Assembly (NCBI GenBank): GCA_964635275.1 | Contig: CAZWPN010000003.1 | Span: 800 to 64,799, forward strand | DNA from: an uncultured Victivallales bacterium | Lineage (GTDB): Bacteria; Verrucomicrobiota; Kiritimatiellia; UBA8416; CAZWPN01 | Direction: 5' to 3' | DNA length: 64,000 nt | Part shown: positions 1-64,000 of the stretch, one piece after another | Layout: each line of letters starts with the position of its first letter | Position numbering within the stretch: position 1 is the stretch's first letter | Position numbers and translations under genes: made by a program | Notes under the pieces: model-generated | The model's database searches: none | What the model was told of the DNA's origin: nothing | What the model saw: the letters and a program-made list of their open reading frames with translations, nothing else

Positions 1-137
1 GTAAACTGGTACGTCAGCTCGATGCCAGCCCGGTCCCAATGCTCTCCCATTGCACGCTCCAGAGCATCGAATGACCAGGGCCTTCCCGATTTCCGGTTGA
101 CCAGTACCTTGACTTTGGTTCGCGGCTTCAAAAGCAT
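1..137 (-). CDS. Diacylglycerol/lipid kinase family (YegS/DAGK-like) protein, 5' part only; runs off the window
   Basis: Not in the ORF track. Manual translation from ATG at 137: MLLKPRTKVKVLVNRKSGRPWSFDALERAMGEHWDRAGIELTYQF, resembling the DAGK N-terminal hhhhNPxSG motif; open to base 1. Confidence 0.6.
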   Translation of the reverse strand, partial: MLLKPRTKVKVLVNRKSGRPWSFDALERAMGEHWDRAGIELTYQF

Positions 138-169
138 GCCAAACGTTAGATTAACGCTGCCTACACATC

Positions 170-205
170 CAGAAAATAAGCGACGGACAGAAAATAGGCG
201 ACGGA
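170..205. repeat. Tandem 18-bp direct repeat
   Basis: CAGAAAATAAGCGACGGA (170-187) followed by CAGAAAATAGGCGACGGA (188-205), 1 mismatch, about 30 bp upstream of the DAGK-like start. Confidence 0.85.
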
Positions 206-697
206 ATGCGCTGATCCCCGGCTAACGGTCGGCCTTGATACGGTCAAGCCATGCGCGGCTCGTTGTCCACAGGCTCATCGGGAGGTTCACTCTTCCGTCG
301 TCCCGTAAACGTTGGATATGCCCGTTATGGGGGGAGGCTCCTGCCGAGCCGTGCCAGCAGCGCGCGTGCATGAACGAGCCCTTGCAAGTACGCCGCCTTA
401 GACGAGAATGCTTTAATGGTAACATTCTGTCGCTATGAGATGTGTCACAATAACACACGGGAGGCTGGTGGGCTGATGGCAAAAGAGACCAGAAGATTCC
501 CATCTGTTCTCGCCTTGTCTTCAGGTCGGCGCGGGTTTCCGGTATCGGAACCAGCGTTCTCGGCAAATGGCAGGTCCACACTCTGTTGTGGCCGAATGAA
601 GAGGGGACCATAATGTGAACTGCTGGAGGACTCCATCCAGCGATGGCATGGTGAATGCTTTGATTGTCAATAGCGGGATAATCCAAAAAGATGGAGA

Positions 698-2164
698 ATG
701 GGAATGAATAGAATCATGACTGGTGTATTGAGTTGTGCTCTTGTGGTCAGCGTGGTTGCGTTTGAAGCCATGGCGGCTGGTGGCGACAAGGATATGTTGC
801 GGGATGAGACCGCTGCGTTGAGGCGGCAGAGCGCCGCTTTTTCTGCCGTGGCTAGAAAGACGACGCCGGCCGTTGTATTCATTCAGGTCGAGAAGACAAT
901 TAACGCGAGGATGACTCATCCGCAGTACCAGTACAACGATCCGTACAACTTCTTCGGGGATGAGTTCATGGAGAGGTTCTTTCATGGGCGCTCTGCGAGA
1001 CCGAAAGAGCGCCAGTTTCGGCAGATGGGTCAGGGGTCCGGATTCTTAATCAGCAAGGATGGGTATATACTGACCAACAACCATGTGGTGGGCGATGCGG
1101 ACAGGATAACGGTAAAGATGAAGGACGGGCGTGAGTTTCTGGCCAAGCGAGTCGGGACGGACCCAAAGTCCGAGGTGGCCGTCATCAAGATAGATGGGGC
1201 CGAGTTTCCCTTTGTTGAACTGGGGGATTCAGCGCGGCTGGAAGTCGGAGAGTGGGTTGTGGCGGTTGGGAACCCATTTGGACTGAGCGAGACGGTGACG
1301 GCTGGGATAGTCAGTGCCAAGGGCAGGAGCGGCATGGGAATCGCCGACTATGAGAATTTCATTCAGACCGATGCGGCGATCAACCCCGGCAATTCTGGCG
1401 GGCCGCTTATCAATGTTGACGGCGAGGTGGTGGGGATAAATACCGCGATTTACAGTCAGAACGGTGGATACATGGGCATCGGCTTCGCGATTCCGATCAA
1501 TATGGCCAAGGAAATCAAAGACCAGTTGGTGAAGTCAGGCAAGGTTTCTCGCGGATTCCTCGGGATCAGCATCCAGGATGTCAATGCGGACATTGCGGAG
1601 TCACTCGGTCTTGACAAGGCATCGGGCATCCTGGTCAGCGATGTCATGAAGGGATCACCGGCGGAAAGGGCGGGAATCAATCAAGGCGACGTGATCATGA
1701 AGATGAACGGCGGCAATGTGGAGAGCACAAGTGCATTCAGGAATGAAGTGTCTTCGTGCCAGCCAGGATCGAAAGTCAGTCTAGGCATTCTACGCAAGGG
1801 CAAGGCGATGGAAATTGTGGCGACGACCGAGGCGCTCCCGGGTGAGGAAACGGGGTCGGCAGATACGGGTGTGAGCGGCGAATCGGATTGGGGGTTTACG
1901 GCCATAGATCTGACGCCTGAAACCGCCGGGCAACTGGGTGTCGAGATGGGTGATGGGGTCCTGGTATCGGAGGTGGCCGACGGCAGTGTCGCATGGCGGT
2001 CTGGCATTCAGCCGGGGCACCTGATTCTCGGCGTTAACCAGGCGTCCGTGAAGACTCTGAAGGAGCTGCGTACGGCCATGGCGAAGGTCGGCAAATCCAA
2101 AACGATTCTGCTGCTGACCAGGGCCGGCAAGAACTCCAGGTACGTTGTTTTGCGCAGAGAGTAG
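698..2164 (+). CDS. degP: HtrA/DegP/DegQ family periplasmic serine protease with two PDZ domains
   Basis: Signal peptide; TNNHVV (His), DPKSEVAVIKI (acidic residue E at the usual Asp position), IQTDAAINPGNSGGPL (Ser); two C-terminal PDZ-like segments. Confidence 0.95.
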   Translation: MGMNRIMTGVLSCALVVSVVAFEAMAAGGDKDMLRDETAALRRQSAAFSAVARKTTPAVVFIQVEKTINARMTHPQYQYNDPYNFFGDEFMERFFHGRSARPKERQFRQMGQGSGFLISKDGYILTNNHVVGDADRITVKMKDGREFLAKRVGTDPKSEVAVIKIDGAEFPFVELGDSARLEVGEWVVAVGNPFGLSETVTAGIVSAKGRSGMGIADYENFIQTDAAINPGNSGGPLINVDGEVVGINTAIYSQNGGYMGIGFAIPINMAKEIKDQLVKSGKVSRGFLGISIQDVNADIAESLGLDKASGILVSDVMKGSPAERAGINQGDVIMKMNGGNVESTSAFRNEVSSCQPGSKVSLGILRKGKAMEIVATTEALPGEETGSADTGVSGESDWGFTAIDLTPETAGQLGVEMGDGVLVSEVADGSVAWRSGIQPGHLILGVNQASVKTLKELRTAMAKVGKSKTILLLTRAGKNSRYVVLRRE

Positions 2165-2431
2165 CAACGACCGGCTGAAGGTGCTTTACAGAGGATTTGC
2201 TTCGTGGGATAGTTACGCCCCTTGGAGCGCAACCCGGAACTCTTTGGCGGGCACTTGTGAGTTGTACTGTGATCGCGGCTTGCCAAGAGATCTCGCCCTG
2301 CACGGGGAACCTCTACAGTTTGTTAGTTGCGAAGGGTGGTCTACGACTCAGGCGGGTGCGCTGCCGCAATAGCCTCCGCCATTAGTTGTGTCTGGAGTAT
2401 CGCGCTTAGGTGTGGATCGGGGATCAAACGC

Positions 2432-2731
2432 ATGCACTGGATCGGGGATTTCTTTGCTGTCATGGCCCATCCAATGGCCATTGTCGGGGTTGCAGGCCAG
2501 TCGGTGTTCTTCTCGCGGTTTCTGGTGCAGTGGCTGGCGTCTGAGAAGGCGGAGCGTTCGGTGATCCCGGACTCCTTCTGGTACCTCTCCCTGTGTGGAG
2601 GGCTGCTGACGCTGGTCTACGCCATTTGGCGGCGTGATCCCATCTTCACGGTGGCGCAGACGGTGGGGTTGTTCGTGTATGTCCGCAACATCGTGCTGGT
2701 GAGGAACGAGCGGCGGAAATCGTGCTCATAG
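2432..2731 (+). CDS. Stand-alone lipid-A-disaccharide synthase N-terminal (LAB_N) domain membrane protein
   Basis: GQSVFFSRFLVQWLASEKAERSVIPDSFWYLSLCGGLLTLVYAIWRRDPIF matches the LAB_N pattern; start moved from 2327 to ATG 2432. Confidence 0.85.
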   Translation: MHWIGDFFAVMAHPMAIVGVAGQSVFFSRFLVQWLASEKAERSVIPDSFWYLSLCGGLLTLVYAIWRRDPIFTVAQTVGLFVYVRNIVLVRNERRKSCS

Positions 2732-2769
2732 CCTTTGCTCAAGCCCGAGCCAACTTTCGGGACACGGCC

Positions 2770-3294
2770 CTACTTCTTATCGGTATCGGCACCGGCCGGT
2801 GGCACGACGGGTTGCGACGGCGGGGCATTCTCCTTCTTCATGCCGGACATATCAACCACGCGCGGACGAACGCTATGGGGCGGGGCGATACGGTAACCGT
2901 CCACCTTGAGGAGCTTGTTGGTGGCGCTGCCTTCGATCTCTTCGACAATCTTGCCGATGATCCGGACCCGTTTGTCGGTCGCAATCTCGGCCATTTTAAG
3001 GGACTGTTCATCCAGTTTGATGGCGTGAGACAGCTTCTCGTTGACGACCAGGTCCATCTTTACGATCTTGTTGCCGGTGTCCCTCTCAACCTTCAGTGTT
3101 CCCGGGTATCCCGGCAGTGCCGACAGCCGTGGAGTGGTTGTGGGTGTCGGCGGGGGAACAGTTTGTTGCGGGACAACCGGCGCGGCAACTACGGCGCTAT
3201 TCGGGGCTGGTACGGTTGGATCCACGGGCTGTTGGGCCAGAAGCAGGGTGGGGGTCATAGCGGCGATGCAGAGAATAACATGCGCGGTCTTCAT
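2770..3294 (-). CDS. Hypothetical secreted protein with Pro/Thr-rich linkers around a small beta-rich domain
   Basis: Signal-peptide-like N-terminus (MKTAHVILCIAAMTPTLLLAQQ), GGAGG RBS upstream, natural-looking composition. Confidence 0.75.
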   Translation of the reverse strand: MKTAHVILCIAAMTPTLLLAQQPVDPTVPAPNSAVVAAPVVPQQTVPPPTPTTTPRLSALPGYPGTLKVERDTGNKIVKMDLVVNEKLSHAIKLDEQSLKMAEIATDKRVRIIGKIVEEIEGSATNKLLKVDGYRIAPPHSVRPRVVDMSGMKKENAPPSQPVVPPAGADTDKK

Positions 3295-3388
3295 TCAGGT
3301 TCCTCCGTATGGTGTTGCTTGCGATAGTCCGTCGCGGCGCCCGTCACTGAGAGTATTAGCTTGCGCTCCGACAGTAAAGCGTATTATC

Positions 3389-6300
3389 TCACTTCCTTCG
3401 ACGCGGCGACGAGAGGTACTTGGCCAGGATTCCTGCCGTCCACGAGCGGCTGGGTGGGGCGCTGGTCAGATCTTCAGGGGTTCCGGCGGCAACAACCTCG
3501 CCGCCGCTCTCGCCGCCGTCGGGACCCATGTCAATGATCCAGTCCGCCTCTGCCATCATGTCGAGGTTGTGCTCGATCACGACAACTGAATTGCCGGCGT
3601 CCACCAAGCGATGGAGAACGCGGACGAGTTTCTCGACATCCGCCATGTGCAGACCGATGGTCGGTTCGTCCAGAACGTACAGCGTCCCTCCGTTGCCGGA
3701 ACGATTTGCTCTTCCGGCTTTTGACAGGGAGACGCTCTTTTGTGACCGTTCCCGGGATGGCGGGCTCTGGAGGCTCTGGTGCTCTGGAACGGCGGAACGG
3801 CCAGATCGGCAACGGGCCAGTTCGGTCACGAGTTTGATACGCTGCGCCTCGCCTCCGCTCAGAGTTGGACTTTGTTGCCCCAGTTTCATGTAGCCCAGAC
3901 CAACCTCTTGTAGCAGGCGAAGCGAACTGTGGATCGGGGGCTGTGAGGCAAAGAAGACGGATGCCTCGTCCACGCTCATCGCCAGAACCTCGGCTATTGA
4001 GCGTTCCTTGAAAAGAGCGCCTAGCGTGTCGGGCGTGAATCGCCGTCCTTCGCAGACCTCACAGGGAACGGTAACATCCGGAAGGAAACTCATTTCTATG
4101 CGGCGGACGCCCTGGCCTTCGCATGCGTCGCAACGTCCGCCGGGCACATTGAAGGAGAACCGTGCCGGGCCGTAGCCGCGCAGGCGGGCCTCGGGCGTTT
4201 CCGCGAACAGTCTGCGGATGTCATCCCAGAACCCGACATAAGTTGCGGGACAGGACCGTGGCGTCTTGCCGATCGGAGTCTGGTCGACCTCCATGACACG
4301 GTCGACGCCTTCGTGTCCGAGCAACGCGTCGCATCCGACGACTTGTACGCAGGCCCGTCTGGTTCTGCGGCCTGCGCTACGCGCCTGCCTGTGCAGGGCT
4401 GACAGTGATCCATGCAGGACGTTACGGACCAGTGTGCTTTTTCCGCTACCGCTGACCCCGGTGACACAAACCAGGCGGTTCAGCGGGACGGGGATGCGCA
4501 GTGCCTTTAGGTTATGCATCCGGGCATTCACAACGGTCAGGCATGGCCCCGTAACATGACCCTCCGGAGTCCGTTGGACGGGACGGCGTCCGCCCGTGAG
4601 CGGGTGCTTCATGGGATTCCTGAGGCAGCGGCCCGTGAGCGACTCGGGATGCCGGAGCAGGGTTTGAAGCGATCCCTGGCAGACCACCCGGCCGCCGTCG
4701 ACGCCTGCGCCGGGCCCGAGGTCAACGATATGGTCGGCTCGTCGTATTGTTTCCTCGTCGTGCTCGACGAGTATCACGGTGTTCCCATGGGTCTGGAGTT
4801 CGTGCAGGGTATCCAGCAGCAGACGGTTATCCCTTGGGTGGAGTCCGATGGTGGGCTCATCGAGGATGTAGCATACGCCGCGAAGATTGGATCCCAGTTG
4901 CGATGCCAGACGGATTCGTTGCGCTTCGCCGCCGCTTAGGGTCGGTGCCGCACGATCCAGCGTCAGGTAGGGCAGTCCGACCCTGGAGAGAAACTCGAGG
5001 CGCGAGTGAATCTCCCGGACGATGTCGCGTCCGATTTCGGATTCCCCTGGTTCAAGGGCGAGCCGGTCGAAGTATTTCCGCGCGGCGTCAACCGACAGGG
5101 CCGTGATGTCGGCTATGGATGCCGTCCGGAAGGTGACGGAAAGTGCTTCTTCGCGCAGGCGTCGGCCATGGCATGACGGGCACGCTGTTTCGGCACCCTC
5201 CCACCAAGCGTTCCAGGCGATTTCCTCGCCTGTCTGTTCCTCGTCAAACCCCGGCAAATGGAGGCCGGTTCCGAAGCACTTCTGGCACCATCCGTGCCGG
5301 GAGTTGAACGAGAAGAGGCGCGGATCCATTTCGGGGAAGTTGCGGTGGCATCCAGGGCACGACCGGTGGATGGAGTAGAATGCCGGGGCCGGGCTCAGGC
5401 GGCTGCCCGCGCTGCCTGCGCCGCCATCGGGCACGGCCATTATCGCACCGCGGCCGAATTGCAACGCAGATCCCAATAGTACGCGCAACTCAGCCTCGTA
5501 TTCGGGCGCGGCGCGGACGCGGCCTACCGGCAGCTCGATATTGTGCTCGCGGAAGCGGTCCAGCCGAGGCCATTTCCCGGTCGGAATCATGGCGCCATCC
5601 ACTCGCAAGTGCCGGTAGCCCTTGGACAATGCCCAGGCGGCAAGGTCCGTGTAGAGGCCCTTTCGTGCGACGACAAGCGGCGCCAGCAATGCGACGGGGC
5701 GGTTGAGCCATGTTTTCATCAGACTCGCTAGAATGGCGTCTGGCGTCTGCGGGCGGATGGCTATCCGGCAGTCGGGGCAGTGCTGGATGCCGAGTTTAAC
5801 GAACAGAAGGCGAAGGAAATGGTATATTTCGGTGGTCGTAGCGACGGTGCTCTTACGTCCGCCCCGGCTGGTTCGTTGTTCGATTGCCACGGTTGGGGGG
5901 ATACCGAATATGGCGTCTACGTCTGGCCGGCTCGCCGGCTGGACAAACTGCCGGGCGTAAGCGTTGATCGATTCCAGGTATCGGCGTTGGCCCTCGGCGA
6001 AGAGTATGTCGAATGCCAGTGTGCTTTTCCCGCTGCCGCTGATTCCGGTAATAACGGACAGTGCGTTGAGGGGCAAGGTGACATTGATGTTCTTCAGGTT
6101 GTGCTCGCGGGCGTTATGGACACGGATGACCGGATGCGTTTGCCGGGCCTTCTTCTCTGCTGTATTGCTTCCGTCTCCGACGGAACAGGGCGGGGTGTGC
6201 ATACCACGCAGAGCCGTGCCGGTGTGGCTTTGCGCGCAGGCTGCCACGTCGATAGGAGTACCCTCGCAAACAAGATATCCACCCGCATCGCCACCTTCCG

Positions 6301-8977
6301 GCCCCAGGTCAATGATCCAGTCCGCCGTACGGATCAGATCCAGATTGTGTTCGATGACAACCACCGAGTGCCCCTCGTTGAGGAGTTCGCGCAGTGCCCG
6401 GAGGAGCTTGCCGATGTCATCGGAATGAAGTCCCGTGGTGGGCTCGTCAAAGAGAAATAGAGTTCCCCGCCCGCCCTTCATGGATCGCGAACGGTGCTCC
6501 GAGAGGTGTCCGGCGAGTTTCAGGCGCTGGGCTTCGCCGCCGCTGAGGGTTGGCACGGGTTGGCCGAGGTGCAGATAGTCCAAACCCACGCTCATGAGGG
6601 GTCGAAGCGCCTGCAGTATGGCTTCATACGCGGCAAAGACGACGCAGGCTTCAGCGACCGTCAGGTCAAGAACATCCGCCACTGAGTGCCGGCCAAAAAG
6701 TTTTACATCGAGGATCTCATGACGGTAACGGCGTCCGGCGCAGTCGGGGCACCGCAGGTAGACATCGCTCAGGAACTGCATTTCCACATGCTGGAATCCG
6801 TTGCCTCCGCAGGCGGGACACCGTCCGTTTCCCGAGTTGAAGCTGAATGTGCCGGCGGTGTATCCGCGTCGCCGGGCCGTGGACTCGCCGGCGAAAAGGC
6901 GGCGGATGCGATCGAAGACGCCGACGTAACTGGCTGGGTTTGACCGTGTGGTTTTGCCGATTGGTGACTGGTCAACCAGGATGACCTCATCCATCTGATC
7001 CCAACCGCGAAGGCCGCTGTGGCGTCCGGGAGCCTCAGTCGGCAGCCGCATGGCCCTGCGGATGGCGGGGTAGCAGACATCCTGGATCAAGGTGGACTTG
7101 CCTGAGCCGCTGACGCCTGTGATGCAAACGAGGCGGTTAAGCGGGATGCGCACGTCGATGTTCTTCAGGTTATGTTCGGCGGCGCCGGTGATTTCCAGCC
7201 AGCGGGTTGGCGGGACCGGCATTTCCGGACGCCCCACCGTTCGGCGGCCGGACAGGTAGTCCGCGGTCAGCGAGGACCGGCATGCCAGGAGTTCCGGCAG
7301 TGGCCCGGAGAAAACGATCTGGCCGCCGCGCTCTCCTGGACCCGGGCCCAGGTCGAGAACCCTATCTGCCGCAGCAATTACGTCGGGATCGTGTTCCACG
7401 ATGACCAGCGTGTTGCCTGCATCGCGAAGCCGGTGAAGAATGCCGATCAGGCGGTGAATGTTGCGCGGGTGCAACCCGATGCTCGGCTCATCGAGAACGA
7501 AAAGGGTGTTAACCAGTGATGTTCCCAAGGCTGTGGTGAGGTTGATTCGCTGAACTTCGCCACCGCTCAGGGTGCGGGACTGACGGTCCAGTGTGAGGTA
7601 GTCCAGTCCCACTTCCACCAGGTACCCGAGGCGGGTCCGGATGCCATCGAGCAGCAGTTTCGATGCCTCGTCCAGCGGCGCCGGCAGAGCCAACTTACGG
7701 AAGAAGCGATGGCACTCCCCGATTGGAAGCAGCGCAATATCCTGGAGGGTAAGCCCGTTGCCTGGGCCGATGCGCCAGAGCAGGGCATCTGGTTTCAGAC
7801 GGCTCCCGCCGCACTCAGGGCAGACCTGATATGCGCGATATTTGGACAGCAGGACACGGATATGCATCCGGTAGCTCTTGGATTCAAGCCATCCGAAGAA
7901 GCGGGAGACTCCGTACCACACGCCATCCTCCCACCGTCCTTCTCCGTCAAGGACCCAGCGTTGCTGCGCCTGGGTAAGGTCCCGCCACGCCACGCCGGTC
8001 GGGATGCCCCTCTGGCGGGCGAAGGACATCATGTCGTCCTGGCATTCGCGGTAACTCTCGCTTTGCCACGGACGGATGGCGCCGTCCTTGAGAGTGCGCG
8101 TGTTGTCCGGGATGACGAGACCGTAGTCGATGCTGATGGTGCGTCCGAATCCGCGGCACTTCTCGCACGCCCCGATTGGTGAATTGAACGAGAACAGGCT
8201 TTGAGTGGGGTTGCGGTAGGCGATGTCGCAGTCGGGGCAATGCAGTCCAATCGAGAAACGCATGGGATCGGGGGCCGACTCGGCATGGAGGTTGACTCTG
8301 CCCTGACCATGCCGGAATGCCTTCTCGAGGTCATCCAGGATGCGTGACCGTCGGGACACGGAGAACGGCAGGCGATCCTGAATTACCTCCAGGCAGCCGG
8401 CCCGGCGGGAAAAGAGCCGCGAGTATCCTTGGCGCGAGAGCAGCGATTCCGCCTCGGCATCGCTGAAGTTGTGCGGCACGGAAACAGGGAATGTGATAGT
8501 CCACTCGGTGGGAAGGGATGACGCAGCCTGCAAGTCCATGATGCGCTGGAAGACGGTGAGTGGGGTGTCGCCCTGCACTGGCTTGGCACACTGCCGGCAG
8601 TGCAGGCGAGCGGCGCGGGCAAACAGCAATTTCAAATGGTCAGACAGTTCCGTCATTGTGCCGACCGTGGAGCGCGACGCCCTGACGGTGTTGGTCTGGT
8701 CAATGGCGATTGCCGGCGGGATGCCTTCGATGCGATCCACCCGCGGCTTGTCCATGCGGTCCAGGAACTGCCGGGCATAAGGCGAAAATGTTTCCACGTA
8801 CCGCCGCTGGCCCTCGGCGTACAGGATGTCAAAGGCAAGGGAGGACTTGCCGGAACCGCTGACGCCGGTCAGGACCGTGATCTTGCCCAGCGGGATGTCT
8901 ACATCCAGTCCCTTGAGGTTATTCTGGCTTGCGCCGACGATCCGAATGCATTCCTCCTGTGTCGGCTTGATACGCAT
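3389..8977 (-). CDS. uvrA: Excinuclease ABC subunit A, double-length form (four ABC cassettes, 1862 aa)
   Basis: Four Walker A motifs (GVSGSGKS x3, GISGSGKS), four LSGGE signatures, four hhDEP Walker B motifs, CxxC zinc fingers, UvrA-typical EGQRRYVETFSPYARQFL. Confidence 0.95.
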   Translation of the reverse strand: MRIKPTQEECIRIVGASQNNLKGLDVDIPLGKITVLTGVSGSGKSSLAFDILYAEGQRRYVETFSPYARQFLDRMDKPRVDRIEGIPPAIAIDQTNTVRASRSTVGTMTELSDHLKLLFARAARLHCRQCAKPVQGDTPLTVFQRIMDLQAASSLPTEWTITFPVSVPHNFSDAEAESLLSRQGYSRLFSRRAGCLEVIQDRLPFSVSRRSRILDDLEKAFRHGQGRVNLHAESAPDPMRFSIGLHCPDCDIAYRNPTQSLFSFNSPIGACEKCRGFGRTISIDYGLVIPDNTRTLKDGAIRPWQSESYRECQDDMMSFARQRGIPTGVAWRDLTQAQQRWVLDGEGRWEDGVWYGVSRFFGWLESKSYRMHIRVLLSKYRAYQVCPECGGSRLKPDALLWRIGPGNGLTLQDIALLPIGECHRFFRKLALPAPLDEASKLLLDGIRTRLGYLVEVGLDYLTLDRQSRTLSGGEVQRINLTTALGTSLVNTLFVLDEPSIGLHPRNIHRLIGILHRLRDAGNTLVIVEHDPDVIAAADRVLDLGPGPGERGGQIVFSGPLPELLACRSSLTADYLSGRRTVGRPEMPVPPTRWLEITGAAEHNLKNIDVRIPLNRLVCITGVSGSGKSTLIQDVCYPAIRRAMRLPTEAPGRHSGLRGWDQMDEVILVDQSPIGKTTRSNPASYVGVFDRIRRLFAGESTARRRGYTAGTFSFNSGNGRCPACGGNGFQHVEMQFLSDVYLRCPDCAGRRYRHEILDVKLFGRHSVADVLDLTVAEACVVFAAYEAILQALRPLMSVGLDYLHLGQPVPTLSGGEAQRLKLAGHLSEHRSRSMKGGRGTLFLFDEPTTGLHSDDIGKLLRALRELLNEGHSVVVIEHNLDLIRTADWIIDLGPEGGDAGGYLVCEGTPIDVAACAQSHTGTALRGMHTPPCSVGDGSNTAEKKARQTHPVIRVHNAREHNLKNINVTLPLNALSVITGISGSGKSTLAFDILFAEGQRRYLESINAYARQFVQPASRPDVDAIFGIPPTVAIEQRTSRGGRKSTVATTTEIYHFLRLLFVKLGIQHCPDCRIAIRPQTPDAILASLMKTWLNRPVALLAPLVVARKGLYTDLAAWALSKGYRHLRVDGAMIPTGKWPRLDRFREHNIELPVGRVRAAPEYEAELRVLLGSALQFGRGAIMAVPDGGAGSAGSRLSPAPAFYSIHRSCPGCHRNFPEMDPRLFSFNSRHGWCQKCFGTGLHLPGFDEEQTGEEIAWNAWWEGAETACPSCHGRRLREEALSVTFRTASIADITALSVDAARKYFDRLALEPGESEIGRDIVREIHSRLEFLSRVGLPYLTLDRAAPTLSGGEAQRIRLASQLGSNLRGVCYILDEPTIGLHPRDNRLLLDTLHELQTHGNTVILVEHDEETIRRADHIVDLGPGAGVDGGRVVCQGSLQTLLRHPESLTGRCLRNPMKHPLTGGRRPVQRTPEGHVTGPCLTVVNARMHNLKALRIPVPLNRLVCVTGVSGSGKSTLVRNVLHGSLSALHRQARSAGRRTRRACVQVVGCDALLGHEGVDRVMEVDQTPIGKTPRSCPATYVGFWDDIRRLFAETPEARLRGYGPARFSFNVPGGRCDACEGQGVRRIEMSFLPDVTVPCEVCEGRRFTPDTLGALFKERSIAEVLAMSVDEASVFFASQPPIHSSLRLLQEVGLGYMKLGQQSPTLSGGEAQRIKLVTELARCRSGRSAVPEHQSLQSPPSRERSQKSVSLSKAGRANRSGNGGTLYVLDEPTIGLHMADVEKLVRVLHRLVDAGNSVVVIEHNLDMMAEADWIIDMGPDGGESGGEVVAAGTPEDLTSAPPSRSWTAGILAKYLSSPRRRK

Positions 8978-9030
8978 AAGCCTCTATCATACCTCAGCCG
9001 GTAATTCGGGGAACACCACTAAGTTGGGGC

Positions 9031-9057
9031 GCGATACTTTTTGCGATACTTTTTGCG
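9031..9057. repeat. Tandem 12-bp direct repeat in the uvrA / hybrid-kinase divergent promoter
   Basis: GCGATACTTTTT x2 (9031-9054) plus GCG. Confidence 0.85.
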
Positions 9058-9104
9058 CTTGTGGCATTGCGACTGGCTGACTAAAATCAATCAGGTACGG
9101 ATAT

Positions 9105-11204
9105 ATGCATGAGCCAGAGACATCGGTGCGAGTGCTGCTGGTAGAAGACAACCCGGCGGATGCCTTGATAATTCTGGAGTTGCTCAGGGATGGCGGGAAG
9201 GGTGTCTTCAATGTCACCCATGCGGATCGGCTGGATGTCGGGATCAGGGAACTGAATCGGGTTCCCGATGTCGTTCTCCTTGACTTGAATCTCTCGGACA
9301 GCACTGGGATGGAAACGTTCCGGGCGTTTAGGCGGCACGCTGTTCACATGCCGATCATCCTACTGACCCATATGAACGACGAGGCGCTGGCTGCCCAGGC
9401 GCTGAGCGAGGGGGTTCAAGACTATCTGGTGAAGGGTATGTCGGATCCCCGGGTGCTGACCAGGGCGATTCGGTATGCGATCGAGCGCAAGCGCGCGGAG
9501 ATGGCGCTTCAGCAGTACCAGCAGCATCTGGAGGAGATGGTGCTGTGGCGGACGCGGGAGTTGCGACAGGCCAACCAGCATCTGCAGCAGGCGGAGGAAC
9601 AGCACCGTCAGACCGGCGAGGAACTGCGGCAAAGCGAGGGGCGGTTCCGGAACGTTTTCAATCACTCCCCTCTGGGGATCGTTGTTGCTTCCCCGGATTT
9701 CACCATCATCGATGCCAACCCGGCGATGTGTCGTCTTCTGGGCTACTCCCGCGAAGAGATGATTCGTATCGGCGTTGCGGGGATTTCACGGCCGGAAGAG
9801 ATGGTTCGCGATGCCCCCATGCTCCAACACCTCGCCAGGAACGAGATGGAGGTATACCGGACGGAGAAGAGCTATTGCAGGAAGGGCGGCCGTTGGGTGG
9901 ATGGACGAGTGACGGTCTCGGCCGTGCGCAGTGAACATGGGGCTCTTCTCTACTATCTGGCAATGGTGGAGGATGTTACCGATGCAAAACGTGCCGAGGC
10001 GGAGCATCGTCTGGTGGAGACGCGGCGGCATGGTGTGCAGCGAATGGAAAGTCTCTGGGGGCTTGCTGGAGGCGTCGCGCATGATTTCAACAACATACTG
10101 ACCGGGATACTTGGGTACACGGAACTTGCCCTGATGTCTGACCGACTTGACGACGAGGTTCGCGGGCATCTGACAGAGATCATGGCGCAGGGGAAGCGGG
10201 CGGCCGAGCTTGTGTCGCGCATCATGGCGTTCAGCCGGCAGGGGGCTCGGGAGTGTCGGCCGATCCGGTTGGATGCGGTGATTCGTGACGCCGTCCTTCT
10301 GCTGCATGGCGGATTCCCGCCAACAGTAGAAGTGCGCACGCTTCTGAATGAACAATGCGGCGCAGTGATGGCGGATGCAACGCAGATCCAGCAGGTGGTC
10401 ATGAATCTGGGGGCCAATGCACGCGACGCTATTGATGGACGTTCCGGGCTGGTTGAAATCCGCCTGGATGAAGTGACTTTGGGCCAGGAGCATGTGTCAG
10501 CGCTGCCAGACCTGCTTCCGGGGCGGCACGCGCTCATTACGGTTCGCGACTCCGGTTGTGGAATTGAGGCGGATCACTTGGATAGGATTTTCGAGCCGTA
10601 CTTCAGCACCAAGCGGTCGGGTATCGGGACAGGGTTGGGACTGGCGACAGTGCTGGGCGTTGTGCGCAGTCATCATGGCGCCATCGTGGCGGAGAGCGTG
10701 CCTGGCAAAGGAAGCACTTTCAAGGTCTACCTGCCGGTCACCAATGAACCCGTGGTGGGACAGGAATCCGTTTTGGAGCCTGGTACTGCCCCTGAGGGCA
10801 CGGAACGGGTCCTTTTCGTAGATGATCTGCTGTCCGCCGCGCATCTGGCCAAGATTGGCCTGGAACGCCTGGGTTACCGCGTGGACGTGTTTACCCACAG
10901 CCCGGCGGCCTTGCAGGCGTTTCTTTTGCGCCCGGAGTACTACGATGTGGTGATCACCGATCAACTGATGCCTGAACTTAGCGGTGTTGAACTGGCACGG
11001 TGTATTCTCGACGTCCGCGGCGATGTGCCGATCATCCTGTGCACAGGTTACAGCGACCGGTTGAATGGCGACCAAGCCAAGGCTTGCGGTATACGGGAAT
11101 TCCTTTTCAAGCCGGTGCTCACGCGCGACCTTGGCAGGGTCATCCGCAAGGTGCTGGCGAGGAACAAGGTGCTTGCAGGTCGGGCTGAAACTCGGCTACT
11201 CTAG
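9105..11204 (+). CDS. Cytoplasmic hybrid sensor histidine kinase (REC-PAS-HisKA-HATPase_c-REC)
   Basis: N-terminal REC (LLVEDN...DVVLLDL), PAS/PAC, H-box GGVAHDFNNIL, N-box QQVVMNLGANARDA, DSGCGI, FSTK, GTGLGL, C-terminal REC; no TM helix seen. Confidence 0.93.
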   Translation: MHEPETSVRVLLVEDNPADALIILELLRDGGKGVFNVTHADRLDVGIRELNRVPDVVLLDLNLSDSTGMETFRAFRRHAVHMPIILLTHMNDEALAAQALSEGVQDYLVKGMSDPRVLTRAIRYAIERKRAEMALQQYQQHLEEMVLWRTRELRQANQHLQQAEEQHRQTGEELRQSEGRFRNVFNHSPLGIVVASPDFTIIDANPAMCRLLGYSREEMIRIGVAGISRPEEMVRDAPMLQHLARNEMEVYRTEKSYCRKGGRWVDGRVTVSAVRSEHGALLYYLAMVEDVTDAKRAEAEHRLVETRRHGVQRMESLWGLAGGVAHDFNNILTGILGYTELALMSDRLDDEVRGHLTEIMAQGKRAAELVSRIMAFSRQGARECRPIRLDAVIRDAVLLLHGGFPPTVEVRTLLNEQCGAVMADATQIQQVVMNLGANARDAIDGRSGLVEIRLDEVTLGQEHVSALPDLLPGRHALITVRDSGCGIEADHLDRIFEPYFSTKRSGIGTGLGLATVLGVVRSHHGAIVAESVPGKGSTFKVYLPVTNEPVVGQESVLEPGTAPEGTERVLFVDDLLSAAHLAKIGLERLGYRVDVFTHSPAALQAFLLRPEYYDVVITDQLMPELSGVELARCILDVRGDVPIILCTGYSDRLNGDQAKACGIREFLFKPVLTRDLGRVIRKVLARNKVLAGRAETRLL

Positions 11205-11210
11205 CCGCCT

Positions 11211-11903
11211 ATGAAGCTCTCGGTTGTCATACCCGTCTACAACGAAAAGGATACTATTCTGGAGCTCCTTCGGCAGGTGCAGGCGGCTGATGCCGGCGTG
11301 GAGAAGGAGATCGTAGTGGTGGACGATGCCTCCACCGATGGCACTGGTGCTGTGCTTCAGAGCATGGCTCCCATGCCGCCCAACCTGATTCTCCTGATGC
11401 ACAGGACCAACATGGGGAAGGGAGCGGCACTGCGAACGGGGTTCAAAGCGGCGACTGGCGATGCGATCATCATTCAGGACGCTGATCTTGAATACGACCC
11501 GAAGGAATACAAACTGCTGCTGGGGCCCTTGCTGGACGGCCATGCCGATGTTGTTTACGGGTCACGCTTTCTGGGCGGCGGACCGCACCGTGTGTGCTTC
11601 TTCTGGCATTATCTGGGGAACCGGTTCCTGACCCTCTTGTCAAACATGATGACTAACCTCAACCTTACCGATATGGAGGTGTGCTACAAGCTCTTCCGAC
11701 GTGAGGTTCTAAGCCAGATCGAGATCCAGGAGAACCGGTTCGGCTTTGAGGTGGAAATTACTGCCAAGGTGGCACGCGGAAACTGGCGCGTATACGAAGT
11801 GCCGGTGTCCTACTATGGGCGAAGCTATGCCGAAGGAAAGAAGATCACCTGGAAAGACGGGTTTCGCGCAATCTGGTGCATACTGAAATACAGGTTTGTC
11901 TAG
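11211..11903 (+). CDS. Glycosyltransferase family 2 (DPM1-like polyprenol-phosphate glycosyltransferase)
   Basis: [47 protein letters not shown]. Confidence 0.92.
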
Positions 11904-11906
11904 TCC

Positions 11907-12380
11907 ATGGAATTGCAGAGAGTATCGCGTTGGATTGCCACCGGTTTTGGGTTGGGGTTGTCGCCGTTCGCGCCGGGAACTGTCGGAACTGTTCTGGGCA
12001 TACCGATTGCGGCGGCGCTGTCGATCGGCGGGTTGGGTTGGGGCGCGCAGGTGGTTTGGGCGGCGTGTCTGGCGTTGGCGGCTGTTCCCGCCTGCGATTC
12101 CGCGGAGCGGCAGTTCGGCACCAAGGACGATCACCGCATTGTGGCCGACGAGTATCTGACGTTCCCGATATGCGTGATCGGGTTGCCGTGGATGGAACAC
12201 CTCTGGCTGCTGCCGGTGGCTTTTGTGGTCAACCGTGTGATGGACATTATCAAGCCGGCTCCGGCGCGGCAATTGCAGGCTTTGCGGGGCGGGTGGGGGA
12301 TTGTCGCCGACGACGTCATGTCGAGCCTGTATGCGTTAATCATCAACCATGCGGTTTGGTGTGTGTCCAGGAGTTTATAG
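11907..12380 (+). CDS. pgpA: Phosphatidylglycerophosphatase A
   Basis: ATGFGLGLSPFAPGTVGT, KDDHRIVADE, DIIKP, GGWGIVADD. Confidence 0.92.
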   Translation: MELQRVSRWIATGFGLGLSPFAPGTVGTVLGIPIAAALSIGGLGWGAQVVWAACLALAAVPACDSAERQFGTKDDHRIVADEYLTFPICVIGLPWMEHLWLLPVAFVVNRVMDIIKPAPARQLQALRGGWGIVADDVMSSLYALIINHAVWCVSRSL

Positions 12381-12408
12381 AACGAGTCGAGACAGGAAGG
12401 GATGAACG

Positions 12409-13965
12409 ATGGCAAGACCTGTGGCGCTGATTATTCGAGACGGTTGGGGGCTTAACGAGAGAACGGATGGCAATGCTGTGGCGGCGGCGCGTACGCCCAA
12501 CATCGCGGCGTACAAGGCGAAGTACCCGTGGACCATTCTGGATTGTTCGGGGGAGCCAGTGGGGTTGCCCGACGGGTATCAGGGATCGAGTGAGGTAGGG
12601 CACCTGAACATGGGTGCCGGCCGGGTGGTGATCCAGGAACTCAAGCGCATTGACGACGGCCTTCGCACCGGCACCCTCTTCAAGCAACCAAAGTGGGGGG
12701 AGTTGATCGCCGCATGGCGTCAGTCCGTGGGACGACTCCACCTGATGGGTCTCCTGCAGGATGAAGGCGTTCATGCCCACCAGGAACACCTGTTCAAGAT
12801 CATGCGGCGCGCCCGGCTGGAGTTCCCCGCCGGCGAGATCGTTATCCATCCGTTCCTTGACGGGCGCGATACCCCTCCACGAAGCACGCTGGAGTATATC
12901 GCGAAACTGAACCTTGTGATGAAGGAAGTGGGCGGTTGCCGCATTGGAACGGTCATGGGCCGGTACTATGCGATGGACCGTTCGAAGAACTGGCGGCTGA
13001 CCGATCAGGCGTACGGTTGCCTGGTCTGCGCAGAGGGGCGGCGGGCGGAGACGGCGATAGCGGCGGTTGAGGAGTCATATGCGCAAGACAAGACGCCCGA
13101 TGGCACAGACATGGCCGACGAGTACATTCCGCCATACTGCATAGGCGGCTTTGCAGGAATCAAGGATGGCGACTGCGTGGTTCATACGAACTATCGGCAG
13201 GATCGCGCGTATCAACTCTCGCGTGCGTTCGTCGATTCCGCCTATCCCGGCACGCTCAAGGTCCGGCCGAAGGTCAATTACCTTGGCCTGACTCGCTACT
13301 ATGACGAGTTCAAGAACTACCTGATGGGGCCTATGGACGAGGGGGGCGGAATGGAGAACCTGCTCGGACAGGTCATCTCGCACGCCGGTTTGAGGCAGTT
13401 GCGCATTGCGGAAACGCAGAAGTTCCGTCATGTGACGAGTTTCTTCAACGGTAAGTCAACCACGCCGTATTCGGGCGAAGACCAGGTGGAGATTCCCAGC
13501 CGCTTCGACCCGGCCACGTTCGCCAGCCATCCAGAGATGGAAGCTTACGGTGTAACGGACGACCTTCTTATGCGGCTGAAGGACAATCCGTACGCCTTCA
13601 TCGGTGTGAACTATGCGAACGGCGATATGGTTGGCCACACCGGGAACTTCGAGTCGGCCCGTCGTGCGATCGAAGTGGTGGACGAGTGCGTTGGCCGGCT
13701 TGTGGCGCGATTGATGGAACTTGACGCGCATATCCTGATCACGGCGGATCATGGCAATGCCGAAGAGATGATTGACTACGAGACTGGCATGGTGAAGACC
13801 AGTCATACCCTGAATCCGGTGGAGTGCATTTACGTCGCGAGGGAGGCGCCCCGATGCAGGCTGGTTCCGCGCGGAAAACTGGCCGACATCGCACCGACTG
13901 TTCTCCACCTTCTGGGACTGCCGATTCCGAAGGAGATGACGGCGCAGGATTTGATTCTTGTGTGA
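12409..13965 (+). CDS. gpmI: 2,3-bisphosphoglycerate-independent phosphoglycerate mutase
   Basis: LIIRDGWG, GSSEVGHLNMGAGR, FLDGRDTPP, GRYYAMDR, NYANGDMVGHTG, TADHGNAE. Confidence 0.96.
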   Translation: MARPVALIIRDGWGLNERTDGNAVAAARTPNIAAYKAKYPWTILDCSGEPVGLPDGYQGSSEVGHLNMGAGRVVIQELKRIDDGLRTGTLFKQPKWGELIAAWRQSVGRLHLMGLLQDEGVHAHQEHLFKIMRRARLEFPAGEIVIHPFLDGRDTPPRSTLEYIAKLNLVMKEVGGCRIGTVMGRYYAMDRSKNWRLTDQAYGCLVCAEGRRAETAIAAVEESYAQDKTPDGTDMADEYIPPYCIGGFAGIKDGDCVVHTNYRQDRAYQLSRAFVDSAYPGTLKVRPKVNYLGLTRYYDEFKNYLMGPMDEGGGMENLLGQVISHAGLRQLRIAETQKFRHVTSFFNGKSTTPYSGEDQVEIPSRFDPATFASHPEMEAYGVTDDLLMRLKDNPYAFIGVNYANGDMVGHTGNFESARRAIEVVDECVGRLVARLMELDAHILITADHGNAEEMIDYETGMVKTSHTLNPVECIYVAREAPRCRLVPRGKLADIAPTVLHLLGLPIPKEMTAQDLILV

Positions 13966-14015
13966 AGGTGAGGCGGGGCAGGCGAAGCGCTGGGAAGGAA
14001 GGGCGGTTTGCAGCC

Positions 14016-15224
14016 ATGCGTTCGTGCGGTGACAGTCTGAAACTGGCGTCGCTGGCGCTGTGTGTGCTGGCGCTTCCCGCGTTGGCGCTGGACGTAGTCA
14101 GTGCAATCAGCCCCCGCAACGGAGAGCGACCACGCCGCCAGCGGACTGACTTGATTATTCTGCACACAACGGAGGCGCCGACGCGCAGCTCGATCAACAG
14201 CATCCGTGCGTACGGCGAAGCCCATTACGTCGTGGATCCCGGCGGGAATGTACACCGCATCATCGATAGGGATCGGGTCGCCTACCACGCCGGGCGAAGC
14301 ATGTGGAGTCGCCAGACGGATATCGATACGGTGTCTGTAGGCATCGAAGTGGTCGGCTACCACAACCGTGATATCACGTCTTTCCAGTACGCTGCGATTC
14401 GCGAACTGATAGAGTACCTGCAGGGCAAGTACAATGTTCCGGACGAACGGGTACTCACGCACTCCATGGTCGCCTACGGGGCGCCGAACCGCTGGCATAA
14501 ACAGTCGCACCGCGGGCGCAAGCGCTGCGGGATGATCTTCGCAAAGAAAGAGGTGCGCAAGAAGCTGGGCCTGGACGCCTCGCCGGTGTTCGATCCGGAT
14601 GTGCAGGCCGGGCGGCTGGTGAACGCCGACATTTACCTCGCCCGTGTGCTGTATGGGACGGCATCCGAGCAGGAGCAGGCTCTCAGCAATTTCGTCGGCC
14701 AATTCGCGAATGTGATCTCTTCGCGGCGTTCGGCCTGGGATATAGCCGGCGATGCCTACGACGACGATGAAACCATCTATGTTCTGCCTGGCGGCCAGAG
14801 CATTCCCGGGAATCGTGTCCGTGACTGGAAGTCTGTTCCGGCAGGGACCAAGGTCCTGGTCTCGGATTGCGCACATGCGAATGCCACGGAGGGCGTTCGT
14901 GAGTTGGGTGTGGACGGAATGACGCCGTCGGAAGTCGCCGGCGTCGAGTATAACAGCGAGGGCACGGTATACTTCCTTCCCAACGGGGATGTGCAGTTTG
15001 GCAACAGTATCCGTGACTGGGCGTTGCCCGCTGGTACGCGTGTGCTTGTCGGATACCTTCACGCAGGGACCGTCACGCCACTGCGCAACATCTACGCGAT
15101 TTGCGGCAAGCGTTGGAATGATGCCTCAACTATCTACCGGATGACCGATGGAACATTCAAGAACGGCGACGAGATAGATCAGCGCAAAGTGGCTACTGGA
15201 ACCATGATCTTCCGTCGTGGATAG
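14016..15224 (+). CDS. N-acetylmuramoyl-L-alanine amidase (Amidase_2/AmpD-like) with three C-terminal repeats
   Basis: Signal-like segment, IILHTTE, AHYVVD, VAYHAGRS, SVGIEVVG, VLTHSMV; start moved from 13824 to ATG 14016. Confidence 0.85.
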   Translation: MRSCGDSLKLASLALCVLALPALALDVVSAISPRNGERPRRQRTDLIILHTTEAPTRSSINSIRAYGEAHYVVDPGGNVHRIIDRDRVAYHAGRSMWSRQTDIDTVSVGIEVVGYHNRDITSFQYAAIRELIEYLQGKYNVPDERVLTHSMVAYGAPNRWHKQSHRGRKRCGMIFAKKEVRKKLGLDASPVFDPDVQAGRLVNADIYLARVLYGTASEQEQALSNFVGQFANVISSRRSAWDIAGDAYDDDETIYVLPGGQSIPGNRVRDWKSVPAGTKVLVSDCAHANATEGVRELGVDGMTPSEVAGVEYNSEGTVYFLPNGDVQFGNSIRDWALPAGTRVLVGYLHAGTVTPLRNIYAICGKRWNDASTIYRMTDGTFKNGDEIDQRKVATGTMIFRRG

Positions 15225-17763
15225 CTCCTCGCAGACAGGGAACAGCGGCGAAGGGTGGGTGACGGCAATGGTACCCATTGAATCGGGCCGGCAATCGCGC
15301 ATGCAATGGCGTCATTTTGTATTACACATCATGTCGCCTGTGGTTCTGACGCTTGCGCTTTGTCTCGGGCTGATCTTTGCGGTGGTGATGCCATCGATGA
15401 GGCAGAACATCGTCGAGCGCAAGAAGGAGATGATTCGCGAACTCACCCAGGCCGCCTGGAGCGAATTGGACGGTTTGTACGAGCAGGAACGCCGCGGGGT
15501 TTTGACCCGAGCGGCTGCACAGGAGGCGGCCGCAGCCCGCATTCAGCGACTCCGGTACGGAGATGATGCCAAAGACTACTTCTGGATCACCGATGAACAT
15601 CCGCGCATGGTCATGCATCCCTACCGGCCGGAATTGAACGGACGTGACTTGTCCAATTACGCCGACCAGGCAGGCAAAAAACTGTTCGTTGCCTTCGCCG
15701 AACTCGTGCGTTATCGGGGCGACGGCTACAGTGACTATCTCTGGCAGTGGAAGGACGACGAGCACCGCGTTGCCCCGAAACTATCTTATGTCAAAGGCTT
15801 CAAACCGTGGGGGTGGATCATCGGAACGGGTGTCTACCTTGAAGACGTTCAGGTCGAAATCGCTCAGGTTACTCGGCGTGTGTTGAAGGTTTCGGTGGGC
15901 ATTTCGCTGATCATCGGAGGGTTGTTGGTGTACATCGCCCACCAGGGGCTGAGCATGGAGCGCAAGAGGCAACAAGCCGAGAATGCCCTGCGTGCTTCAG
16001 AGGAAAAGTACCGACTACTGATCGAAGGCACCACCGAAGGCATCCTGATGATCCTGCAGGATCGGCCAGTCTACGCCAACAAGACGCTGCTCAACCTTCT
16101 GGGTTATACCGAGCAGGAGCTGCTCGATCTGCCGCTGCAAAGGATCATTGAGCCCGTGACCAGCAGGCAGGCGCGGCTTATCGGTAAAAACGGCCAGATG
16201 ACAGATGTGCAACTCGCCGCCGCGCCTGTGCAAATCGGTGATCAGACCGGGCAGGTGCTTTCCCTGAGAGATGTTACCGACCACAAGAAAACCGAGGAAA
16301 CGCTTCAGCGCCTGCTGTCCGAAATGCAGACCTCGTTGCCGCAGACCACTCAGCCGGTGAAGGCGCTGCCACTTCTGACTGTATCCTGCGGGCTGGATAC
16401 TCCCATTCGCCATGCGGCGGCGGCAATGGTGCGCGGCAATGCCAGTGCGATCCTTGTGGCTGCCCCGTCAGGCGATCCAGTGGGTATTGTAACCGACCGT
16501 GACCTGCGCGATCGCGTACTGGCCGTGGCTCGTGACACAGCGCAGCCCGTTTCCACCGTCATGAGCGCGCCGCTTATTCGGATACCGGAGCACGCCCTTT
16601 TGTTCGAGGCCGCCAGGGTGATGCAGGAGCGCGGCATTCAACACCTTGTGGTCACCGATGAATGCGGTGGTACCCTGGGCGTGCTGGCGGGCAGCGCCAT
16701 TCTTCACGCGCAGCGCCACGCGGTCGGCCTTCTGCTGGGCGAGGTCGATCATGCCCGTTCGCCCGATGATCTCCGGGACTGCAATCAAAAGCTGCCATAT
16801 CTCGTTCAATCGCTGCTTGATGCCGGGACCCGTGTGGAACATGTCACTCGCGTCCTGTCGAGTGTGGCGGACGCCATCACGGTTCGTCTGATCGGCATGG
16901 CCGAAGCCGAACTGGGGCCTCCTCCCGCTCCCTACGCTTTCATTACGCTTGGCAGCTCGGCGCGGGGCGAGCAAACCCTGGACACCGACCAGGACAACGC
17001 GATCCTCTATGCAAATATCCCTGCGGAGCGATCCGAAGCAGTCCAAGCGTACTTCTTGCGGCTCGGGGAAATGGTGTGTGGCTGGCTGGATCATGTTGGC
17101 TATCGGCGATGCAAAGGCGAGGTCATGGCATGCAACCCTAAATGGTGTAAGCCGATGGACCGGTGGAAGGAGTATGTCTACGCGTGCATTGCCGCTGCGG
17201 ACCCGCAGGATCTGCTGGACGTGAACACTTTTCTCGACTTCCGGTGTCTTTACGGCGAAGCCGGATATGTGACGGACCTGAGGCGGCACATGGATGAAGT
17301 ATTGGGGGATGATCGGCCGGTTTTCTTTTTTCACCTTGGCCAGAGCGCTTTGCAGTTCAAGCCGCCGCGGGGTATCTTAGGCAACATTCAGCTCGAGTCG
17401 GACGGCGAACGACCGTCGACACTCAACATTAAGAGCGCCATCATCCCTCTGGTGAACTTCGCCCGGGTGTATGCGCTGCGTCATCACATTGCAGAGACCA
17501 ACACGCTCGACCGACTGGCGCGTCTCCGGAATCAAGGGGTGCTTATGCCTTCCAGCCACGGCGAATTGGTGCAAGCCTATGCCGCATTGATGCAAATGCG
17601 GCTGGCTCATCAAGCCGGACAAATGGCCCGCCGCGTGCCGCCGGACAGCAGCATAGCCTTTTCGGAGCTGACCCATCTCGAACGGGCCGTCCTTCGAAAA
17701 GTGTTTGCCGACATCGCCGTCTTTCAGGCCAGGCTGGAAACCGATTTTTCCCGCACTGCATGA
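15217..17763 (+). CDS. Membrane protein: sCache_2 - PAS - CBS pair - DUF294/DUF294_C putative nucleotidyltransferase
   Basis: Two TM helices flank a Cache_2-type domain (YFWITD..RMVMHPYRPELNG.D...D..GKKLF...YLW..KLSYV..GWIIGTGVY); PAS-like segment; CBS (VGIVTDRDL, VSTVMSAP); NTase motif LGSSARGEQTLDTDQDN; DUF294_C-like NIKSAIIPLVNFARVYAL. Start could be 15217, 15268 or 15301. Confidence 0.88.
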   Translation: MDSSSQTGNSGEGWVTAMVPIESGRQSRMQWRHFVLHIMSPVVLTLALCLGLIFAVVMPSMRQNIVERKKEMIRELTQAAWSELDGLYEQERRGVLTRAAAQEAAAARIQRLRYGDDAKDYFWITDEHPRMVMHPYRPELNGRDLSNYADQAGKKLFVAFAELVRYRGDGYSDYLWQWKDDEHRVAPKLSYVKGFKPWGWIIGTGVYLEDVQVEIAQVTRRVLKVSVGISLIIGGLLVYIAHQGLSMERKRQQAENALRASEEKYRLLIEGTTEGILMILQDRPVYANKTLLNLLGYTEQELLDLPLQRIIEPVTSRQARLIGKNGQMTDVQLAAAPVQIGDQTGQVLSLRDVTDHKKTEETLQRLLSEMQTSLPQTTQPVKALPLLTVSCGLDTPIRHAAAAMVRGNASAILVAAPSGDPVGIVTDRDLRDRVLAVARDTAQPVSTVMSAPLIRIPEHALLFEAARVMQERGIQHLVVTDECGGTLGVLAGSAILHAQRHAVGLLLGEVDHARSPDDLRDCNQKLPYLVQSLLDAGTRVEHVTRVLSSVADAITVRLIGMAEAELGPPPAPYAFITLGSSARGEQTLDTDQDNAILYANIPAERSEAVQAYFLRLGEMVCGWLDHVGYRRCKGEVMACNPKWCKPMDRWKEYVYACIAAADPQDLLDVNTFLDFRCLYGEAGYVTDLRRHMDEVLGDDRPVFFFHLGQSALQFKPPRGILGNIQLESDGERPSTLNIKSAIIPLVNFARVYALRHHIAETNTLDRLARLRNQGVLMPSSHGELVQAYAALMQMRLAHQAGQMARRVPPDSSIAFSELTHLERAVLRKVFADIAVFQARLETDFSRTA

Positions 17764-17778
17764 GCCTTTGACGACGCT

Positions 17779-18585
17779 ATGGCGGATGCGGGCAATCAGG
17801 GGGGGGAGCTTGTGCGCGTGCTGATTGTCGGTGATGTGCATGGACAACACCGTGAACTGGCCGATGTACTGCGGCGAGTCCAGACGGATTTCGGCATTGG
17901 CGCTGCCATTCAGGTTGGCGACTTCGGATTCTACAAGGGGGAGATGATGCGGCTTCTCAGTGACAGTATCCGCTTTCCGGTGCCACTTCATGTTATCGAC
18001 GGTAATCATGAGGATCATGCATGGTTGCGGCGTGCGGTATGCAGCGGGGCATCACGTCGCTGGAAAGAAGAGGCCAATCTGGTCTATCAACCGCGCCCTT
18101 CGGTGGCTCGTCTTGGCGCATCCACTGTGGGGTTCCTGGGCGGAGCGCTGCATGTGGACCGCCCCCAGCAGCACAACCTGCTCAGTCTCTTCCCGAACTA
18201 CATCCTCCGTCGGCAGTGCCAGCAGGCCGTGGCCCTGTTCAACCGGGATCCTCCGGACCTTGTGGTAACTCACTCGTGTCCAGCCGCAATAGGAATCGGA
18301 ATACGTGGCTCGCCGGAGTTAGCGCATGGTGTGGCCGAGCACGTCATGCATGCCGGGTTCGACGCAGGGCCGCCCGAAGACTGCGGTGATGCGCAATTGG
18401 CGCTTCTCTGGCATGAATTGAAGCGCCGGCCAAGTGGTTGGGTGTTCGGCCATTTCCATCGCATTCATGATGCCAGAGTGAACGGTACCCGCTTTGTGTG
18501 CGTGGGAGACAATCTGGCCGCCATGCAGCACACGCTCGTGCTGTGGGATACGGAAGAAAAGAAGGTGCTCACCGTGCGGCGCTGA
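17779..18585 (+). CDS. Calcineurin-like metallophosphoesterase
   Basis: VGDVHG, QVGDFG, GNHED, THSCP and GHFH metal-binding motifs. Confidence 0.9.
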   Translation: MADAGNQGGELVRVLIVGDVHGQHRELADVLRRVQTDFGIGAAIQVGDFGFYKGEMMRLLSDSIRFPVPLHVIDGNHEDHAWLRRAVCSGASRRWKEEANLVYQPRPSVARLGASTVGFLGGALHVDRPQQHNLLSLFPNYILRRQCQQAVALFNRDPPDLVVTHSCPAAIGIGIRGSPELAHGVAEHVMHAGFDAGPPEDCGDAQLALLWHELKRRPSGWVFGHFHRIHDARVNGTRFVCVGDNLAAMQHTLVLWDTEEKKVLTVRR

Positions 18586-18653
18586 GGCGTGCCGGCTCCG
18601 TTGCTGCGGGAGCCCGCCCGCGCCACCGTTCCGTCGGACATGATCGGCTCAGC

Positions 18654-20561
18654 TCAGGATGCCACGCCTGCCTTGTTATGACCGCGCTGCGTCAGGAGCG
18701 ACACGACGACAAGCACTATGAACCCGAGCGGGATCGTGACGATGGCCGGCTGGCTGAACGGTACAATGGCCCTGGCCGGGTCTAGGCCGTACACATCCTT
18801 GTACGCCTGAGCGCTCAGCAGTATCCACGCAAGCGAGGCAAGCATTCCGACGATAATGGCGGCGGTGATGCCCTCCTTGGTGGTGCGTTTCCAGAACAGC
18901 AGCATCAGTAACGCCGGCAGATTTGCAGAAGCGGCGATGTTGAAGGCCCAGCCCACAAGGAAATTAACGTTCATCTTTGAGAACAGTATTCCCATGATGA
19001 TCGCGATGACGCCTACGCATAGAGCGGCAATTTTCGCCGCACGAACCTTGGCGAAATCATCCATGGGAATCTTGAGGAAATTGGTCATCAAGTCGTGCGC
19101 AACAGCGCCACTGGCGGCCATTATCAATCCGCTAACCGTGCCAAGCACCGTTGTGAACGCCACAGCGGAAATCACGGCAAACAGGAATTCGTTGATGCTG
19201 CGGGCAAGAAGCGGGGCGCTCATGTTGGAATCCGTCACGTCGAGAGCGCCACTGGTCATGGCCCCGAGGCCGAGGAACAACGTCAGGACGTAGAAGAATC
19301 CGATGACCGCAATGCCTACCACCGTGCTCTTGCGGGCGCTGACCTGATCCTTGACGGTGTAGTATCGGATCAGGATGTGGGGCAGTGACGCGGTGCCGCA
19401 GAACAATGCGAGCATCAGTGAGAGAAAGTCGAGTTTGTCGATCCACTTCTTGCTGCGCACTTTCTTGAAGGTCGGACTGGAGCCGGGCGCCATGAAGTCC
19501 TTTCCGGAGGTCGGCTTTTGGTAGTACACCGTCGTGGTGCTGCCATCGGCGTTCGCTAACTTGTCGCTGGACCAGAGGATGACTTCGCTATCCTGCATGG
19601 TCTGTATAAACCCGAGCGGCCCGAGTCCGCCGGTCTTCTCCACACCGCCAGGAAGTTTGGAGGCATAGCCGACAGGATGCAAATCAGCTTCCCCAGGGTT
19701 CTTGCCTCGCGGCTTACCGTTTATGCGCTTCTTTCCATCTTTTTGGATGTCGACGGTCTGGGTCTCGGAGAAAGTGCCGTCAGCCTCCTTGCGCCAGACC
19801 GTTACGACGCCGTCAGCAGCCTGAATGTGGACGTACGGCTTGCCGATCCATGCACCCTCCTCAGGCAACACGACACCTGACAGTGCGGTGACATTGCGCG
19901 CAGCGATGTGGCGGAGGTTGCCGGCGGAGTCAGTGGGCTTGGTAGTGATGCCGCGGTGGAGCAGCAGGACGGTGATGACGGCGCAAAGCACAACGAGCAG
20001 GCTGCCCTTGATAAACTGGACCCAGGTGGTGGAGACCATGCCGGCTGTAGTGACGATCAGAGTCACGATGCAGCCGACGACAATCACCCCGACGTAGTGG
20101 GGGAATCCGAGCAACGGTTGAACCAGCGCGCCGGCACCGACCATCTGGGGAATAAGGTAGAAACAACTGACGACTAGTGTGCTGACAGCAGCGGCCAGCT
20201 TGATGCCGCGGGAATTGAACTTGTTGTCGAGTGCGTCGGCAAAGGTATATCGTCCCAGACGTTTTAGCGGTTCTGCTATGATGAACAAAGCCACGATCCA
20301 GCCGGCCAGGTAACCGATGGAGTAGAGGAAGCCGTCGTACCCGTAGAAGGCGATCATGCCGCAGATGCCCAGAAATGACGCCGCCGAGAGATAGTCACCC
20401 GCAAATGCGACGCCGTTGACAGCCCAGTGGATGCCGCCGCCGGCGGCGAAATAGCCGGAGGCGGATTTTGCCCTGCGGCCCAGGTAGAAACTGATGGCGA
20501 TGACACTACCGGCGAAGAACATGAAGATCAGGATGGCCATTAGCGAGGTTGCGTGAATCAT
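18654..20561 (-). CDS. actP: Cation/acetate symporter ActP (sodium:solute symporter family) with a large extracytoplasmic insertion
   Basis: AFAGDYLSAASFLG, GYDGFLYSIGYLAGW, YLIPQMVGAG, TTWVQFIKG, GTASLPHIL, VAFTTVLGTVSGL, ASANLP. Confidence 0.9.
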   Translation of the reverse strand: MIHATSLMAILIFMFFAGSVIAISFYLGRRAKSASGYFAAGGGIHWAVNGVAFAGDYLSAASFLGICGMIAFYGYDGFLYSIGYLAGWIVALFIIAEPLKRLGRYTFADALDNKFNSRGIKLAAAVSTLVVSCFYLIPQMVGAGALVQPLLGFPHYVGVIVVGCIVTLIVTTAGMVSTTWVQFIKGSLLVVLCAVITVLLLHRGITTKPTDSAGNLRHIAARNVTALSGVVLPEEGAWIGKPYVHIQAADGVVTVWRKEADGTFSETQTVDIQKDGKKRINGKPRGKNPGEADLHPVGYASKLPGGVEKTGGLGPLGFIQTMQDSEVILWSSDKLANADGSTTTVYYQKPTSGKDFMAPGSSPTFKKVRSKKWIDKLDFLSLMLALFCGTASLPHILIRYYTVKDQVSARKSTVVGIAVIGFFYVLTLFLGLGAMTSGALDVTDSNMSAPLLARSINEFLFAVISAVAFTTVLGTVSGLIMAASGAVAHDLMTNFLKIPMDDFAKVRAAKIAALCVGVIAIIMGILFSKMNVNFLVGWAFNIAASANLPALLMLLFWKRTTKEGITAAIIVGMLASLAWILLSAQAYKDVYGLDPARAIVPFSQPAIVTIPLGFIVLVVVSLLTQRGHNKAGVAS

Positions 20562-20573
20562 GGAAAGAATCTC

Positions 20574-20846
20574 CTATTTGGACGATTTTCGGCAGAGTTT
20601 CATATAGAGGAGCGCCAGGACGAGTGCCGCCAAGATAAGGGCGAAACCGTACACCACGGCGAGGTTGGCTCCTCCAAGAAACGGTCGACTCATAGTCTCG
20701 GGAGAGAATGCGCTCAGAGCCATGAAGCCACCGTAGAAGATGACGTAAACGAGAAAGAGTATGACGCCCTTACGGCTATTGTAGGCCACAACAGCCGCGT
20801 CTTCCTGTTCCTTGGCCACAGGTGCCTTGAAGTCTAGTCCTGCCAT
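20574..20846 (-). CDS. DUF485 family (YjcH-like) small membrane protein
   Basis: 90 aa with two TM helices (YNSRKGVILFLVYVIFYGGFM; ANLAVVYG), immediately upstream of actP as is typical. Confidence 0.88.
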   Translation of the reverse strand: MAGLDFKAPVAKEQEDAAVVAYNSRKGVILFLVYVIFYGGFMALSAFSPETMSRPFLGGANLAVVYGFALILAALVLALLYMKLCRKSSK

Positions 20847-20868
20847 GATTGACTCCTTTTCGTCGTTA

Positions 20869-22116
20869 TCAGAATGTGTACTTTGTGCCCAACGCGATCA
20901 GGTTGCGAGCAAACTCACGTCCCGATTTGCCGGGAATTCCGCTCTTTGCCTCATCATGGGAGTAGGAGATGTCGGCGATGAAATGCTTGTTGAAGGTGTA
21001 GACCAAGCCAGCACTGGGTGTGTAGATCCAGTCATCCCTCATGACAGGAGCCTGCCATTCGCCCTGGTAGCACTTCATGCCGAGTGCGGCGTTCAGTTCG
21101 TCGGTGACCTGATGCTTCCAGTTGGCGCTGTAAACGACATCCTCATAGATGCTGTGACTTGCAAAGGCGGGCTGCTCGTAACGGGTGATCAGCAAGGTGA
21201 CGGAATCACGCTTGCCGAGCGCGAGCGTCGCCGAAGCATCTACGTACCACAGAAGTTCAGCTTTTTCGAACGCAGTCGGGATGCTGGCTTCGTCGAAACT
21301 CCGGAGGTCTGGACCGGCTTGCACATTCAACTTGAGCCAGTCGGTGGGTGTTCCTTCCACGCCGGCAAGGATGCGGTGGTAGTGGCTGCTGTAGGGGCTG
21401 GCTACACCAAGTCGGTCGCCTTGGTGTTGTTGACCGTAACGATAGCCGAGCACCATCCATGTCTTGCTAAGGACTTCGGCGCCGACATCGAGGCCGCCGT
21501 TGACATCGGAACGGTCAATGTAGTTCTCGTAACTTTTGTTGCTGCTCTGGAGGGTTCTGAAATCATGAGCGTAGGACGTGATGACGGGCCGGATGAGCCA
21601 GGATCCGGCGGTCTTGGTGATCTTCGCGCTGTTGCGAAAGATGGTCGCGTCGCGTCGGTCTCGCAGCGGAACGCCGCCAATGGCGGGAATGTCGCCGCCC
21701 TGCTCGGTAAGGAATGTCACGCCTTGACCGTCCCCGTCAATGCCGACGATCGAATTGTTCACCTCCCACGCGGTCTGGCCAACCTTGCCGCCGATGTTGA
21801 AAGCTCCGCGATGGGCGATGTTGTTCTCAGATGAGGCGGAGTGGTAGTAGCTGAATTCGGGAGCGTATGAGAGGGTGGCTTTAAGGGTCGCGGCCTTCTT
21901 ATATTCGAGCGCGAGAGAAGGCGTGAAGGAAGAGACCATCGAACTCTTATCGGCGAGGTCGCTCTTCCCCTGAAGAAGGACGTTATCGTCGTATGTCTCT
22001 TTCACCGAAAGGCTGGAGGAGAGAACCCATGGAGAATCCGCCGCAGCATAGTGTGAAATGGAGCTCACGAATGTAAATACAGCCAACCCTACAACGGACT
22101 TAACGCGCAATGTCAT
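20869..22116 (-). CDS. Outer-membrane beta-barrel protein (BBP2-like)
   Basis: Signal peptide, ETYDDNV motif, alternating beta-strand pattern, C-terminal ...GTKYTF; start moved to ATG 22116. Confidence 0.8.
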   Translation of the reverse strand: MTLRVKSVVGLAVFTFVSSISHYAAADSPWVLSSSLSVKETYDDNVLLQGKSDLADKSSMVSSFTPSLALEYKKAATLKATLSYAPEFSYYHSASSENNIAHRGAFNIGGKVGQTAWEVNNSIVGIDGDGQGVTFLTEQGGDIPAIGGVPLRDRRDATIFRNSAKITKTAGSWLIRPVITSYAHDFRTLQSSNKSYENYIDRSDVNGGLDVGAEVLSKTWMVLGYRYGQQHQGDRLGVASPYSSHYHRILAGVEGTPTDWLKLNVQAGPDLRSFDEASIPTAFEKAELLWYVDASATLALGKRDSVTLLITRYEQPAFASHSIYEDVVYSANWKHQVTDELNAALGMKCYQGEWQAPVMRDDWIYTPSAGLVYTFNKHFIADISYSHDEAKSGIPGKSGREFARNLIALGTKYTF

Positions 22117-22161
22117 ACTCACCACACCTTCTGTTAATGCCGACCAGCAGATAAAACCGCC

Positions 22162-22200
22162 CTTCCGGCGGCAAGCTTCCGGCGCCAAGCGTTCCGGAAG
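22162..22200. repeat. Tandem 14-bp quasi-palindromic repeat upstream of the barrel-DUF485-actP operon
   Basis: CTTCCGGCGGCAAG (22162-22175), CTTCCGGCGCCAAG (22176-22189), then degenerate CGTTCCGGAAG. Confidence 0.75.
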
Positions 22201-22411
22201 TTCGCCCACAAACTATCGCCGTTGCGGACACGTCTGTCAATTGCTAACAAGTCAACCTGACTGATCCTGTCTTCATCCTTGCTATGCAATTCGCGCCATG
22301 GCAATCTCTCGCTTCAAGTATCTACATGGTCGTCCATGCGCGCAGTGCGTCGGGCGTCGACGATGCGGGTACGAGGAAGGCGAACACATTTCCACAACCG
22401 GGGAGGCAGAG

Positions 22412-23947
22412 GTGCTGGCCACGATCAATTCGGGCGCTGTGTATGGCGTGGACGCCTATCCCGTGGAGATTGAGGTCAATGCCGGTCGTGGCGAACCTCA
22501 GACCGTGATAGTCGGGTTGCCTGACGCGGCGGTGAAGGAGAGCAAGGACCGGGTTCATACCGCCGTCCTCAACTCCGGATTCAAGACGCACATCGGCCGC
22601 ACGACGATCAATCTAGCCCCTGCCGATGTAAGGAAGGAAGGGCCCAGCTTTGACCTGCCGATTGCGGTGGGTTTGCTGGCGGCTAAGGGGGAAATTCGCC
22701 CCGATCTACTTAGCCAGTTCTCGTTGATAGGAGAACTGGCATTGAGTGGCGAGGTTCGCAGGGTGAAGGGCATTCTGCCGATAGCGATGTGCGCGAAAGA
22801 TGAGGGGCGGCGGGGTATTCTTGTGCCGGCCGGCAACGCCGAGGAGGCTGCGGTTGTTGAGGGACTGGAGGTCTATCCGGTTCGGACACTTCGCCAGGCC
22901 GTGGATTTTCTGAACGGGATCCTTCCGCAGACACCTTGCGAGGTGGACATCGCCGCGGAGTTTGATGCGGTGAGCGAACATGATGACGACTACGCCGACG
23001 TCAAGGGGCAGGAGCAGGCCCGGCGGGCGGTCGAGGTTGCTGTGGCAGGCGGCCACAACATCCTGATGATTGGGCCTCCAGGGACTGGCAAGACCATGCT
23101 CGCCAAGCGGATACCCTCGATTCTGCCGGCGCTTTCGCTGGCGGAGGCTTTGGAGGCAACCAAGATACACAGTATCGCTGGAACACTCGATGCCCACCGG
23201 GCGTTGCTCACCAGGAGGCCATTCCGATCGCCGCACCACACGATTTCCGACGCAGGACTGCTTGGTGGCGGCGCACATCCGGTGCCGGGCGAGGTAAGCC
23301 TGGCCCATCACGGTGTGCTCTTTCTCGACGAACTTCCTGAGTTTCATAGAAATGTGCTGGAAGTGTTGCGGCAGCCGCTGGAAGACGGAGTGGTCACGAT
23401 TGCACGTGCCGCCGCTAGCGTGACTTTTCCCTGCCGATTCATGCTCGTCGCCGCCATGAATCCCTGTCCGTGCGGATTCTATGGCGATCCCAAACGCGAG
23501 TGCCGGTGTTCCCAGCGGCAGATTATGGTCTATCGCAACAAGATATCGGGACCGCTGTTGGACCGTATTGATATCCATGTGGAAGTTCCTGCAATGCGTT
23601 ACCAGGAACTGACCGCCCTCGCCAAAGGTGAAACCTCGGCCATAATGCGGGAACGCATCACCAAGGCAAGAGGCATACAGTTGGCGCGCTTCAAGGGGTT
23701 GCGCAAGGTGCACTGCAACGCGGTGATGAATCCCAAGGCGCTGCAGCGGTTCTGTACGCTGGATGCCGATACGCAGAGTCTGCTCAAGACGGCGATCGGC
23801 GAACTCAACCTGAGCGCTCGGGCGTACGACCGCATCCTGCGTGTTGCCCGAACCATCGCGGACATGGCGCACATGGAAAGCATTCGTCCGGAACATGTTA
23901 CGGAGGCCATCCAGTACCGTACACTGGACCGCCAACTCTGGGTATAA
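22412..23947 (+). CDS. comM: YifB/ComM family Mg-chelatase-like AAA+ ATPase
   Basis: [87 protein letters not shown]; GTG 22412 with GGAGG RBS. Confidence 0.93.
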
Positions 23948-23997
23948 AACAGCGGTTGTAATTGTGGCGACGGCGAGAGGCGAGAGAGGAGTAGGCA

Positions 23998-24945
23998 ATG
24001 CGAATCATGATGGCAGTGGTGATGGCGGCGACAGTGGTCGGTACTGCTGGGGCTGGACCGTTGAAGAACGCGGACGTGGCTGGCGACGCGAAGTGGGTCG
24101 TCCACATTGACATGGAACGACTGCGCCAAAGCGATATGGGCCGTTACCTGTTGGGCAAGCTCACAACGGAGGACGCCAACAATAAGTTTGCGGCTTTTAT
24201 GGCGGTTTTCAATTTTGATCCGCGTAAGGACCTTTCCGGGATCACTGCCTATGGCGCATCCAATCTCCCGGATCAGGCGGCGGCTATTTTTGCGGGGACA
24301 TTCGATACCCAGCGTCTGGTAACACTGCTAAAGGCGCTGGACACATACAAGCAGGAGGCATATGGGACGTGGGTTATCCACAGTTGGGTCGACGATAGCA
24401 AGGGAACCTCCGCAAGGCAGTACGGATGCATGTACCCCTCCGGGCGGGTTGTCATTGGGCGTGGACTGCCGGCTATCAAGAAGGCGCTGGACGTATTGGA
24501 TGGCAAGCGGGCCTCGGTGATGCCGGGTTCGGCGCTAAAGGTGCAGGGAGCGGGTGATGCTATGGTTTTTGCGGCGGCTGTGCCCTCAGAAGATGTGATG
24601 CAGACCGATATGGCTGATTTTCTCAATCTGGCGCAGTACGTTCAGTTTTCGGTCCAGGAAGCGGGAGCAAAGCTCAGGGGTGAACTGGCGTTGACTGCGC
24701 AGGATGCCTCCGTTGCGACGAACCTGTGCGCGGTTGCGCAGGGGTTCATTGCAGTGGCACAGATGACCAAGGCCCAGAATCCGGACCTTGCCAGACTCGT
24801 GCAAGGGATGACGGTGAGTCTGGATGGGGCGACCGTCTGCGCCACGATGACACTGACGGTAGAGCAGATGGCCGGAATGATTGAGGCGCAGATAGTCAAA
24901 GCCAAGGCCGCGACGAATGCGCTGCCCGGTTCCGCTACTCCTTGA
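23998..24945 (+). CDS. Hypothetical secreted/periplasmic protein
   Basis: 315-aa ORF with signal peptide, RBS (GAGGAG) upstream, coherent composition; no family recognised. Confidence 0.75.
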   Translation: MRIMMAVVMAATVVGTAGAGPLKNADVAGDAKWVVHIDMERLRQSDMGRYLLGKLTTEDANNKFAAFMAVFNFDPRKDLSGITAYGASNLPDQAAAIFAGTFDTQRLVTLLKALDTYKQEAYGTWVIHSWVDDSKGTSARQYGCMYPSGRVVIGRGLPAIKKALDVLDGKRASVMPGSALKVQGAGDAMVFAAAVPSEDVMQTDMADFLNLAQYVQFSVQEAGAKLRGELALTAQDASVATNLCAVAQGFIAVAQMTKAQNPDLARLVQGMTVSLDGATVCATMTLTVEQMAGMIEAQIVKAKAATNALPGSATP

Positions 24946-25522
24946 GCACCATGTCAATGCACAGGACGGACGCCATGATCAACTGGCGGATCGGATTGTC
25001 AGGCGGGACCTTGTCCGAGATCTCAATCACATAGTTGTCGGCGCTGGTGAAGAGTTCGCGACCGAGTCCCGCCCATTTTTTCGTGACGTGTGCGAATTCG
25101 ACGTTGTCCTTCACGAACCGGAAATCCCAGCCGCTCCACTTGCCCTTGAGGGAGCAAACTGTCTGGCCGTTGGCGTCGTGGACGTCAAACGCGCCGCCGA
25201 AGGAGAACATTTTCTGCTTGAACCCTCCTATTGGGCGATCGTTCTCGTCCAGAACCGTGACCTTTGAAAGAAAGAACGAGACGCCTCGCGTGACGCGAAC
25301 CACCTGCTGACCTTCCGGCGTGCGGACTTGAATGTCAAAGGGCGTGGACCGTCTGTAATCGGAGAAGCGGAAGAGTTTTGTGAAAAAGCCCAGACGGTCC
25401 TCACGGCACTCCAGCATTATGGCGCCGGTCTCGGGGTTAAGGATGTCAAAGTTGTTGGCGGCCTTGAAGAAACCTACGTGCTCTTTGACTAGAAACAGGT
25501 TTCGGTTCAGGATCTCGTGCAT
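24935..25522 (-). CDS. Phospholipid scramblase-related / LURP-one (Tubby-like barrel) protein
   Basis: FKQKMFSFGGAFDV, LKGKWSGWDF, VTKKWAGLGRELFTSADNYVIEI, typical of bacterial scramblase-like proteins. Confidence 0.8.
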   Translation of the reverse strand: MHEILNRNLFLVKEHVGFFKAANNFDILNPETGAIMLECREDRLGFFTKLFRFSDYRRSTPFDIQVRTPEGQQVVRVTRGVSFFLSKVTVLDENDRPIGGFKQKMFSFGGAFDVHDANGQTVCSLKGKWSGWDFRFVKDNVEFAHVTKKWAGLGRELFTSADNYVIEISDKVPPDNPIRQLIMASVLCIDMVLKE

Positions 25523-25761
25523 ATCGCGCCTCCTTTTGCCTTAACGCGGGCCGATCCTAGCCTAACATCGGTGAGGCGTCCACCGGAAACTGCGGAAGAT
25601 CACAACCCGACTTCACTCAGGGGGCAGCGCTTGTCGCTGCCTGTGTGCAGACGCAAGATCAGCCCCACCGCATACACCTGCGGCACTGCGGGGACACGGA
25701 AGATCGGCAGCGTTGAAAGCCGGAAGATTGTGAATGCCTTGGAAAGCCTTTTGGTCGGGGT

Positions 25762-26313
25762 CTAGCTCAATCCGAAGGCGGTGGTTGCCCTGACCAGAAA
25801 GTCCTGCTCCTGCGGTTTGATTGGGCCGTCGGCGTTGGCCAGGTCAGTCAGCAGGTTCACGGTTTGCCGCAGTACGGTGACATTGCCGGCATGGATGGCG
25901 CAATAGGCCTTGGCGTGAGCATCAAACGGTGTGGGACTGTTGTAGGCGCTGCGGAGCATTTCGAACAAACGCCCGCGGGCTGCCTGGTCCAATGAACGGC
26001 GCTCGGAGAGGTACAGATCCACGACGGCTGTTTCCTCCGGACGGAGCGGGCCGTCGCACAGGGCGAGTTTGCCCATCATCGAGAATAAGTGAAAGAGGCT
26101 GTCCAACTCCGGGTTGGCTGCCGCCCGGGGCTCGACCATGTCGCTGTTGGGCGGAAGATCGCCCTTTGCAGGTTCATCCGCCGGTCTATGAATCTTCGGC
26201 GCGGTGCCTTCCACTTGCTTCTTGGACCAGTCAATAATCTTCGACAGCAACCAGTAGCCAACCACGAAACACACGAGGACGAACACCATGAACCACCAGG
26301 GGATGGATGTCAT
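25762..26313 (-). CDS. TerB-like (DjlA N-terminal-like) membrane-anchored protein
   Basis: N-terminal TM, MMGKLALCDGPLRPEE and LANADGPIKPQEQDFL (two TerB half-motifs); ATG 26313 overlaps the upstream stop (TAATG). Confidence 0.75.
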   Translation of the reverse strand: MTSIPWWFMVFVLVCFVVGYWLLSKIIDWSKKQVEGTAPKIHRPADEPAKGDLPPNSDMVEPRAAANPELDSLFHLFSMMGKLALCDGPLRPEETAVVDLYLSERRSLDQAARGRLFEMLRSAYNSPTPFDAHAKAYCAIHAGNVTVLRQTVNLLTDLANADGPIKPQEQDFLVRATTAFGLS

Positions 26314-27473
26314 TATGCAGAACTCCTTTGCGCGGGCGCTATCGTTGACAGTGGCACTCCGGAACAGTCCGGACAATCGCCGGCCGACAGTGTAAACAGT
26401 CCATGGCAGCGGGGGCAATAAGAGTGGGAATCCGAGCATCCTGGCGGAGGCGCGAGTATCGCATCCAATGTCATGCCGCGTGCGCTGAGAAACGGCGTCA
26501 ACCAGAGTATCTGACGTTCCCTGAACCACGCGTCGGTTGCGCGCGTCAGCGGATCGTCAGGCAACGGATGAATGGGGTGTCTCATGTCGCGTATCAGACC
26601 TGCTGCAAAGGCCTCAAACTCGGCTCGTTTCGCGAGAAGCGCGGCAGCGGCAACAGGGTGTGTCGGTTCGGCGATGTGTCTTGAAACGGCATCGACGGCG
26701 CGGATGGCCATCGGCGGGCATGGGGCCATCTTGAGCGTGTGATCGAACCGGTCTGCAACGTGTCCCGGGAGGAACCGGCGGTGGGCCCGACGGTATAGCA
26801 GGACGACCGGCACGTGGAGCAGGATGACACCGCCAATGAGCGGAAGGAGGAGCATGAGAGAGCCGAGAATGGTTATCAGCGCGGGGCTGACTACGAAAAG
26901 GTATACCCAGAGGCCCGCGCAGAGGATACGAAGTGCGCGAGTGCCGCGTCGGAAATCTGCGAGGCGCTGATCCAGTCCGGTCGGGTCAAGCGTGGCGGAC
27001 CATGCCTTCTGCAGCGCCGCTTCGCGATCGCCGGCCTGAAGCGTACACAACAAGCGGATCAGTTCGGCGAAACGGGCTGCCGCCGGCTCGCTCTCGCACT
27101 CGGCGAATACATTTCCGTTGATGCACAAGTCCCGCCCGGAGACGGCAACATCGCTGATGTCATCAAACCGGAAACGGAGCCCGGTCTGTGGCGGTCGCCC
27201 CAGCGGCGACAGAGTCTGAGCGGAGTAGGCGGCTACGGCGTCCGGCGAGAACGACAGCGGCCAAGGGCGCGACAGTAAGACCGTGCCGAATGGCGGGAGT
27301 GGATTAAGCCACATTAGCGCGCCCCTGGCGCTACCCAGTGCTCCGTCGGCCGACCTTACGTGGTAGCGCCGGAAGAATGCTTGCAGCATGATGGCATGGC
27401 GGTGAACGAATACCATGCAGTCGCTCAGGTAGAGCAGGATCAGGACCAGCAGCAACTTGCCAGCATCCGACAT
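26313..27473 (-). CDS. Hypothetical membrane protein with C-terminal zinc ribbon
   Basis: Hydrophobic segments; C-terminal CPRC-x9-CPDC. Confidence 0.7.
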   Translation of the reverse strand: MSDAGKLLLVLILLYLSDCMVFVHRHAIMLQAFFRRYHVRSADGALGSARGALMWLNPLPPFGTVLLSRPWPLSFSPDAVAAYSAQTLSPLGRPPQTGLRFRFDDISDVAVSGRDLCINGNVFAECESEPAAARFAELIRLLCTLQAGDREAALQKAWSATLDPTGLDQRLADFRRGTRALRILCAGLWVYLFVVSPALITILGSLMLLLPLIGGVILLHVPVVLLYRRAHRRFLPGHVADRFDHTLKMAPCPPMAIRAVDAVSRHIAEPTHPVAAAALLAKRAEFEAFAAGLIRDMRHPIHPLPDDPLTRATDAWFRERQILWLTPFLSARGMTLDAILAPPPGCSDSHSYCPRCHGLFTLSAGDCPDCSGVPLSTIAPAQRSSA

Positions 27474-27475
27474 GG

Positions 27476-28327
27476 CTACTCAGATTTCTTGCGGCTGAAT
27501 AGCTTCTTAATCCAGATGCCTGCAGCGGCAGCGGCGATGATCAGGGGCTTGAGCAGTTTCTGAAGCAGGCCGGTCTTGACGGCCACAGCGGCGGCGCCGC
27601 CGGCCACCAGGGCGGCCAACCCGTACTTGGCGATCTTGTCGCCCTGCCGGAACTCACTGTACTTCTGCCCGGACTTGAACTGAAACTCCGCGATGCGGCT
27701 GTTAAAGTCGGGCAGTACTTCCGGCAGTTTGTCCGGGGCTACCACCAGGGTGGCCTTCATGACACCCTTGCGGCCGAGCAGCCGTGTGTTGTGGTTGAGG
27801 ATCATTTCGTTGTTGTCGTCCTTTGCACGGATCGACCACTCCAAGTTGTGCGTCTGCTCGTTGTAGTGCGGTTCCTTCTCCCATCCGATGATGGTGATAC
27901 CAGGGTGACCGTTACCGCGGCGGATCTTGTTGCTCTCTTCCGTGGACGCCTGGATGTTTTTCAGCATGCTTTCCGCCTGGAGGTCCTTCTTCTCGTCGTC
28001 CTTGATGTATCCGACCTCGTCGAACTCGAAAACGATAAACCAGGCAATGTTCGTAGGTGCAAGGAATCCGACCTCGTTGCCGGATACGATGTTGCCCATG
28101 GCAACCATAAGTGCGCGCGTGTCCTTGCCGTTGGCCAGAATGTAGCCGTCCGGAACATTGATCTCAGCCCATCCCTCCAGGCTGCCGGTCGCCGGGCCCT
28201 TGGTCCAGTTGATCTTGTGTTGCTTACCCCCCTTTTCATCATCCTCGGCAAGGGAAGCGGATGGAGATGACAGGGAGAACGTTAGCAGGACGAGCATGGC
28301 AACGATTCCATTGCGGTACAGTGTCAT
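27476..28327 (-). CDS. DUF2167 family membrane-anchored protein
   Basis: Signal peptide, FEFDEVGYIKDD, GWEKEPHYNEQTHNLEW, NHNTRLLGRKGV, F..G.KYSEF..GDKIAKYGLAALVAGG. Confidence 0.88.
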   Translation of the reverse strand: MTLYRNGIVAMLVLLTFSLSSPSASLAEDDEKGGKQHKINWTKGPATGSLEGWAEINVPDGYILANGKDTRALMVAMGNIVSGNEVGFLAPTNIAWFIVFEFDEVGYIKDDEKKDLQAESMLKNIQASTEESNKIRRGNGHPGITIIGWEKEPHYNEQTHNLEWSIRAKDDNNEMILNHNTRLLGRKGVMKATLVVAPDKLPEVLPDFNSRIAEFQFKSGQKYSEFRQGDKIAKYGLAALVAGGAAAVAVKTGLLQKLLKPLIIAAAAAGIWIKKLFSRKKSE

Positions 28328-28417
28328 AGAATACCCCGTTTCGTTTCTTTCTGAGCGCTGCTGGCAGGATAGGCGAAGACAGTGTTGCCGACAAGTCGAA
28401 CTTCTTCGCCTCTCGTG

Positions 28418-30034
28418 TCAAGGGACCAGTTCGCGGAGTCGCTGAATTCCAGGGTCGCCGGTCAGGATACGGCCCTCATGGTTCTTTCCTGCGGGGTCTT
28501 CCTCCGCCAGAAGCACGAGTTCGAACGCGCCTTCTGACGAGTCCAGGAATTCGTGAACGATGTCATCGGCCTGCAAGATCATCCTGCCGAACTGAGGCGT
28601 CAGTTTAAAGCGAACCGGGCCGCAGCCGTTCAATGTCCGGTAGACCAGCTCGGTGCAGCAAAGCTCGGAGGCGTCACTGAAGTCGAACTTGAAGTCGTAT
28701 TCGTCGCCGAGATACGAGTATACACGGTTGATGAAGTCCAGACGCTCGGCCGGCTTGAGAACCGGTCGCAAGACAACCACACGCAGAGCATTGTCCAGCA
28801 GGTAGTGGCCTATCGTGTTGAACACCACGCCTTCGGATACGGCCTCGATGAGATCTGCCTTGTTGCCGTGGACTGGACTGACCTCCGTGGCGCGGCGGTA
28901 CTTCTCGCGCCGGTGTTCGGGCAGGCCGGATGGTGTGAGGACGGTCAGCCCTACCGCGTTGCGCTTGTTGACCGGGCCGATGTAGGCGACCCCATGTTTG
29001 AATGTGCCCGGAAGAAAGAGGTTCGACATGTATCCGCTGCTGGCGGTCAGGGCAATGTCGCCGGGCTGCATCAGTGTCTCGACCTGCTTCACCTGTTCGC
29101 TGGAGAACTTCACGCTGTAGGCTATGGGACTCCGGATGCGGCCGACGCTGGTCAATGTGAAGGATATGGCGGCCATCATGGCGTCCTTGGATGTTTCCTT
29201 TGCCTGGCGGGTGATTTCGCCAAGTGCCGAGTGGCGTATCCGGTTCTCCACACCTGGCAGGAGGAGCGACTTCTTGCTGAGGATCCGCTGGACCTGCACG
29301 TCATAGTACTCGGCAAGGTTCGTGTTCTGTTCGCACAGTTCGCGGCAGGTCTGGTTCTTCCTGCAAAGTGCAGTGAGGGCGGACTTGGGGTCCGTCAGGG
29401 CTTCGGCATGCAACAGTGAGGCGGCGCGGACGGCCCGGATATTGTCGATGGAAGTCACCGAAAGAAATATCTTGTTGTATGTTCCTGGTGGGATGTCCGA
29501 TCTGGTGTATCCTTCGTTGAGCTTTGCGATAACGACTTCCTCTTCCATGAATGTTCCTATCAGACGGGCATCGTGGTAGGCCACTCGCAAAAATGCGTTG
29601 AACCCGATTGTCTGTCCCATTGCACGTGATTCGCCGAAGCGGAAGACGACGCTCTTCCGGCCATACCTCTCGCTGATATCCAGCAGTGTCTCCCGTAGCA
29701 TGAGGTAGCGGAAAAGGGCCAGTTCGATTCGATCATGGTCTTCGCTGGTGAAATACTCCTTGCCCTTGCGGTTGATGGATCGCTGCATGACGCTGAGTTC
29801 CTCGGCCAGCAAGTCGAGTTCATGGCCGATGCGGCGCAAGCGCAGCTCATCCACAAACAGTGAATGGGACTCGTCAGGAAGAGGATCCGCCGCCTTGGCG
29901 CCTGGAAGCACGCGGGATTCATCCCGTACATTCGCAAAGCGGTAGCCGGACGTGGTGCATCCTGGCGCGATTGCCAGCAGGACGAAAAGCAGAAAGACAG
30001 TGAGCCGCGGACGCAGGATATGTGACAGTTTCAT
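28418..30034 (-). CDS. Lipoprotein with C-terminal YiiX/YebB-like permuted papain-like NlpC/P60 domain
   Basis: Lipobox-like LLAIAPGC; PGDIAL...PGTFKHGVAYIG (His) precedes YDFKFDFSDASELCCTELVY (Cys), the permuted order. Confidence 0.8.
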   Translation of the reverse strand: MKLSHILRPRLTVFLLFVLLAIAPGCTTSGYRFANVRDESRVLPGAKAADPLPDESHSLFVDELRLRRIGHELDLLAEELSVMQRSINRKGKEYFTSEDHDRIELALFRYLMLRETLLDISERYGRKSVVFRFGESRAMGQTIGFNAFLRVAYHDARLIGTFMEEEVVIAKLNEGYTRSDIPPGTYNKIFLSVTSIDNIRAVRAASLLHAEALTDPKSALTALCRKNQTCRELCEQNTNLAEYYDVQVQRILSKKSLLLPGVENRIRHSALGEITRQAKETSKDAMMAAISFTLTSVGRIRSPIAYSVKFSSEQVKQVETLMQPGDIALTASSGYMSNLFLPGTFKHGVAYIGPVNKRNAVGLTVLTPSGLPEHRREKYRRATEVSPVHGNKADLIEAVSEGVVFNTIGHYLLDNALRVVVLRPVLKPAERLDFINRVYSYLGDEYDFKFDFSDASELCCTELVYRTLNGCGPVRFKLTPQFGRMILQADDIVHEFLDSSEGAFELVLLAEEDPAGKNHEGRILTGDPGIQRLRELVP

Positions 30035-30180
30035 AGTGTCGGCATGATCATCCTAATTCCGGATGCGCGTCAAGGACTATGAGCAGGAATTCCCATCATG
30101 GTGCACCCCGCGACCTTTCAGGCATGTTCTGCGACTTGGCGCGAAGATCGGATCAAACCAGATCGGAATCGGGTGCAGCA

Positions 30181-31674
30181 TCACACTGGCGTGAAGTTCA
30201 AGGTGCCCGGCCATCGTCCAATTGCGGCGGGCAACCGGCAGCCGGCGCAGCCGGTCCGGCGGTCAAGGCAGAAGTCCTGGGCAATCTGGATCAAGCCCTG
30301 CTGGCGCAGTCCGGTCCGATAGAGCGACGGCGAGTGATCGCGTCCGAAGAGCGCGTGGGCCGTCTCGCGGATTACGGCGTTGTTGGCCTCGATTGCCAGC
30401 GCGGCGAATAGCGGCTCGACGGACTTTCCGCAGGCGGCCAGGAACGGAAGGACGACGTTGGCGGCAATCGCCGCTTCGCGCTCGGCCCCGATCAAGGCGA
30501 TGGCCTGAGGCCGACGGCGACTCGCAAGGCCCTGGCGGTGAAGAACAAACTCCATGGCCACCGAGGCTTCCATAATGTCGTGGAGCGCATCGCGCCAGAC
30601 GATGGGATTTCTGGTGTCGATCGAAAGGATCTGGTCGGTCAGTGACAACTGTCGAACAAAGAGATCGGCGGCGCCGGCCAGCCGGCGAGTCGGGTGGTTT
30701 AGCGGGCGGCACCCGGAAAGCCGCCACAGGTTTCGCGGCAGCATTCTCTTTTCGAAGCGCGATTCGCGCTTCCACCACGCCGTCCACATCCGCCGAATGA
30801 AGCCGACAGACTCATCCTCACGATCCGGAGTGCACTGTCGTGGTATCAAGCCGGCAACACCGAGGAGGATGGCGTACGCTGTGAGGACGTCACCCTCGGA
30901 TATGTCCCTGAGTTCCTGGACTGGGATGGCATGCGCCAGATGACGGAATGCCGACCGGTTGTTCTTAAACCCGAGAGCTACCATCCACTCCTCGTACAGG
31001 GCCTGATCGGGGCCGACTTCGCTGATTGCAGTCGCCATCCGAGCGGCCTTTGCTCGAAGCCGTTCTTGTCCGGCGGCATCGAGGAGGGCCATTCTGGCGC
31101 CGCCGGGCATGGCGGCAAGCGCCTCGGCGCATGGCGGGCGTTCTGCCGTCAGAGTCGCGTAAGGGAATGCGTCAACGTCGATCGACTCGAAGGAGAATCC
31201 TGGCATGGCGGCGAGTGCGCCGCGCAGGGCAATGTGCGTGGCTCCCGGCGGGAGAACGCCGTCGGGGAGGCGGCCGGACCAGTAGGTTAGGTGGCAGACC
31301 ACTTTCGCATACGCGGGATCGCTTGAATGGCCGTGGTGCTGCCAATCCGCGGGACGAAGGTGGACCTCCACGTCGCCGACCACGCGCCGGGCCTTGTGGC
31401 CTATGGCGAGGATGGCGTCAAGGAAATCAGGGCCGGCTTCGAGATTCCAGCGTCCGGGGTCTTCGACCCGCACCGGCTCGCCTTCGAGGGTGTGCAGTGC
31501 CTGAGGGCGAAGCGAGGGATCTGCCCAGACACATCGCAGATGCCGCTCCGAAGGGGGGTCGTTCCTATCCCGTATGCCGGATTCATGGGCCACAAGTGAA
31601 GGAACGGCTGTGAGGTTCGCATAGCGGTGCGCCATGCGAAAACTGGAAGATCCCGTCAAATAATCGATTTCCAT
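30181..31674 (-). CDS. DUF2851 family protein
   Basis: PGRWNLEAGPDFLDA, GDVEVHLRPADWQHHGHSSDPAY, LGFKNNR, QQGLIQI..DFC. Confidence 0.88.
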   Translation of the reverse strand: MEIDYLTGSSSFRMAHRYANLTAVPSLVAHESGIRDRNDPPSERHLRCVWADPSLRPQALHTLEGEPVRVEDPGRWNLEAGPDFLDAILAIGHKARRVVGDVEVHLRPADWQHHGHSSDPAYAKVVCHLTYWSGRLPDGVLPPGATHIALRGALAAMPGFSFESIDVDAFPYATLTAERPPCAEALAAMPGGARMALLDAAGQERLRAKAARMATAISEVGPDQALYEEWMVALGFKNNRSAFRHLAHAIPVQELRDISEGDVLTAYAILLGVAGLIPRQCTPDREDESVGFIRRMWTAWWKRESRFEKRMLPRNLWRLSGCRPLNHPTRRLAGAADLFVRQLSLTDQILSIDTRNPIVWRDALHDIMEASVAMEFVLHRQGLASRRRPQAIALIGAEREAAIAANVVLPFLAACGKSVEPLFAALAIEANNAVIRETAHALFGRDHSPSLYRTGLRQQGLIQIAQDFCLDRRTGCAGCRLPAAIGRWPGTLNFTPV

Positions 31675-31730
31675 CGTGTGAGCCGCTGTTATCCGTTCCT
31701 GAATGGGAAAACGATTGCGTTAACCCGTCC

Positions 31731-31758
31731 TTGACTCGGGCTGGCGGGACGGGATAAT
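31731..31758 (+). promoter_or_regulatory. Candidate sigma-70 promoter for the ABC/Gld-like operon
   Basis: TTGACT (31731-31736), 16-nt spacer, GATAAT (31753-31758), about 30-40 bp before the ABC ATPase start. Confidence 0.45.
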
Positions 31759-31790
31759 AGCAATGTTTTTCGTGAAGTCAAACGCTGGGG

Positions 31791-32801
31791 TTGTCTGGCA
31801 TGATCCGGGTGGAACATCTGACCAAGTGTTTCGGAGACGTCGTAGCGGTTGACGACATTTCGTTCCACGTCCGGAGAGGCGAAGTCGTCGGGTTTCTCGG
31901 GCCGAACGGTGCTGGCAAGACCACGACGATGCGCATTCTTTCGTGTTTCCTATCCGCGACGGGCGGCAAGGTCATCATTGGCGACCGGGACGCGTTTCGC
32001 GACTCGTTGGACGTGCGCCGCCTGATAGGCTATCTCCCTGAGAGTGTGCCGCTTTATGTGGATATGAGGGTGGGAGAGTACCTGACTTATCGCGCCCGCC
32101 TGAAAGGTCTTCATGGGGGGAGATTGCGGGCACGCGTGGACGATGTGGTCGTGCAGTGCGATTTGAAGGATGTGTACCGGTCCGTTATTGGAACATTGTC
32201 CAAGGGGTTCCGTCAGCGTGTGGGGTTGGCCGATAGTCTGGTGCATGAACCGGCTGTCCTGATTCTTGACGAACCGACACTTGGGCTCGATCCCAACCAG
32301 ATCCGGCATGTCAGGCAGTTGATCAAGGGGCTGGCGCGGCGATATACCGTTCTGCTTTCGAGTCACATTCTTCATGAGATCGAGAGCGTCTGTGAGCGCG
32401 TCCTGATCATGAACCATGGCCGGATCGTGACATCCGACACAACGGAGAGCCTTATGGCGGTCATCAAGGGGCACTCGGTCGTGACGGTTGAACTGCACGG
32501 GCCTGCCGAGGAAATGGAGAAGCGTCTCCAGACTCTGACGTCCGTGGCCCGGGTTACCACCGAGACTCTTGAGCGGGGATGGTCGCGTTTTCGTATCGAG
32601 TGCCGGAAGGGGAGGGATGTCAGGATCGATTTGTTTCATATGGCCAGCCTGAACGGCTGGATTTTGCGTGAGCTTCGCGAGGAGCGCCGCAATCTCGAGG
32701 ATGTGTTTGTCTCGGTCACCATGGGTTTGGGGCAGGAGCCTGACGGTGGTGGCAGCGGCGATCCTGGCGGGATAGTTATTGAGGAGGGTGAAACGCCGTG
32801 A
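31791..32801 (+). CDS. ABC transporter ATP-binding protein (GldA-like)
   Basis: GPNGAGKTT, LSKGFRQRVGLA, LILDEPT, LSSH; start may be ATG 31800. Confidence 0.92.
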   Translation: MSGMIRVEHLTKCFGDVVAVDDISFHVRRGEVVGFLGPNGAGKTTTMRILSCFLSATGGKVIIGDRDAFRDSLDVRRLIGYLPESVPLYVDMRVGEYLTYRARLKGLHGGRLRARVDDVVVQCDLKDVYRSVIGTLSKGFRQRVGLADSLVHEPAVLILDEPTLGLDPNQIRHVRQLIKGLARRYTVLLSSHILHEIESVCERVLIMNHGRIVTSDTTESLMAVIKGHSVVTVELHGPAEEMEKRLQTLTSVARVTTETLERGWSRFRIECRKGRDVRIDLFHMASLNGWILRELREERRNLEDVFVSVTMGLGQEPDGGGSGDPGGIVIEEGETP

Positions 32802-33538
32802 GAGCGGGATTTGTCGTGTGGCGGCGGGAGTTGGGGAGTTGTTTCCTCTCACCCGTAGCGTATGTAATTATGGTGCTCTTTCTGGCGCTCAGCGGATGGG
32901 TGTTTCTCCAGCTGGCAGAGGGATACTCGGGGACTTCGGAGTCCCTGCCGGGACTTCTTTTCCGCGTGGTTGTGTTCCTATGGCTTCCGGTACTGAGCAC
33001 AGTAATAACTATGCGGCTTTTTGCCGAAGAAAGACAAGTGGGTACCATCGAGGCGTTGATGACCGCGCCGGTTAGCGAGGCGGAGGTTGTCCTGGGCAAG
33101 TATGCCGGCGCGCTCACGTTCGCGCTGGCGGTATCCTTGCCGGCGCTCAGCAGCCTGTTCATCCTTGCCTACCTCAGCCCCGGCCTTTCGGTCAGGCAGT
33201 TGGACGGCGGGGCGATCGCTGGCGGTGTGCTGATTCTTGTTCTGATGGCGGCGGCCTGCACGGCAGTGGGGTTGCTTGCCTCACTGCTGACGCGCAACCA
33301 GATCGTGGCGGCGGTGACTTGTTTCGCGGCGATTCTGTTCCCGCTGGTTGTCGGTCAGATGCTGGCGTTAACGTCGCTGATGCCGGTCGGGCTTGCTGCG
33401 TACGTGTCGGCCGACGGCCACGTTCTGTCGTTTGCCCGGGGGTCCATAGATACCCGTCCGGTTGTCCTCTACCTTTCATTGACCGCCCTGCTGCTGTTTA
33501 TATCGGTGCGGGTTTTGGAGTCGCGGCGATGGCGGTAG
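32798..33538 (+). CDS. ABC-2 type permease (GldF-like)
   Basis: RRELGSCFLSPVAYV, TMRLFAEERQVGTIEALMTAPV, VLGKY, NQIVAA; overlaps the ATPase stop. Confidence 0.9.
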   Translation: MRAGFVVWRRELGSCFLSPVAYVIMVLFLALSGWVFLQLAEGYSGTSESLPGLLFRVVVFLWLPVLSTVITMRLFAEERQVGTIEALMTAPVSEAEVVLGKYAGALTFALAVSLPALSSLFILAYLSPGLSVRQLDGGAIAGGVLILVLMAAACTAVGLLASLLTRNQIVAAVTCFAAILFPLVVGQMLALTSLMPVGLAAYVSADGHVLSFARGSIDTRPVVLYLSLTALLLFISVRVLESRRWR

Positions 33539-35061
33539 AACCAGAAGAAAGAAGCATGGTCCACGATCGTTCACAAGGGCGGCGGAGTATCTGGCGGCAC
33601 CGTGGCTGGCGGGTTGCCACTGGGTTGAACGTGTGCCTTTCGGTGGCTCTTGCGCTGCTGGCTTTCGGCATGGTCAACTACATCGGGTGGAAGTACTACG
33701 CTCGGTGGGACGTGGGGCGGTCGGATTACTACCAGCTTTCTAACAAGACGCTAAGCATGATTCGTCATCTGAGCGACGACGTGAAGGTCGTAGCGTTTGT
33801 TCAGAAGAGCTTCTGGATACACGACGAAATACAGACCTTGCTGCAGGAGTACGAGTATGCAGGGCGCCGACTTACCACGCCACGGCTCGAAGTCCGGTTC
33901 ATTGATCCGGATCGGGAATTGGCGCTGGCGAGAGATATGGCGGCACGGTATGACGTCCATGGCGCCAATGTGGTGGTCTTCGAGTGTCAGGGCCGTCGCA
34001 AGGTGGTGGAGGCTCAGTCCATTGCCGACACGGAATACACTCTCAAGGCGTCGGGCGGGTTGGAGAAGCGCATGGTAGGCTTCCGCGCCGAGGAGGCGTT
34101 CTCTTCCGCCATTCTTTGTGTCAGCCAGTCAGCCAGTCCGATTGTCTACTTTCTTCGGGGCCATGGGGAGCGTGACGTGCAGGATTTTACCGATCAGTTC
34201 GGGTATTCTGGAGTCGGTCGTGCGCTCCGGAGAGACAATATGGAAGTGCGGGCATTGCTTCTTGCCGAGCATGGCGGCGTCCCTGCCGACTGTTCGGTGC
34301 TGGTTATCGCTGGTCCTGAACAGAAATTGCCTGCGGCGGAAGTCGAGCTGATTGCCGGCTATCTGAGCCGCAACGGGCGACTTATGGTGCTTCTGGATCC
34401 GGGAGTCCGGACGGGAATCGAGCCGCTTCTGGAGGAGTGGGGGGTCAAGTTATCCACGGACGTTGTAGTTGGTCTGACCCTTACCGGGCGGGAACTTGTG
34501 GTATCCGACTATGGTGAGCACCCGATTACGAAGGGCCTGATGCGTACAGCAACCCTGTTCTACAGTCCGCGCTCGGTTGAACAGCGGGATCCCGGGTCTG
34601 ACCGTGAGGGCGCCGTTGACCGACCGCGAGTGACGCCGTTGGCGATGAACACCGCCGAGGGATGGGCCGAGGCCGATTTGAAGCAGCATCCGCCGAAGTT
34701 TGACGCGGCGGTGGACCGTCGCGGCCCCGTTTCCGTTGCCGTTGCCGTGGAGAAAGGGCCTTCTTCAGCGATCCGGACAGGACTGAAGCCGGCGCGGCTT
34801 GTTGTGATCGGTGATTCCTTCTTCGTTGCCAACGGTGCACTCTCCAAGGGCGCCGGTGGGAACAAGGATCTCTTCCTGAGCTCTATGAACTGGTTGATTG
34901 AGAGGGAGACGCTTCTGGCCATCGGGCCGAAGAAGCCCGGCGTCTGGAGCTTGAATATGGATCGCAGGGTGAGTCGGACCGCGTACCTTGTTATTGTGGG
35001 AGCGGTTCCTGGAGTTATGGCGCTCCTGGGGTTGATGGTATGGGCGAGGAGGCGGAAGTGA
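33529..35061 (+). CDS. GldG-family ABC auxiliary component
   Basis: RWDV....Y.LSNKT, FIDPDRE, EEAFSSAIL, VYFLRGHGE, LVIAGPE, LVVIGDSFF, N.DLFLSSMNWL; start moved to ATG 33529. Confidence 0.88.
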   Translation: MAVEPEERSMVHDRSQGRRSIWRHRGWRVATGLNVCLSVALALLAFGMVNYIGWKYYARWDVGRSDYYQLSNKTLSMIRHLSDDVKVVAFVQKSFWIHDEIQTLLQEYEYAGRRLTTPRLEVRFIDPDRELALARDMAARYDVHGANVVVFECQGRRKVVEAQSIADTEYTLKASGGLEKRMVGFRAEEAFSSAILCVSQSASPIVYFLRGHGERDVQDFTDQFGYSGVGRALRRDNMEVRALLLAEHGGVPADCSVLVIAGPEQKLPAAEVELIAGYLSRNGRLMVLLDPGVRTGIEPLLEEWGVKLSTDVVVGLTLTGRELVVSDYGEHPITKGLMRTATLFYSPRSVEQRDPGSDREGAVDRPRVTPLAMNTAEGWAEADLKQHPPKFDAAVDRRGPVSVAVAVEKGPSSAIRTGLKPARLVVIGDSFFVANGALSKGAGGNKDLFLSSMNWLIERETLLAIGPKKPGVWSLNMDRRVSRTAYLVIVGAVPGVMALLGLMVWARRRK

Positions 35062-36965
35062 CGTCGCTGACGACCTTCCGTCTTCTGGTCCTGGTTGCCC
35101 TGCTGGCCGGCATCATCTGGGTTCTAGACCGGCACTGGCTGGCAGTGGAGGAGCCACGTCGCGAGGAGTCCAAGTTGTTTCCTCCGTATGCCAATGATGT
35201 GGAATCTATCGTTTTGACGCGCGGTCAGACGGAGATGGTTCTCACGCGCCCGAAAGGCATCTGGGTCTTGGAGCGGCCGATTCAAGCGCAGGTAAACCCC
35301 GAGAAGATCGAGCGCATCCTCAGCGTGATGGAATCCCTGCCCGTCCGCGAGCGTATCACGGCGGAGCAGCGTCGGTTGCGGGATCTTGAGCTGGCCGACT
35401 ATGGTCTCGCGGATACCGCCATTCGCCTTACGATTTCCGCAGGCCAGCGGCGGGACGACATCCGCGTTGGAAACGTTTCTGCGCTCAGCGATATGGTTTA
35501 TGTGCGGGTGGGTGACAGCATGGACGTCATTGCCACCTCGCGTGAGATGGTCTTGGCCCTGCCATCCGGTGTGGATGAGATGAGGGATCGCGCGTTGCTG
35601 CGGGGTGATGCATACCGGACCGTGCGACTTGAGATCACACGGCCAGATGGATTCATTCAACTGGCCCGGGCCGCAGGCGGCTGGATCATTCAGCAACCTG
35701 TCAGCTTCCGGGCCGACGCTGCGCAGGTGAACCGGATGCTGGACGTCCTCTTCTCGACTCCGGTGTCGGAGTTTGTGTGGGACCCTGCAGCCGGACCAGC
35801 GGTCGACAAGGGTCGTGCGCGAGAACGCGTCGAGGCCTTCGGACTTTCTCCGGATGACGCTGCCCTGCGCATTCGTGTATGGGTGGCCGGCGACGAGGTT
35901 GGGCAGGAAGTGGTGTTCGGCAAGCCGCTGACCGACGGACGGAATCTGGTCTATGCAAAGCTTCGGGACAGCGAGTCTGTGGTGGCCGTCGGCGCGCAGG
36001 TACAGGCGGCCTTTCGCGTCGGCGTCGGCGATCTGAGGGACCGGAGGATTTTCGCGTTGTCGGCCGCGGATTCACGCTATTTCGTGTGCCGTCAGGGCGA
36101 TCGGCGCGTCGTGTTGCGTAGACAGAACGGGGCCGGGTGGATGATCGTAGAGCCGATCCAGTGGCGGGCCGACGAACCGACAGTGTCGGCGATTGTCGAT
36201 TCGGTTGCGGGGATGGCGGCGTTGTCCTTTGAGGACGGTGTGCCCCGTGGCCTGAAGGAGCTTGGGATGGACCCGCCTTGGTGCATGGTGCACTTGGGAA
36301 CAGTGGCGCCACCCGATGTTGTGCAGGTTCCGCCGTCGGCTCGGGAACCAGAGGGCGATGGTCGCAAGCGAAACAAGGACTTGGATCGGATATGGTTGTC
36401 CAACGTCATTCAGACCAATGGAACGGTCTTGGCGCGCTATGACGGGACTGAAACCTACTTCTGGGTTTCTGCCGAATCCATCTCCCGTCTGGCTCCGACG
36501 CCAGCGGAGCCGCTGGTTTACCGTGACCGACTGATGATGGCGATCCCTCCGGAGTCGGTGTCGAGTCTTTCGTTGCGGCGCGAGAAAGGAGAGCAGCGTG
36601 TAGCGCTGCTCTCCACTGGAAATGTCTGGGTCGCCGAGTCGCCAGCGACTGGAATACCGGATCAGGCGGCAATTCGGGATATCCTTTGTCTGCTGGCGAA
36701 CCTGCGCGCTTTGCGCATTGAGTACCACGGTGCGGAAAACCTCGAGGCGTACGGGCTGGACAAGGATGCCACCGTGCTGGTCGTATCGCTCTCTGGAGGC
36801 GAGGGCATTCAGAAATCACTCTACATGGGTTTTCGGTCGCGCACCGACGGGGTGTATGCCATGGTGCAGGGGCAGGACTTGGTGTTCGTCCTGGACAAGG
36901 GGCAAGTTGAACGGCTGAACGCAGATCTGGTCAGGCCGCCGCGGCCGGCTAACGAGCCACGGTAG
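35040..36965 (+). CDS. DUF4340 domain-containing protein (repeated domains)
   Basis: N-terminal TM and three DUF4340-like repeats (LADYGL, VEAFGL, LKELGM, LEAYGL); typical position after GldG; start may be GTG 35058. Confidence 0.8.
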   Translation: MGEEAEVTSLTTFRLLVLVALLAGIIWVLDRHWLAVEEPRREESKLFPPYANDVESIVLTRGQTEMVLTRPKGIWVLERPIQAQVNPEKIERILSVMESLPVRERITAEQRRLRDLELADYGLADTAIRLTISAGQRRDDIRVGNVSALSDMVYVRVGDSMDVIATSREMVLALPSGVDEMRDRALLRGDAYRTVRLEITRPDGFIQLARAAGGWIIQQPVSFRADAAQVNRMLDVLFSTPVSEFVWDPAAGPAVDKGRARERVEAFGLSPDDAALRIRVWVAGDEVGQEVVFGKPLTDGRNLVYAKLRDSESVVAVGAQVQAAFRVGVGDLRDRRIFALSAADSRYFVCRQGDRRVVLRRQNGAGWMIVEPIQWRADEPTVSAIVDSVAGMAALSFEDGVPRGLKELGMDPPWCMVHLGTVAPPDVVQVPPSAREPEGDGRKRNKDLDRIWLSNVIQTNGTVLARYDGTETYFWVSAESISRLAPTPAEPLVYRDRLMMAIPPESVSSLSLRREKGEQRVALLSTGNVWVAESPATGIPDQAAIRDILCLLANLRALRIEYHGAENLEAYGLDKDATVLVVSLSGGEGIQKSLYMGFRSRTDGVYAMVQGQDLVFVLDKGQVERLNADLVRPPRPANEPR

Positions 36966-36987
36966 CGGTCCGGCAAGGCGTGCTGGA

Positions 36988-38880
36988 ATGAAGAAGACAC
37001 ACCCCATTCTTTCGATGATGGCGTTCCTGCTGCGAACGCTTGGGCTTGCCGTTATTATTGCCCTCCTGTTTGTTCTGTGGGTTGTCTTAGTTGGCTTTCC
37101 AGACCGCCTTGTACATGCGATGTTAGGCAGGTTGGATGCGGGGTCCTATGCCATCGAGACCGACAGCGTGCGTCTCAACGGGTGGGATCAGCTCGTCTGC
37201 AGGCGCGTTCGCATCTATCGCAAGCGTGTGGTCGGCCCTCCAGCTGTCGAGGCGCAAGAGGTCAGGCTGCAAATTGACCTTGAGGCTCTGCTGCACAAGC
37301 AGTTTTGTGTGCAACGCGTCGAGGTGTTTGGGGGGGTGGTCCTTCCGGAGCAGGCGTTTTCCGTTGGTTCGGGGCGTGGAGTGGTGTCGGGCGGGGACGG
37401 CGGAAACGGGGAGTTTCGTCTTGATCTCTCGGGTTGCGAGGTCTACGGGATAAGAATCGAGTCCATGTCGTGTCACGTCATGGCAACGCGTGGCAAGATC
37501 CGGTTGGACGGGATTGACGCGGGGCTGGCGCAGGGCGACTGGCGTGGACCGGCCAAAGGCTGGTTCGTCTACGACCTTCACACGGGCGATTGGAAGTCGC
37601 GGGTCGAGACGGCATTCAATCCCCTGTTGATGAGCCCGTTTTATAAACACATGGGCTTGGAGGAACTCTCGCCGATTCTGCAGCGTTTCGAATATGCCGG
37701 TGCGCCGCCGCGTGTGGAGTTGGACTTGGGGTGTCCTCGCGGGAAGGGGTTTGCACTGAACATGGATGGCCGCGTTTCGATACAGGACGGAACGTATCGC
37801 GGGGTTCCGTTCATGCGCGCAGACGCCGGTCTGCGTGTCATGTACTCCGAGACCAACCGGCTCGTAGAAGTGGCGCCGCTCAGGGTCTTCCGCCAGGACG
37901 GCGTGGTGGAAGGCAGCCTGTCCCTTGATTTGTCGGCAGGTTTGATCGGTTTTGGCGGAACATCAACGATTCACCCGCGAGCTGCGTTGCGGATGCTTCA
38001 CATTCTCACCAACGAGTTTTTCCGGACCCTTGTCTTTGATGGGCCGGTACGCGTAACAGGGACGGGTGTGGTGGACTATGTGGAGCGGGGGCGAACCGAC
38101 TGCCGGTTGAATGTGGACGCGCGCGGGGTCGCGTGGAGGAACTTTGCCGTTGAGGATTGCGCCTTCAACCTGTGGGTGCAGGACCGGACCAACACGGCGT
38201 CCGACATTCGCGGGAAAGTTGTCGGGGGCGAGTTCGAAGGGTCGGCGAAGATCGTCTTATCGCCGAAGCCGGATGGCGATCCGTCGTATCATGTGCGCGG
38301 CACCGTCTCCAATGTGGATTTTGAAAAGCTGGTAGCGCGACTGAGTCCCTCTTCCCGATTGGAGTCCCGTGGAAGGGTTTCCGCGGAGGTTGATTTGCAG
38401 GGGGATGTCGGTGTGGGTAAGGGGCAGACGGCAAAAGGCAGGGGCACTGTTCGCATTCGTGACGGACGCATATTCTCTCTGCCGGTGTTCGGTGGGCTGT
38501 CGGCCATGATGGCGCGCATCATTCCCGGTCTTGATTTTGTGCTGCGCCAGAATAATGCGCGCCTGGCATTCGTTGTTCGCGATGGGCAGATCCGGTCTGA
38601 CCAGATTGAGGTTGAAGGTGATGTGCTCAGCCTGAGGGGGAATGGACAAATAGCGCTCGACGGGAATCTGGACTTCAACGTGCAGTTGACGCTGATGAAG
38701 GAGAACGACTGGGTCTCGCGGATCCTGCGAACCCTTACCTACCCCATCAGCAAGCTCTTCGAGTTCAAGTTGAAGGGTTCTGTAGATGAACCGCAATGGT
38801 ACCCAATCAACTTCTCGTCAGATCTGCTGGAGCGCATCGGCGTCTTGGGCCGGAAGTCAAGAAACGGCGGCGAGCCATAG
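36988..38880 (+). CDS. AsmA-like family protein (N-terminal TM, C-terminal AsmA-like region)
   Basis: Single N-terminal TM, long beta-rich body, C-terminal G.G.VRIRDGRIFSLPVFGGL...IEVEGDVLSLRGNGQI.LDGNLDF. Confidence 0.72.
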   Translation: MKKTHPILSMMAFLLRTLGLAVIIALLFVLWVVLVGFPDRLVHAMLGRLDAGSYAIETDSVRLNGWDQLVCRRVRIYRKRVVGPPAVEAQEVRLQIDLEALLHKQFCVQRVEVFGGVVLPEQAFSVGSGRGVVSGGDGGNGEFRLDLSGCEVYGIRIESMSCHVMATRGKIRLDGIDAGLAQGDWRGPAKGWFVYDLHTGDWKSRVETAFNPLLMSPFYKHMGLEELSPILQRFEYAGAPPRVELDLGCPRGKGFALNMDGRVSIQDGTYRGVPFMRADAGLRVMYSETNRLVEVAPLRVFRQDGVVEGSLSLDLSAGLIGFGGTSTIHPRAALRMLHILTNEFFRTLVFDGPVRVTGTGVVDYVERGRTDCRLNVDARGVAWRNFAVEDCAFNLWVQDRTNTASDIRGKVVGGEFEGSAKIVLSPKPDGDPSYHVRGTVSNVDFEKLVARLSPSSRLESRGRVSAEVDLQGDVGVGKGQTAKGRGTVRIRDGRIFSLPVFGGLSAMMARIIPGLDFVLRQNNARLAFVVRDGQIRSDQIEVEGDVLSLRGNGQIALDGNLDFNVQLTLMKENDWVSRILRTLTYPISKLFEFKLKGSVDEPQWYPINFSSDLLERIGVLGRKSRNGGEP

Positions 38881-40259
38881 TGCGATTTCACATCCATACC
38901 TACGGCTGCCAGATGAATGAACGCGACAGCGATGCCATCGCAGCGCTTCTGGTACGGCATGGCTATGTCCGTGTAAACGGGGAATCCGAGGCGGATGTGG
39001 TGCTCGTCAACACCTGCAGCGTAAGGGGCAAGGCGGAGGATAAGGCGCTGGGTAAGTTGCGATTGATGGTTGCCGCACGGCGTTCCGAATCGGGGCCACT
39101 GCAATTGGTCGGCGCTGTCGGGTGCATGGTGCAGCGCCTTCAGAATGAACTTCTGACCCGCGTGCCCGGCCTTGACTTCGGTGTTGGTACGCATGCGATT
39201 CACCGCCTGCCCGATGTAATCGCCCGCGTCCTCACTGGCGAAGGGCCTGTTCTGGATGCCCCAGAGGCATCCGACGACCATCCGGTCGTCGCCGACCATG
39301 CGGAGGCGGGCCTTTCGGCATTTGTCACGATTCTGCTGGGTTGTGATCGCCATTGCGCTTATTGCATTGTCCCGCGGGTCCGCGGTCCCGCCTGGAGCCG
39401 ACCGCCCAGTGACATCGTGGATGAGGTGAAGCGACTGGCTGAGGGTGGCACGCGCGAGGTAACGCTTTTGGGGCAGAGCGTCATGTCGTACGGAAGCGGG
39501 CAACAGGTGTGGGCGCCGGACTACCGCTCGTCCATGGGGTTCGTGGAACCGCTTCCGCGTCTTCTTGAGGCTGTCAGTGCAGTGCCTGGTATCCGGCGCG
39601 TGCGGTTTACGTCTGGGCATCCCAACGGCTGCACTCCCGAGCTGGCACGCGCCATGCGCGACCTTGGTCCGGTTTGCGAGCATCTGCACATGCCGCTGCA
39701 GTCGGGGTCGGACCGCATTTTGGGGCTCATGCGTCGTGGATATTCCGCTAACGAGTACCGGCGTTCGGTGGCATGCTTGCGGAAGGCGATGCCGGATGCC
39801 GGGCTCACAACGGATGTCATTGTGGGGTTTCCTACCGAAACCGCTGCCGATTTCGAGGATACGCGCCAGTTCATGGAAGAAATGGGTTTCGACAACGCAT
39901 ACATCTTTAAGTACTCTCCGCGCGAAGGCACGCCGGCGGCCGGATGGGACGACGATGTTTCCGATGAAGAGAAGGTGAGGCGGAACCAGGTGTTGCTGGC
40001 TGATCAGGATCGGCGCGGACTGGCGCGTAACACAGCTTGGATCGGGCGGGAGGTCGAAGTTCTGGTCGAGGGGGTGAGCCGGAGAAGGGCTGACCGATGG
40101 TCCGGGCGTACGCGGGACAACAAGATTGCGGTCTTTGAACCCGATCCGTCCGTGCGGGTCGGCGAGCATGTCCGGATTCTGGTTGAACGGGCTATGCCTC
40201 AAACGCTTCACGGGTGTGTGGTGTGTGGTCGAGGGGGAAATGTGGAGGGGGCGGAATGA
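38880..40259 (+). CDS. miaB: tRNA-i6A37 methylthiotransferase MiaB
   Basis: HTYGCQMNERDS, NTCSVR, radical-SAM CDRHCAYC, HMPLQSGSD, TDVIVGFPTET, TRAM domain; GTG 38880 overlaps the upstream stop. Confidence 0.93.
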   Translation: MRFHIHTYGCQMNERDSDAIAALLVRHGYVRVNGESEADVVLVNTCSVRGKAEDKALGKLRLMVAARRSESGPLQLVGAVGCMVQRLQNELLTRVPGLDFGVGTHAIHRLPDVIARVLTGEGPVLDAPEASDDHPVVADHAEAGLSAFVTILLGCDRHCAYCIVPRVRGPAWSRPPSDIVDEVKRLAEGGTREVTLLGQSVMSYGSGQQVWAPDYRSSMGFVEPLPRLLEAVSAVPGIRRVRFTSGHPNGCTPELARAMRDLGPVCEHLHMPLQSGSDRILGLMRRGYSANEYRRSVACLRKAMPDAGLTTDVIVGFPTETAADFEDTRQFMEEMGFDNAYIFKYSPREGTPAAGWDDDVSDEEKVRRNQVLLADQDRRGLARNTAWIGREVEVLVEGVSRRRADRWSGRTRDNKIAVFEPDPSVRVGEHVRILVERAMPQTLHGCVVCGRGGNVEGAE

Positions 40260-40858
40260 GTCCAATTGCTGTCGCGGCTCTGGTTCTTGGTCTGTTGTGT
40301 GGCTTCGTTCCGGCGATGCTGCTCGTGGCGCCCGCGTGGACGACGGATGGATTGCGTCGTTTTCCGAGGAACCGGCTGGCGGCGTTAGTGCTTACGGCTG
40401 TGGACCTCCTGTGGGCCGGATGGATCGTCTACCATGCGGAACTGGGGACCTACAACGAGTACAAGCCGTTCATCTTTGTGCTTGTGCCTCTGGCGTATGT
40501 ACTGGTCGTGTGGGCCATGCCGGAACTCCTGGCGGCGCGGTCGCTTGGCGGCCTGCTTCTACTTGTGCCAACTCCTATCCTAACTTCGATCCGGTGGGAG
40601 GCATCTTGGGTCAGGTTGGTTCTGGTCGTGTTCTGCTACATCATGGTTGTCAAAGGAATGATGCTGGTACTGAGCCCGTACCAGTTTCGACGTGCTGTTG
40701 AATGGATGCTGGCCAGTCGGGGCCGGACGCGAGTGGCCGCCGGTATAGGACTCGCGATAGCCGTAGTGGTTGTATGCCTGGGGCTTCTCGCCGGCACTAG
40801 CAACGTGTTGGCCAGTGAGGTTGGGGCAACTCTATCGGTAAACCCGACACGCTGCTAG
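40256..40858 (+). CDS. Hypothetical integral membrane protein
   Basis: About 6 hydrophobic helices; ATG 40256 overlaps the miaB stop (ATGA). Confidence 0.75.
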   Translation: MSPIAVAALVLGLLCGFVPAMLLVAPAWTTDGLRRFPRNRLAALVLTAVDLLWAGWIVYHAELGTYNEYKPFIFVLVPLAYVLVVWAMPELLAARSLGGLLLLVPTPILTSIRWEASWVRLVLVVFCYIMVVKGMMLVLSPYQFRRAVEWMLASRGRTRVAAGIGLAIAVVVVCLGLLAGTSNVLASEVGATLSVNPTRC

Positions 40859-41910
40859 GGCTCTGTCGAGAGTTGTTTAGCCAGTTCCCGATCGGCCGTC
40901 CCGCCATACCGCAGAGAAGTCCGATAATGTTCGCGTGCGCCGGCGATGTCTGGGGCATCCATTCGCAGCAGAATCTGGGCGAGATTGAAATGCGCCTGGT
41001 GTAGCTGGGGTTTGTTGCCAATTGCCAGTCGCAATTCGGTTGCAGCCTCGTCAAGACGGCCCAGTCCGGTCAGTGCACTGGCCAAATAGAGATGTGCATA
41101 AGCGTCGGTCGGGTCCTCCTCCAGCAGAGTGCGCAGGAGCATTGCTCCATCCTCGAAGCGGCCGGAATGGCACTGGGCCAACCCAAGAAGCAAGCGTATA
41201 GTGTGGTCATCCGGGTCCATGCGAAGACCCTCCATGAGGATTTCGCGCGCCCCAGCGGATGAACCGGCATCCAGACGCTGTCGCGCCGTAGCCTTGATCA
41301 GGGCGAGTGAGGCAACGATATCGGGATCGGTACGGATTGGTGGCTTTGCCGGGGCGGCGGTGGAATGAGCCGGTTGGCGGCTGGGCACCGCAGGAGGCCG
41401 ATTTTCCTGCCTCTGGACCATATTGACCGGCGGAGTCGCTGGAACGGAGGCAGGGTCGCCGCGGTTGGCCGCTCCGCCCAGCCCGGAATCTGCCGGTTTG
41501 CCGCCTGCGTTGGGATGTGGCGCGCCACGTTCGTCGCTGTCGAGGATGTCGCCCAATGCGTTCATCCGCTCCGTACAATGTTCGATGCGCTTACGGACAG
41601 CCTCGGGGTTCCAGCGGGGGTACTGCTCGCAGAGAATGGAATGCGCGTGATATGCCTCGCGATAAAGTTCACGGGCATCCTCGTAGTGACCCTCGCGGGT
41701 GGCTTGGTCTGCCAAGTTGACGATGCGAAGTGCGTCCTCGAACTGGACGTCGGCCGTGATTTCTTTCACCAGAGCGGGCGTGGCGCCGTGCAGGGGCGCT
41801 GCCGTCAGCAACGCCAAGACCCAGAGACCGGCCAAGCAAGCTTTCATGGCGGTATGGTTTTCCATGGGGCCGGAGTGTAGGCCCATTGCCTTCTGGTTGG
41901 CAATTCTCAT
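40855..41910 (-). CDS. Secreted tetratricopeptide-repeat protein
   Basis: Signal-like segment, N-terminal TPR-like block, Pro/Ala-rich linker, C-terminal TPRs (LRMDPDD, LEEDPTDAYAHLYLA, PQLHQAHFNLA). Start uncertain (41910, 41865 or 41847). Confidence 0.8.
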   Translation of the reverse strand: MRIANQKAMGLHSGPMENHTAMKACLAGLWVLALLTAAPLHGATPALVKEITADVQFEDALRIVNLADQATREGHYEDARELYREAYHAHSILCEQYPRWNPEAVRKRIEHCTERMNALGDILDSDERGAPHPNAGGKPADSGLGGAANRGDPASVPATPPVNMVQRQENRPPAVPSRQPAHSTAAPAKPPIRTDPDIVASLALIKATARQRLDAGSSAGAREILMEGLRMDPDDHTIRLLLGLAQCHSGRFEDGAMLLRTLLEEDPTDAYAHLYLASALTGLGRLDEAATELRLAIGNKPQLHQAHFNLAQILLRMDAPDIAGAREHYRTSLRYGGTADRELAKQLSTEP

Positions 41911-41929
41911 TATTGTGCCCTCATGTGAC

Positions 41930-43309
41930 TCAGAATCGCCAGGAAGATTGGGAAACGCCGCGACGCAGGCGTCGCAAAGACTCGGCGATGTCGAATACCA
42001 GTGAGCGTACAACAGGTGCACTCATGCAGGCTGCCACGAGCGCACCGTAACAGAGCAGGCCGATCGCAGGGGACCGTAGCTTATGCGCCGTCACGAAAGG
42101 ACGCCAGAGAACGCTGAACTCCGGGACAAACCACATGAGGTGCTCGTAGGCGTAGTTGTTCTCGTTGCAGACCTCCAGGTTATCAAGGTAGAACACCGCT
42201 CCTCCCATGCCGACCCACACGGACAGCAAAAGGCAGGCAAGGACCGCGGCGCGCTGGCTGGCGGTTTCGCAGGTGCCCAATGCTATCGCGAGCGCAAGCG
42301 ATGCAGGCACCGAGGCTATGAGCAGGAAACGCGGCCCCCAGGAAAAGCCTCCGTACCAGGCCCACCAACACCCATAGACCATGAGAAGCCCGGCAGCGTA
42401 GAACAGAGCCAGGGACATGAACTTTCGAACACAGTCAGGTACTGAACGATGGTTCCATAGGAATGGAATGAGAAGCAGGCCAGGGGCGAAAAACACCACT
42501 CCCTTGCCGAACGAGAACAGGAGTGACAATACCCCGAAAAAGAAGGGGAAACTGAAACCCTCCAGACCGGAGTAAGGCAGAAGAGTCCGGACACCGTGGT
42601 TGCCCTCGTAGTGGGTCGCTAGCGGGTGTCCGCGCCGCCACCAGTTCTCTGCTGCGACGAGCAGAACAACAGAGGCGACCACAAGAATGTGACGGAGCCG
42701 CTTGGAGTGCCATACACGGTTGGCCGCAACAACCGTGACGGCCACGAGATGTCCGGGAAGGTTGACGGCGCCTGCGCCGATTGCGATCCACCCGGCCATC
42801 CCGCCGCGAGTTGCCAGGGCCAGCAGTCCCAACGAAACCAGAACAGCGGTGAACAGGTCGGCATAGAAGTTCCGTGTCTGGGCCGGGAACATAGAGCCGG
42901 CAAGGAGCAGCAGAATGAAACGACGTATCACAGATGGATCCACTTTGCGTCGAAGGATCAACCAGAAGCCCAGGAGCCCCAACCCGAGGACGATCACGTT
43001 GAAACGCTCGCACCACCATTGGAAGCTCATGTCACCGTGCCCGATCAAGTGCAATGGCGCGGCGCACAGCGGCATGAGCAAGGAGTAGGGAGTAGTAGAG
43101 ACGCGCCCCTTCTCAATGAAATCTGCTATGGCGCGGTAGCGGTCGACGGCGTCACAGCCGCTAATTTCATGTTTCACGTTGGTAAAAAGGAGAACCAGCC
43201 CGGCGACGATCAGAACCCGTTCAAACCACGCGCATACGAGGCCGAACAGGGATGATGCTTCCGTCCGGCATTGGCTATTCGCCTGGCATGAGTCATTCTC
43301 TTCTTGCAT
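41930..43309 (-). CDS. Polytopic membrane protein, possibly a GT-C-type glycosyltransferase
   Basis: About 11 hydrophobic helices, an acidic pair in the first loop (CDAVDRY), WYGGFSWGPRFLL motif; family assignment is inference. Confidence 0.6.
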   Translation of the reverse strand: MQEENDSCQANSQCRTEASSLFGLVCAWFERVLIVAGLVLLFTNVKHEISGCDAVDRYRAIADFIEKGRVSTTPYSLLMPLCAAPLHLIGHGDMSFQWWCERFNVIVLGLGLLGFWLILRRKVDPSVIRRFILLLLAGSMFPAQTRNFYADLFTAVLVSLGLLALATRGGMAGWIAIGAGAVNLPGHLVAVTVVAANRVWHSKRLRHILVVASVVLLVAAENWWRRGHPLATHYEGNHGVRTLLPYSGLEGFSFPFFFGVLSLLFSFGKGVVFFAPGLLLIPFLWNHRSVPDCVRKFMSLALFYAAGLLMVYGCWWAWYGGFSWGPRFLLIASVPASLALAIALGTCETASQRAAVLACLLLSVWVGMGGAVFYLDNLEVCNENNYAYEHLMWFVPEFSVLWRPFVTAHKLRSPAIGLLCYGALVAACMSAPVVRSLVFDIAESLRRLRRGVSQSSWRF

Positions 43310-43357
43310 CGGACAACTCTGCTTCCGCGTCAGGATGCTATGTGTGGAACCCTCGTG

Positions 43358-45022
43358 TCATTGCCTTGAGCGAAGCATTTCGCGGGCATGGCGCAAAGTG
43401 ACGCTGGTAAGATCCTTGCCCCCGAGCATCCGCGCGATTTCTTCCACACGTTCCTCTCCTGTCAAGCGGCGCATTTCGGTGAACGTTCGTCCGCTGCGAA
43501 CGGTCTTGGATACCGCAAAATGGGTGGTGCCCTGCACCGCCACCTGCGGAAGGTGCGTTATACACAAGACCTGGCGCGACTGGGCCACTGTGGACAGCTT
43601 GGCGCCTACGGCGGTGGCCATCTCGCCGCCCACGTTGGCATCAATCTCATCGAAGACCAGCACTGGGATCCGGTCGTGCGAGGCCAGGATCGCTTTCGTG
43701 GCCAGCATGACCCGGGAAATTTCGCCGCTCGACGCGATCTGACGCAGTGGGCGCATGGGTTCGCCGGCGTTGGGAGCAAAGCCGAAGTCGATGCTGTCGG
43801 CGCCGGACGGACCAGGGGTGGTGTGGCTGATGGCCACCTGAAAAACGCCATGCGGAAATCCCAACGGCGCCAGCTCTCGCGTGATAGCCTTGCCCAGGGA
43901 CCGGGCGGCGCCTGCGCGTTTGTCGCTCAGGCGGGAAGCCACGGCGTCTACCTCGCGAGAGGCTTTTGCCATGTCCCGGTCGATGGCGGTCAAGCGCTCG
44001 GCGCGCGTTGAGAGGTCCTGAATCCGCTTGTTAGCGCGATCACGTACGGCGAGGATGTCGGCCACTGTATGGCCATACTTTCTTTTCAAACGGTGCAGCA
44101 CGGCCAGGCGATCCTCGATCCACTGCAGGCGTTCGGGATCGGCCTGGATGTGTTGGGTGCGGTCTGCAACCGCTGCCGCGAGTTCGCGAATCTGCACTAT
44201 AATGGCCGACGCCTCCTTCTTCCACGCCGCCGCATCATCCATGTACTGGACAAGGCTCTCGATCCGCTGGTTGGCAACGACCATGCTGTTGAAGGCCGCA
44301 GACTCACCTTCCATCAGCGTCTGGCTGATGGCCTCCGCGGTCTGGAGAATCTCGTGCGCGTTCGCGATCGCAGCGTGTTCCTGCATCATCGAGTCTTCGT
44401 CGACACCGTCCAGCTGTGCGTCGTCGACTTCTTTCACCTGGAAGGCCAGAAGGTCCAACTGCGCCGCGGCGTCACCTTCGGCGGCGACCAACTCCTCGCG
44501 GCGACGACGGAGATCGGTCAGTTGACCGTATATGGACTCATACTGCGATAGATCGCCTTTCAGGTGTCCGAAGGCGTCGAGGATATCGAGTTGAAAATCC
44601 TGCCTCAGGAGCGACTGATGGTCGTGGGGGCCGTGCGTATCCACCAGGAGGTCTCCGATGCGCTTCAGGGCCTGTATCGTAGCTGCGCCGTCATTGATGA
44701 AGGCCTTTCCGGACCCGGCGGCTGACCACGAGCGGCGGATGATGAGGCGTCCATCTTCACATGCCGGCAGGCCGCAGGCTTCAAGGGCCTCCATAACGAG
44801 GGCTGTGTCCTTGAGGACAAACTCGGCCTCTACCTGGCATTGATCCTCGCCGGCACGTATCATACTGCGGTCCGCGCGCTCGCCCAGCACGAGATTGAGC
44901 GCGCCAAGGATGACCGACTTGCCGGTTCCGGTCTCTCCGGTGATAACATTGAGGCCGGTGGCAAATTCGACCCGCACGTCATCCACGACGGCAAGGTTCT
45001 TCACATGCAGCGACTGCAACAT
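43358..45022 (-). CDS. recN: DNA repair protein RecN
   Basis: MLQSLHVKNLAVVD, TGETGTGKS, HGPHDHQSLL, ASSGEISRVMLA, FDEIDANVGG, CITHLPQVA; start moved to ATG 45022. Confidence 0.95.
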   Translation of the reverse strand: MLQSLHVKNLAVVDDVRVEFATGLNVITGETGTGKSVILGALNLVLGERADRSMIRAGEDQCQVEAEFVLKDTALVMEALEACGLPACEDGRLIIRRSWSAAGSGKAFINDGAATIQALKRIGDLLVDTHGPHDHQSLLRQDFQLDILDAFGHLKGDLSQYESIYGQLTDLRRRREELVAAEGDAAAQLDLLAFQVKEVDDAQLDGVDEDSMMQEHAAIANAHEILQTAEAISQTLMEGESAAFNSMVVANQRIESLVQYMDDAAAWKKEASAIIVQIRELAAAVADRTQHIQADPERLQWIEDRLAVLHRLKRKYGHTVADILAVRDRANKRIQDLSTRAERLTAIDRDMAKASREVDAVASRLSDKRAGAARSLGKAITRELAPLGFPHGVFQVAISHTTPGPSGADSIDFGFAPNAGEPMRPLRQIASSGEISRVMLATKAILASHDRIPVLVFDEIDANVGGEMATAVGAKLSTVAQSRQVLCITHLPQVAVQGTTHFAVSKTVRSGRTFTEMRRLTGEERVEEIARMLGGKDLTSVTLRHAREMLRSRQ

Positions 45023-45033
45023 CGGCAGTAGAC

Positions 45034-45912
45034 CTACTTGGAAGCTGTCGGAGCCAGCACCAGGCGAAACCCATAGTCGTTGTGCTGCTCCGATCCTACA
45101 CCGCCGAGGCGGTAGTCGCAACGTTGAGTGACGGGAGAACTGACGAACCAGGAGGCTCCGCACCACGAACCGAACGACATGCCCGTCGAATCCCCGGATA
45201 CCAGTTCCCATACGTTGCCGCCAACACCGTACAGCCCCCATGGGTTCTTCCAACTCTTTTCCACATCGCACGCCACAGCGGATCCATCTTCGAAGCCACC
45301 GTCCACGCGTGCCGAATCAAAAACCGTCTCGTCGTCATAGTTTCCGGCTTGTCCGGTGAGAGGCGGCCATTCTTCGCCCCACGGGAACGCCCTATCGTCC
45401 CCGCACTGCGCAAAAGCCTGCCACTCATCCTCGGAGGGCAACCTGTATCGGTATCCAGACGGCAGTTTGCCTGTTGTCCGGTCTTGTTGCGTCAGCCAGT
45501 CGGCGTAGGACTTGGCGTCGTCGAAGTTTACATAAACGACCGGCTGCCGGTCGGTGTTCAAACGGTGGCCTTTGTGGTCCCTGCTGTCGTGGTTTGGATC
45601 TTTCTTATGGTACTCGTCGTTGGTCACCTCATATTTGCCGACCCACATGTCCAGCATTGGCACCCACACAAATTGCATGCCAGCCGAGGGCGAGACCCAG
45701 TCAGGCTTCTCCACAAGACGGAACTTCCTCTTGGGCAACGTCGAGGGTCGCTTTCCCTCCTGAATAGCGGGTGGAGTATCTTTCGTGGATGGCTTCGTGG
45801 TCCTAAGCAGCCGCAGCGCGATGAATCCCCCGACCAGAAGGATCGCGATCACCGCAATCCAGATCTTCCATGAGGAACCCTTCTTCGTTTCCTTGTTGAC
45901 GCCTTCTTCCAT
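45034..45912 (-). CDS. Membrane-anchored FGE-sulfatase (SUMF1/EgtB/PvdO) domain protein
   Basis: TM anchor, GKYEVTN, QPVVYVNFDDA, YRLPSEDEW, NPWGLYGVGGNVWE, GFRLVL. Confidence 0.88.
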   Translation of the reverse strand: MEEGVNKETKKGSSWKIWIAVIAILLVGGFIALRLLRTTKPSTKDTPPAIQEGKRPSTLPKRKFRLVEKPDWVSPSAGMQFVWVPMLDMWVGKYEVTNDEYHKKDPNHDSRDHKGHRLNTDRQPVVYVNFDDAKSYADWLTQQDRTTGKLPSGYRYRLPSEDEWQAFAQCGDDRAFPWGEEWPPLTGQAGNYDDETVFDSARVDGGFEDGSAVACDVEKSWKNPWGLYGVGGNVWELVSGDSTGMSFGSWCGASWFVSSPVTQRCDYRLGGVGSEQHNDYGFRLVLAPTASK

Positions 45913-46110
45913 TTCGAGCCTCCCGTTGACTATAATCTTCGCAACTGCTCATGGCGTTCTGCAGAGCGGACTCTCAAATCGCAACATTCACTTGTCGCTC
46001 TCCACTCTAGCGCCTCCCATGAAGCGGCACAAGCGAGTTCTGCGCATTCGAAATCCTAACCTACGAGATGCACTCTGATCTTGGCCCCCCTTCGTGGCTC
46101 CCGATGGATG

Positions 46111-46150
46111 CGGCGTCCCGCTTCGCCAGGAGGCTACGCAGGACACGCCG
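46111..46150. repeat. Intergenic REP-like hairpin
   Basis: CGGCGT...ACGCCG arms enclosing CCCGCTTCGCCAGGAGGCTACGCAGGAC; single copy in this window. Confidence 0.5.
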
Positions 46151-46330
46151 TGTAACTCCGCCCTTTGCAAGGGGTCCTTTGTGTCCGCAAGGCGCAGGCG
46201 TAGTGGCTGATAAGGCCCAGACATTGCGGTGATCGCCATATCAGCCGATTTTTACCTTGCCCGGCGGACCGACGGGATTATGCTTTCGGGTGAATTGACG
46301 GCCGGCGTCGGCCGGACGGGGCAGGAGTTC

Positions 46331-47356
46331 ATGCGGCGGTTGTTCATCTATTTCGCGGGCATTGGGGATCTTGTTATTCTGGCCCCTCTTTTGCGGCATC
46401 TGTCGAAGACAGGGCCGGTGGATATCCTGACCAGGCCGCATGGCGCATCCCTGTTCAGAGGCCAGTCGTTCATAGCGAACGTATGGACGCTGGCTCACCC
46501 CAACCGGGGGCGGTCTGCACTCGGGCGCCGATTCCTGGGCTGCGAGCGGGTGCGACTGGGGCCCGTACTCGCGGAAAGGGGTTATGACGAGGTCATATAC
46601 TTCGATCAGGAGCGAAGCGTCATCAAGGAGTGGGTTGCGTCGTGGCCTTGCCGCACAACGGTTCGGCGCATGAACTATCCCGACGGGCATCCGGACAGGG
46701 TCAGCACAGGCGCCCGGTCTATGGGAATTGACCCGGCGGAGATGGAGCCGGTTCCGCGCATGGATCTCAACGCGACTCAGCGGCTCGTGATGGAGGATCG
46801 CCTGCGTACGATTGGGAAACGGGTGCTCGGCGTCCAAGCCGGATCGGGTCCAGTGACTCGATGGCCGCCAAGGCCTGACGTCAAGGGGCTGTCGGCGAAG
46901 CAGTGGGCCGCCTTCATGGAGGTTCTGTTGGACACGGGTGACGCCGATGCGATCGTCTTGCAGGGCAGTGGGCGCGAGAGAGCGATTGCCGAGTCGGTCA
47001 TTCGGGCGACGTCGGCGCGGTTTCGGAGCCGGATCCACGACTGGACCGGGCGGTTTTCGCTTGATGAATTACTGCATGTGATGTCCGGTTACAGGGCGCT
47101 GCTTTCGGTGGATACGGGGCCGGCTCACATGGCGGCCTCTGTTGGATGTCCGGTTCTTGCTGTTTTCGGGCCCACCGACCCGTGTGCCTACCGGATGCGC
47201 GGGAGCAGTCCTGTCGAGGTTGTGTTGGGGAAAGCGTCTTGCCAGTTCTGTGGCGGGACCGACCGTTTCAAACGGTGCCGGGAGAACCGATGCCTAAGCG
47301 ATCTGCCCCTGTCGGCGCTTCTGGACGGATGGAATGCGTTGAGAGCCAGGTTGTGA
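46331..47356 (+). CDS. Glycosyltransferase family 9 (LPS heptosyltransferase-like)
   Basis: FAGIGDLVIL, LLSVDTGPAHMAASVGCPVLAVFGPT; start moved to ATG 46331. Confidence 0.9.
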   Translation: MRRLFIYFAGIGDLVILAPLLRHLSKTGPVDILTRPHGASLFRGQSFIANVWTLAHPNRGRSALGRRFLGCERVRLGPVLAERGYDEVIYFDQERSVIKEWVASWPCRTTVRRMNYPDGHPDRVSTGARSMGIDPAEMEPVPRMDLNATQRLVMEDRLRTIGKRVLGVQAGSGPVTRWPPRPDVKGLSAKQWAAFMEVLLDTGDADAIVLQGSGRERAIAESVIRATSARFRSRIHDWTGRFSLDELLHVMSGYRALLSVDTGPAHMAASVGCPVLAVFGPTDPCAYRMRGSSPVEVVLGKASCQFCGGTDRFKRCRENRCLSDLPLSALLDGWNALRARL

Positions 47357-48576
47357 ATCCTCGGGCAATGGCCCTTGGCTGGAGGCCAAAGGCGCTTGAC
47401 GAGTGGGGGTGGCTGGCGTTTCTGGCAGCCATCTTCACGGCCGGTTTTTCGATGCCTGTATCTCGGTTTCTCCTGGTGGCTGCCGCTGCGGTGACCGTTG
47501 TCTGGCTGGTGCGGAATCAATTGAAACCATGGATTCCCGCCGTGGTGTGGCTGGCGCTGCTTTATGTCGTGTGGCTGGCGGGTGTTACCCTGTTCGGAAT
47601 CAACCCGGCCAGGGGGATGCCGAAGTTGCCCAAGTTGGTCTGGTTTCTGTTTATCCCTGTTGCCTCATTCTTCATCAATTCACCGTCGCGCTTGCTGCAT
47701 ACCTTGATTGCATATGTTCTTGGAGTGGTGGTGCTGTCGGTTCAGATTTGCGTCTGCAATCCGATGCGCGCCATGGCATCGGTTGCGTCAGGGGAATACG
47801 GCACCTTCGTCGAGGCGCTGATCGGACATGGGTCCATTACCAACGGTGAACGGCTGATGATTGGTGTCATCGCTGGTGTTGGCCTGGCGTGGATAGCCTT
47901 TCGGGAGCGGCGGCGTTTCTGGGCATGGCTGGTTCCCGTGGTGCTGATGGGCGCTGCGTTTGTTGTCAATTTTAAACGGGGATCATGGTTTGTCGGCGCC
48001 CTTTGCGCCGGGGTGTTCCTGGCTGCACACGCCGGGCGGCGTGTGGTGGCAGCCGGGACCATCGTGGTCCTTCTTCTGCTTTTGCTGCCGCCTGTGCAGA
48101 TGCGGATAGGTGAGCTGCGCCACGAATTCGACACGGAAGGCGGGGGACGTCTGACGATGTGGACGAAGGTGGCGCCGGCCCTGATCAGGGAGCATCCTTT
48201 TGGGATAGGGTACCGTGTGCTGACCAACGATATGATGCGGCGCATTGCGCCGGAAGTAGAGCCCAGACGAGATCATGTTCACAGCAATGTGCTGCAGGTG
48301 ACGATTGAAGCGGGCTGGGCTGGGTTGGCCATCTATCTGGCGTGGATGGTCACGGCGCTTTGCAATGCTGCTCGAGGTGTTGCGTGTGCTGCCGTGCTAC
48401 CCGGCGTGGGGGAACGTGCGGGACCGTGGGTGACACTTCTTATGCTATCGGCGCTTATTCTGAACGGGATCGTGGAATACAACATGGGCGATTCGGAGAT
48501 CGTTTTGCTCTATGTATGGCTGCTCGGGGCCGGGACTGCTGTGTGCAGGCCGGGCACCGTCCCGCTGCGCGCTTGA
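47353..48576 (+). CDS. O-antigen ligase (WaaL/Wzy_C) family protein
   Basis: Multi-TM; FKRGSW, GRLTMW, HPFGIG, HVHSNVLQVTIEAGWAGL; start GTG 47353 or ATG 47368. Confidence 0.88.
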   Translation: MNPRAMALGWRPKALDEWGWLAFLAAIFTAGFSMPVSRFLLVAAAAVTVVWLVRNQLKPWIPAVVWLALLYVVWLAGVTLFGINPARGMPKLPKLVWFLFIPVASFFINSPSRLLHTLIAYVLGVVVLSVQICVCNPMRAMASVASGEYGTFVEALIGHGSITNGERLMIGVIAGVGLAWIAFRERRRFWAWLVPVVLMGAAFVVNFKRGSWFVGALCAGVFLAAHAGRRVVAAGTIVVLLLLLLPPVQMRIGELRHEFDTEGGGRLTMWTKVAPALIREHPFGIGYRVLTNDMMRRIAPEVEPRRDHVHSNVLQVTIEAGWAGLAIYLAWMVTALCNAARGVACAAVLPGVGERAGPWVTLLMLSALILNGIVEYNMGDSEIVLLYVWLLGAGTAVCRPGTVPLRA

Positions 48577-48687
48577 TAGCCTTTGCGTTTTGGTCGGTTT
48601 GTGATACTGTTCCGGCGTTGCGCAGGTGGAGTGGATTTCGCCAGTGCGGGGTGAGACGTTGGTTGAACGATACTGGGAGGAGAGCAG

Positions 48688-50049
48688 ATGAACGGTAGAA
48701 TTCGCGCCGGTGTGTGGGGTGGGGTGGTGTCTGCGTTATGCGGCCTGTTTGCCCTTGTCTTGCTGGCTGGCAATGCGGCTGGTGAAGAGAAAGGGAACGA
48801 AGCCAGGTGGTATATTTCACCGGCGCTGGGCTGGATGGATTTTGAAGGCGATGAGTTGGTGAAAGACGGTCTTCACGGGACCCTGCGGCTCGGGTACGAC
48901 TGGACGGATCGCTGGACGCTGGAAGGAGTGCTAGCCGTGGCGCCGTCGCTCGACGCGAACGATAAGAAGACCACAGCTTTTGACAGTACGCATGCGGTTG
49001 GCCTTGCAGTTGACGGATTGTTTCATTTCACGCGATGGGAGCGTGTTGACCCTTATTTGGCTGCAGGCATCGGTTTGCTGAGCCTCGGGGAGCATTTGTC
49101 CGGGGGTAACAGCAGTGAAAGCATGTTCCGGGGCGGCGGCGGTGTCATGTACCACATCAATGACGAGTGGGCGATCAGGGCTGATTACCGCGGCATGATC
49201 AAGGGGTTCGGCGACAGTCCGAGCGCCAGTTCGATAAGCGATGTCGGAATCATGTGGTTCTGGGGCGCCAATGTTCCCGTGAAACTTGTGGCGACATCGG
49301 GCACGAATGACAGCGATGGGGATGGGCTCACGGACCAGGAGGAGGACGAGTTGGGAACCAACCCTTATGATCCCGACACGGACAGGGACCGTCTGACCGA
49401 CGGTCAGGAAGTGAAGGTGTATCGGACCAATCCCCTCGACCCTGACACGGATCTGGACATGCTCAAGGATGGGCAGGAGGTGCTGGATCTGAAGACGAAC
49501 CCGCTGGAGCGCGACACGGACAAGGGCGGCGTTGCCGACGGGCATGAGGTGCTTGAAGATTTGACGGATCCCCTGGATCCGAAGGATGATTTGCAGCTCT
49601 TTGAACTCTACATCCAGTTCGATCTCGACAAGGCCATCATCAAGCCGGAGTATTTCCGGCAGCTAAACGTGTTGGCCAAGGTGTTGAAACGGAATCCCGA
49701 CGCTACGGCTAAGATCGAAGGGCATGCCGACAAGACACGGAAGTCGGGCGCGTTTCACAATCGGCGGCTGTCGAAGAGGCGCGCCGATGCCGTGGAGAGC
49801 TATCTGACGGATAAGGGCGGGATCGCGTCTGGTCGTTTGAGTTCGGTGGGTTACGGGTTCGATCGTCCCAAGGCACCGAACAACCCGGTGACGGGCAATC
49901 CGCTCAATCGCAGGGTGGACGTCTACATCCGGAACGCCGATGCCAGTCTGGTCGCGGAGGATCGGCGGGAGTTCAACGAGTCGGCACCTGCAGAGACCAG
50001 AGAGACGCCGGTGAAAGTGACGAAGCCCATACCGCCAGAGGACAAGTAG
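48688..50049 (+). CDS. OmpA-family protein: N-terminal beta-barrel, thrombospondin-type-3-like Ca-binding repeats, OmpA_C domain
   Basis: Signal peptide, VDPYLAAGIG, four DxDxDxLxDGxE....TNPL repeats, IQFDLDKA, IEGHAD, NRRLSKRRA, GYGFDRP, NRRVDV. Confidence 0.92.
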   Translation: MNGRIRAGVWGGVVSALCGLFALVLLAGNAAGEEKGNEARWYISPALGWMDFEGDELVKDGLHGTLRLGYDWTDRWTLEGVLAVAPSLDANDKKTTAFDSTHAVGLAVDGLFHFTRWERVDPYLAAGIGLLSLGEHLSGGNSSESMFRGGGGVMYHINDEWAIRADYRGMIKGFGDSPSASSISDVGIMWFWGANVPVKLVATSGTNDSDGDGLTDQEEDELGTNPYDPDTDRDRLTDGQEVKVYRTNPLDPDTDLDMLKDGQEVLDLKTNPLERDTDKGGVADGHEVLEDLTDPLDPKDDLQLFELYIQFDLDKAIIKPEYFRQLNVLAKVLKRNPDATAKIEGHADKTRKSGAFHNRRLSKRRADAVESYLTDKGGIASGRLSSVGYGFDRPKAPNNPVTGNPLNRRVDVYIRNADASLVAEDRREFNESAPAETRETPVKVTKPIPPEDK

Positions 50050-50098
50050 TTGGTGGCGGTGGTGGAACGCGGCACCTGACGCAGCGACGCTGAAACGG

Positions 50099-50129
50099 AA
50101 AGGACGGCCTGTACAGGCCGTCCTTTTTT
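50099..50129. terminator. Rho-independent, probably bidirectional terminator
   Basis: Perfect palindrome AGGACGGCCTGTACAGGCCGTCCT (50101-50124), preceded by A's and followed by a T-tract, between convergent genes. Confidence 0.85.
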
Positions 50130-50134
50130 GTTGG

Positions 50135-50677
50135 TCAGAAGAACAGGAATCGCAGGGAGAAGGTGGCGGACATATCGTAGTTCTTGCCCTTTGCTTCGTC
50201 AAAGCGCTTGAAGTCGTAGATGTCATCGGTGGCGGCGCAGAAGTTCGCCTGTGCTGCGAATCCGCAGGTTTCGGTGACAAAGATCTTCAAGCCTGGTGAA
50301 AGGCTGCCAACGAGCACATTGTCGTTGTCTGTTTCGCTCAGCATCTGGACGGATGCGGCTAAGAAGGGCGTTAGTGGCGACGTGCCCTTCATGAGTTCGT
50401 ACTCGCCAAACACGCCGAGGCTCCAGACGGCGCCATAGCCCCAGAAGCTCTCGATCGTGACGCTCTCGCGCTGAACCATGCCGCCGATCTGAAACTTGTC
50501 GGTGATATAGTAGCCCAGTGATCCGCCGAGAATCAGCTCGTCTTCCTCGTGAGTGCTCCTGACATCAGCCAACACCGAGATGCTGCCCTCGGTGCAGCCC
50601 TTGCGGGCTGGTGAGGCCAGAAGGACTGAACCGGAAAGCGCGAGAACAAGACCGAAAGCTACCGCATAGCGTGTCAT
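50135..50677 (-). CDS. Small outer-membrane beta-barrel protein
   Basis: Signal peptide, GGSLGYYITDKFQIG, alternating strands, C-terminal Phe (FSLRFLFF). Confidence 0.78.
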   Translation of the reverse strand: MTRYAVAFGLVLALSGSVLLASPARKGCTEGSISVLADVRSTHEEDELILGGSLGYYITDKFQIGGMVQRESVTIESFWGYGAVWSLGVFGEYELMKGTSPLTPFLAASVQMLSETDNDNVLVGSLSPGLKIFVTETCGFAAQANFCAATDDIYDFKRFDEAKGKNYDMSATFSLRFLFF

Positions 50678-50740
50678 GTCAGAATCTCCCTCTTTATGTA
50701 TGAAATACCTGTTGTACGATGGGGCATTTCTTCCGGCCGG

Positions 50741-51343
50741 TCAAGCCCTGATCTGTAGCTTTCTAAACGAGCAGCGGCCGATCGGTTTTCCCATGGAAAG
50801 GAAGATGCGTTCGAAGTCTGTTCTCTCTTCTTCGGTCAGGGCCAGGGATGGGGCTCGCTCAAAGCGGGGGTCGGCGGAAAACAGTCGCTCAATTCCGGAG
50901 AAATAGTCCATGTGATCGGTGGCCACATGGACGGCGCCGGATGGGAGAAGCGTTCGGAATAACGAGGTCAAGAATGGTTGCGAGAAGAGACGGCGGCCAT
51001 GGTGTCGGCGTTTCGGCCACGGATCGGGGAAGAATATGTAGAATGCAGCCACTGACTGATCGGGGAGTAGATTGTCCAGGACATAGGATATCTCCAATCG
51101 AAGAAGGCGGATGTTGCGCAATCCGGCTCTGGCCGCCCTTTTCTCGATCTTCAGCAGGCGGGACGCCTGTCTGTCAATGCCAAGGAAGCCTGTGTCCGGG
51201 TTTGCGGTCGCCTTTGCAAGAAGGAATCGACCCTTTCCGCAGCCGACATCTATTTCCAGGGGGATTGTCCGGTCGAATAGTCGCTGGGATGAGAGTGCGT
51301 CAGCGACGGAGGTCGTGGCGATGATCAGGGATTCCTGTGTCAT
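50741..51343 (-). CDS. trmB: tRNA (guanine-N7)-methyltransferase TrmB
   Basis: LEIDVGCGKGRFL, FLGID, IFFPDPWPKRRHHGRRL, VHVATDHMDY, TDFERIF; start moved to ATG 51343. Confidence 0.93.
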   Translation of the reverse strand: MTQESLIIATTSVADALSSQRLFDRTIPLEIDVGCGKGRFLLAKATANPDTGFLGIDRQASRLLKIEKRAARAGLRNIRLLRLEISYVLDNLLPDQSVAAFYIFFPDPWPKRRHHGRRLFSQPFLTSLFRTLLPSGAVHVATDHMDYFSGIERLFSADPRFERAPSLALTEEERTDFERIFLSMGKPIGRCSFRKLQIRA

Positions 51344-51371
51344 TGGGATCCGGACAGACCTATCCACGGGC

Positions 51372-51728
51372 TTACCGTCCAAAGAGGCGACTGAAGAACC
51401 CACCGCCGCCTTCTTCCCTGTCCATGGCGGATTGGATGCATTCCAGAGCCAGGAACTGGAATCTCTCGGCCCCCATGCTTTGCTTGTACTTACGCGCAGC
51501 CTTGAGTAAACCCGCCTTGCCGGTCTCGACATACCGATTGACTTGTGAGACGTCGCTAGACCGCTTCTGTGCCACGGACAGGATCAAGGGCAAAAATGTC
51601 CGGATCAGACTCTGCTGGGCGCTGAAGTCACCTTTCTTAATCGCCATAACATCGCGCTCGACAGCCCGCGCCTGGGCGGCGGCTACAGGCACGGATTCTG
51701 ATGTGAGGATGTGCAGAGGGATCTTCAA
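51372..51728 (-). CDS. Small protein resembling an isolated sigma-70 region 2, with an amphipathic C-terminal tail
   Basis: KKGDFSAQQSLIRTFLPLILSVAQK...YVETGKAGLLKAARKYKQSMGAERFQFLALECIQSAMDR parallels region 1.2-2 of sigma-70 factors; ends GGGGFFSRLFGR. Start TTG 51728 (GAGG RBS) or ATG 51770. Confidence 0.65.
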   Translation of the reverse strand: MKIPLHILTSESVPVAAAQARAVERDVMAIKKGDFSAQQSLIRTFLPLILSVAQKRSSDVSQVNRYVETGKAGLLKAARKYKQSMGAERFQFLALECIQSAMDREEGGGGFFSRLFGR

Positions 51729-51857
51729 TGTCAGCCTCTTCCTTTTCGATAGCCCCGCAAAATAGACCATCGAATGGTCCCTATGCAAGTGAATAGATTG
51801 GAGGCTCGACATCGCCCATCATATGGCTTACCGTGCGCGGCGGAAGATTTCTCGACA

Positions 51858-53033
51858 ATGAGCATCAAACTCTCCGAGCGAATTGAGAAGCGATACATGG
51901 CGGTGCTGTCACGCCCCGGCGCCGATCAGGGCCACGGGAGAGGCGTTCGCGGCGTCCTTTGGGCTCTCAAGCAGCTGTCCAGAATATACCTTACCGTTGT
52001 TCAAACCAGGCTTTTTCTTTACAACAAGCGCCTTCTGCGGCCCCACACGTTGGGTTGCCAGGTCATCAGTGTCGGCAACCTGACCGTGGGAGGAACCGGA
52101 AAGACGCCGGTGGTCGAGGTTTTCGCCCGCGAGTTGACCAAGGAAGGCCGGAAAGTTGCCATTCTCAGCCGTGGGTACAAGAAGGAGTCTCCGCCGTTCT
52201 GGCAACGGCTTAAGGACAGGGTCACCTTCCGTGAACTATCAATGCCGCCACGGGTGGTCTCGGACGGGCATAAACTCCTGTTGAACTCCGCGATGAGCGG
52301 GGATGAACCGTATATGCTTGCGTCCAACCTCCCGAATGTGGCGGTGCTTGTTGATAAAAATCGCGTCAAGAGCGGCCGGTACGCAATAGATCGATTGGGT
52401 TGTGATACGCTGATTCTGGATGACGGATTCCAGTATCTTGACCTCAAGCACCGCGTGGAGATTGTGCTTGTGGACCGGACCAATCCATTCGGAAACGAGC
52501 ATGTGCTTCCCCGGGGGATTCTTCGCGAACCGATCCGCAACATACGGCGTGCGGACTTCATCTTTCTTACGAAGTCTGACGGGGTCGGCAGCGACGAAAT
52601 CAAGGCACGGCTTCGCCGGCTGAACCCGAAGGCGGAGATTGTCGAGTGCCGGCATGCGCCGCGCTACCTTCAAAATGTCTTTACGCGGGATCGCAAGGAC
52701 CTTGCCGCGCTCAAGGGGTTGAAGGTGGTTGCGGTGTCCGGGATCGCCATGCCGGCTGGGTTCGAGGATGAGTTGGTCCGGCGAGGGGCCGTACTGGTTG
52801 AACGCTTCCGTTTCGCAGACCATCACCGCTATTCGCAGCAGGAAGTGATTGATATTGTCAACACTGCGCAACGCTTGAATGTCGACGCGATTCTGACTAC
52901 GGAGAAAGACACGGTCCGATTTCCGCGACTGGAGCGTTGCGATGTGGATATCTACTTCTTGCGCGTTGATATTGATCTGCTGGCCGGCGCTGAGGACTTC
53001 AGGCAGTGCATTGAGCGTATTTGCTTCCGGTAG
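51858..53033 (+). CDS. lpxK: Tetraacyldisaccharide 4'-kinase
   Basis: VISVGNLTVGGTGKTP, ILSRGY, GDEPYML, ILDDGFQY, LPRGILREP, FADHHRY, LTTEKD; start moved to ATG 51858. Confidence 0.95.
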   Translation: MSIKLSERIEKRYMAVLSRPGADQGHGRGVRGVLWALKQLSRIYLTVVQTRLFLYNKRLLRPHTLGCQVISVGNLTVGGTGKTPVVEVFARELTKEGRKVAILSRGYKKESPPFWQRLKDRVTFRELSMPPRVVSDGHKLLLNSAMSGDEPYMLASNLPNVAVLVDKNRVKSGRYAIDRLGCDTLILDDGFQYLDLKHRVEIVLVDRTNPFGNEHVLPRGILREPIRNIRRADFIFLTKSDGVGSDEIKARLRRLNPKAEIVECRHAPRYLQNVFTRDRKDLAALKGLKVVAVSGIAMPAGFEDELVRRGAVLVERFRFADHHRYSQQEVIDIVNTAQRLNVDAILTTEKDTVRFPRLERCDVDIYFLRVDIDLLAGAEDFRQCIERICFR

Positions 53034-53064
53034 CGCAAAAGATGGCAGGCAAGGGTGGGGAGGC

Positions 53065-54072
53065 ATGGACCACGATACGGTGTTGATCTGCGGGGCGAAC
53101 TGGCTGGGCGACAGCATCATGACTATGCCGGCCATCCAGTCGTACCGGCGCCTGAATCCCGGAGTGGTGGTTGTGCTTCTGGTGAAGCCCGGCATGGCGC
53201 CGCTCTGGGAGCTGCATCCCGGGATTGATCGGGTGTTGGTTTGTGTGAGCAGTGTTCCCGGGACCTTTCGCGCCGCTGCTGCGGTTCGGCGCATCGGATG
53301 TCGGGCGGCTTACATCCTTCCCAATTCGTTTCGGTCCACGTTGATTCCCTTTCTAGCCGGTGTGCCGGAACGGATCGGTGTGGACGGGCATCAGCGTTCC
53401 TGGATGCTTACGCGTAGGATTCGGCAAGGCGCGGCAGAAGCCAGTGCCCATCAGGCAGTGGAGTGCAATGCGATTCTTGGTGTCAATGGCATCGGTGAGA
53501 TTGAATCTCCCAAGCTGCATATTTCGCCGGAGTTGGATCAGGGCGTCAGGATGCGGTTTGGACTCGAATCAGGCGTGCCATATGTTGCGCTGATGCCTGG
53601 GGCGGCTCGTGGGCCTTCCAAGCGGTGGCCATCGGAGCGATTCGTGGCGGTCGGCCGGTCCCTGGCGGCGCGAGGCTCATCCGTCCTTGTCCTTGGATCG
53701 CCATCAGAAGTGGCGCTCTGTGAGGAGGTGGCGCGTGGCGTGGGCTGCCCATGCCTGGCAGGGAAGACCAGCCTGAAGGAACTGGCGGCGGTGTTAAGCC
53801 TTTGCGCCGTATCGGTGACCAACGACAGCGGAGGGATGCACCTCGCTTCCGCGGTTGGGTCGCGGGTGGTGGCCGTGTATGGAGTGACGGATCCCAAAAA
53901 GACCGGTCCCTTGGGCGAGGGACATCAAGTTCTGCAGGCGCAGGATGTGTGCCGATCGCGGGATGTTGCGCGCGACTCGGTTGAGGCGAGTCGTGCGTTG
54001 CTGGCTGTGAGTGCGGCAGACGTGTCGGCCGCGGCGCAGGCGTGTTTGTCCCAGACTCGTCTGACCGGGTAG
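53065..54072 (+). CDS. waaF: Lipopolysaccharide heptosyltransferase II
   Basis: ANWLGDSIM, LPNSFRS, PGAARGPSKRWP, GKTSL, VTNDSGGMHLA; start moved to ATG 53065. Confidence 0.88.
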   Translation: MDHDTVLICGANWLGDSIMTMPAIQSYRRLNPGVVVVLLVKPGMAPLWELHPGIDRVLVCVSSVPGTFRAAAAVRRIGCRAAYILPNSFRSTLIPFLAGVPERIGVDGHQRSWMLTRRIRQGAAEASAHQAVECNAILGVNGIGEIESPKLHISPELDQGVRMRFGLESGVPYVALMPGAARGPSKRWPSERFVAVGRSLAARGSSVLVLGSPSEVALCEEVARGVGCPCLAGKTSLKELAAVLSLCAVSVTNDSGGMHLASAVGSRVVAVYGVTDPKKTGPLGEGHQVLQAQDVCRSRDVARDSVEASRALLAVSAADVSAAAQACLSQTRLTG

Positions 54073-55686
54073 GTGTCTCTAGTTATGCCGGGCAAACAGG
54101 TTATTCGGTCGACCGTAGCGCTCAGTGCTTGCACTGGCCTGAGTCGCATGCTGGGGTTTGTGCGCGAAATGGCCATGGCGTACTTCTTCGGGACGTCGCT
54201 GGCCAAGTCGGCCTTCGACGTGGCATTCAAGTTACCCAACCTGTTTCGGAGTCTCTTTGGCGAGGGGGCTCTGTCAGCAGCGCTTGTTCCGGTGTTCACG
54301 GAGACGCTCCACAAGGATGGCCGTGAGGAAGCCGGCGTTCTGGCCAGTCGGGTGTTGACTGCGCTGGCTTTTGTTCTCTCCGCAATTGCCGTCCTGACGG
54401 TCGGCGCAATCAGCATCTATCTCTGGTGGGGGGACCCTGGCGTGAAAGCGTCTGCGGTGTTGCCGCTGCTGCGAATCCTGTTCCCGTACATGGTGTTCAT
54501 CTGTCTGGTCGCCGGTTGCATGGCCGTGCTCAATTCGCTGCATTCATTTGTGATGCCGGCGATGTGTCCCGTCATTCTGAACGTCGTTTGGATCGTGACG
54601 CTGGTAGGGGTCAGTCCGCTGGTGACGGCTGATCCGGCCGGACAGGTTGCGGTGGTGGCTTGGGGTATTGTGGTTGCCGGTGCGCTGCAGTTGGCGATTC
54701 TGATCGCCGCAGTCTGCCGGGCTGGTATCCGGCTGCGTGTGCGATCCGACTGGCGAGACCCGAGAATCTTGAGCATCATGAGCCTGATGGGGCCGGCAGC
54801 CCTCGGGATGGGGGTGCACCAGGTCAACGTCATGATTGACGGCATTCTTGCGATGTGGGTGGGCACTTGGGCGCCGGCGGCGCTGACTTACGCGGAACGG
54901 CTCGTCTATCTGCCGCTCGGAGTCTTCGCGACGGCGTTGGGAACGGTCCTTCTTCCGACGTACTCCCGACAAGCGGCGGAAAATCAGCATGACAGGATTG
55001 CCGACACGATGGCCCAGTCGCTTCGCGTGCTCATGCTGGTGATGATGCCTGCGGCTGTTGGGCTGGTGGCGTTGGCGCGGCCGATTGTCGAACTGGTCTT
55101 TGTATGGAAGGGGGGCGCATTCCGCGCCGAGTCGATTGACTACACCACGCGGGCTCTATGGTTCTATGCGCCGGGGTTGGTGGTGTTCAGCGTCGGCAAA
55201 CTTGTGGTACCCGCTTTCTATGCGCTGAAGGACATGCGCACGCCGGTACGTCTGGGTTTGCTCGCCGTGGGGTTGAACCTGGTGATGAATATCGCTTTTG
55301 TTCTCACCTGGCCGGAGGGCTATGGGCACGCGGGGCTTGCGTGCGCCACGGTGTTGGCCAGCATGGTCAACGGCGTCATGTTGGTGAGCGCCTTCCATCG
55401 TGCTGTGGGCTTCCCGGCATGGCGGGCTGTTCTGGCCACGGCCGGCAGGACGCTGGCAGCATCCGTCGTGATGGCCGCGGTTGTGTTAGGCCTGTACCAC
55501 ACACTGCTTGGTCCAGAAGGTGCGCAAGACAGGAGCATGATTCGGTTGTTGGCCACCATCGGCGGGCTGGGTGGGGGCGTGGTTGCCTATGTTCTCATGG
55601 CGCTTGTCCTTTGCCGGCCCGAGATCGCGCTGCTCAGGCAGGGCAGGGGTGGTAAGGGGCGGTCGGGCACTGGCGGAAGCCAGTGA
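54073..55686 (+). CDS. murJ: Lipid II flippase MurJ (MviN)
   Basis: SRMLGFVRE, KLPNLFRSLFGEGALSAALVPV, YAERLVYLPLGVF, PAFYALKDMRTP. Confidence 0.94.
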   Translation: MSLVMPGKQVIRSTVALSACTGLSRMLGFVREMAMAYFFGTSLAKSAFDVAFKLPNLFRSLFGEGALSAALVPVFTETLHKDGREEAGVLASRVLTALAFVLSAIAVLTVGAISIYLWWGDPGVKASAVLPLLRILFPYMVFICLVAGCMAVLNSLHSFVMPAMCPVILNVVWIVTLVGVSPLVTADPAGQVAVVAWGIVVAGALQLAILIAAVCRAGIRLRVRSDWRDPRILSIMSLMGPAALGMGVHQVNVMIDGILAMWVGTWAPAALTYAERLVYLPLGVFATALGTVLLPTYSRQAAENQHDRIADTMAQSLRVLMLVMMPAAVGLVALARPIVELVFVWKGGAFRAESIDYTTRALWFYAPGLVVFSVGKLVVPAFYALKDMRTPVRLGLLAVGLNLVMNIAFVLTWPEGYGHAGLACATVLASMVNGVMLVSAFHRAVGFPAWRAVLATAGRTLAASVVMAAVVLGLYHTLLGPEGAQDRSMIRLLATIGGLGGGVVAYVLMALVLCRPEIALLRQGRGGKGRSGTGGSQ

Positions 55687-55714
55687 CAACAATGTTATGA
55701 TGCGGGGGACGAAT

Positions 55715-58336
55715 ATGAAACGCCAAGCAGATGAGGGACAGCTTCCGAACTTCAGCACGGGATTCACTTCGCTTGACAAGGTGCTCAAGGGCTTGCTTCC
55801 CGGCGACAATGTTGTCTGGCAGGTGGATGACATCGAGGACTACCGTCCGTTTGTGGATCGGTTTGTGGATTACGGCGTGACGACGGATGTTCCACTAGTC
55901 TACTTCCGTTTTGCCAGTCACCGGCAACTGGTGCCCGAGCGACCGGGGGTCATCATCCACAATGTCGAACCAGAAGCGGGGTTCGAGCGGTTTGTCGGTG
56001 AAATCCTCGATGTAATCGAGCAGAACGGGCGTGGTGCGCTGTATGTCTTTGACGGGTTGTCTGAACTCGCAGTGGACTGGTATAGCGACCGCATGCTTGG
56101 TAATTTCTTCATGATTACGTGTCCCTTCCTCTACAAGTTGGACACCATCACATACTTTGCTCTCTTCAAGAAACACCACTCCTTCCACGCTACCGAGAGC
56201 ATTCACCAGACCGCGCAGGTGATTCTGGATGTCTACCGCAACAGGGACCGCCATTACGTGCAGCCGGTGAAAGTGGATCGGCGCTATTCGCCCACAATGT
56301 ATACGCTGCACGTCTGGGAAGACGACGACTCGTTCGTGCCGGTTACGTCGAGTGCGACGATCTCGGATATTCTGGCAGGCACCCCGCAACCGTGGGTGGA
56401 TTTTGCGATACACAGGCCCGGAATATGGCTGAAGACCATTACCCGCGCGCAGAAGACACTTGACGCTGTCCGTATCGGGCGCGGCTCGCTGCACGAGGTG
56501 CAGGAGTCGTTCCAGCGGCTGTTGCGCAGCGCGATTACGCGGGATGAGAAGTTCATGCCCCTGGCAAAGAGGTACTTCGACCTGAACGATCTGATGACGG
56601 TGACGCAGCGGATGATCGGCACGGGGCTCATCGGCGGAAAGTCGCTGGGCATGCTCCTGGCGCGGGCCGCGATCCGGAAGAACGCACCCGGTCTGCATGA
56701 GCGGATGGAGCCGCACGATTCCTTTTTCGTTGGGTCGGACGTCTTCTATACATATCTCGTGCAGAACGGATGCTGGGAGCCACGGCGAAAGGCCAGTGAT
56801 TTGCCGCAACTTCTGGGGCGGAACGAGGAGTCGCACAAACGACTCTTGAGCGGCGGGTTCCCGGATTACATCCGCCGGCAGTTCATGGAAATGCTGGACT
56901 ACTTCGGCCAGTCTCCCATCATCGTACGGTCCAGCAGTCTGCTGGAGGATAGCTACGGGAATGCGTTCTCGGGTAAGTACGATACGGTATTCTGCGCTAA
57001 CCAGGGTAATCCTGAGCAACGGCTGGAGTCGCTGCTTGACGCCGTGCGCACCGTCTATGCCAGTACTCTGAGCCCCGATGCCCTTTCCTACCGTGCGCAA
57101 CGCGGACTCCTGGATCAGGATGAGCAGATGTCGCTGCTGATTCAGCGGGTGTCTGGTGCGCTGTATGGTAAGCACTACTTTCCGGCGATCGGTGGCGTTG
57201 GGTTCTCCTTCAATCCATTCGTGTGGAGCGAAGAGATTGACCCGAAGGCCGGCATGCTCCGCATAGTTTTCGGCCTCGGCACCCGCGCGGTGGACAGGAC
57301 GAGTGACGACTATACGCGACTGATCGCGCTCAATGCTCCGGAGCGCCGGCCGGAGGCTTCGGCCGAGGACGCCCGGCGCTACGCGCAGCGGCAGGTGGAC
57401 CTGCTCGATCTCGAAAGCAACCGGCTCACTTCCAAACCCTTCGCCGGTGTGCTCGAAGGGATTGGCAACAACTTGCCCATGGAGCTTTTTGCGGTACGTG
57501 AGGCATCGGCCTACACCCCGGAAGGTACCTGGTTTCTGACATTTGACCGCCTGATTTCGGACACGCGTTTTGTGGCAGACATGCGCGCCATGCTGGGAAC
57601 CCTTCAGGCGGCGTACGAGTATCCGGTGGATGTGGAGTTCACGGTCAACTTTCTTCTAAAGGGGGACTACCGCATCAACCTCGTCCAGTGCCGACCGTTC
57701 CAGGTCCGGGTGGCCGGCGACGGGGTTCGTTTGGGAGAGTTGGGCAGGATGCGCCGGGAAGACGTGCTCATGGAGAGCGCCGGTCCCATCATCGGGCAAA
57801 GTACGTTGGTGTCGGTGGATCGCCTCGTCTACGTTGTGCCGCGCGTTTACGGCAAACTAAGCGTGAGCGATAGGCACGCGGTCGCCCGTAACATCGGGAA
57901 ACTCAACCGGCTGGCGCTGGCCGAGCATCCGCGGCCGACTGTGATGTTGGCGGGCCCGGGTCGCTGGGCGACGACGACGCCCGCGTTGGGTGTCCCGGTG
58001 AGTTTCGCGGAAATCAACGCGGCCTCGGTCGTCTGCGAGATTGCGGCAATGCACGAGGGGCTTGTTCCGGATGTGTCCCTGGGGACACACTTCTTCAACG
58101 ATCTGGTGGAGATGAACATGCTCTACCTCGCGGTTTCGCCGGAGCAACCGGGGCACGTATTGAACGCGGAGCGAATCGAGGCGCTTCCCAACCGTCTGGC
58201 CGAGTTGTTGCCGGATTCCGCCTCGCTGGCGTCGGTCCTGCACGTTGTGGATACCGGGGGTGTGCCCGGCGGATTACGGATCCGGCTGCACGCCGACAGT
58301 ATAAAACAGAAAGCCGTATGTTACGTTGGGCAGTAG
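55715..58336 (+). CDS. PEP/pyruvate-binding (PPDK_N) domain protein with an N-terminal degenerate RecA/KaiC-like domain
   Basis: STGFTSLDKVLKGLLPGDNVV (no GKT), IGGKSLG, IIVRSSSLLEDSYGNAFSGKY, MSLLIQRVSG, FGLGTRAV, DVEF, VQCRP, GPGRW, SLGTHFF. Start ATG 55715 or 55697. Confidence 0.85.
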   Translation: MKRQADEGQLPNFSTGFTSLDKVLKGLLPGDNVVWQVDDIEDYRPFVDRFVDYGVTTDVPLVYFRFASHRQLVPERPGVIIHNVEPEAGFERFVGEILDVIEQNGRGALYVFDGLSELAVDWYSDRMLGNFFMITCPFLYKLDTITYFALFKKHHSFHATESIHQTAQVILDVYRNRDRHYVQPVKVDRRYSPTMYTLHVWEDDDSFVPVTSSATISDILAGTPQPWVDFAIHRPGIWLKTITRAQKTLDAVRIGRGSLHEVQESFQRLLRSAITRDEKFMPLAKRYFDLNDLMTVTQRMIGTGLIGGKSLGMLLARAAIRKNAPGLHERMEPHDSFFVGSDVFYTYLVQNGCWEPRRKASDLPQLLGRNEESHKRLLSGGFPDYIRRQFMEMLDYFGQSPIIVRSSSLLEDSYGNAFSGKYDTVFCANQGNPEQRLESLLDAVRTVYASTLSPDALSYRAQRGLLDQDEQMSLLIQRVSGALYGKHYFPAIGGVGFSFNPFVWSEEIDPKAGMLRIVFGLGTRAVDRTSDDYTRLIALNAPERRPEASAEDARRYAQRQVDLLDLESNRLTSKPFAGVLEGIGNNLPMELFAVREASAYTPEGTWFLTFDRLISDTRFVADMRAMLGTLQAAYEYPVDVEFTVNFLLKGDYRINLVQCRPFQVRVAGDGVRLGELGRMRREDVLMESAGPIIGQSTLVSVDRLVYVVPRVYGKLSVSDRHAVARNIGKLNRLALAEHPRPTVMLAGPGRWATTTPALGVPVSFAEINAASVVCEIAAMHEGLVPDVSLGTHFFNDLVEMNMLYLAVSPEQPGHVLNAERIEALPNRLAELLPDSASLASVLHVVDTGGVPGGLRIRLHADSIKQKAVCYVGQ

Positions 58337-58474
58337 CTGATAGTTGTATCTTTTGGTACACATGCCATGAAGAGAAACGAGCCGGGGCAGCAGGAAAGGT
58401 TCTTCAATGTCGGCGCTTCCGGGTTTAGAGTGGGTAGCCCCAATATCTTGTGGTCCAAGAAGTCGAAATCGTGA

Positions 58475-58544
58475 AAGTGGGTCGGTTAAGGGTATCCGAG
58501 TAAGTGGGTCGGTTAAGGGGGCGTGTAAGCGGGTCGGTTAAGGG
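58475..58544 (+). repeat. Left-arm tandem motif AAGYGGGTCGGTTAAGGG x3
   Basis: Copies at 58475-58492, 58502-58519 and 58527-58544. Confidence 0.9.
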
Positions 58545-58565
58545 CGAGAGAAGGATGTTGTGGCG

Positions 58566-59315
58566 ATGACGGAACCATTTGGACATGAGAAGTTGATCGT
58601 CTACCAGAAGGGCATGCGTTTCGTTGTCCTCCGGGGGGCGCTGCTGGAGCAACTGCCTCGGCGAGTGGCGGCATGCGATCATCTGGAGCGTGGCGCGGAG
58701 AGCATCCTGCTCAACATCGCTCACGCCAGTAGCACATGGTCTGCGAACGAGCGGATCGTATACTTGGGACATGCCAACGGTTCCGCCTTGGAGTGCGCGG
58801 CCTGCCTGGATGTACTGGCCGCCAAGAACCTGCTGGGCGTGGACGAAGTCCGCCCTGGCAAGAGCATCCTGGCCGAGATCGTCTGCATGCTCATCACGAT
58901 GCGCAAGACGGCCGCCAGCAGGGTTTGTGAAGACCATGCGGGTTATCGGACGAGAATGGGGCGACTATTCGATCATGAGGACCTGGACGTCTATCAGGCC
59001 GCCATCCAGGTTGTCGCCTGGCTTGAGACGTTTTGGGGTGTGGCTTCCTGCAGCGCCGATCTGCGAACGAAGCTCGACAAGTCGACGACCTCGATCGTTC
59101 TCAACATCGCCGAGGGCAATGGTCGCTTTACGGGCCATGATCAGGCGGGGTTCTACGAAACCGCCTACAAGGCCACCATCCAGTCGGCATCGCTTGTCGA
59201 TCTTGCCACCGCAGACGGCGTCGCTGACGTGGCGCGAGTGGAAGCGGGCCGCGAACTGCTCCGCCGGATTGCGGCCATGCTCACTGCACTCTCCAAGGTG
59301 GCAGCACATGCTTGA
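58566..59315 (+). CDS. Tandem (two-domain) four helix bundle protein (TIGR02436 / 23S-IVP / bAvd-like)
   Basis: Domain 1: FGHEKLIVYQK...AESILLNIAHA...SALECAACLD. Domain 2: FDHEDLDVYQ...STTSIVLNIAEGNGR. Start ATG 58566 or GTG 58560. Confidence 0.85.
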   Translation: MTEPFGHEKLIVYQKGMRFVVLRGALLEQLPRRVAACDHLERGAESILLNIAHASSTWSANERIVYLGHANGSALECAACLDVLAAKNLLGVDEVRPGKSILAEIVCMLITMRKTAASRVCEDHAGYRTRMGRLFDHEDLDVYQAAIQVVAWLETFWGVASCSADLRTKLDKSTTSIVLNIAEGNGRFTGHDQAGFYETAYKATIQSASLVDLATADGVADVARVEAGRELLRRIAAMLTALSKVAAHA

Positions 59316-59328
59316 CACACTTCATCGT

Positions 59329-59380
59329 ACCCTTAACCGAACCCTTAACCGCGCCCCTTACTCGGATACCCTTAACCGAC
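59329..59380 (+). repeat. Right-arm tandem motif ACCCTTAACCG x3 (reverse complement of the left-arm core)
   Basis: Copies at 59329-59339, 59341-59351 and 59368-59378. Confidence 0.9.
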
Positions 59381-59462
59381 TCGCTTAATCGACATGACAG
59401 CAGGAGGAGCGACACAACATGTTGGGCTACCCACACCAAACCCGGAAGGACCAGATTCTTCA

Positions 59463-60140
59463 ATGTCAAAACGTACCGACATGACCCTTATGCCCATCCA
59501 TGGCGTTGTCTTCGATATGGATGGGGTTCTTTGTGACTCGGAGCCCTTCATCTGTGAAGCGGCCATGACGATGTTCCTGAGGCAGCATGGCACGCGTGTG
59601 GTTGCGGAAGACTTTGCGCCTTTCGTCGGAGCGGGTGAGAACCGTTACCTGGGCGGGGTGGCGGAGAAATACGGACTGGCGCTCGACCTTGAGAGGGACA
59701 AGAAGGCAACCTACGATATCTACCTGGAAATCATCCGGGGCCGCCTGCAGCCCCTTCCGGGTGTGCGGGAGTTCATACAGCGATGTCGTCAACTTGGTCG
59801 TCGCCTTGCGGTCGCCACCAGCGCGGACCGCGTCAAGATGGACGGGAACCTGAAGGAAATCGGGCTGTCGCCAGAATTGTTCGACACCTGCGTGAACGGC
59901 CTGGAGGTGGCGCGCAAGAAGCCGTTCCCGGACATTTTTCTGGAGGCATGCCGCCGTCTGAACCTGCCGCCGGCGGAGTGCCTGGTGGTGGAGGACGCGA
60001 CAAACGGGATTCGCGCGGGCAAGGCTGCCGGATGCCGGTGTCTTGGACTGACAACCAGTTTCAAAGCCGAGGCGCTCCTGGCGGAGGGGGCGGACTGGAT
60101 CGCGCGCGACCTTGCCGATGTGCCGGATGTCCTGAGGTGA
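59463..60140 (+). CDS. HAD superfamily hydrolase (beta-PGM/CbbY-like phosphatase)
   Basis: FDMDGVLCDSE, VATSA, RKKPFPDIF, VVEDATNGIRAGKAAG; start ATG 59463, 59481 or 59490. Confidence 0.92.
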   Translation: MSKRTDMTLMPIHGVVFDMDGVLCDSEPFICEAAMTMFLRQHGTRVVAEDFAPFVGAGENRYLGGVAEKYGLALDLERDKKATYDIYLEIIRGRLQPLPGVREFIQRCRQLGRRLAVATSADRVKMDGNLKEIGLSPELFDTCVNGLEVARKKPFPDIFLEACRRLNLPPAECLVVEDATNGIRAGKAAGCRCLGLTTSFKAEALLAEGADWIARDLADVPDVLR

Positions 60141-63100
60141 TTACCCCGCAAAGCGGCGCGCGTTGATGAACATCCGGAACCAGGGGCCTGCCTCGCCTGT
60201 CAAGAAACCCTGCGGGCGGTATGACATCTGGATCGCGCGGAAGAGCCGCTCCGGGTGCGGCATCAGAATCGTCACCCGGCCATCCGTCGTGGTCAGGCCC
60301 GTGATGCCGTGAGGCGATCCATTAGGGTTGAAGGGGTAGCGCTCGATAGGATTGCCGTAGTTGTCTACGTAACGCACGCAAACGAGACCGCGTTTTGTCA
60401 CCTCATCCTGTGATCCCGTGATGCTGAAGTCTGCGAAGCCCTCTCCGTGGGCGGTGGGAACGGGTATGATTGCGCCTTCCATCCCGGTGAGGAATATGGA
60501 CGGTGAGGGTTCAATGGCCACTGTGACGTAGCGGGCCTCAAACTGCTCGGAGCGATTGCGTGTGAAGGCAGGCCAGTGCTCGGCACCGGGGATAATGCCC
60601 TTGAGCTGAGACACCATCTGGCACCCGTTGCAGACACCCAGCGCAAAAGTGTCCGGCCTCTGGAAGAACCTATGGAACTGTTCGCGTATGCCCTCGTTGA
60701 ACAGAATGGACTTTGCCCAGCCGGCGCCTGCGCCCAGAACGTCGCCATAGGAGAATCCGCCGCACGCCACCAGGCCCGCAAAGTCCTTCAGTTTGACCTG
60801 GCCGGAAAGCAGATCCGTCATGTGTACGTCTATGGCGGCGAAACCGGCCCGATCGAACGCCGCAGCCATTTCGACCTGACCATTGACGCCCTGTTCCCTG
60901 AGAATGGCCACGGGGGGACGGCGGGTTGTGATGCTGAACGCCGGCTCCGGATCGTAGGGCAACCGGAATGTCATCCCCGGATCGCGCTCGTCCAGAAGGT
61001 TGTCAAATTCCTGCCGCGCACAGACCGGGTTGTCCCGCAGCGCTTGCATGCGGTGCGTGAGCGCGGACCACTGGCGATTGAGCCACGTCACGGTCTCGCT
61101 GAAGACGCGTCGGGTGCCCACCGTGATCGTGAGGCGGCTGTCTTCGGAAGGCGCGCCGATGCGGTGGCTTATCGTATCCAGTCCGTGCTCGTTAAGCACG
61201 ACGTCCACGTCTTGCAGGTTTTCCCGGGCAACTTGCAGGACGACGCCGAGTTCCTCGGAGAACAGGATGGGGAGAGGGTCTCTTCCGAGTCCGTGCAACA
61301 CTATGTTAAGACCCCGTCTTCCGCCGATGGCCATCTCGGCCAGCGTCACCAGCAGCCCGCCGTCGGAACGGTCATGGCAGGCCAGGAGGAGTCCCTTCTG
61401 GACCAGCTCCTGCATTGCCTTGAAGAAGCGTCCGAACAGGGCGGGATCGTCGATATCCGGAGCCTGATCGCCGACCTGGTTGAAGACCTGGGCGAGAGCA
61501 GAGCCACCCAGTCGGTGGCGGCTGTCGCCGAGATCCACGAGGATGAGCGCGGATTCGCCAGGCTTGATGTCGGGCGTGACAGTAAGGCGGGCGTCTCGTA
61601 CGGGCGCGAAACTGCTGACAATCAGGCTAAGCGGAGAGACCATCTTCTCCGGCGTGCCGTCGGGCGCCTGCCATACGGTTCGCATGGAGAGCGAGTCTTT
61701 GCCGACGGGGATGGATATCCCGAGTTTGGGGCAGAGGTCGCGGGCTACGGTGTGGACGGTATCGAAGAGGTTGGCATCCTCACCCGGTTCGCCGCAGGCG
61801 CACATCCAGTTGGCCGAGAGTTTGATGTTGCCCATCGACCCGATGTTGACGCCGACCAGATTGGTGATGGCTTCGCCGATGGCCATGCGGCCCGAGGCAG
61901 GCGCGGAAATGAGCGCCAGGCTGGTGCGCTCGCCCATGGCCATTGCCTGACCTGTGAACCCGGCGAAAGAGGTCAGTACGACCGCGCAATCGGCGATCGG
62001 GGTCTGGTATGGTCCGACCATCTGGTCGCGGGCTACGAGGCCGGTGATGCTGCGATCGGCGATGGTGATAAGAAACGTCTTGCTTGCCACGGCCGGGAGC
62101 TGCAACACACGTTCAACAGCTTCGCGAATCCGCATTTCAGGGAGGGTCAGCGACGTGTGACGGGGCGGGAGGTGGGTGACGTCGCGCTTCATTCGCGGCG
62201 GTTTCCCGAGGATCACCCCGATATCAATGTCGATCGGCCGGGTGGCGGAGTGTGCATCTTCGAGCGAGAGTCGCCGGTTTCCGGTGGCTTCGCCGATGAC
62301 GGCGTGCGGGCAGCGCTCGCGGCGGCACAGCGCCTCGAATATGGCCAGGGATTCGGGCCGGATGCACAGGACGTAGCGCTCCTGGGCCTCGCAGCACCAG
62401 ATCTCCATGGGGCTCAGGGAGCGGTCCTCGCTGGGCACCTTGCGCAGCCAGAAGTGCCCGCCGGTTTCGGCTATGAGTTCGGGGCATCCGTTGGAAAGCC
62501 CGCCTGCCCCGATGTCGTGGATGCTAAGGATAGGATTCGCGTCACCCAGTGCAATGCAACCGTCAATGACTTCCTGACAACGCCTTTCCATTTCGGCATT
62601 GCCGCGCTGCACTGAGTCGAAATCGAGTTCGATGCGGTTGCTGCCTGTGGCCATTGACGAAGCCGCTCCACCGCCCAGGCCGATACGCATGGCCGGACCG
62701 CCGAGTTGCACGATCAACCCGCTGGGCGGGATCGCGTGTTTACGGATATGGCGGCGCTTGACGACACCCATTCCTCCGGCGACCATGATTGGCTTGTGGT
62801 AACCGCGGTGGCGTCCATTGTGGATATCCTCGTAAGTTCTGAAAAGCCCGCACAACTGCGGGCGCCCGAACTCATTGCCGTAGCCTGCTCCGCCGATTGG
62901 ACCTTCCAGCATGATCTGGAGCGGAGTGGCCAGGCGGGCGGGGAAAGACGTTGCATCCCTTTCCCAGGGCATTATGAACCCTGGCACGCGAAGATTCGAA
63001 ACCATGAAGGCGCTCAGGCCGGCGCGGCTCTTGCCTCCGATTCCGGTGGCGCATTCATCACGGATCTCGCCGCCTACGCCGGTGGCGGCGCCGGGGAAGG

Positions 63101-64000
63101 GGCAGATGGCCGTCGGGTGGTTATGTGTCTCCACCTTCATTATCAGGTCAATCTGGTCCGGCTGGTGGCGGTAAAGGCGTGAGCCGTCGCGGCTGACTTC
63201 GAACCACTCGTCGTCGAATCCCTCGACAACGGCCGAATTATCTTCGTACGCTACCAACGTGCCGGCGGGGTGCGCCTTGTGCGTCTCGCGGATCATCCCG
63301 AACAGCGTTGTGTCGCGGGGTTGGCCGTCAATCACCCACTCGGCGTTGAAGATCTTGTGGCGGCAGTGCTCGGAGTTCACCTGGCCGAACATGACCAGTT
63401 CGACGTCGGTGGGGTTATGGCCGGCGGAGCTGTATGCCTCGAAGAGGTATGCTATTTCGTCATCGCTCAGCGCCAGGCCCAGTTCCTGATTGGCCTTGTG
63501 GATGGCATGGATGCCCTCGCGCTGGATGTCAAACACCTTCAATTGCCCGGCCTCGGGATGGGCGAAGAGGTCCGAGATGTCGGTGTATACACCCTCCGTC
63601 ATTCGATCATGAAGAAGCGATAGCGCCGGTTGCAGCGTGGCGATCGGGATGACGCTGCTTCTGACGTTCCGGATTTCGTAGTAGATGCCGCGCTCGACGC
63701 GGAGCACCTCGGCCAGCCCGCAGTTGTGAAAGATGTCCGTCGCCTTTGATGACCATGGGGAAACGGTGCCTTTACGCGGCGTTACCAGGAAGCCCTGTCC
63801 GGCTGAAAACATGCGGCTTGTTCCCAGCAGCGAGGCGGTCTTTGCGAAGGCCGCCTGGTCAAGGTCCGCACCGCGAAGTTCGAGACAGTAGACGAAGGAG
63901 GCATCCATCTGACCAATCTCGGCGGCGGGAAGCAAACGCTGGAGCCCGTCCAGGATTGTGCTCAGGCGGAATGGAGAGAACGCCGAACTTCCCTGCAACA
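60141..64000 (-). CDS. purL: Phosphoribosylformylglycinamidine synthase, large single-chain form; true start probably just outside the window
   Basis: [62 protein letters not shown]; the TTG at 63998 is likely an internal Leu a few codons after the real start. Confidence 0.96.

Follow-up and report, generated by a model that had tools for sequence, protein, structure and literature searches.

The 1,041-bp stretch at 58412-59452 of the window, meaning the whole 64-kb stretch of DNA that was analysed, is most likely a copy of a cassette family of PVC-group bacteria that is mobile and apparently non-autonomous. It would have inserted, in the orientation of a HAD hydrolase gene (HAD), into the AT-rich spacer before that gene, duplicating 15 bp that include the HAD start codon. 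HAD would still be expressed, presumably by translation from the duplicated ATG 59463 and/or from ATG 59481 with the help of initiation signals that the cassette supplies in its right arm, and the old SD-like motif would now drive only a short junction ORF. Taken as a whole, this reading is given a probability of roughly 55%. The features on which it draws are collected in Table 1.

The insertion with its target duplication, including the HAD ATG, is confirmed as far as comparison of ends and flanks allows. The direct repeat on the two sides of the cassette spans -10 to +5 of the start codon, and its copies, AGGTTCTTCAATGTC (58397-58411) and AGATTCTTCAATGTC (59453-59467), match at 14 of 15 positions and abut both terminal inverted repeats, GGCGCTTCCGG... 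and ...CCGGAAGGACC; a match of this kind at two fixed positions has a calculated chance probability of ~4e-8. A preliminary description of this DNA, all coordinates of which were verified against the sequence, had reported a duplicated 12-mer containing the ATG. Both copies of this 12-mer, TTCTTCAATGTC, are present (58400-58411 and 59456-59467) and exact copies occur nowhere else in the window, but the repeat is longer than was claimed. The sequence around the two one-mismatch copies (9204 and 51721) is unrelated. The same cassette ends recur in unrelated flanks elsewhere (the sister loci), and the identical cassette protein, P0060, is found in at least two different contexts, with a single cassette copy in the 64-kb window.

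Excision of the cassette in silico gives the junction GGAAAGGTTCTTCAATGTCAAAACG. There, HAD would begin at the first ATG that follows a stop in its frame, and an SD-like motif precedes this ATG by 7 nt. To call this a textbook initiation site, as the preliminary description did, is an overstatement. With SD strength expressed as the pairing energy with an assumed canonical anti-SD, the motif AGGAAAGG (58392-58399) pairs at -5.6 kcal/mol, compared with a median of -3.4 and a 5th percentile of -8.4 for random 22-mers of the window. Its statement that the cassette sits at the HAD start codon and parts it from its old RBS is upheld by the duplicated ATG and by the 1,056 nt that the insertion places between AGGAAAGG and the HAD reading frame, and the left ATG 58407 does open only a short ORF (44 codons, unconserved among the sister copies). 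Neither the orthologues of HAD nor those of the upstream PPDK-like gene yielded an empty allele, and the pre-insertion state is therefore only reconstructed. The closest HAD orthologue (97% identical, locus L036) bears the cassette, a different gene lies upstream of the next (89%, L037), and orthologues of the PPDK-like gene are at most 67% identical.

Table 1. Features of the cassette and its junctions, in window coordinates.
Feature	Position	Strand	Remark
Putative ancestral SD-like AGGAAAGG of HAD, cut off from the gene by the cassette	58392..58399	+	7 nt before ATG 58407
Left target-site duplication AGGTTCTTCAATGTC with ATG 58407-58409	58397..58411	+	abuts left terminal inverted repeat
Junction ORF, 44 codons, from old SD and ATG through left arm	58407..58541	+	not conserved in sisters
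Left outer arm with terminal inverted repeat (GGCGCTTCCGGGTTTAGAGTGGGTAGCCCC...)	58412..58446	+	MFE fold: pairs with 59419-59448
Left inner arm, three modules containing GGGTCGGTTAAGGG	58470..58544	+	repeat search
Cassette ORF, 249 aa (251 aa from GTG 58560), PF05635 / TIGR02436	58566..59315	+	
Right inner arm, CCCTTAACCG modules complementary to left inner arm	59329..59391	+	repeat search
AGGAGGAG, strongest SD-like site near HAD	59402..59409	+	poorly paired internal loop in predicted long stem
uORF, 21 codons, stop overlaps ATG 59481 (ATGA)	59419..59484	+	
Right outer arm with terminal inverted repeat ...CCCGGAAGGACC	59419..59452	+	contains SD-like GGAAGGA 59444-59450
Right target-site duplication AGATTCTTCAATGTC with ATG 59463-59465	59453..59467	+	L036 version is AGATTATTCAATGTT
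HAD-IA hydrolase gene, 225 aa from ATG 59463	59463..60140	+	Pfam, NCBIfam; alternative in-frame starts 59481, 59490

The right arm of the cassette stands at this very site in L036 too, and the divergence of the L036 orthologue from HAD (dS 0.35, dN 0.022, dN/dS 0.06) indicates that HAD has kept its function despite the cassette; judging from these substitution patterns, an insert of 1 kb at the start codon has been tolerated over substantial divergence. L036 has kept ATG 59463 as well as its frame; the gene-caller form of HAD (P0121) starts at 59490. Homology, as far as the sequences go, cannot fix which of 59463, 59481 and 59490 is the true start: the number of residues ahead of the DxD motif ranges from 3 to 17 among HAD orthologues, and comparison with L036 shows three non-synonymous and no synonymous changes in codons 1-10 of HAD. 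A resemblance between the N-terminus in L037 (MSALSG) and that of the junction ORF (MSALPG) is not significant, the same score being reached by 50 of 500 shuffles. Gene callers disagree on starts beside cassettes more than once, at 59463 or 59490 here and at 3880 or 3910 in L003, and given such disputed starts, recognising these cassettes would help annotation pipelines.

Two signals in the right arm may serve HAD. The first, the terminal GGAAGGA, lies 12 nt upstream of ATG 59463. In its favour, genes of the window do rely on GGAG-type SDs; these typically stand at 7-10 nt, however, and the longer spacing speaks against the preferred reading. In L003 and L022 the same motif precedes the host ATG by 5 and 6 nt, the L022 gene being that for PII, with a Pfam match that begins at residue 1; the presence of the motif in close relatives may simply reflect common descent. 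The second and stronger signal is AGGAGGAG, which pairs at -10.3 kcal/mol (within roughly the strongest 2% of the background for the window), is conserved in L036, and is followed by ATG 59419, so placed that the uORF would end on the in-frame ATG 59481 and could pass ribosomes on by termination-reinitiation. A 1-nt indel puts the homologous arm ATG of L036 (L036:68) in the reading frame of HAD (L036:113). Against the preferred reading, neither the uORF nor its SD is present in L003 or L022. ATG 59481 and ATG 59490 have no SD-like site of their own (+0.4). Of the three routes by which the preliminary description had HAD spared, a replacement RBS or translational coupling is the one to gain comparative support, from the GGAAGGA of L003 and L022 and the in-frame arm ATG of L036.

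Folding of the RNA, both whole and as 3' fragments, and of the reconstructed empty site addressed whether these signals are accessible. Partition-function folding gives a probability of being unpaired of ~0.9 at 59402-59405, and GGAAGGA and ATG 59419 are both base-paired in the predicted stem; these predictions do not discriminate, because most of the reconstructed empty site is likewise predicted to be base-paired. Co-transcription of the cassette and its neighbours is probable, as a scan found no promoter- or terminator-like site within it and 18 of 21 sister insertions point the way of the downstream gene; the long stem would then have to be opened, whether by RNase III or by ribosomes translating the cassette ORF and the junction ORF.

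The cassette ORF encodes two tandem four-helix-bundle domains of the "23S rRNA IVS protein" family (PF05635, E = 1.3e-24, in two stretches; TIGR02436, E = 4.9e-20). The protein has 3,095 homologues, the best 69-91% identical, and with a dN/dS of ~0.12 against L001, L003 and L021 it is the product of a conserved gene under purifying selection. No relative was found in viral contigs, a PDB sequence search returned nothing, and the literature retrieved assigns no function to this very large family. Inverted arms of ~140 nt enclose the ORF and are built from GGGTCGGTTAAGGG / TATCCGAGTAAG modules that have a conserved TAAGGGT core in common. They are predicted to form a long stem (MFE -506 kcal/mol; 58416-58545 with 59320-59448) composed of an outer helix of 29 bp and an inner one of roughly 70 bp, of which the stretch 58416-58446 with 59419-59448 is nearly perfect. 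Rfam gave no family match in 20 sister loci or in the cassette region, where a single sub-threshold SAH-riboswitch hit (E = 0.15, far short of the gathering score) was taken as chance.

It is possible, if doubtful, that HAD is instead freed in the manner of intervening sequences (IVSs), with RNase III cutting both helices in the PPDK-like/HAD transcript and leaving a HAD mRNA whose 5' stub exposes the SD-like motifs of the right arm. The predicted stem with its nearly perfect outer helix, the co-orientation of the cassette with its neighbours and the want of a promoter- or terminator-like site of its own are in keeping with this, as is the ORF, whose family has its founding members in RNase III-excised 23S IVSs with inverted repeats (PMC4990558). 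The right arm is also more conserved than synonymous sites, with five substitutions and one indel relative to L036 in ~105 nt, compared with differences at 47 of 168 synonymous HAD sites. Selection at the RNA level is, however, weakly contradicted by the arm mismatches of 23 copies, among which there is no excess of G:U-compatible over A:C-type (52 vs 46, p = 0.6); most are transversion-type, and the result is only weakly negative because mis-registration of modules inflates that class. Further, the arms keep conserved asymmetric mismatches in place of compensatory changes, modules with a TAAGGGT core would fit protein-binding or DNA-level repeats equally well, and no Rfam family was matched. 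The suggestion in the preliminary description that splicing as in 23S IVSs might rescue the gene fails on a different point: such IVSs are excised without ligation, so that the old RBS would not be rejoined to HAD. Processing by RNase III is nevertheless plausible on the predicted fold and is compatible with translation from arm-borne signals as an added step, in which case HAD expression would depend on RNase III.

Around 30 independent sister insertions were found in PVC-group metagenome bins, the named relatives being in Lentisphaerae, Kiritimatiellia and Verrucomicrobia bins, and all lie outside rRNA (Rfam on 20 loci). Automatic delimitation of their ends, by MFE folding and iterated local alignment, over-extends into GC-rich flanks and was replaced by motif-anchored manual curation. 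The left end of the cassette is also present in L003, L022, L033 and L001, and terminal inverted repeats of the same sequence in L003, L011, L022, L033 and L058. Target duplications are AT-rich and 8-15 nt long, with exact abutting examples in L011 (ACAAATAG, 8 nt) and L025 (TAAAAAATG, 9 nt), a decayed one of ~12 nt in L022 and none in L003; in L015 a flank of roughly 250 nt is duplicated. The family includes ORF-less mini-derivatives (L058, L006) and tandem cassettes (L057), and an IS110 gene beside L052 is apparently a separate insertion into an arm.

The expectation that homologous cassettes also sit at gene starts was borne out, in that 18 of the 21 sister insertions with an identifiable neighbour are co-oriented with the downstream gene, and the right end lies 3, 4, 9 and 10 nt from the start codon in the closest relatives. 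Targeting of translation-initiation regions as such, which the preliminary description had proposed, holds as a strong bias towards sites just 5' of co-oriented genes but is inseparable from a preference for AT-rich targets combined with selection, which is a live alternative to true start-codon targeting. This alternative is part of a second rival for the locus itself, according to which the cassette inserted by AT-rich preference and survived where harmless, HAD initiation, at 59481 or 59490, needs no SD, and the duplicated ATG is incidental; closeness to start codons would then follow from the AT-rich tracts of GC-rich genomes together with purifying selection. The true right flanks, which average ~34% GC against ~60% GC for the loci, and the AT-rich composition of the recognisable duplications agree with such an account, as do insertions directly after a terminator T-run (L033), after a stop codon (L025) and beside convergent genes (L006, L010 and L015), the choice of 59490 by the gene caller and the fast evolution of the first 10 HAD codons. 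It sits less well with the in-silico empty site and its SD-like motif at 7 nt, with the want of any SD-like site whatever at 59481 or 59490, and with the retention of ATG 59463 and its frame in L036. Moreover, in spacers of 60-100 nt or more (the window, L003 and L022) the insertion lies at the start-codon end, which is not a random position, and an ATG occurs within 15 nt in 7 of 14 right flanks, whereas an estimate from composition would predict ~3. A neutral leader insertion is on this evidence somewhat unlikely.

Split SD/AUG sites bridged by small hairpins occur in phage T4. With this precedent, and with arms predicted to pair right up to the duplication, the remaining route of the preliminary description, in which paired arms would bring the old SD (58392-58399) to the new ATG (59463) and rebuild the site across the hairpin base, is nonetheless very improbable, as the closed stem leaves 12 + 10 unpaired nt (~22) plus the helix end between SD and AUG, far beyond the 7-10 nt of the window, the old SD is itself predicted to be paired (probability unpaired 0.13), the left flanks of L003 and L022 have no SD-like motif, and a 1-kb insert with a roughly 100-bp stem is without known precedent for this mechanism.

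Beyond the single locus, it is tentatively proposed that these elements form an undescribed PVC-group family of IVS-type hairpin cassettes, which would insert into the initiation regions of protein genes, carry a portable RBS/start module in the 3' arm and perhaps be cut by RNase III. If true, this would be an mRNA counterpart of the rRNA intervening sequences, with the host gene restarting from inside the element. In the literature searched, the four-helix-bundle IVS family is known only from rRNA IVSs and, as Avd, from DGRs, and the locus and its relatives present the same kind of gene as a hairpin cassette travelling outside rRNA. Were the arm signals or RNase III processing to be confirmed, the cassette would be a mobile element whose insertion supplants the host RBS, and would offer a testable handle on the role of these proteins and arms.

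Several known systems resemble the cassette in part. Neisseria Correia elements and enterobacterial ERIC sequences have terminal inverted repeats and target duplications, lie near gene starts, form hairpins in transcripts shared with adjacent genes and can affect downstream expression. The cassette shares with them the terminal inverted repeats, target duplications and intergenic positions near gene starts, as well as the existence of ORF-less mini-derivatives, but the full cassette carries a conserved protein gene under purifying selection, and its duplications vary in length (8, 9 and 15 nt) rather than being fixed. Terminal inverted repeats are shared with TIR-type or MITE-like elements in general; the ~30 different insertion sites are spread over metagenome bins, and the only ORF of the cassette is that of the four-helix-bundle protein. 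Integron cassettes are similar in their promoterless ORF, imperfect inverted repeats, co-orientation and tandem occurrence (L057), but here the sites are dispersed in the chromosome with target duplications, no integrase is found among the called neighbours and no attI nearby, and the arms stand on both sides of the ORF without evident attC core motifs.

Avd is a nucleic-acid-binding four-helix bundle. It is linked to the same family through the PF05635 / S23 ribosomal protein name used in DGR papers (PMC10053308), but unlike in a DGR, no reverse transcriptase stands beside the cassette in the window or in the sister neighbour lists, the only one seen (L057) being of the group II intron maturase type and encoded on the opposite strand.

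The 23S IVSs that bear S23p, or four-helix-bundle, ORFs are found in Leptospira and Coxiella burnetii (PMC4990558). They lie inside the 23S rRNA gene (helix 9, 25 or 45), whereas the cassette occupies the start codon and mRNA leader of the HAD gene, downstream of a PPDK_N-like gene, with no rRNA in the cassette region or the 20 sister loci according to Rfam. Its ORF is a tandem two-domain one of 249 aa, its arms consist of ~140 nt of repeated modules compared with a 28-bp stem in Coxiella (PMC4990558), it shows target duplications, and its processing is only predicted, whereas the IVSs are excised by RNase III. The likeness lies in an ORF of the same family (PF05635 / TIGR02436), in complementary termini that form a predicted stable stem and in a sporadic distribution that looks horizontally spread, and in both cases an IVS-type element appears to be tolerated because the host product still functions.

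The insertion of a cassette at the start of the HAD-IA hydrolase gene (HAD, 59463–60140, + strand), and its long-term tolerance by the host, are well supported. When the window sequence was re-read, all of the features listed in the preliminary description were found where it had placed them, including a 12-mer direct repeat, but the true length of this repeat is greater, at 15 nt. Its copies, AGGTTCTTCAATGTC (58397–58411) and AGATTCTTCAATGTC (59453–59467), are identical at 14 of 15 positions and adjoin both element ends (GGCGCTTCCGG... at 58412 and ...CCGGAAGGACC at 59452), a match with a chance probability of ∼4e-8 at two fixed positions by our own arithmetic. The exact 12-mer occurs at only two sites in the window, and two further matches with one mismatch are unrelated sequence. 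Removal of the cassette in silico gives AGGAAAGG-TTCTTCA-ATG-TCA-AAA-CGT. This rebuilds an SD-like motif and an ATG, as had been described, but to call the site "textbook" was generous, as the pairing of this old SD (-5.6 kcal/mol, canonical anti-SD assumed) is not extreme for the window, in which random 22-mers have a median of -3.4 and a 5th percentile of -8.4 kcal/mol. Genes in the window do use GGAG-type SDs, with a spacing of 7–10 nt.

There is one cassette copy in the window, with a G+C content equal to that of its flanks. A simple scan of the cassette returned no sigma-70-like promoter or intrinsic terminator, and no Rfam family matched within it. Purifying selection acts on the cassette ORF (dN/dS ∼0.12 against comparison loci L001, L003, and L021).

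Features of the cassette, and gaps from element end to start codon in copies whose outer right end is intact
Feature	Position or locus	Size or gap	Remarks
Cassette	58412–59452	1,041 bp	
Outer arms	58416–58446 / 59419–59448	∼29 predicted pairs	two single mismatches
Inner arms	∼58470–58544 / 59329–59391	three modules each	modules with GGGTCGGTTAAGGG or complement
Cassette ORF	58566–59315, or from GTG 58560		between the arms; two tandem PF05635 / TIGR02436 four-helix-bundle domains
Gap	L003	3 nt	
Gap	L022	4 nt	PII; Pfam match from residue 1
Gap	L011	9 nt	
Gap	window	10 nt	
Gap	L007	∼15 nt	
Gap	L058	19 nt	
Gap	L013	20 nt	
Gap	L029	27 nt	
Gap	L005	33 nt	nuoJ

For the cassette protein, 3,095 homologues were found; the top 120 are 69–91% identical and share the same ∼249-aa tandem architecture, and the few with names belong to Lentisphaerae, Kiritimatiellia, and Verrucomicrobia bins. 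Across the ∼60 loci surveyed (∼30 different insertion sites), like element ends were found again in unrelated flanks, with the window-type end GG(C/T)GCTTCCGG...CCGGA(A/G)G..CC in L003, L011, L021, L022, L033, and L058, and a second type, ..TCTTCCGCAGAATCTGTGGGT...ACCCACAGATTCTGCGGAAGACCC, in L013, L014, L023–L025, L029, L056, L057, and L059. Exact duplications adjoin both ends in L011 (ACAAATAG, 2486 and 3502) and L025 (TAAAAAATG, 544 and 1690), a decayed one of ∼12 nt is present in L022, and the cassette ends of L003 have no target duplication. An identical protein, P0060, occurs in at least two different neighborhoods, and contigs break at the element. No rRNA was present in any of the 20 cassette loci scanned.

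Several family members are rearranged. At L015, a ∼250-nt stretch of host DNA from the 3' end of a PHO4-type phosphate transporter gene stands on both sides of the cassette (3275–3524 and 4613–4860, 86–88% identity), a duplication far exceeding the 8–15 nt of other copies. L057:105–1260 is a tandem pair in which the first right end (...GCGGAAGACCC) is separated only by ATTATG from the second left end (GTTCGTCTGCAG...), and a gene for a group II intron-type reverse transcriptase/maturase follows downstream on the opposite strand. ORF-less miniatures, in which the left arm is fused directly to the right, occur nested next to or within the right arm of a complete cassette in L058 (934–1197, ∼264 nt) and L006 (∼4803–5000); the former ends 19 nt upstream of a gene resembling that of a type I restriction-modification S subunit. 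At L060:2375–2419 a second-type cassette is interrupted in its right outer arm, after ...CACAGATTATTC, by a window-type left end (GGCGCTTCTGGG...); the target resembles that of the window (AGGTTCTTC), a hint that one element can insert into another or that a weak target motif is common to them. In place of the left outer arm, L021:35–63 and L052:2353–2381 have the same sequence, CCCATTCTCGCGGAGCCGGGGGCTATGAA...; the proteins of these two cassettes are only ∼76% identical. Immediately upstream in L052 is a transposase gene of the IS110 family, and cassette arms may be targets of an IS110 element. L003 has an extra inverted repeat outside the cassette ends (2809–2846, GAGAACCACGGATAGACACGGATG..., vs. 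3894–3918, ...CCATCCGTGTTTATCCGTGGTTCTC), which prolongs the hairpin as far as the opening codons of the signal-peptide gene downstream. The strains of L038, L042, and L044 are 100% identical in flanking genes and cassette ORF and differ only in the arms, L042 in left-arm module copy number and L044 in the right arm or flank, which makes the arms hot spots of length variation. At L001:2851–3814 (same site in L002, L016, and L020), a 90%-identical cassette has kept the left outer arm and lost the right; the reading frame of the glycoside hydrolase (GH2) downstream stays open as far as the truncation point, with GGAAGGAAG before the called ATG.

The age of the insertion is evidenced by L036, where a 97%-identical HAD orthologue (P0122) is preceded by the same right arm with the same end point, followed by AGATTATTCAATGTT, indicating that the insertion predates the split of the two lineages. 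Between them, HAD shows a dS of 0.35 and a dN of 0.022, and has therefore remained functional in the presence of the insertion. Over ∼105 nt of the right arm there are 5 substitutions and 1 indel, compared with differences at 47 of 168 HAD synonymous sites, so the arm is either constrained or homogenised. No empty allele was found among the orthologues of HAD or of the upstream gene examined; orthologues of the PPDK-like gene upstream reach at most 67% identity, and L037, with an 89% HAD orthologue, has a different upstream gene. The L037 HAD N-terminus might conceivably be the remnant of a former cassette end, but the likeness of L037:106–130, ATGTCAGCGTTATCCGG (MSALSG), to window 58407–58432, ATGTCGGCGCTTCCGGG (MSALPG), is not significant and is probably due to chance, as 50 of 500 shuffles score equally.

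The HAD start cannot be fixed by homology. Between 3 and 17 residues precede the G-[VI]-[VI]-FDMDG motif among orthologues, the first 10 codons differ from L036 by three non-synonymous and no synonymous changes, and gene callers place the start at 59490 (P0121) or at the equivalent of 59463 (P0122). As the ancestral start, 59463 is favored by its context in the reconstructed allele, where no other in-frame ATG would come between it and the preceding stop codon and where an SD-like motif would lie at 7 nt, and by the lack of an SD-like site at 59481 and 59490 (+0.4 kcal/mol).

The position of the family relative to neighboring genes bears on whether it targets translation-initiation regions, as had been proposed. 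The downstream gene is co-oriented with the cassette at 18 of the 21 sites with an identifiable neighbor (14 on the strength of gene calls or Pfam matches, the other four from ORF reading alone; binomial probability vs. 0.5 ∼7e-4, own arithmetic) and convergent at L006, L010, and L015. In the closest relatives, with gaps of 3–10 nt, the prediction that cassettes sit at start codons was borne out. In the window, L003, and L022, insertion was at the start-codon end of the spacer, which is 60–70 nt in the first two, while L022 has no gene for at least 100 nt upstream. Counter-examples are L033, beginning right after a terminator T-run, L025, after a stop codon, and the L057 tandem pair. Targeting of AT-rich DNA combined with selection explains much of the family's positions: recognizable ends are flanked by AT-rich DNA, with true right flanks averaging ∼34% GC vs. 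∼60% for the loci. An ATG is present within 15 nt in 7 of 14 right flanks, with ∼3 estimated from composition.

Of the routes by which HAD could be rescued, a replacement RBS with translational coupling has comparative support. On the ORF strand, GGAAG is invariably present in the right terminus, since the left terminus is CTTCC. GGAAGGA lies 5 nt upstream of the host ATG in L003 and 6 nt upstream in L022, the left flank of which has no SD-like motif; in the window it is 12 nt before ATG 59463 and equal in strength to the displaced site (-5.7 kcal/mol). The strongest SD-like site is AGGAGGAG (59402–59409, -10.3 kcal/mol), 9 nt before ATG 59419, which opens a 21-codon ORF ending ATGA on the in-frame ATG 59481. 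In the right outer arm, an indel of 1 nt (GGGACTACCC vs. GGGCTACCC) distinguishes L036:51–115 from window 59402–59467 and brings the homologous arm ATG of L036 into frame with HAD (L036:68 to 113). The extra base is common to L003, L021, L022, and L036, relative to which the window state is therefore derived; the SD-ATG pair itself is missing from L003 and L022. In both states, ribosomes entering at the right arm would arrive at HAD, and we infer that rescue may proceed through this right-arm RBS and coupling.

Translation could also act on the stem, as the junction ORF (58407–58541, 44 codons), with the old SD and ATG intact, would be translated through the entire left arm and could open the stem co-translationally, an arrangement specific to the window copy. 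RNA processing had been suggested as a further route, and the predicted arm helices are ideal RNase III substrates. IVSs are excised without religation, so that excision could only expose right-arm signals and not restore the old RBS. Arm mismatches are G:U-compatible in 52 cases vs. A:C-type in 46, which is no excess, and conserved asymmetric mismatches are retained between left and right arms; a DNA- or protein-level constraint fits the TAAGGGT core common to all module variants equally well. Precedent for RNase III comes from the ORF-bearing rRNA IVS (PMC4990558). Re-use of the old SD by arm pairing is unlikely, the closed stem leaving ∼22 unpaired nt and a helix end between SD and AUG. Thermodynamic accessibility estimates do not discriminate between these routes. 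Overall, the earlier observation is confirmed and its interpretation partly supported, with the mechanism of HAD rescue, and possible true targeting of initiation regions, being what we infer.

A full-text literature search, of incomplete coverage, found no description of cassettes of this kind in mRNA leaders, and PF05635-type proteins appeared there only in rRNA-IVS and Avd/DGR works. Transcribed MITEs share inverted ends, duplications, closeness to genes, and ORF-less derivatives with this family, but the cassette has a conserved gene and a variable duplication length, and no transposase was identified. Of known systems, the ORF-bearing 23S rRNA IVS comes closest, sharing the protein family, terminal stem, and sporadic spread. 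The cassette is not, however, located in rRNA, the defining feature of an IVS, and it therefore behaves as an IVS-type element would without being one.
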